A DNA stretch of 28,481 nucleotides from Promethearchaeota archaeon (lineage in GTDB: Archaea; Asgardarchaeota; Lokiarchaeia; Sigyniarchaeales; SOKP01): positions 1 to 28,481 of the forward strand of contig RDOE01000044.1 in the NCBI GenBank assembly GCA_011364975.1. Reading direction: 5' to 3'. The notes beneath the pieces were generated by a model that was not told the origin of the DNA, ran no database searches, and saw nothing but the letters and a program-made list of their open reading frames with translations. Positions 1 through 28,481 of the stretch are shown one piece after another; the first letter of the stretch is position 1, and each line of letters begins with the position of its first letter. The translations under genes were made by a program, and so were the position numbers.

Positions 1-2
1 CA

Positions 3-470
3 GAGCAATTTTCCCAAATTATTAAATTCTATTCAATGCTACCTTATTGCGCAATATTAAATAATCGAATTCTTTGCCTACATGGCGGAATTCCAGAGGA
101 TATCGAAATTTTAACAAAAATAAAAGGGAAATGTGTGAAAGATATACCTTTATTTTCAAAAGATTTAGCAAGTTCACTGATGCAGATCATATGGAACGAT
201 CCTAAAGAGGGATTGAAAAGATTTTCTGAAAGTTATCGCGGTCCTGGTATAAAATTTTTTGGAGAAGATGCGTTTAATCAATTTATGGAGAGATATCACC
301 TAAAATATTTAATAAGGGCCCATGAAGTATTTGAAGAGGGCTTTAAATGGTTTTTCAATAAGCGATTACTTTCTATTTTTAGTTCTGCAAATTATAGCGG
401 ATATTTCTCTCCCAATCCTGCTTCTTATGCAGTAATTAAGGATAATCATGTGGTTCCAAAGTTACTCTAA
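3..470 (+). CDS. PPP-family Ser/Thr protein phosphatase (PP1/PP2A-like), 5'-truncated by the window edge
   Basis: Frame is open from base 3 (EQFSQIIKFYSMLPYCA...), so ATG36 is internal. C-terminal PPP motifs: LP..A.....ILCLHGG, IIWNDP, RGPG..FG, LIRAHE, LLSIFSSANY. Confidence 0.9.
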   Translation, partial: EQFSQIIKFYSMLPYCAILNNRILCLHGGIPEDIEILTKIKGKCVKDIPLFSKDLASSLMQIIWNDPKEGLKRFSESYRGPGIKFFGEDAFNQFMERYHLKYLIRAHEVFEEGFKWFFNKRLLSIFSSANYSGYFSPNPASYAVIKDNHVVPKLL

Positions 471-473
471 TGA

Positions 474-917
474 TTAAAATGCTAATTCAGGAAATCTTTC
501 TATAATTTCAGGATATTTTTTAATTTCTTCTTTCCAGCGATCATATTTATCTAAATCCAGCGTAAGCTTTTGAGTAATAATAGTATTAAGAGTTGGCACA
601 TATATAAACGCAGAGATCTGTTTTCCACTTTTCAAGGTTATATATGTTTCTTGTCGTTCAAACAAATTTTGAGGTACACCTTCATATTGGTCTAGTTCTT
701 CCAATTCTTCTAAACTTATATCAAATTTTAATGCCCAAAATGATTTATCAGAAGGTATTGCGTAAGGAAACCAATTATTTGGGGGTTGGATTCTAGAAAA
801 GTGCTTTACTAAGCAAACTTCTATATTTGGTTTTCCTTTCCATAATCTTCGAGTTATAAAGGTACCATAACCTATAACTGATACAAACGATGAGGCTTTA
901 TTAGGTATAATGTTCAA
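474..917 (-). CDS. Gamma-glutamylcyclotransferase (GGCT/AIG2-like) family protein
   Basis: N-terminal VIGYGT (YGS/T motif), LEELDQYEG with catalytic Glu, F.R....I.......AFIYV. Confidence 0.8.
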   Translation of the reverse strand: MNIIPNKASSFVSVIGYGTFITRRLWKGKPNIEVCLVKHFSRIQPPNNWFPYAIPSDKSFWALKFDISLEELEELDQYEGVPQNLFERQETYITLKSGKQISAFIYVPTLNTIITQKLTLDLDKYDRWKEEIKKYPEIIERFPELAF

Positions 918-929
918 TTTTTACTCTTT

Positions 930-1184
930 TTACATTATCTGAGAAGCATCGGGTTTTATAAAAAGAAGATTATTACCTCGAATAAAGATCTCATTATACT
1001 TAGCAACTGGAGAACCATCCATAATTTCTGTGGCATCTTCCAAAATCATATTCATGTAAGCATCTATCTCTTTTAAGAGCCCTCGATATTCGGTGCCATC
1101 TTTTAATCTCAAGATAATGGTAGACCCCATAGCGTTTTGTAAAATGGTTAAGGGATTTTTAGATTTATTATTCTGACTTGACAT
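930..1184 (-). CDS. Sm/Lsm-like archaeal RNA-binding protein (SmAP)
   Basis: Sm1 motif (LKDG.EYRG.L...DAYMNMIL.DA.E) and Sm2 motif (IFIRGNN). Confidence 0.95.
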   Translation of the reverse strand: MSSQNNKSKNPLTILQNAMGSTIILRLKDGTEYRGLLKEIDAYMNMILEDATEIMDGSPVAKYNEIFIRGNNLLFIKPDASQIM

Positions 1185-1302
1185 ATTTAAAACTTTATCA
1201 AAAATACAATTTTATTATAATTATTAAAAAGATATTTAGAAGAAAAACTTTTTTGAATTAAAACCTTTTTATTCAAAGGCTTCAGAATTATAGGGATACA
1301 TA

Positions 1303-1920
1303 TTGCAACCTTTTGATCATCATTCTAATAAAAAGCGAGATATTATTAAACGATATAATTCAACATCAGTCCACTATAATAATAGATATGCTAAAATTCA
1401 AAATCAAAAATACGATTACTTTATAAAATATATACCAATTGGTTCAAAAATAATTTTGGATGCAGGTTCTGGAACTGGACTTCTAATGCCTTATCTGCTT
1501 AAAATGATTAATCCCTCGAGGTTAAAACCCTTTTTTTATGTTGGTATTGATATCTCTCTAAACATGTTGAAGATTGCAAAGAAGAAATCATTTGAAATCG
1601 AGGAAAATGAGAAGTTTGCTCTAATCCTCGCTGATTTAGAAAATATGCCAATACGAAATGAATCGTTTAATAGTATTTTCTCAATTACGAGTCTTCAGAA
1701 CCTTCATGATATGGAAAAAGGAATTAAGGAGATAATTAGAACCTCTAAAATCGATTCGGTATTATTAATTTCTGTACTAAAGAAAACTGTAAATCAGGAA
1801 AAGATTATTTCAATCTTACACCCATATTGTAATGAGCTAAAAGTAATGGATAACCGTGATATTGAAGATTATTTAATTAGTGGGAAAATAGTTAAAAAGC
1901 TTAGTAATCATTATTTATAA
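1303..1920 (+). CDS. Class I SAM-dependent methyltransferase
   Basis: Motif I ILDAGSGTG, VGIDIS..ML, ADLENMP...SF..IFSITSLQ. TTG start. 3' end overlaps the convergent rio2 end. Confidence 0.9.
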   Translation: MQPFDHHSNKKRDIIKRYNSTSVHYNNRYAKIQNQKYDYFIKYIPIGSKIILDAGSGTGLLMPYLLKMINPSRLKPFFYVGIDISLNMLKIAKKKSFEIEENEKFALILADLENMPIRNESFNSIFSITSLQNLHDMEKGIKEIIRTSKIDSVLLISVLKKTVNQEKIISILHPYCNELKVMDNRDIEDYLISGKIVKKLSNHYL

Positions 1921-2789
1921 AATGATTGAATTATTTTAGAAGGGTTGCTCTCAACGTTATATTTTTTTCTGAAATAATTACTTACATTAACAATATCTCT
2001 TTCCAAGAGAGCTCGCGCATTAGGATGCGTACTAGAGACCCATTGTAGCCAGTCGATAATAAGGATATTTCCTTTTTCATCAACAACAATATTAAATTCA
2101 CCTAAATCACCATGAATCATATTTGCTTTTCGAAATATAATCTTTACTTCTTTGATGATTCTATTGAAAATTTTAGCGGGGTTCTCGATATACTGATAAT
2201 AAGCTAATTCCTTACCTCGTAAATAGGACATCATTATCATATGCCGATTGACAGCTACTGGTTTGGGAGTGTTTAGCTTGAGGTGATACAATTTTTTTAG
2301 GGCTCTAAATTCTTTTCTTGCGGCAAGCCTATTGGCATATAACCACGAAAAATGAGAGCGTTCTCCTAGAAAACTCCTCGTGCGTTTAATATTTTTGAAG
2401 CTTGTTCTTCCAATTCTATACACTTTCAAAGCATAAATATGTTCCTCATCATCCATACAACTATAAACATCCGACTCCTTTCCTTTGCCAATTAGAGGTC
2501 CAAGTTGGCTTATTTTATTCTTCTCTACTAACGCATGAAGGGCTAACATATCATAACCTTTTGAATTTAGGGTATAAGCAATTTCATTCTGAGAAGAATC
2601 TCGTATAGTTAAATCTAATTTATGGACTTTCTTTAAGCGGAATAGTGTCTCTTCCATGGGATACCGGGAATAAAATCGTATATTACTAATCGTAACATAC
2701 TCCGATCTTCTCATCCCAATTTCAATTGCCATTAGTATCCGGATATCTTCCTTCTCCAAATCTCTTAATATTTTTGCTGATTCCGTCAT
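1911..2789 (-). CDS. rio2: RIO2-type atypical Ser/Thr kinase (small-subunit biogenesis)
   Basis: N-terminal winged helix (RILMAIEIGMR...Y.L...GYD.LAL), G.GKESDVY, K..R.GRTSF, A.KEF.AL, HGDLGEFNI, IIDWLQ. Confidence 0.93.
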   Translation of the reverse strand: MTESAKILRDLEKEDIRILMAIEIGMRRSEYVTISNIRFYSRYPMEETLFRLKKVHKLDLTIRDSSQNEIAYTLNSKGYDMLALHALVEKNKISQLGPLIGKGKESDVYSCMDDEEHIYALKVYRIGRTSFKNIKRTRSFLGERSHFSWLYANRLAARKEFRALKKLYHLKLNTPKPVAVNRHMIMMSYLRGKELAYYQYIENPAKIFNRIIKEVKIIFRKANMIHGDLGEFNIVVDEKGNILIIDWLQWVSSTHPNARALLERDIVNVSNYFRKKYNVESNPSKIIQSFYK

Positions 2790-2896
2790 TTTGATATATT
2801 TTTATTGATAAGGAACTTAAGTTACTATTCTAAAAAATAATTTGGTACTAATTTAACATTTTGGATTAATATAGGTAGAGTTTTATATAAATTAAA

Positions 2897-3682
2897 CTAA
2901 AAAATGAATTTCTTATAGATTTTAATAAAGGATCTAAGTTTAAGGATATTAGGAATTTCAAAAATTGTTATACTTCCTGCAATTAAACTAAAAAAGAGAA
3001 GTAGATCATAACTACTTATTAAATACCTTGATTGGGTGGATCCTTCTTGAAATGCAAATATAAAGATTCCTTGCTGTAAATATAGTGCTATCCCGATGCA
3101 AATTAAAAGTCCAACAGTGGAATATATAATAACTTGATATTCTTGTTCGAGAACGCCAATTAAAATAGAGATACAAAATGAAAAAATGGTTATAATGATT
3201 AAAATTATGGAAAGAGCTAACCAATAATCGTAATATTCTGCCATGACAATAAAATTAATGCCAGAGGGCCCCCAACTTAAGAAGGAGGCTAAATTTATTA
3301 AGGATATTAAAGGTAAAATAATACTTATTAAGAGAGAAAAGAAATATAATCGTATAGAAATAAATCGAGATAAGCTATATTTTGAAAACTCATCCTCTTG
3401 AGTTACTCCTTGTAGTAGTTGATCTAATTTTTCTTTAACCTTAATAGGGAATTTTTTTTCTGAAAGTTCAATCCTTAATTCTAAAAGGGGGTCCTGTTTC
3501 ATTAGTAGTTCAATTGCGTTAATGCCCCTTCTGAATTTCTCCTTAGAGCTTCTAGGACCCTTCCATAGGTGAATTACTCGTTCTTCTTCATCCAAGATAG
3601 CACATAAGTCATGATTCAGAATTGCTATATTTTCTTCTATCCAATTATTCTCCCTTTCATTAAAAATATAAGTTCTTAGCAT
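2897..3682 (-). CDS. Membrane protein: N-terminal gelsolin-like domain plus four predicted TM helices
   Basis: LNHDLCAILDEEERVIHLWKGPRSS.EK...G..A..L fits the gelsolin-repeat pattern (L...D..ILD....I..W.G..S). Four hydrophobic stretches from about aa 110 to 247, then a basic tail. Confidence 0.6.
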   Translation of the reverse strand: MLRTYIFNERENNWIEENIAILNHDLCAILDEEERVIHLWKGPRSSKEKFRRGINAIELLMKQDPLLELRIELSEKKFPIKVKEKLDQLLQGVTQEDEFSKYSLSRFISIRLYFFSLLISIILPLISLINLASFLSWGPSGINFIVMAEYYDYWLALSIILIIITIFSFCISILIGVLEQEYQVIIYSTVGLLICIGIALYLQQGIFIFAFQEGSTQSRYLISSYDLLLFFSLIAGSITIFEIPNILKLRSFIKIYKKFIF

Positions 3683-3807
3683 AACGTAATAATAATTTCT
3701 AATTTATTGTGCTTTTATTTTTTTCATTTAAAATTGATCGGTATATTAGATACTTACATTAGATTAAGCATTTTTATTAAAATAAATGAAGAAATATTAA
3801 ATGCAAA

Positions 3808-4707
3808 TTATTCTTTCTCAATTCTTTGTTCAATTTCTGCCCATAGCGCCTTAATGTAATCCTTATATTGCACTATTTCTTCAGTTTTGACATTTTTAAA
3901 TCGTTTTTGAGATTTTATATAGTCTTCAATAGGCTTTCGCTTTGATGCATCTAAAAATCGTTTACTATCTTTTGATAAGATAAATTTTCCTTCATTAACT
4001 TCATAAAGAGGCCAAAAGCCCGTCTGGACAGCTAGTCTTCCAATCTCTATGGAATCTTTTGGATCATATCCCCACCCAGGGGGGCATGGTGCTAAAATAT
4101 GGATATATTTAGGACCATATATTTCCTTAGCGGTTTGAAATTTTTCATATAAATCTAAGGGATAAGAAGAAATGGCAGTTGCTACATAAGGTATCCCATG
4201 CGCTTCTAAGATTTTAGCCATGTTTTTCTTATATCCTGTTTTACCGCCAGGGGTGGTGGTAGTAAATACTCCAGGAGGAGTACTTCCACTTCTTTGAACT
4301 CCAGTATTCATGTATGCTTCATTATCATAGCATGCAAAAATAAAATCTGTACCCCGTTCTACCGCCCCACTCAAAGCTTGAATCCCTATATCAACAGTAC
4401 CCCCATCTCCTGCAAAAGCAACCACGTTTATATCTTCAGCAAGCCCTTTATCCTCTAGTGAGGCCAAAATTCCAGAAGCAGAGGCTCCAGTTGTGGCAAA
4501 AGGGGTGTGAAGTACAGATACCTTAGTTGTACAAAATCCTTGCATTCCATGCAGCACTGTTAAGCAAGAGGCTGGAACAGTAATTATAGTATTTGAGCCA
4601 AGTGCCTTTAAAGCTATTCGGTATATTAATGCCATTGAACAACCCGCACAAGCTCTAGTTCCGGGGTAAATAAATTCTTCTTCAGGCAGATCCATTACTT
4701 TTACCAA
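3808..4707 (-). CDS. porB: 2-oxoacid (pyruvate/ketoisovalerate-type):ferredoxin oxidoreductase beta subunit
   Basis: ACAGC, PASC, TPP-binding GDGG...DNEAYMNTG, and PCP. Substrate specificity cannot be determined. Confidence 0.92.
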   Translation of the reverse strand: MVKVMDLPEEEFIYPGTRACAGCSMALIYRIALKALGSNTIITVPASCLTVLHGMQGFCTTKVSVLHTPFATTGASASGILASLEDKGLAEDINVVAFAGDGGTVDIGIQALSGAVERGTDFIFACYDNEAYMNTGVQRSGSTPPGVFTTTTPGGKTGYKKNMAKILEAHGIPYVATAISSYPLDLYEKFQTAKEIYGPKYIHILAPCPPGWGYDPKDSIEIGRLAVQTGFWPLYEVNEGKFILSKDSKRFLDASKRKPIEDYIKSQKRFKNVKTEEIVQYKDYIKALWAEIEQRIEKE

Positions 4708-4713
4708 TTTTTA

Positions 4714-6009
4714 TCACGCTTCTTTATAAAATTCTTCTTCATCATAATTTTTAAGTTCATTTAATCTTAAGCCGATAAATTCAGTAGTATGTGAAATAAT
4801 ACCAGATTTTTCTTGTTCAATAGCTTTTTGCACACCTTGGATGATATCTTCGGTTTTTACGTCTCGTCCTCCTAATCCCACAATAAAACCTTTGATATAA
4901 GGAGATTTCTTTAACCCATATAACGCGGACTTTAATTCGTAGGAAAGTACTCCCTCGTAACCATATCCAATATCCCTATCGAATATTACTATAAGACGTT
5001 TATCTTTGAAGAGATCTTTTAATATATCTGCAGGATATGGTCGAAATGTTTTTAAACTCACCAAGCCTACTTTTAATCCATCTTTACGCATCTTTTTTAG
5101 AGCAACTCTTGCTTGGGAAGCAATAGAGCCCATTGCATAGATAATTACATCCGCATCATCTATTTGAATTGCTTTGTAGATTCCATTCCCATAACTTCTT
5201 CCAAATTTCTCAGCAAACTCATCATGTACCTCTTTTATTATATCAATAGAATTTTCAAGTGCTTTTTGTAACGCATATCTATATTCGAAATATCCAGGTG
5301 CAGTACCTTCTTGTCCTCTATCTCTAACATGAGGTGTTGTTACGGGATCAATTCCCTTTATGGTAGAAAGATCCGATAAATTAATATGATGCTTTAATGG
5401 GGGTAAAAAGTTATCTATATGTTCTTGATTCTCTAAAATAACAGGCATCATAGTATGAGAAAGAATGTATCCATCATACCCAACAATAGTGGGAATAAAT
5501 ACTCGAGGATCTTCTGCAATTTTGAACGCTTGAATATTAGTATCATAAATTTCTTGATTAGTTTCACACATTAACTGAATCCAACCCACATCTCTAATGG
5601 TAATGAAATCAGAATGATCTGTCCATACAGACCAAGGTGCTCCGAGTGATCTTGTTGCCAAGTTAATCACAATCGGCAATCTATTACCTGCAGCCCAAGG
5701 TAGCATTTCATACATCAACATTAACCCATGAGAGGCCGTAGCAGTTCCGACTCTAGATCCCGTTGCAGAGGCTGCACAACAAACCGCTAACGCAGAATGT
5801 TCAGATTCAACTTTAACGAATTTAGTGTTCATTTCACCATTATCAATAAACTCAGCAATCTTTTCTACAACAGGGCTTTGTGGAGTTATAGGATATGCTG
5901 AAACTACCCCTACTCTTGCTTGTTTAAAAGCATAAGCTGCAGCATGATTTCCTGTTAAAATCATCATCTTTTGTTGGGCATTTCCTTTTATAGGTAATGT
6001 TTGTGTCAT
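4714..6009 (-). CDS. porA: 2-oxoacid:ferredoxin oxidoreductase alpha subunit
   Basis: GNHAAA, AYPITPQ, VESEHSA, TATASHGL, FRPYP, GLGGRD. Coupled to porD through an ATGA overlap. Confidence 0.93.
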   Translation of the reverse strand: MTQTLPIKGNAQQKMMILTGNHAAAYAFKQARVGVVSAYPITPQSPVVEKIAEFIDNGEMNTKFVKVESEHSALAVCCAASATGSRVGTATASHGLMLMYEMLPWAAGNRLPIVINLATRSLGAPWSVWTDHSDFITIRDVGWIQLMCETNQEIYDTNIQAFKIAEDPRVFIPTIVGYDGYILSHTMMPVILENQEHIDNFLPPLKHHINLSDLSTIKGIDPVTTPHVRDRGQEGTAPGYFEYRYALQKALENSIDIIKEVHDEFAEKFGRSYGNGIYKAIQIDDADVIIYAMGSIASQARVALKKMRKDGLKVGLVSLKTFRPYPADILKDLFKDKRLIVIFDRDIGYGYEGVLSYELKSALYGLKKSPYIKGFIVGLGGRDVKTEDIIQGVQKAIEQEKSGIISHTTEFIGLRLNELKNYDEEEFYKEA

Positions 6010-6314
6010 TCAATTTTCACCTCTTCCATCGTGATGGCTTTAACGGGACACTCTTCCATGCAAATACCACATCCTTTACAATAATCCAAATCAATTTCAG
6101 GAGGAATGGTTCTTGAAATAACTGCTTCAGGGCAAAATAGCCAACAATTATAGCAACTTGGCTTTCCAGATTTTACAGGTATACATTTATCTAAATCAAT
6201 GATTGGTTTTTTCGCGCTCCAGGTACCCGTTTTTCCAGCTTCTCCTTTAACAGGTTTTTGGACAGATCCCAAAATTTTCTGATAATCTTTCTTTGTATCG
6301 GTCATTAATATCAC
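6006..6314 (-). CDS. porD: 2-oxoacid:ferredoxin oxidoreductase delta subunit (2x[4Fe-4S] ferredoxin-like)
   Basis: KTGTW...KP.ID, C-X9-C-X2-C-X3-CP, and DYCKGCGICMEECP..AI.M. True start may be ATG at 6305. Confidence 0.92.
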   Translation of the reverse strand: MILMTDTKKDYQKILGSVQKPVKGEAGKTGTWSAKKPIIDLDKCIPVKSGKPSCYNCWLFCPEAVISRTIPPEIDLDYCKGCGICMEECPVKAITMEEVKIE

Positions 6315-6416
6315 ATAAATAAATGAATATAAGCCAATATAAAAAGTAATTATTATTGAAATAAATTTCTTGTTGTTAATAAAAATAAGAAATTGACTCT
6401 AAGCGTCTTCCATTTT

Positions 6417-6497
6417 CTTTTCAAAAAGCATTACTAAATTTTTTTTACATTCCATCCCGCAAATCGAAATATGATAAACAGACTGCTTTTTGAAAAG
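6417..6497. repeat. Perfect 14-bp inverted repeat with 53-nt spacer
   Basis: CTTTTCAAAAAGCA (6417-6430) is the exact reverse complement of TGCTTTTTGAAAAG (6484-6497). It lies in the divergent porD/histidine-kinase intergenic region. Confidence 0.8.
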
Positions 6498-6569
6498 TAA
6501 AGAGTTATATATTTTACATTTTCATTATCTCTTTAGTGAAATATTCTAAGGGATGGTGATTACATTAAA

Positions 6570-8822
6570 TTGAGTGTTCCACCAGAATATAATCGAGAAG
6601 CAATTCGAACTAAGTTTAAAGATTTGTTTGAACATTCATTAGATTTAATTTATATAAATGATTTCAATGGAAACTTCCTCGATGCTAATGAAATAACCCT
6701 ACTTACCTTAGGTTATGAACAAGAAGAAATCGCAAATTTATCCTTTATTGATTTACTCGATAAAGAGGATTTAACTAAAGCATGGAAAGTTACCAAAGAG
6801 ATTAGAAAAATAGGGAAACAGACATCTCGTAGTGAATACAAAATCAAAACAAAAAATGGAGAATATCTACACGTTGAAACTTATGGTATCCCATTAAAGC
6901 AAGACGGAAAAATATATGCTGTCCTAGGAATTGGAAAAAATATTACTGAACTTAAAAAGTCTGAATTAAAAGTAAAAGAATCCGAACATCTATTTAAAGC
7001 TCTTTTCAAAGAAGGCCCAATCCCAGCATATATCTGGAAATTTGTAGCTGACGATTTTATTTTAATGGATTATAATAATGCAGCAGATAAGTTTACTAGC
7101 GGAGGAATAAAGTCATTTATAGGAATGAGAGCTTCAAAGATGTACTCAAATCGTCCAGACATTATTGAAGATTTGAGTTTATGCGTAAAAAAAAAAGCGC
7201 AAATAACCAAAGAAATGAAATATCAATTTGAGTTATCAAAGGAAGATAAATACCTATCGGTAAATTATGGTTTTGTGGATCCAGATCTAATTATTGTTAG
7301 TACAGAGGATATAACGGAAAGGAAGGAAGCAGAAGTCAAGTTAAAAGAATCAGAGTTAAAGTATAGAAATATGATTAAAAATTTGGATGTTGGTTTTTAT
7401 CAGGTCACCTTAGATGGCCGAATGATTAACCATAATCCCGCTCATAATCGTATATTGAATTATGACAATTCAGAAAGCTTGATTGGCAAGAATGTCACTG
7501 ATTTTTGGCAAGTCCCTGAACAACGCCACCAATATGTTGAACAGTTAATGCGAGATAAATATGCTAAAAATTATATATGCCCTGCTTTAACAAAAGATGG
7601 AAAGAAAGTTGTTGTCCAGTTGAATTCACATCTAATGTACGATCAAAAAGGAAACCCCTCTGGTGTGGAGGGAACTTTTATTGATATTACCGAAAAATTT
7701 AATTTAGAGGAAAAATTACGAGAATCTGAAAGGAAATACCGGTATTTATATGAAAATACTCCATTTTCAATAATTCTGATTAATTCAAAAGGATTTGTAA
7801 TAGATGTAAATCCAAGTTTTGAAAACGTATTTGGATTTGCGAAAGATGAGGTAATTGGGAAAAAATTTATGGAGGTTTCTGTTATTCATCCCGAATTTGT
7901 GCCTACAGTTATTTCACTTTTTGAAAGATTCTTGAAGGGAGAAAAACTCCATCGTATCGATATTAAAATGCTTAGAAAGGATGGTACGGTTTTTTGGACA
8001 AACCTTCAAGCAGCACTAATGAGAATGGGTAATGAAGTATACATTCAAGCAATTTTGAGTGACATTACACCCCGAAAAGAAGCGGAATTTCTAAAAGAAC
8101 AGGAATTAGAAAAACTCAAAGAATTAGATCAGATACGAAAAAATTTAATCTCCAGAGTATCGCATGAATTGAAAACGCCTTTAGTCTCAGTGAATGGAGG
8201 CTGTGAACTTCTTTTGAGTATATATAATGATCATCTTAATCAGGAAGAATTAGAAATTATTGAATTAATTGAAAAAGGTGGTAAACGTTTAAGGTATTTA
8301 GTGGAAAGTTTAACGGATGTATCAAGGATTGAATTCAGTAAATTTGAATTAGTAAAAAAGAACCATAACTTGACTGAGATTATAAGGGATGTAGCAAAAG
8401 AATTAATGTATTCAATTAGAGAAAGAAAATTGAACCTTAGTTTAATGCTTCCAGAAGAATTAATCATTAGAGTTGATCGCATCAGAATAGAACAAGTTAT
8501 CATGAATCTTTTATCAAATGCTATTAAAAATACAGCTCCAAATGGAGATATCACCATAACTTTATATAAAGATAACGAATACGCACTAATTTCAATTGAA
8601 GATACTGGAATTGGACTTACTGAAAATGAAATGAAATTGTTATTTACGAGATTTGGAAAAATAGAGAGGTATGGGAAGGGTTTTGAATATATTAATATTC
8701 AAGGTTCAGGATTAGGCCTTTTTATCTCAAAAGAAATAGTAGATTTACATGAGGGGATGATTCGAGCGGAATCTGAGGGTAGAAATAAGGGTAGTAAATT
8801 TGTTGTAAAATTACCTTTATAG
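6570..8822 (+). CDS. Cytoplasmic sensor histidine kinase with four PAS domains, HisKA and HATPase_c
   Basis: Four PAS/PAC units ending in NITE, DITE, DITE and DITP. H-box SHELKTPL, N-box NLLSNAIK, G1 DTGIG, G2 GSGLGL. No TM segment seen. Confidence 0.95.
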   Translation: MSVPPEYNREAIRTKFKDLFEHSLDLIYINDFNGNFLDANEITLLTLGYEQEEIANLSFIDLLDKEDLTKAWKVTKEIRKIGKQTSRSEYKIKTKNGEYLHVETYGIPLKQDGKIYAVLGIGKNITELKKSELKVKESEHLFKALFKEGPIPAYIWKFVADDFILMDYNNAADKFTSGGIKSFIGMRASKMYSNRPDIIEDLSLCVKKKAQITKEMKYQFELSKEDKYLSVNYGFVDPDLIIVSTEDITERKEAEVKLKESELKYRNMIKNLDVGFYQVTLDGRMINHNPAHNRILNYDNSESLIGKNVTDFWQVPEQRHQYVEQLMRDKYAKNYICPALTKDGKKVVVQLNSHLMYDQKGNPSGVEGTFIDITEKFNLEEKLRESERKYRYLYENTPFSIILINSKGFVIDVNPSFENVFGFAKDEVIGKKFMEVSVIHPEFVPTVISLFERFLKGEKLHRIDIKMLRKDGTVFWTNLQAALMRMGNEVYIQAILSDITPRKEAEFLKEQELEKLKELDQIRKNLISRVSHELKTPLVSVNGGCELLLSIYNDHLNQEELEIIELIEKGGKRLRYLVESLTDVSRIEFSKFELVKKNHNLTEIIRDVAKELMYSIRERKLNLSLMLPEELIIRVDRIRIEQVIMNLLSNAIKNTAPNGDITITLYKDNEYALISIEDTGIGLTENEMKLLFTRFGKIERYGKGFEYINIQGSGLGLFISKEIVDLHEGMIRAESEGRNKGSKFVVKLPL

Positions 8823-8842
8823 TTTAAGCAGGTAAAGTAATG

Positions 8843-9433
8843 TTATATAAGGGTTTTTGCAAGGGTATACCCCTGATCAATCAATTCAGCGTTTAAAATC
8901 CCTATTTTTTCCCCCATTTTATCTATGACTACTTTTTTAAGATTTTCTAAGCTCAACTCTGGTAATGCTTTTGAAAGTAACCCTAGTATAGGAGTATTAA
9001 TAACAGGATTTCCATCGATTGTTAAATTTTTTTCCAACGCTAAGTTGCTAATATCAGCAGCTATAATGTTACCTGCTTTGTTTAGATCATACATCTTTAA
9101 AATAATTGCTGGTTCTTCAGCGGAATTAATTATAAAGATCCCTTGTTCTTCTAATGAATTTGTGATTTCTTTTGTTAATACACTTTCATCAAAGATAATC
9201 AAAATATTAGGTTCTTCAATCTCGGCTCTATCCCAGATCTGCTCAGTTCTAGATAATTTAGCATAAGCTTGTACAGGTGCACCTCTTCTCTCAGCTCCGA
9301 AAGAAGGATAAGCTTGAACATCCAAAAATTTACCACTCAAAAATGCAGCTTCAGCTAAAATTTCACATGCAGTAACAGCTCCCTGTCCTCCACGACCATG
9401 AATCACAATTTTGATTAAATCCTCATTTTTCAT
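8843..9433 (-). CDS. porG: 2-oxoacid:ferredoxin oxidoreductase gamma subunit
   Basis: HGRGGQGAVTA, QAYPSFGAERRGAPV, IINS, INTPILG. Confidence 0.93.
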   Translation of the reverse strand: MKNEDLIKIVIHGRGGQGAVTACEILAEAAFLSGKFLDVQAYPSFGAERRGAPVQAYAKLSRTEQIWDRAEIEEPNILIIFDESVLTKEITNSLEEQGIFIINSAEEPAIILKMYDLNKAGNIIAADISNLALEKNLTIDGNPVINTPILGLLSKALPELSLENLKKVVIDKMGEKIGILNAELIDQGYTLAKTLI

Positions 9434-9625
9434 ACAAATTACCTTAAGTAAGTATTCTCATTAAAAGCAAGAATCATTTTATAAGAAGTATATGGAATTA
9501 TATAAAATTTTATCGAATTAAATATTGAGTTTTCTAATTAAGATATTTGAATCCTAAAAGGTTTAATGAAATTATATATTATAAAGAATAGTAGTGTATA
9601 AAGTATATTATATGAGTGATCACAT

Positions 9626-10468
9626 ATGAAACATCAAACGGGATTTTTTGAAGGAAGAGAAGTGACGAAATTATTTTATCAATCATGGCTTCCGGAAAAT
9701 GACATTAAAGCTGCTTTAATTGCTATTCATGATTTGGCAACTCATTCTGATAGATTTCATACCTTAGGAGAGTATTTTACTGAAAAAGGTTATGCAGTTT
9801 TCAGTTTTGATTTGAGAGGACATTGGAGGAATAAGCATGATTTGCCCGGAAATATTGATAGCATGGATCATATCCAAAAAGACATTGTGTTATTTATGGA
9901 TCTTGTAAGGGAACAACTAAATAGTAAGAAAATTTTTCTTATAGGGCATTCATTTGGAGGGTTAATAAGTTTAATTTATGCCATTACACATGCAGGTTTA
10001 CCTGGTGTTATTGTATCCTCACCTACTTTGGGTATGTTTTTAGAATCTTTATTTGGCAAGAAAATTGCGAAAAAACTAGCAACTTCTTTTTCAAAATTAG
10101 CTCCGAATAAGCTCGTAAAAATTGAAATTGATCAAAATCAATTAACTAGTGATTTAAAGATACTAAGAAAGCATATTGCAGATAAAAATAAATTAGATAT
10201 GATTTCAATGAGAACTATTGGAGAATTAAATAATTCAATAAAATATGTGATGGATAATGCGATAAATTTGATCTGTCCTATTTTAGTTCTCCAATCTGGA
10301 GATGATAAGATCGTAGATAAACAACTAGTTAAAGAGTTCTTCGAAAATGTCAAAAGTGAGGATAAGACTTATAAAGAATACGAAGGATTTCTACATGAAC
10401 TATGGAATGAAAAAGGACGAGCTCAAGTGTTTCAAGATATGTATATTTGGCTAGAAAAACACCTGTAA
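9626..10468 (+). CDS. Alpha/beta hydrolase, lysophospholipase/monoacylglycerol lipase family
   Basis: LFYQSW.P, FDLRGH, nucleophile elbow GHSFGG, acid in DDKIV, His in Y.GFLHEL.NE. Confidence 0.9.
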   Translation: MKHQTGFFEGREVTKLFYQSWLPENDIKAALIAIHDLATHSDRFHTLGEYFTEKGYAVFSFDLRGHWRNKHDLPGNIDSMDHIQKDIVLFMDLVREQLNSKKIFLIGHSFGGLISLIYAITHAGLPGVIVSSPTLGMFLESLFGKKIAKKLATSFSKLAPNKLVKIEIDQNQLTSDLKILRKHIADKNKLDMISMRTIGELNNSIKYVMDNAINLICPILVLQSGDDKIVDKQLVKEFFENVKSEDKTYKEYEGFLHELWNEKGRAQVFQDMYIWLEKHL

Positions 10469-10617
10469 CTTAAAATTATTGAACAATGTCAATTAAGTAA
10501 GAATCTATGCCAGAGTTGTCTTAGATTTCTGACTTCTTTAATACTTAACAAATTGAATAATTTTTAATATTAAAATCCGTTTTAAAAAACTATAATTTAT
10601 TATCTACTTACCAGATT

Positions 10618-13392
10618 TTGATCATGGTGCATTTAAATACAAAAATATCAAAAATATTAGTAATTAGCCTAATAGCTCTAATCCTCAGTAATTTTTGCAT
10701 ATTTTTCTTAATAAGACCGGGGCATAGTCAGCCTAGCGTTCAACGGAACCTTCTAATCGTTACTAAAGGCTCAGATAGCTTATTCTTACAAGGTTATAAT
10801 ATTGATAAAGATAATTTCAATATAAGCACAGTGTTGGATACAGATTCATTAATTACGATAGGATCATGGATCGATTCTGTTTTAATTTTTGATGCGGATT
10901 TATCCCTTCTTTCTCAAAATACGATTTTAGATTTTGTTGAAAATGGTGGATCTGCGATAATATATATGGGACAGAACTTATATCAAAATGCTACTCTTTT
11001 AGACACATTAGATATTATAGATATTGGTACTTATGAATCTAGTAAAGATACAAATAATGAGTCTATGTTATTTGTGGTAAGAAACGTAAACCACCCGATC
11101 AGCACCAATATTGATTGGAATTCAGCCCCAGATATAAAATTGAATAACATGACTATTATTCCATTAGCGAGTCTTAATTCTACAGTAGAAAGAATAATAG
11201 ATCTATACCCTGTTTCACGTAATTTACAGATTGATCTTTATAGAACTCCCGCAATTTTAGAAAAAGAAAAGGGAGATGGAGACATTATAGTGTTTACAGG
11301 GTGGTTGGAAGATGGTGCCAATTTAGATTTTAAAGTATGGCCTTACTATAATTATCTGCTATATGCACTTACATTTGAAAGCTTGGGTTTATCATTCGAT
11401 ACTTATCCGTTATGGCCTTACTCTCCAGTCCCCCATTTGTTCGATCAAATAATTATCGGGATAATTGTAGTGATATTAGCTATTTTGGCAGTTGCTTTAT
11501 TTGTTGTGGTTAAAAGGAAATCAAGTGCCGGAATGGACCAAAAAATAATAGAAACTTTAAAACGACAAGCTGAAGAGGAAAAACTTAGAGTTGAAAAAGA
11601 GAGTCTAAGCTTGGAAAAGCGTTTAGAAGATCATGTTAATGTAGAGGATGAATGGGAAGCAATAGGGGTACACCGCCAATTAGGAGGCTTTTTATTTACT
11701 TTATTCCTAGGATTATTTTTGGTTCTCCCTCAACTACTGGTTGCTAACTTTCTTATGCCGCAAATTATTCAACCTTATCCTCAGGCAGCTGGGTGGTATA
11801 ATTACGCCTACAATTTCTTTCAAATTATATGGATTTTATTTGACTTTGGAACTAGTTTTGCCTTAGCTAAGTATTTTGCCGAACATCGCGTTAACAATCC
11901 AGAGAAATCAATCCATTATATTCAGATTTATGTCTGGTGGCAAATATTTACAGGTATAGTTCAAATATCTATTGTTGCGTTCATTGGTTCTATAATATTT
12001 CCCTTTACCCCCATAGCTCATATGAGTTGGATCTTTATTGCATATTCCTTTATCCAATACCCAGGTATTTTTCTTGTTTTTATGTATACTTTTCAAGGAA
12101 TGCAGCGATCAGATTTACACCTCATAAGTTATGTGGCCTGGGAAGTAATATGGCTATTAGTTGGACAGGTTATTTTTACTTATTTGGGTCGTTTATGGGG
12201 AGCTGCTAATCCTGTAATTGGAGAGGCATTAGGAGCAGGTATTGGATATGCTATCGCTAGATGCTTTGACTTTTGGGTTACCTTTATAATGACCTTTATT
12301 ATGTTTAAAAAGTTAGGGTTTTCGCCTAAAAGTTGTTTTAGAATAGATTTTTCTAAAGAGGAATTCAAAGAAACCTTAAGATATGGTTCTAAATTGGCTA
12401 TAGGCGAAGGTTTTGTGCAGTTGGGATGGTTCTTACAAGTAATTATTACATCCATTTTTGTAGCGAATTATTCGAATAATCTAGGGTGGTTTAATTTAGC
12501 ATTTACACTTGGACAAATTGTACAAATTGTAAACTTATATGGAAATAGTCTGCTTGGAGCATTTAGTGAATCTAGTGCGCATAATAAGAAAACCTTGACT
12601 AAACTTTATGTCTATCAAGCGTTTAGATGGGGCAATTATTTTGCTTATTTCTTAATTTCGGTATTATTTGCGGTAGGAGCTAAGTTTTTAGTGGGGGCTG
12701 CCGGTGAGGATTATGGGGGGCCTGCAGTGCAATTTTTGGTTCCGTTATTACTTTTTCATACCGGAGGAATCTATTCTTGGTTAGTGGATGCTGTATTCGA
12801 AGGTACGGGACATACAGGATATGCAATGGCAGTATGGATTATTGAACAAACCACCAGAGCATTATTAATGTTTCTTTTTGTAATTATATTTCGGAATATG
12901 GTCGCAGTAATTATTGCTTATATTCCAGCAGTTTTTACTAAGGATATTATTGCTTGGATTATTGTTAAAAAGAAGATCGTAAACTATCAGATACATCCTT
13001 TCAAATCTTTTATCGTACCGGGTATATCTGCGATAATTAATTTTATAGTGTTGTATTTCGTAGCTGAAGTTATGTGGGGATTACCTTTAGGAGATAAAAT
13101 TATCAATACCGCACTTATATTCTTGCTAGGAATTTTCATTTTTATGTACTTTTACGCATTTATCGATGGATTTCTTGGAGGTTATGATATCAATACGATA
13201 AAGGAACTTGAAAGAGCCGCCGCTCTAGTAAAAACTCCATTCATCCGATTTTTCCCACGATTTCTATACAAGATAGCCTACTTAGGAACAAAAATTAGCC
13301 CATTCCATAAGAAGTTCCCCATTGTAATGTATGAAGATGCTATGAAAGAGGCATATGATTTAACCTTAGAGAAAAAAATACTAAAAATTTAA
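10618..13392 (+). CDS. Large membrane protein: signal/anchor, ~230-aa soluble domain, TM, charged linker, MOP/MATE-like (polysaccharide flippase-type) multi-TM domain
   Basis: Hydrophobic N-terminus, soluble alpha/beta region with several NxS/T sequons, TM followed by KRK, and an E/K-rich linker. Then about 12-14 hydrophobic segments with flippase-like signatures (FDFGTS.AL.KY.AE, FQGMQR, FKETLRYG, FEGTG). Confidence 0.6.
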   Translation: MIMVHLNTKISKILVISLIALILSNFCIFFLIRPGHSQPSVQRNLLIVTKGSDSLFLQGYNIDKDNFNISTVLDTDSLITIGSWIDSVLIFDADLSLLSQNTILDFVENGGSAIIYMGQNLYQNATLLDTLDIIDIGTYESSKDTNNESMLFVVRNVNHPISTNIDWNSAPDIKLNNMTIIPLASLNSTVERIIDLYPVSRNLQIDLYRTPAILEKEKGDGDIIVFTGWLEDGANLDFKVWPYYNYLLYALTFESLGLSFDTYPLWPYSPVPHLFDQIIIGIIVVILAILAVALFVVVKRKSSAGMDQKIIETLKRQAEEEKLRVEKESLSLEKRLEDHVNVEDEWEAIGVHRQLGGFLFTLFLGLFLVLPQLLVANFLMPQIIQPYPQAAGWYNYAYNFFQIIWILFDFGTSFALAKYFAEHRVNNPEKSIHYIQIYVWWQIFTGIVQISIVAFIGSIIFPFTPIAHMSWIFIAYSFIQYPGIFLVFMYTFQGMQRSDLHLISYVAWEVIWLLVGQVIFTYLGRLWGAANPVIGEALGAGIGYAIARCFDFWVTFIMTFIMFKKLGFSPKSCFRIDFSKEEFKETLRYGSKLAIGEGFVQLGWFLQVIITSIFVANYSNNLGWFNLAFTLGQIVQIVNLYGNSLLGAFSESSAHNKKTLTKLYVYQAFRWGNYFAYFLISVLFAVGAKFLVGAAGEDYGGPAVQFLVPLLLFHTGGIYSWLVDAVFEGTGHTGYAMAVWIIEQTTRALLMFLFVIIFRNMVAVIIAYIPAVFTKDIIAWIIVKKKIVNYQIHPFKSFIVPGISAIINFIVLYFVAEVMWGLPLGDKIINTALIFLLGIFIFMYFYAFIDGFLGGYDINTIKELERAAALVKTPFIRFFPRFLYKIAYLGTKISPFHKKFPIVMYEDAMKEAYDLTLEKKILKI

Positions 13393-13437
13393 TTTTTTTT
13401 TATATTATTTCATGTTTTACCTAATAAAGTTAGGATT

Positions 13438-14481
13438 ATGAGCAAATACAAACTGAATAGATTTCAAGACCATTTGTTCGACTGGGTTAATCAATTTCGA
13501 ATACAACGGGATAAGGGATACTTTTCATTAAAAGTTAATAATCAAACACCTTCTTTGTATGGCTTGACGGACATGGTATTCAATTTGTTAATTCCCAATA
13601 GATTGGATGACTTTTTAATTAAATATGAAGACATTAAAATGGATGAATGGGTTCATCAAATTCAATCCTTTCAAAATCCTAAAACTGGTTGGTTTAAAGA
13701 CAGTTTTTTCAATATTAATTTTAGAAATCCCCTCACTGGACAATGGGAACATGCCACGGCATTTGCTGTTGCTGCACTTACATTATTGGATGCTAAACCA
13801 AAATATAAGGTTAAATTTCTTAATGTATTAATTTCAAAAAAAAAAGTAGAACGATGGCTTCGAAAAACACCAGAATGGGGATTATTTTTTTGGCCAGGAT
13901 CTCATCGAGGAGGAGGTATAGGGGCTATCATTGCTACTCTGGGTATCGAGAAATATCCTCACAAAGATTTTTTTAAATGGTATTTTGATTGGTTAAATAT
14001 TAAAGCAGATCCTGAAGTAGGTTTCTGGAGATTAGGCTGGAATCATAAGGTAAGAAAGCGTTTAACTAAGCAGGAATTAGGAGGGTCGATTCATTATTAT
14101 TGGATTTATGAATATTTAAATTATCCACTCCCATTTCCTCAAAAAATTATAGATTCTACATTATATTTACAGAATAACCTAGGATTATGGGATGGAAATG
14201 TATCTTATTGTATTGATCTTGATGCTATTTTCTGTTTACTTCGATGTCAAAAACTTGTTCATAATTATAGAGATAAGGATATAAAAGCAGCAATAATTAA
14301 GTATTTGGATTACACCATCCCATCGCTAAACAATAAGGATTTTTTATTTAGTCGCTATACAACCTCGCATAAATTGACGGGGTGTTTAGGAGCAATAGCA
14401 GAAATTTATAAATATTATCCAGAATTATTTGATTTCCCAAAACCTTGGATCCAAACCTTAGATAATACGCCATGGATTTAA
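13438..14481 (+). CDS. Hypothetical protein with prenyltransferase/squalene-cyclase-like (alpha-alpha toroid) repeats
   Basis: Repeated QW-like units: IQSFQNPKTGWF, LNIKADPEVGFW, TLYLQNNLGLW. Also HATAFAVAALTLL helix. Confidence 0.5.
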   Translation: MSKYKLNRFQDHLFDWVNQFRIQRDKGYFSLKVNNQTPSLYGLTDMVFNLLIPNRLDDFLIKYEDIKMDEWVHQIQSFQNPKTGWFKDSFFNINFRNPLTGQWEHATAFAVAALTLLDAKPKYKVKFLNVLISKKKVERWLRKTPEWGLFFWPGSHRGGGIGAIIATLGIEKYPHKDFFKWYFDWLNIKADPEVGFWRLGWNHKVRKRLTKQELGGSIHYYWIYEYLNYPLPFPQKIIDSTLYLQNNLGLWDGNVSYCIDLDAIFCLLRCQKLVHNYRDKDIKAAIIKYLDYTIPSLNNKDFLFSRYTTSHKLTGCLGAIAEIYKYYPELFDFPKPWIQTLDNTPWI

Positions 14482-14584
14482 TAACTCTGATTGAATTATT
14501 AATTTTATAATAATCATTATAAATTTCCATTAAAAACTACTAGTCCTATCATATTTAATTTTAAAGAAGTGAATAATTCAAATA

Positions 14585-17518
14585 ATGACGGAACAAGATT
14601 CAATTGATAACCTTAAAGCTAAAGATTTAACCCCTATGATGCAACATTGGTTTAGTATTAAAAAAACGTATAGAGAGAAGTATCCCGAACATATTATAGC
14701 ATATAGAATGGGTGATTTTTATGAATTCTTTTACGATGATGCGGAAAAGGTTTCTAATCTATTGGGGATTACTTTAACTAAAAGAAAGATAGGGAATGAT
14801 GCATATCCCTTAGCTGGCATACCACATCATGCGGGCAGTTATCTCAAAAATTTAGTAAATCTTGGTCAAACTGTTGTAGTGGTGGATCAATTGGAAGATC
14901 CATCTACTGTAAAGGGTCGGATTGTAAAACGTGGAGTGGTGCGAATACTTTCTCCAGGTACAATTATTGAATCTGATATGCTTAAATCGCAAGAAAATAA
15001 TTATATCTGTTCAATTGTAAAGGAGAAGAGAGGGTTTGGAATTGCATTTGCGGATATATCTACTGGAGAGTTTTTAACTACAGAATTTTTAGTAAAAGAA
15101 AAGGCTCCGTTAGAAAAAGTATTAAGTATTTTTTCCCAATTTGATCCTGTGGAAGTCATTTTACCAACAAGATTACAAAAGGATGAACATTTCTTCCTCT
15201 TTTTGACGGATTTAAATGACGCATTGATAAAGCCTTATGATGATTATGTATTTAACCTAGATGAGGCTTATAATATGATTATACGCCATTTTAATCTTTC
15301 AAATTTGCATAGTTTTGATTTAGAAGGTAAAGAGTTTGCGATTCAAGCAGCAGGAGGTTTATTAGCTTTTTTAAAAGAAACTCAGAGAGACATTATCCCT
15401 AATATTTTTAAAATTACGCTTATTCAAGAAGAGAAAGTATTACATTTAGATTATGTAACTCAGAGAAATTTAGAATTGGTCTCTTCTTTATGGGAAAGAG
15501 GAAAAGATGTTACGTTATATTCTATATTCAACCACACCCATACACCTATGGGAGCAAGATTATTAAAAAAAATTATCATGCAACCATTATTAGATCTTGA
15601 AGAAATCAACCAGAGATTGAATATAGTTCAAAAGTTTAAGGAAGATATTTTTCTACGTTCGGAATTAAGAGAAGAATTGAAAGTATTGGGAGATTTAGAA
15701 AGATATGTTAATCGAATCAATTATTCAACTCATTGTAATGCTCGAGATCTCATTAATATAAATAATTCATTAAGTAAAATCCCTAAAATAAAAGTTCTAT
15801 TACAAAAATCTGAAATTCCCGAAATTTCTAAATTTTTAACGAAAATCAAAGAATTTAGAGAGATAAGAGGATTAATTGAGGTTTCAATTAAAGAGGACCC
15901 CCCAACAACTATAAAAGAGGGTAATATTATCAGAGAGGGCTTTAATGAAAAAATCGATGAATTAAGAGATATTCTGCATAACGGTAAGAAATATATTTTA
16001 GAATATGAAAAAGAACAAAAAGAAAGATGGAAATTAACTTCTGGGCTTAAAGTGGGACATAATAATATTTTAGGCTATTATATTCAAATTACGTTAAATA
16101 CTTTAAAATTCGTCCCAAAAATACCCGATGATTATATTGAGCGCCAAACTCTAAAGAATGCTAAACGATTTACCACTTTAAAACTAAAAGAATTAGAAGA
16201 GAAGATAGTTGAGGCAGAAGAAAAAATCAATGATTTAGAATATGAACTATTTACGACTATTCGTGAGAATATTGTTAAAGAAACAGCCGAAATCCTTGAA
16301 ACCGCTAAAGCTTTAGCTTTTATTGATGTATTATCTTGTTTTGGGGAGATTTCTGAAAATTATAACTATTGTCGTCCCATAATGACTAATAATGATGCTA
16401 TTATAATAAAAGAAGGTCGCCATCCTGTTATTGAACAAATTAATTTAACTGAGAAATTCATTCCTAATGATTGCCAATTAGATCTCGGTCAGAATCAAAT
16501 ATTAATCATAACAGGCCCAAATATGGCTGGAAAATCTACATTCTTGCGACAAGTAGCGTTAATATGTATTATTGCACAGATGGGATGTTTCGTGCCTGCA
16601 AAGTCAGCTATTATAGGCATTATTGACCAAATTTTTACAAGGATTGGAGCTTCTGATGATTTAGCACGAAAATTAAGTACATTTATGATAGAAATGACTG
16701 AAACTGCTAAGATCTTAAATTATGCAACCTCCAAAAGTCTTATAATTATTGATGAATTGGGCCGAGGTACAAGCACGAGTGACGGTCAAAGTATAGCCCT
16801 TGCCACTCTGGAAAAAATCCATGGGTTAAATGCAAAAACGTTATTTAGCACTCACTATCACCAATTAACAGAGGTAGATTTACCGCGTGTAAAAAATTAT
16901 CACCTTGATATAATTGAAAATGATGATGGGAGTATTAATTTTGTTCGAAAGTTAAAAGAAGGCAGTACTGACAAATCCTATGGAATTCATGTTGCTAAAT
17001 TAGCAGGAATTCCTGATGATGTTATTATTAGAGCTTTTGAAATTTTAGAGCAAATCGAGAACAAGGATCCATTTAGAGCCACTGTAAAAGAAAATGGAAA
17101 TGAAGAGAATACAGGTAAATATTATAAAAAGATCATTAATGAGAAAAAAATCGAGTTGGAAAAATTAAGCGCTGAGATAGAATTAAAACAAAAAGAATTG
17201 AGCTTGTGCGAAGAAGATTTAGAACTTAAAGAGAAAGAATTAGGGAAAAAGAGTTTTGAATTAGAAAAGCTTACCAAACAGCAGGAAGCGATCATTTCAG
17301 AAGAATTTGTAACCCCAAAACATCATAAACAAGAAAATAAGCAGAGAAAATATGTTCAGACAACCTTCTTTAAACCAACAATATTGAAAGAAACTATGAT
17401 TGATGATGATTTGAAAGAAATTATTGCTGTTTTAAAAAATGTCGATATTAACAACATAACTCCCGTTGAGGCTATGCAGAGATTATTTGAACTAAAGAAA
17501 AAAATGGAACATCTATAA
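14585..17518 (+). CDS. mutS: DNA mismatch repair protein MutS (MutS1)
   Basis: TPMMQ, RMGDFYEFF (F-x-E), GRHPVIE, Walker A TGPNMAGKST, FTRIGASD, STFMIEM, DELGRGTS, THYH, SYGIHVA, C-terminal ITPVEA. Confidence 0.97.
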   Translation: MTEQDSIDNLKAKDLTPMMQHWFSIKKTYREKYPEHIIAYRMGDFYEFFYDDAEKVSNLLGITLTKRKIGNDAYPLAGIPHHAGSYLKNLVNLGQTVVVVDQLEDPSTVKGRIVKRGVVRILSPGTIIESDMLKSQENNYICSIVKEKRGFGIAFADISTGEFLTTEFLVKEKAPLEKVLSIFSQFDPVEVILPTRLQKDEHFFLFLTDLNDALIKPYDDYVFNLDEAYNMIIRHFNLSNLHSFDLEGKEFAIQAAGGLLAFLKETQRDIIPNIFKITLIQEEKVLHLDYVTQRNLELVSSLWERGKDVTLYSIFNHTHTPMGARLLKKIIMQPLLDLEEINQRLNIVQKFKEDIFLRSELREELKVLGDLERYVNRINYSTHCNARDLININNSLSKIPKIKVLLQKSEIPEISKFLTKIKEFREIRGLIEVSIKEDPPTTIKEGNIIREGFNEKIDELRDILHNGKKYILEYEKEQKERWKLTSGLKVGHNNILGYYIQITLNTLKFVPKIPDDYIERQTLKNAKRFTTLKLKELEEKIVEAEEKINDLEYELFTTIRENIVKETAEILETAKALAFIDVLSCFGEISENYNYCRPIMTNNDAIIIKEGRHPVIEQINLTEKFIPNDCQLDLGQNQILIITGPNMAGKSTFLRQVALICIIAQMGCFVPAKSAIIGIIDQIFTRIGASDDLARKLSTFMIEMTETAKILNYATSKSLIIIDELGRGTSTSDGQSIALATLEKIHGLNAKTLFSTHYHQLTEVDLPRVKNYHLDIIENDDGSINFVRKLKEGSTDKSYGIHVAKLAGIPDDVIIRAFEILEQIENKDPFRATVKENGNEENTGKYYKKIINEKKIELEKLSAEIELKQKELSLCEEDLELKEKELGKKSFELEKLTKQQEAIISEEFVTPKHHKQENKQRKYVQTTFFKPTILKETMIDDDLKEIIAVLKNVDINNITPVEAMQRLFELKKKMEHL

Positions 17519-18456
17519 CGAAGAAAAGATTAAAGGTACTATCCATGTTACTAGCGAAAGATAGAGATAGTAAAGAAGTAACATTAGAAGAATAATTTTT
17601 CGTAACAAGCTTTTTTTTCTGAATTCTTCTACTCAAAAAAAGTGATATAGAGAAAGCTAATAAACATCAAATGAGAAGGTTGCAGCGCCTTCCATAGAAT
17701 TGAATCTAAAATAGAAAAACCCTGTACCGTATCTTGGCTTGAAAACCAATTTGAGATCATTTGAAAGAAATAATTTGGAAAAATCATGTAGGGTAAACAA
17801 ATAAATGCAAATGGAATTATGTAATAGTAAAGGTCCTTAAACCTAATTTTTTTTGTAATTAATAAGATAGGTAAAAATAAAATAGAATTTATCTTGAAAG
17901 TAGAAAGTGTGAATAATAAACCTGAAATCCATTTATTTCCATTATCTAAGGCAACATAAGAATAATACAAAAGAAATAGGATGATAAAATTGACATTGTT
18001 AAACCAAGCATCAATGCAAAATCCTGCGGATAATAGTAAGTAAAAAATAAAGAGGTCTTTTTTATTCTTAAAGTAATTATAGGATTTATAAACGACGAAA
18101 CTTACAGCGATTAAGCGAAGAAGATCCCATACATATACTCCAATTTCAAAGGGGATTAATTTCATTGGAAGAAACATAAAATACCAAAAATACAAATAAT
18201 ATGGAGGCCATTCTGGAATTCCAGGTGGCATTTCAATTGGTTCATAAAAATTTAAAAGCCCATTGTTTAATCCTCTGATTAAGATATCAAAATCTACATC
18301 CCGAGAAATTTCAATCAAATAAGGTAAACTGTAATTAATAACGAAAATTCTTACAACAGTAAAGAGAATTGTAATTAATATAAAGAAAATAATAAAGTAT
18401 TTGTAGAAGGGATATACTTCAATTAATTTCATGAGAATGTTTTTTCTTTTAAACAA
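17513..18456 (-). pseudogene. GT87/DUF2029-like (GT-C) membrane glycosyltransferase with an apparent 1-nt frameshift near the 3' end (ORF 17629..18456; tail 17513..17632 in the adjacent frame)
   Basis: Polytopic protein with DVDF, WPPYYLYFW..MFLP, NNVN and STFK. After TAG at 17631-17629 the shifted frame reads VEEFRKKSLLRKIILLMLLLYYLYLSLVTWIVPLIFSSL* to 17513. May be a true lesion or a sequencing error. Confidence 0.6.
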
Positions 18457-18691
18457 ATATCTTTTTTAGGTTAATTTATTTTATCAGACCAAATTTAAAA
18501 GGCTTTCTTTAAGAATTATGATTGTATAATTGTTAATGACATAATGGTAGGGAAAAAATTTTCCTTGATATTTTTCTTGAATAGAAGGAAAAATTATTAT
18601 GTTCTTAATAGAGTATGCTTTTAAATTTTATAATAATGAAATACATTATAACATAAGGATATCATTCTAAATTGTCATTAAATCCCGTTTA

Positions 18692-20599
18692 ATGTTGAAT
18701 AGAAGAAAGATTGAAAAGATTATCGATGCTGAAAAGATAGCTGCTGGTGAAGTAGTTGAAAGACCAGCTAATATTGTAAAAGAGTTAATTGAAAATAGTA
18801 TCGATGCTGAAGCAAAAGAAATACGAGTTATTATCAAAAAAGCGGGAAAAATTTTGATTCATGTTATTGATGATGGAATAGGAATCCCGCCCGAAGAAGT
18901 TGAAATTGCATTCCAAAGACATACGAGTAGCAAAATTAAAACGATAGAGGATCTAAATACTCTATCGACCTTAGGATTTAGAGGTGAAGCTTTAGCGAGT
19001 ATCGCTGCAGTAAGTCAAGTGGAACTTATTTCCAGAACAGCGGATAATGAGCTTGGAGTTTTCTTATCAATAAGTGGGGGAAAAATAATTGAAAAAAAAG
19101 AAATCTCTTGCTCTATTGGTACTCAAATAAAAGTAAAGAATATTTTTTATAATATTCCCGCGAGACTAAAGTTTCTCAAAAAGGATCTAACCGAGCTAGG
19201 TCATATTACAGATATTATTCAAAGATATGCGTTAGCATATCCAAACCTATACTTTATTTATGTTCACAATGATTTGACCATATTAAATTGTCCAGCCTTA
19301 AACGATTTAAAAACAACAGTATTCCATATTTATGGTAAAAAGGTTGCTAAATATATGGAACCTGTTAAGTATGAAGAAGATAATTTTACGATCGAAGGGT
19401 TATTAGGCCATAGTGAAATTTCAAGACAAAATCGGACCATTTCAAGCATATTTATTAATCAGAGATACGTGATTAGTGATCTAATATTTAGAGCGATCCA
19501 AGAGGCCTATAAAGGCGTATTAATGATAGGAAAAACTCCATTCTTTATATTAAATATTGAACTGGATCCTTCAAAGGTTGATTTTAATATTCATCCAAAA
19601 AAACTTCACATCAGGTTTGAAAATGAAACTTATGTTTTTAATAAAGTCTATAATGTTATAAGGGCTTTCGTTGAAGACCTGTTTATAAAAAAAGCCCCTG
19701 ATAATTATATCCCTGAGTTAAGTAGTCATTTCCAAAGAGCAGATTATTTGGAAAAGAATATGGAATCTGAAGATTTCAAAGAACTAATAGAGCCTGAAAT
19801 TATAAAGAATATTGAAAAGTATAAGTCAGAAAGCCCTTTCACAATCGAGGATAAAGAAAGCAATGGAGAGAACATTCAGGAAAGAACGATTCAGCTAGAT
19901 TTATTAGATCAAAAATCAAAGATAATGGAAAGAGATAACAACAACATCCCTGAGTCTGTCCTAAGGGAAAAATACATCACCGCGAAAAATTTTCCTAAAA
20001 TGAGGTTGATTTCTAAAACTGGTCAATTGAGTAATAAAACTTATATCATTCTTGAAGGTATTAATGAAAACGGTGAAGAAGGCATTTATGTCTTAGATCA
20101 ACACGCAGCTTCAGAACGAGTTAACAAAGAATTTTTTATTAGTTTATATAATCAATCAAAAAAACAGAAACAAAAACTTATTTCACCTCTTAAAATTGAT
20201 TTAACTCCAAGTGAGTCATTCTTTTTGCTAGCTAATATGAACGAAATTAAAAAATTAGGATTTTATTTTGATCATTTTGGAGGAAACACATTTATATTAC
20301 GAGAGATACCTACCATTATTGGAAGAGTTCCCCCAATAGATAATATTAAAGATATAATCTCCAATATAGCTGAAATTGGTAAAGATAATGATTTTGAACG
20401 CGTAAAAGAAGAAATTATAAATTATTTAGCTTGTCATAAAAGTATACGGGGAGGAGATGACTTATCATTAAATGATATTCGAAGACTAATTATAAATCTC
20501 GCTAATTGCCAAGATTCATTCCATTGTGCACATGGAAGACCCACGCTAAAATTTCTCTCTTATAAAGAAATTGATAAACTCTTTAAACGTATTATTTAG
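18692..20599 (+). CDS. mutL: DNA mismatch repair endonuclease MutL
   Basis: IAAGEVVERP, KELIENSIDA, DDGIG, RHTSSK, GFRGEALASI, DFNIHP.K. Endonuclease motifs DQHAASERVNKE, ACH and CAHGRP. Confidence 0.97.
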   Translation: MLNRRKIEKIIDAEKIAAGEVVERPANIVKELIENSIDAEAKEIRVIIKKAGKILIHVIDDGIGIPPEEVEIAFQRHTSSKIKTIEDLNTLSTLGFRGEALASIAAVSQVELISRTADNELGVFLSISGGKIIEKKEISCSIGTQIKVKNIFYNIPARLKFLKKDLTELGHITDIIQRYALAYPNLYFIYVHNDLTILNCPALNDLKTTVFHIYGKKVAKYMEPVKYEEDNFTIEGLLGHSEISRQNRTISSIFINQRYVISDLIFRAIQEAYKGVLMIGKTPFFILNIELDPSKVDFNIHPKKLHIRFENETYVFNKVYNVIRAFVEDLFIKKAPDNYIPELSSHFQRADYLEKNMESEDFKELIEPEIIKNIEKYKSESPFTIEDKESNGENIQERTIQLDLLDQKSKIMERDNNNIPESVLREKYITAKNFPKMRLISKTGQLSNKTYIILEGINENGEEGIYVLDQHAASERVNKEFFISLYNQSKKQKQKLISPLKIDLTPSESFFLLANMNEIKKLGFYFDHFGGNTFILREIPTIIGRVPPIDNIKDIISNIAEIGKDNDFERVKEEIINYLACHKSIRGGDDLSLNDIRRLIINLANCQDSFHCAHGRPTLKFLSYKEIDKLFKRII

Positions 20600-20721
20600 G
20601 TATTGATCCAACTGTTTAATGTTATTTTTTAGGATCTATCAACATAGAGTTGGAATTTTTTAAAAAAAAATTAAATACTTTTAATTAGATAATTTTGTTA
20701 AACACATAATATTAAAAACTG

Positions 20722-21207
20722 ATGAAAAAGAGTAAAATACCACATAAACTAAAGAAAGCAGAAGTTAATACAGAAGATCAAGAAGACCTGCTCAAAAATC
20801 CGAAAATCGAAATCCTATCAAAAATTAGTGATTTAAAAAATATTGCTAATAGCAGTTTATTAGAGACTGATTATGATAATGCAATCAAATATTCTGAAAA
20901 GATCATAAGATTAGCCATCAAACATAATATGAATAATCAAATTAAAGAACAACAAAATTTTATTACATTGATTGCTGAAAAAGTACAACGTGACTATTTT
21001 TTATCTGAAATAAACAAAACAGTGGTTAAAATTCATAAAATTTATAACATTTTAGCAGAATCTAATAATTTTACACAAGCGCATGATATATTAGAGACAT
21101 TCATAAATAATTATAAAGAAAAAATTAACATTGACCAATTACCCCAAATAAAAGCACTGATTGAAAAGGATAAAAAGGAATGGGTCAAATATCAAATAGA
21201 TAGCTAA
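20722..21207 (+). CDS. Hypothetical all-helical protein (possibly TPR-like)
   Basis: 161-aa ORF filling the gap between mutL and aEF-1beta. Segments DYDNAIKYSEKII and NFTQAHDIL look TPR-like. Confidence 0.6.
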   Translation: MKKSKIPHKLKKAEVNTEDQEDLLKNPKIEILSKISDLKNIANSSLLETDYDNAIKYSEKIIRLAIKHNMNNQIKEQQNFITLIAEKVQRDYFLSEINKTVVKIHKIYNILAESNNFTQAHDILETFINNYKEKINIDQLPQIKALIEKDKKEWVKYQIDS

Positions 21208-21283
21208 TATGCTATAAAAGTTATGATAATAAATTAAAAATAGAGATAATTAAAATAAAATCTAAGTCAAAAATTTAGGAAAT

Positions 21284-21559
21284 TTATGCCTTGGAGAAAG
21301 CAATACCTTCTATTCCCTGAATACCTTCAACTTCTCCAAATAAACTTTCCAATTTATCTGTTCCGCCCCATTGTTCAGGATACCTAACCCGTAATCTTAC
21401 TTTTTTCAAACCAAAAGCAACAGGCATAATATCAAAATGCTCAATAACGGCAGTATCCGGAAGGACTTTCTTTAATTTTAATACAAATTCTTCAAAATCA
21501 ACCTCTATGTCTTCTGGAATAACATCAATTAAAGCAACAAATTCTCCCATCATCATCAC
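21284..21559 (-). CDS. ef1b: Archaeal translation elongation factor 1-beta
   Basis: V.PEDIEVD, PVAFGLK, GGTD.LE....VEG. Likely start is the last ATG (21550). Confidence 0.92.
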   Translation of the reverse strand: MMMMGEFVALIDVIPEDIEVDFEEFVLKLKKVLPDTAVIEHFDIMPVAFGLKKVRLRVRYPEQWGGTDKLESLFGEVEGIQGIEGIAFSKA

Positions 21560-21585
21560 AATTCCAAATTTTATAACAATTTTTG

Positions 21586-21762
21586 CTATGGCCCTTCAAA
21601 TTCACACTTTAAGCATTTGTATGTATTACCCATTGTTCTACAGCGTTCACATCTCCAAATAGTCACATCTCCGCATTGGGGACAGGGAAAATGAACAGCA
21701 CCTTCATAAGGAGCAATGGGACGTCCACATGAAAAACACAGGTTTTTTTTAAAACTTGACAT
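21586..21762 (-). CDS. Small archaeal zinc-finger protein (HVO_2753/DUF1610, COG2888-like), not in the ORF track
   Basis: Hand translation: MSSFKKNLCFSCGRPIAPYEGAVHFPCPQCGDVTIWRCERCRTMGNTYKCLKCEFEGP* (58 aa, four CxxC, terminal FEGP). Directly upstream of aEF-1beta, the usual archaeal context. Confidence 0.93.
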   Translation of the reverse strand: MSSFKKNLCFSCGRPIAPYEGAVHFPCPQCGDVTIWRCERCRTMGNTYKCLKCEFEGP

Positions 21763-21997
21763 AGTTATTACTAAACCTATAAATACTAATATTTAGAAAA
21801 ATAATGATTAACTTTAATCTTTTTTGGTTTTAACGTCGAATTTTCTAAGATGAGATTTTGGTTATAGGTATTATTTTATAATTCCTTTTAAAGTTTGAAA
21901 TGAATTAATATTAAAATCGTTAAGATAATTAAGATTTAAATTAATTAACAACATAATGATCTTAAAACTTATTTTATTAATTTAAAGATCAATATTT

Positions 21998-22546
21998 TTG
22001 GAAAAAGATATGCCAGAAAATAAAGTAAAAAAATATTTCAATCTAATAGAATGCTGGGCTTGGTGCGATATCTGTTCAGATATGGTAAATATTAGGGTTG
22101 ATAAAAAGGAAATTGCAAATGGGTTAAAAATGGGGTTATATACTAAAGAACATAAACACATAAATCCTCACCCAGATCTTGAAGATACTGATGATGTATC
22201 GGGACAAGAACATACTGTTTATGTGTATATAAATGAAGATTTTGATGTGACTGGAGTCAAATCATTCTTTGGCGATGCTCCGAGCATTACTGAAGTAGGC
22301 GTTAAAACTATTGAAGAAGAGGGTGAGGTTAGAATCCCAATTGTTGTAAAGGAGATACAACCGATGAGTGTGCAATTAGGAATGCTCACTTTAGATGAGT
22401 TTAAGCTTTTAAAAGCATGTGATGGCATGAATTCTTTAGAGGAATGTGCCCAAATAGCTCAAAAGCCAGTTAATGATGTTGAAGATATGCTAGATAACCT
22501 AAGAGATAAAGGGTTAGTAAAGATCATTAAAAGAACGAACCAATAA
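21998..22546 (+). CDS. Hypothetical protein: N-terminal Cys/His (putative Zn) domain plus C-terminal winged helix
   Basis: CWAWCDIC...HKH...H in the N-terminal half. C-terminal LLKACDG..SLEECA......DV..MLD.LRDKGLVKII. Start is TTG 21998 or ATG 22010. Confidence 0.7.
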   Translation: MEKDMPENKVKKYFNLIECWAWCDICSDMVNIRVDKKEIANGLKMGLYTKEHKHINPHPDLEDTDDVSGQEHTVYVYINEDFDVTGVKSFFGDAPSITEVGVKTIEEEGEVRIPIVVKEIQPMSVQLGMLTLDEFKLLKACDGMNSLEECAQIAQKPVNDVEDMLDNLRDKGLVKIIKRTNQ

Positions 22547-22582
22547 TCTACCATTTAATAATTTTTGATTTACTTTGGTTTG

Positions 22583-23122
22583 CTAAATTAAGCCTTCATT
22601 TTCCATCATTTTTCGTGTTATAAATTCAAAGATTTCCTCCACATTTTCTCCTGTTTTAGAGGAACATTCAAAGTATCCGTTTAGATTATATTTTTCTGAT
22701 AATTTCATCACATCATCGGCCTCTATAGATCGTTTTTGTTCAAGGTCCTTCTTTCCCCCTATCATAACAATTGGGATGATAATTTGTTTTTCTTTAGTAC
22801 TTTTCTCAAAAATTGAAAGCCATTCATCAAGATTTCTTATGCTGGTATACCGGGTTATATCAAACATAAAAATACCCCCATCAGCACCCTTTGCAAAACT
22901 TGGCAAGAGAACTTTGAATCTTTCTTCTCCAGCAAAATCCCAAATACGCAATACTACCGTCTTACCATCAATTTCCAGTTCTTTTACGCTAAAATCTGCA
23001 CCAATTGTCATTTTCAAATCTTCTTTAAAGATTTTAGTTAAATATCTATGGACTAATGTAGTTTTTCCTACACCGCCATCTCCAAATATGCACAACTTAA
23101 ATGCTCCTTGACGATCCGGCAT
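22583..23122 (-). CDS. Rab-like small GTPase (Ras superfamily)
   Basis: G1 GDGGVGKT, G2 MTIG, G3 WDFAGE, G4 GKKD, G5 CSSK. RabF-like segments IGADF, LRIWD, ERF, FAKGA, FDIT. Confidence 0.93.
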   Translation of the reverse strand: MPDRQGAFKLCIFGDGGVGKTTLVHRYLTKIFKEDLKMTIGADFSVKELEIDGKTVVLRIWDFAGEERFKVLLPSFAKGADGGIFMFDITRYTSIRNLDEWLSIFEKSTKEKQIIIPIVMIGGKKDLEQKRSIEADDVMKLSEKYNLNGYFECSSKTGENVEEIFEFITRKMMENEGLI

Positions 23123-23341
23123 TTTAAACCATCCTTTTTATGTACTATTAGAAAATATTTACAATAAGGTAAACGATTATTAATTCTAACTTTTTTATAT
23201 CAAAAATATTAATTCTTGTATATTTATTTTTACTTTAGATTTAATAAATAAAAAAATATCTCGATATTGTATTTTAGTCTAAATTCGCTTCTTCTTTTAG
23301 GAAAACAATAAATAATTAAATAATTAAATAAAACTCACCTT

Positions 23342-24982
23342 ATGTCTGATCAAAAAATCTATTATAAGAACTGGCCAGAAGGTGTACCAAAAGAAGTAGA
23401 AATTCCCAACATTACTTTGGTCGATTCGTTAGAAAATTCTGCCAAGAAATATCCCGATAACCCAGTAACGTACTTTATGGGCTTCGAACTTACATATTCC
23501 CAATTATTAAATATTGCATATCGGACAGCCACAAAACTTCATGAATTAGGAATTAGACAAGGAGATTGTGTTGCTATTCACTACACTAATAATCCTGCTT
23601 TTATCGCCTACTTTTATGGAATCTTAAAGATAGGTGGTATTGTCACCTCAATTTCTCCATTATTCAAAAGTTTAGAAATTAAACGACAATTAAATGACAG
23701 TGAAGCTAAAGTATATATTGGTTGGGAGGGATTTTCTGGATTAGTTGATCCAATTATTGAAGAAACGGGAGTAAAACATAAATTTTATACTAATCTTGCA
23801 CCTTATTTATCTCCGAATCCGATGGCACCACCCGAATTTGAGATGGGAGGACCTCCTACATTTGAAGATATCCTCCGAACTACAGAAGCAAATCCCCCTA
23901 ATGTAAAAATAAACCCAGAAGATCTTGCTATGCTACAGTATACAGGGGGTACCACAGGATTCCCAAAAGGCGCAATGTTAACTCATAAAAATATTATTTC
24001 CAATTGTATTCAAATAGATGCATGGTTTGTAGGCACTGAAGAAGGCAACGAAGTAGTTCTTGGAGCTTTACCATTCTATCATATTTATCTTGTAACTGGT
24101 ATGAATATTGCTGTTTATAAGGGTTGGAAAATTGCCTGTGTATTTAATCCCAGAGAAGCACATGAGGTAATAGAAGTAATTGAAAGTACTAAAGCAACGA
24201 TCTTTCCCGGAATTGCAACATTATTTAACAATTTAAATAATTATGAGCATATAAAAGATCACGATCTCTCCAGCATTAAATATTGTTTAAGTGGTGCTGC
24301 TCCATTACCAGATGATGTTAGAGTAAAATTCGAACAAATAAGTGGTGCTAAAGTAAGAGAAGTATATGGTCTAACTGAAATGTCTCCGGGAGCAACAGGT
24401 AATCCCTTTACAGGATTAGTAAAACCAGGTACTGTTGGAATGCCTTTTCCGAGTACTGAAGTGAAAATATGTGACTCCGAAGGGAACATTCTTGATATAA
24501 ATGAAGTAGGAGAACTCGTTTTAAGAGGACCTCAGATGATGAAGGGTTATTATAAACGGGAAGAAGAAACAAAAAATACTATTCGAGATGGCTGGCTTTG
24601 GACAGGAGATCTTGCCATAATGGATAAAGATGGATATATCTCTATAAGAGATCGGCAGAAAAATTTAATAAAATATAAAGGGCATTCAGTTTATCCGGCA
24701 GAAGTTGAAGATTTATTATACAACAATGAAACCATTAAAGAATGTGGAGTGATTGGAATCTTAGATGAGGAAGGGAACGAAAACATTAAAGCATATATCG
24801 TTCTTAAAGATGAATTTAAAGGAAATGTTTCAGAACAAAACATTTTTGACTGGGCAAAAAAGAATATGGGATTTGAGAAATATCCTCGAGTTATTGAATT
24901 TATTGATGAGATTCCGAAAACAATGGTAGGAAAAGTATTCCATCTCGAATTGAAAAAATTAGAACAAGAAAAAAAAAAGTAA
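23342..24982 (+). CDS. Long-chain-fatty-acid--CoA ligase (AMP-binding, FadD-like)
   Basis: LQYTGGTTGFPKG, LPFYH, SGAAPL, YGLTE, GPQMMKGY, WTGD, PKTMVGK. Confidence 0.92.
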   Translation: MSDQKIYYKNWPEGVPKEVEIPNITLVDSLENSAKKYPDNPVTYFMGFELTYSQLLNIAYRTATKLHELGIRQGDCVAIHYTNNPAFIAYFYGILKIGGIVTSISPLFKSLEIKRQLNDSEAKVYIGWEGFSGLVDPIIEETGVKHKFYTNLAPYLSPNPMAPPEFEMGGPPTFEDILRTTEANPPNVKINPEDLAMLQYTGGTTGFPKGAMLTHKNIISNCIQIDAWFVGTEEGNEVVLGALPFYHIYLVTGMNIAVYKGWKIACVFNPREAHEVIEVIESTKATIFPGIATLFNNLNNYEHIKDHDLSSIKYCLSGAAPLPDDVRVKFEQISGAKVREVYGLTEMSPGATGNPFTGLVKPGTVGMPFPSTEVKICDSEGNILDINEVGELVLRGPQMMKGYYKREEETKNTIRDGWLWTGDLAIMDKDGYISIRDRQKNLIKYKGHSVYPAEVEDLLYNNETIKECGVIGILDEEGNENIKAYIVLKDEFKGNVSEQNIFDWAKKNMGFEKYPRVIEFIDEIPKTMVGKVFHLELKKLEQEKKK

Positions 24983-25110
24983 TTCAATTCCCTTATATTT
25001 CCTAAACTATTTTCTTCTATCTTATTAATTAATTAGGAGATATTGTATTTATCCTTATGATTAATTAACCATATTTATTTTAACTCAGTTTTTTATAGTA
25101 TTCTTGTATT

Positions 25111-25581
25111 ATGAAGGAAGCAATTTTTGGTGCAGGATGTTTTTGGGGGGTTGAATCAAAGTTTAGAACGGTGAAAGGAGTGATTGATACTGAAGTTGGA
25201 TATACAGGAGGAGCTACCGCAAATCCTACTTATAAAGACGTATGCACGGATAAAACAGGACATGCTGAAGTAGTTAAGGTTACTTATGATCCATCTATTG
25301 TATCCTATGAAGAACTTTTAGAATTTTTCTGGGATATACATAATCCTACCACACCTAATCGTCAAGGATGGGATGTTGGAACTCAATATAGATCTGCAGT
25401 ATTTTATCTTGATGAAGAACAACGATTAGCTGCTAAAAAGTTAAAAGACACAATAGATAAATCAGGAAAATATAAGAAGCCTATAGTTACTGAAATAGTT
25501 CATGCAAAGGAATTCTATAGAGCAGAAGAGTATCATCAAAGATACCATGAAAAAAATAAGAGATCATCTTGTACTTTCTAA
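25111..25581 (+). CDS. msrA: Peptide-methionine (S)-S-oxide reductase
   Basis: GAGCFWG, GYTGG, TGHAEVV, RQG.D.GTQYRS, AEEYHQ.Y, and a C-terminal Cys. Confidence 0.97.
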   Translation: MKEAIFGAGCFWGVESKFRTVKGVIDTEVGYTGGATANPTYKDVCTDKTGHAEVVKVTYDPSIVSYEELLEFFWDIHNPTTPNRQGWDVGTQYRSAVFYLDEEQRLAAKKLKDTIDKSGKYKKPIVTEIVHAKEFYRAEEYHQRYHEKNKRSSCTF

Positions 25582-25589
25582 AAATTTCA

Positions 25590-25859
25590 TTATTTTAAGC
25601 TTTGAAGCTTCAAAACTAATTTTTCTCTGTGTCGTTCCCAGACTTTATCTACTGTTTTTCTTATTATTAGTTTTGTGATTTTTTTAACTACAAAGCGATT
25701 CATGCGAGGACCAAGTTTACTATACACCTTTTCGGCGATTAAAGTTTTGAAAAGTTCCTCTAATGACCCTCCTTTAGAAACTTTATCTATAAATAAGGCA
25801 AACGCCTTTTCCACTTTATCATCTATTTTTTTCCTTAATTCTGGAGCAAGTTCATCCAT
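25590..25859 (-). CDS. Small basic hypothetical protein
   Basis: 89-aa ATG ORF with amphipathic helical pattern, filling the gap and converging on msrA. Confidence 0.6.
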   Translation of the reverse strand: MDELAPELRKKIDDKVEKAFALFIDKVSKGGSLEELFKTLIAEKVYSKLGPRMNRFVVKKITKLIIRKTVDKVWERHREKLVLKLQSLK

Positions 25860-25995
25860 AGGATTCCCCTATAAATTTATTTGTTCACCTAATTAACTAT
25901 ATTTATTATGATATCAAAGAACTAGTATAAAAAATTAGGTAAATCATAACCACTTAATAACTACCCTTAATTTATGAAATAACTTACATTATCCT

Positions 25996-27183
25996 ATGCT
26001 TAATCATCGATTGATAAATCCTCCTCGGGAGCCGAAAAAATTTGTAGAAAAAGCAGTAGTATTTTTACATAAACATGCCAAAGGTAAAAAAGTATTTTGC
26101 GCACTCTCGGGAGGAATTGATAGTGCTACAACGTACTTGTTGTTAAAAGAGGCAAATATCGATATGATTCCGGTGTTTATCGATCATGGTCTTATGCGAA
26201 TTATTAGAGGGATAGAAGAACGAGAATATATTAGGAAACTATTTCCTGATATCAAAATCATCGACATTAGAGATTCGTTTCTCCCTCAGATTTTTGGAGA
26301 GGATGATGCCGAGGTTAAGCGAAAATTATTCAAAGATGCGTACTCAGATACCATAAGTAAGGTAATAGAAGAAGAACGTTGTAATTTATTGGCCGATGGT
26401 ACTATTTTACCTGATATTGAAGAGAGCTTCGGAGTTAAAATATCAGATTTAAGGGAGACCATGTCTATAGAAGAGGAGCTTGAATTAAAAGAACGAAATT
26501 TTCGCGGTTTTGTAAAAAGTCAACATAACTTAGAAATAGAGTATGATGTTGAGGCTACAATACAACCTGTTGCAAGTCTTACTAAAGCAGAGGTAAGAAA
26601 GATGTTAGAATTTTTCAAAATGCCATCAGAATTGGTTTATCGGAAAGCCTTTCCAGGTCCAGCTCTTTCGGCACGAATAATCGGTTCCGTTACGTCAGAT
26701 AACTTAAAATTTGAAAAGAAGGTTCATGATATTGTTGAATCAACCATTGATGATTATTATTTGGAAAATTACGGGAAAACTATGATTATTAACGATAAAG
26801 GAGAACAAGAACCATTTCAAGCATTTGCCGCAATAACAACTGATGTTCTTTTAAGGAGGGTAACCGGAATAATTGACGGGAAAAGGACTTATGAAGTTCC
26901 CTTATCTGTTAAAGGAGAATGGGATTTCGAAAAACTGACTAGATTTGCATCTCAAATACAAGGATATTCAAGAGTATTATATGAACTTCATGAAAGTCAT
27001 AAAGGTATTTATGACGTGATAATTAGATCCATCAATAGCGTGGATGCCCGAACTGCGAGCGTGACCAACTTAACTATTGAATTAATTGAAGATTTGAAAT
27101 ATAAACTACTTGAAATCCCTGATACGAAAAATATTTACTGGGATATCACACCTAAACCCCCAGCTACTATAGAATATGTATGA
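25996..27183 (+). CDS. guaAB: GMP synthase ATP-pyrophosphatase subunit B (no glutaminase domain), extended form
   Basis: PP-loop ALSGGIDS, FIDHGLMR, E.KRK, GTILPD..ES, KSQHN, L.K.EVR, FPGPALS.R, DITPKPPATIEY. Confidence 0.88.
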   Translation: MLNHRLINPPREPKKFVEKAVVFLHKHAKGKKVFCALSGGIDSATTYLLLKEANIDMIPVFIDHGLMRIIRGIEEREYIRKLFPDIKIIDIRDSFLPQIFGEDDAEVKRKLFKDAYSDTISKVIEEERCNLLADGTILPDIEESFGVKISDLRETMSIEEELELKERNFRGFVKSQHNLEIEYDVEATIQPVASLTKAEVRKMLEFFKMPSELVYRKAFPGPALSARIIGSVTSDNLKFEKKVHDIVESTIDDYYLENYGKTMIINDKGEQEPFQAFAAITTDVLLRRVTGIIDGKRTYEVPLSVKGEWDFEKLTRFASQIQGYSRVLYELHESHKGIYDVIIRSINSVDARTASVTNLTIELIEDLKYKLLEIPDTKNIYWDITPKPPATIEYV

Positions 27184-27492
27184 ATTTTAAGATTTATAAA
27201 TATCAGAACAATTATATATTAGAAATTGAGTTATTAGAAGTACTATTGTAAAAAAGATTAGGACGTTTTTTCCCATTTTTCTTTTTTGAACCTTTGTTTA
27301 AATTAAATGCCATATTTAGTTTGGAAAAAGTACAATAGATTAAGCTCTAATCAATAAGAATGGTTTATATTATTATTATTAGGCATATAAATATTTCCAT
27401 AAATGTATAAATCCCATTATGGCTCTTTCATTTGTTATAAAAGTTAAAAGAAACAAATTTTAATTTAAAACCTACCCTTTATTAATTAATTT

Positions 27493-28383
27493 ATGGTGAA
27501 TATTATGGCTAAGGTAGCTGTTATTTCTACAAAAGATCGCATTTATGGGGTAAATAAATCATTCGAGTTATTAGGGATTAATTCTATTAAAAATAAGCAT
27601 GTGATCCTTAAGCCAAATTTTAATACCGCGGACCCTCCTCCTGCTTCAAGCTCAATGGAAACAGTAAAGCAAATTGTCATCAATCTAAAAAAAATAGGGG
27701 CAAAATCTATAACAATCGCTGAACGAAGTGGACCCGCTGACACTCAGGAAACTTTTAAAAAAAAAGGACTCTATTCTCTTGGAGAGGAGTTAGATGTAAA
27801 GATAGTGGATTTAACCGCGTTATCTAAAGATGATTTTGTCCAAAAAAACCCAGAAGGAAATCATTGGAAAAATGGATTCCTCTTTCCTAAAATATACGAT
27901 ACTGCAGAATGCATTATTGAAACATGTTGCTTAAAGACACATATGTATGGAGGACATTTTACATTATCTCTCAAAAACGCCGTTGCATTAGTACCAAAAA
28001 AGTTTATGGGTGAATTACATTCTTCCAAATATCAAAGAGAAATGATTACGGAGATTAATAGCGTATTCGCACCGGATCTGATTATTATGGATGGAATCCT
28101 TTGTTTTGTTGATGGAGGACCAATGGATGGCACTTTAAAAGAATCGAATGTATTTGTTGCAGGTATCGATAGGATAGCGGTTGATGCGGTTGGGGTTGCA
28201 ATCCTCCGAATTTTAGGTACAACTCCCGAAGTAAGCAATGGTCCTATCTTTCAACAACTACAAATAAAAAGAGCCGTAGAATTAGGGATAGGCATCTCAT
28301 CAGCCCATGATATTGAATTTTTAACTGATTCCGGTTCATCTGAAAAACTGGTTTCTCAAATTAAAGAAAAATTGTCGTTGTAA
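27493..28383 (+). CDS. DUF362-family protein (putative Fe-S associated)
   Basis: VILKPNFN, I.IAERSG, LKTH....FTLSLKN.V, PDLIIMDG......GGP..G, D.IAVD. Confidence 0.85.
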   Translation: MVNIMAKVAVISTKDRIYGVNKSFELLGINSIKNKHVILKPNFNTADPPPASSSMETVKQIVINLKKIGAKSITIAERSGPADTQETFKKKGLYSLGEELDVKIVDLTALSKDDFVQKNPEGNHWKNGFLFPKIYDTAECIIETCCLKTHMYGGHFTLSLKNAVALVPKKFMGELHSSKYQREMITEINSVFAPDLIIMDGILCFVDGGPMDGTLKESNVFVAGIDRIAVDAVGVAILRILGTTPEVSNGPIFQQLQIKRAVELGIGISSAHDIEFLTDSGSSEKLVSQIKEKLSL

Positions 28384-28395
28384 ATTAAGATAATA

Positions 28396-28481
28396 ATGAG
28401 TTTATTAGATGAATTTTCTGTTGCGGCAATTGTTTATCATAATGAAGACTATTTATTATTAAAATACGGACTTGGACATTG
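28396..28481 (+). CDS. NUDIX hydrolase (Ap4A-hydrolase-like), 3'-truncated by the window edge, not in the ORF track
   Basis: Hand translation MSLLDEFSVAAIVYHNEDYLLLKYGLGH(W). E.S..A+V....YLLL.Y..GHW is the typical lead-in to the Nudix box, which lies outside the window. Confidence 0.7.
   Translation, partial: MSLLDEFSVAAIVYHNEDYLLLKYGLGH

Follow-up and report, generated by a model that had tools for sequence, protein, structure and literature searches.

Gelsolin-homology (GH) proteins of Asgard archaea bind and regulate actin in vitro, and the Thorarchaeota protein ProGel has been crystallized on actin (PDB 7c2f), as described in the available sections of PMC7444086. ProGel, the closest known protein to the one considered here, is presented there as a free, soluble protein of about 90–105 residues that has no calcium sites itself and binds G-actin very weakly (Kd 337 μM). 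[quoted passage not shown] In the Asgard 2DGel class, a WH2-like motif joins two GH domains. Eukaryotic gelsolin, villin, adseverin and CapG are soluble proteins of 3–6 repeats, and gelsolin reaches membranes peripherally, through PIP2 (PMC6080781, in part). A gelsolin-fold domain also occurs in a membrane-associated context in Sec23/Sec24, where it has no known actin binding according to the available sections of PMC7444086 and forms part of a large soluble coat protein.

Cultured Asgard archaea form actin-filled protrusions and show actin-dependent crawling (PMC13716822, available sections), and the regulators described so far in the accessible literature are soluble profilins and gelsolins. 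In the same sections of PMC13716822, nine GH-domain proteins are counted in L. ossiferum on the basis of annotation identifiers, the superfamily entry IPR029006 among them, and five gelsolins recovered by co-immunoprecipitation are named in the supplements; the preprint of that study states that co-immunoprecipitation under-represents transmembrane proteins. The words 'tether', 'linker' and 'membrane-associated' are absent from PMC13716822, in which 'anchor' and 'attach' refer only to cells on surfaces, and 'transmembrane' occurs 0 times in PMC7444086. Gelsolin appears only as background or in references in the available sections of two structure-based Asgard surveys.

Here, we describe a gene from a Promethearchaeota archaeon (assembly GCA_011364975.1, contig RDOE01000044.1, positions 1 to 28,481; this whole stretch of 28,481 nucleotides is called the window) whose 261-residue product joins one predicted GH domain to four predicted transmembrane (TM) helices. 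It differs from ProGel in adding the four TM helices, and the identity between the two is 16–21% in structural alignments. Unlike the multi-repeat eukaryotic gelsolins it has a single, TM-anchored GH domain, and the calcium ligands do not appear to be conserved in its family. Its extension is a bundle of four hydrophobic TM helices instead of the soluble domain X of the 1DGelX class, its single GH domain sets it apart from the 2DGel class (a 2DGel-type gene lies elsewhere in the genome, on contig C76), and, unlike the Sec23/Sec24 domain, it is not part of a large soluble coat protein. The preliminary description of this DNA knew of no integral-membrane gelsolin, and none was found in full-text literature searches on Asgard, transmembrane or membrane-anchored gelsolins. 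As an ortholog may already be counted, without being described as membrane bound, among the nine L. ossiferum GH proteins, we see in it a new architecture within a known domain family and not a new kind of protein.

A conserved gene of one Asgard order

The open reading frame (ORF) at 2897..3682 (−) starts with ATG, comprises 261 codons plus a stop codon at 2897–2899, and lies in DNA with a local G+C content of about 29–32%. A word-indexed search returned 77 homologs at E ≤ 0.01, nearly all of 258–264 residues, every one labeled hypothetical and all from Asgard archaea wherever the source was named (Lokiarchaeota, Hodarchaeota, Hermodarchaeota, Promethearchaeota and others). An exhaustive HMMER search of 1.84 billion cluster representatives retrieved 68 at E ≤ 0.001, comprising a near tier (33–53% identity, about 260 residues) and a distant tier (22–29% identity, 270–320 residues); in full-length phmmer alignments the distant-tier proteins match across residues ~4–254, membrane part included. 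Alignment A1 contains 43 sequences from the window's subfamily and alignment A4 contains 29 distant-tier sequences, 21–42% identical to its first row, while counts over both subfamilies refer to 45 sequences. Eleven columns are invariant in A1 (W14, D31, W40, G42, P79, E179, F209, F211, D226, P244 and Y256), and D25 and G42 are the sole invariant columns across both subfamilies. Conservation by region decreases from the C-tail (0.76) through outer loop 3 (0.74) to the gelsolin core (0.64).

The preliminary description had suggested looking in Asgard proteomes for further proteins of this architecture, and the A1 profile (E ≤ 1e-5) finds intact orthologs in 130 of 400 Asgard-phylum genomes. The family belongs to one order and is not general to the phylum: within that order, orthologs occur in 111 of 134 genomes of family f1, 1 of 1 of f2, 13 of 14 of f3 and 3 of 4 of f4, and outside it there is a single partial match (1 of 22 genomes, f16). 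The window's own genus carries an ortholog in 38 of its 41 genomes. The gene is single-copy in the majority of genomes, with a second, distant-tier copy in a few; no paralog was found in the window's own genome with the family profile. In genus g6 the A1 profile search found the ortholog missing from all 4 genomes, and as these are 89–100% complete the gene appears dispensable there.

With 77 homologs, 68 cluster representatives and orthologs in 130 genomes, the ORF is far beyond chance. Low G+C does generally favor long chance ORFs, yet the probability that this is one, or that it is a spurious fusion created by assembly error, is negligible: the same full-length architecture recurs in the 130 genomes, closed single-contig ones included, eleven columns are invariant and two confident structural models (below) agree, so that this explanation is effectively refuted. 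The ORF is a real, conserved gene. Matching DNA occurs in 20 metagenomic runs from seven studies (sediment, soil, mangrove and estuary); no RNA run is among the matches listed, which has no bearing on expression.

One divergent case was noted in a genome of a different Asgard family (G058), where the start of a 378-residue ORF at L047:1826-2962 (−) falls within the gelsolin-like domain (MYIWNGPKSS...); the pre-TM linker is retained, and beyond it the ORF becomes a multi-TM transporter of EamA/DMT-like type, a paralog of the gene next to it. This ORF is either a truncated or chimeric derivative or the product of a misassembled or misbinned contig.

Predicted gelsolin-homology domain

The GH domain spans residues 1–94 (3401..3682, −), with predicted strands at residues 2–8, 13–16, 26–31 and 36–41, a helix at 47–63, a strand at 70–72 and a further helix from residue 80, and it carries D25, the D31/W40/G42 (DWG) signature and the invariant P79. 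The gelsolin-like pattern previously noticed at residues ~20–65 corresponds to the string ILNHDLCAILDEEERVIHLWKGPRSSKEKFRRGINAIELL (residues 21–60), and both profile and fold comparisons support it. On its own, the window protein matches 0 Pfam families at E ≤ 10, nothing real in NCBIfam (the sole match is an RND permease at E 0.13) and nothing real among PDB sequences (E > 1). With the A1 profile, by comparison, the PDB sequences yielded villin (E 1.2e-6), gelsolin (1.7e-5) and ProGel 7c2f_B (1.4e-4), the ProGel match being one 24.5-bit stretch over profile positions 23–70; villin, gelsolin and ProGel make up all 15 matches at E ≤ 0.001, and gelsolin-family proteins account for 33 of the 38 at E ≤ 10. 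The A4 profile of the distant tier likewise matched villin (1.6e-10), gelsolin (3.9e-8), ProGel (2.8e-6) and a Lokiarchaeota 2DGel (6.3e-4), with 34 of its 37 matches in the gelsolin family. Pfam Gelsolin (PF00626) was found below threshold in 14 of 35 relatives, mostly in one register (protein residues ~15–65 on profile positions ~12–57) and at best with 20.7 bits against a gathering cut-off of 21 bits; because its scores stay below this cut-off, the family is best placed as a divergent member of the gelsolin superfamily that is not annotated by Pfam. In a protein language-model atlas the N-terminal part scored 0.85 to three Asgard clusters, of which 13–28% of members carry Pfam Gelsolin; as shuffled proteins often reach 0.85, this score is a lead only.

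The pattern of conserved residues agrees with a gelsolin assignment. The DWG motif is given as the mark of gelsolins, as opposed to the WP of cofilins, in the available sections of PMC7444086, and the window protein has D..W.G in place of the WP of cofilins, which also differ from ProGel by additional helices; the motif was mapped to D31 by reading the alignment of the A1 profile with ProGel. D31, W40 and G42 are invariant in 43 of 43 sequences of the window's subfamily, and over both subfamilies G42 is kept in 45 of 45 and D31 in 33 of 45, with position 40 occupied by W (36), Y (8) or F (1). In the A1-profile alignments D25 (45 of 45) is paired with the Asp of the villin 'NDCF' motif, at a position where ProGel has K. 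The residue at position 48 is E or D in 30 of the 43 sequences of the window's subfamily; across both subfamilies the count is 16 of 45. The type-2 calcium site has Asp and Glu as its ligands.

An AlphaFold2 model of the window protein has a mean pLDDT of 86.5 with no residue below 50, residues 91–100 of the linker (pLDDT 55) being its lowest-confidence block. Foldseek against the PDB placed the ProGel/actin complex first (7c2f_B, E 2.4e-4, target-normalized TM-score 0.66), with a gelsolin-family chain in every row among the matches listed; chain G of the listed actin co-crystals is presumably gelsolin segment 1. Neither cofilin nor Sec23/24 stood out among the matches listed, although similarity to them may still exist. 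The model of a distant-tier protein, P0132 (pLDDT 90.0), shows the same arrangement and again returned 7c2f_B on top (E 2.8e-5, TM-score 0.74, rmsd 2.7 Å). In the models, a central mixed β-sheet is packed against a long helix on one side and a shorter C-terminal one on the other, over about 90–100 residues. The expectation that the N-terminal region would model as a gelsolin fold has thus been borne out, and sequence profiles and predicted structures together identify it as a GH fold.

Membrane module and predicted topology

The protein begins MLRTYIFNERENNW, a polar N terminus and therefore one without a signal peptide, in agreement with the preliminary description, which had also reported four hydrophobic helices and a Lys/Arg-rich tail. 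Four hydrophobic stretches (residues 112–131, 154–178, 184–202 and 227–241) give Kyte-Doolittle peaks of 2.43, 3.04, 2.39 and 1.73 in a 19-residue window, and the model contains four long helices (107–136, 148–178, 182–203 and 224–260) in a layout repeated in the P0132 model; four hydropathy peaks also appear at matching positions in all six distant orthologs examined.

A short linker (residues 95–106; 3365..3400, −), consisting of the end of helix 80–100 and a basic pre-TM stretch, leads into TM helix 1 (107–136; 3275..3364, −), in which R111 and P124 are nearly invariant; like TM helix 2, this helix is delimited by hydropathy and the model. Outer loop 1 (137–147; 3242..3274, −) forms a β-hairpin (strands 138–140 and 143–147) and contains the nearly invariant W137. 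TM helix 2 (148–178; 3149..3241, −) is connected to TM helix 3 (182–203; 3074..3139, −), which has Y201 in 44 of 45 sequences of both subfamilies, by a tight cytoplasmic turn (179–181; 3140..3148, −), where E179 is invariant in the window's subfamily whereas much of the distant subfamily has T or S. Outer loop 3 (204–223; 3014..3073, −) is aromatic-rich, with the consensus QQGIFLFLFQEGS; across both subfamilies F209 is kept in 44 and I222 in 42 of the 45 sequences, and in the model strand 219–223 pairs with the loop-1 hairpin to form a small outer sheet. The hydrophobic part of TM helix 4 (224–241; 2960..3013, −) includes D226, a residue without variation in the window's subfamily, and leads into a cytoplasmic, basic and amphipathic C-tail (242–261; 2900..2959, −) that reads EIPNILKLRSFIKIYKKFIF, has 5 K/R among the last 20 residues of the protein, and is conserved at E242, P244, N245, K248 and Y256.

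Over the 43 sequences, the mean number of K+R is 3.84 in residues 92–106 before TM helix 1 and 3.91 in the C-tail, as compared with 0.40 and 0.44 in the outer loops and 0.09 in the TM2–TM3 turn. This bias, the lack of a signal peptide and the folded N-terminal domain of 105 residues together predict an N-in/C-in topology, as previously proposed for both termini, which would place the gelsolin domain on the cytoplasmic face, joined through the short, low-confidence linker. The idea of a membrane tether holds in so far as a gelsolin domain is joined to four TM helices; the membrane part, however, looks like more than a passive anchor, since conservation is highest in its C-tail and outer loop 3, above the gelsolin core. 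The membrane module probably adds oligomerization or an outside contact. A fold search with this module returned generic four-helix bundles, with no specific tetraspan family, whether claudin/PMP22/TARP-like or other, standing out among the matches listed and no transporter or channel family match above the generic helical-bundle level, and the TM part matched one Asgard cluster at 0.85 in the language-model atlas, probably its own.

Some distant relatives extend further. In 11 of the 29 relatives of at least 265 residues, a longer cytoplasmic C-tail carries the conserved motif [KR]P[ST][IL]L[RQ]D[KR] with an acidic/amphipathic stretch in front of it, as in P0132 (residues ~255–284) and at L042:5797-6642 (−); the motif is absent from the window protein. 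It loosely recalls the WH2-like LRRV/LKDV motifs reported for Asgard 2DGels in the available sections of PMC7444086 and, by this analogy, could be a second actin contact.

Actin and other gelsolins in the genome

Actin is represented in the genome that contains the window by one ortholog, which scores 292 bits against Pfam Actin, together with two actin-related genes. The ortholog lies outside the window at a contig end (L001:1480-2643 (−) = C142:30093-31175) and is interrupted in frame by a TAG that follows ...GIKKDE; at this codon the four relatives of the same genus that were compared read TAT or TTC (Tyr/Phe). Pyrrolysine was rejected as the cause, as no PylS scored above the cut-off (31.7 bits against 178), which leaves an assembly error or a nonsense change at strain level as the probable origin of the TAG. 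All five same-genus genomes searched have an intact actin ortholog (84–86% identical). A complex prediction of residues 1–105 (A1) with an intact same-genus actin (A2) gave ipSAE values of 0.00/0.00 and its controls were unfolded, so it counts neither way.

At least six other ORFs in the genome contain gelsolin domains, all without TM segments in the same hydropathy test: a 338-residue two-domain protein with a C-terminal zinc ribbon, a ProGel-like protein of 105 residues, and single-domain proteins of 249, 312, 321 and 347 residues with long polar extensions. The family profile matches these TM-less proteins weakly (E 0.06 and 0.145). The two-domain protein (L004:1447-2463 (+), contig C76) ends in a CPKCG...CGxCG zinc ribbon, and a closely similar zinc ribbon lies at the end of a 411-residue coiled-coil protein (L006:1910-3145 (−), contig C153) that is antisense-adjacent to another gelsolin-domain gene. 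From sequence resemblance, the ribbon may be a C-terminal module shared among cytoskeleton-associated proteins.

Gene neighborhood

All 20 of the close loci, one of them interrupted by a contig end, share the order OFOR-alpha, OFOR-beta, gelsolin-membrane gene, Rio2-type kinase and methyltransferase, and the OFOR/Rio2 gene order is also found in two further genera of the same family. In the window, the syntenic block at 930–6314 comprises OFOR delta/alpha/beta, the gelsolin-membrane gene, the Rio2-type kinase, the methyltransferase and an Sm-like protein; the OFOR block is syntenic in at least four genera (loci L016–L035, L045 and L046). Within the block, the gelsolin-membrane gene evolves fastest by a wide margin, with identities at the close loci of 45–52%, against 72–77% for Rio2 and 76–87% for OFOR-beta. 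In sister family f3, a TFIIB gene precedes the ortholog in three of four genomes examined. At these three f3 loci (L041:3442-6784, L042:2553-6642 and L043:2922-6765, all −) the next gene encodes an Eco57I-type restriction-modification methylase of 830–1050 residues, its start being overlapped by the end of the ortholog in two of the three, and an alpha/beta-hydrolase with N-terminal TM segments follows. The neighborhood is conserved, contains no cytoskeletal genes and points to no function. Also in the window, a 750-residue ORF at 6570–8822 (+) resembles, on reading its translation, a series of PAS-type sensor domains with a histidine-kinase core after them.

Discussion

We consider it somewhat better than even (a probability of roughly 0.55) that the GH domain, tethered at the membrane, binds actin and attaches or caps filaments there; the capping, severing or anchoring of actin put forward in the preliminary description would be putative consequences of such binding. 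A single ProGel-type GH domain (~94 residues) would be held by a linker of ~10 residues against the cytoplasmic face of a four-helix bundle, which would itself carry the small conserved outer β-sheet with its aromatic loop and the conserved basic C-tail. By analogy with ProGel and gelsolin G1, we infer that the GH domain would engage the organism's own actin (the Lokiactin ortholog) via its long helix; members of the gelsolin superfamily bind the actin monomer in the cleft between subdomains 1 and 3, or the filament at its side or barbed end. By confining it to two dimensions, tethering would raise the local concentration of a single domain that on its own binds weakly, and the domain could attach the sides or barbed ends of filaments to the membrane, or cap them there, thereby linking the dynamics of actin in protrusions and the cell body to the membrane. 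Oligomerization of the bundle, if it occurs, might turn a weak binder into an effective attachment or capping site. The proposal is weakened on several sides: the window protein alone has no Pfam Gelsolin match; ProGel, its closest structural relative, binds G-actin weakly; the genome's own TM-less gelsolins are matched weakly, and the neighbors are non-cytoskeletal; outer loop 3 and the tail outrank the GH core in conservation, which fits a membrane function; the gene is missing in g6; and the calcium ligands do not appear to be conserved.

With a chance ORF set aside, two other explanations have to be weighed. In the main one, less probable than actin binding, the GH fold would not bind actin at all and would serve as a module for protein interaction or lipid head groups, as in Sec23/24; the real work would then be done by the membrane module, for example in scaffolding, as a small channel, as an accessory to transport or in connection with the envelope. 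The conservation of loop 3 and the C-tail above the GH core speaks for this explanation, as do the absence of cytoskeletal neighbors, the weak similarity to the genome's TM-less gelsolin-domain proteins and the weak actin affinity of ProGel. What makes it doubtful is that the significant sequence and fold matches are all to actin-binding gelsolin, villin or ProGel domains, that the DWG signature and D25 are strictly conserved, that the family is confined to a lineage possessing both actin and gelsolins, and that the membrane module itself shows no resemblance to transporters or channels beyond that of generic helical bundles.

The alternative that reads more into the outer face is an outside-in transducer, in which the outer loop would touch a surface, a partner cell or the S-layer, and the resulting signal would alter how the GH domain and basic tail engage actin; the protein would then be a functional analog of adhesion-linked actin regulators, as opposed to a static anchor. 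In contrast to the drifting TM helices, Y201, F209 and I222 are kept across both subfamilies, the GH domain is attached by a short linker, 11 of the 29 relatives of at least 265 residues have the extra conserved cytoplasmic tail motif, and cultured relatives adhere and crawl in an actin-dependent manner (PMC13716822, available sections), all of which would suit such a role. The outer parts, however, are tiny (11 and 20 residues) and hydrophobic and are more likely to be membrane-interface or oligomer contacts; the scheme presupposes a hypothetical ligand and depends on the putative actin binding, and we consider transduction quite improbable.

The preferred reading, actin binding by a membrane-tethered GH domain, may be extended, speculatively and at a likelihood we put as low, to a family that acts as the actin–membrane coupler of one Asgard order, with the cytoplasmic gelsolin domain holding or capping Lokiactin filament ends at the membrane and the outer loop contacting the envelope, a surface or a partner cell. 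If true, it would be a minimal archaeal counterpart of the adhesion-linked actin attachment that drives protrusion and crawling. To our knowledge, the fusion of a gelsolin domain to a membrane part is unknown in eukaryotes, where the membrane is reached via lipids or adaptors. A mostly single-copy integral-membrane protein with a predicted cytoplasmic gelsolin domain is a concrete candidate for the missing link between actin and the membrane, readily testable because the soluble 100-residue domain can be produced alone, and it would show that gelsolin domains have been recruited to membranes in archaea by direct fusion.
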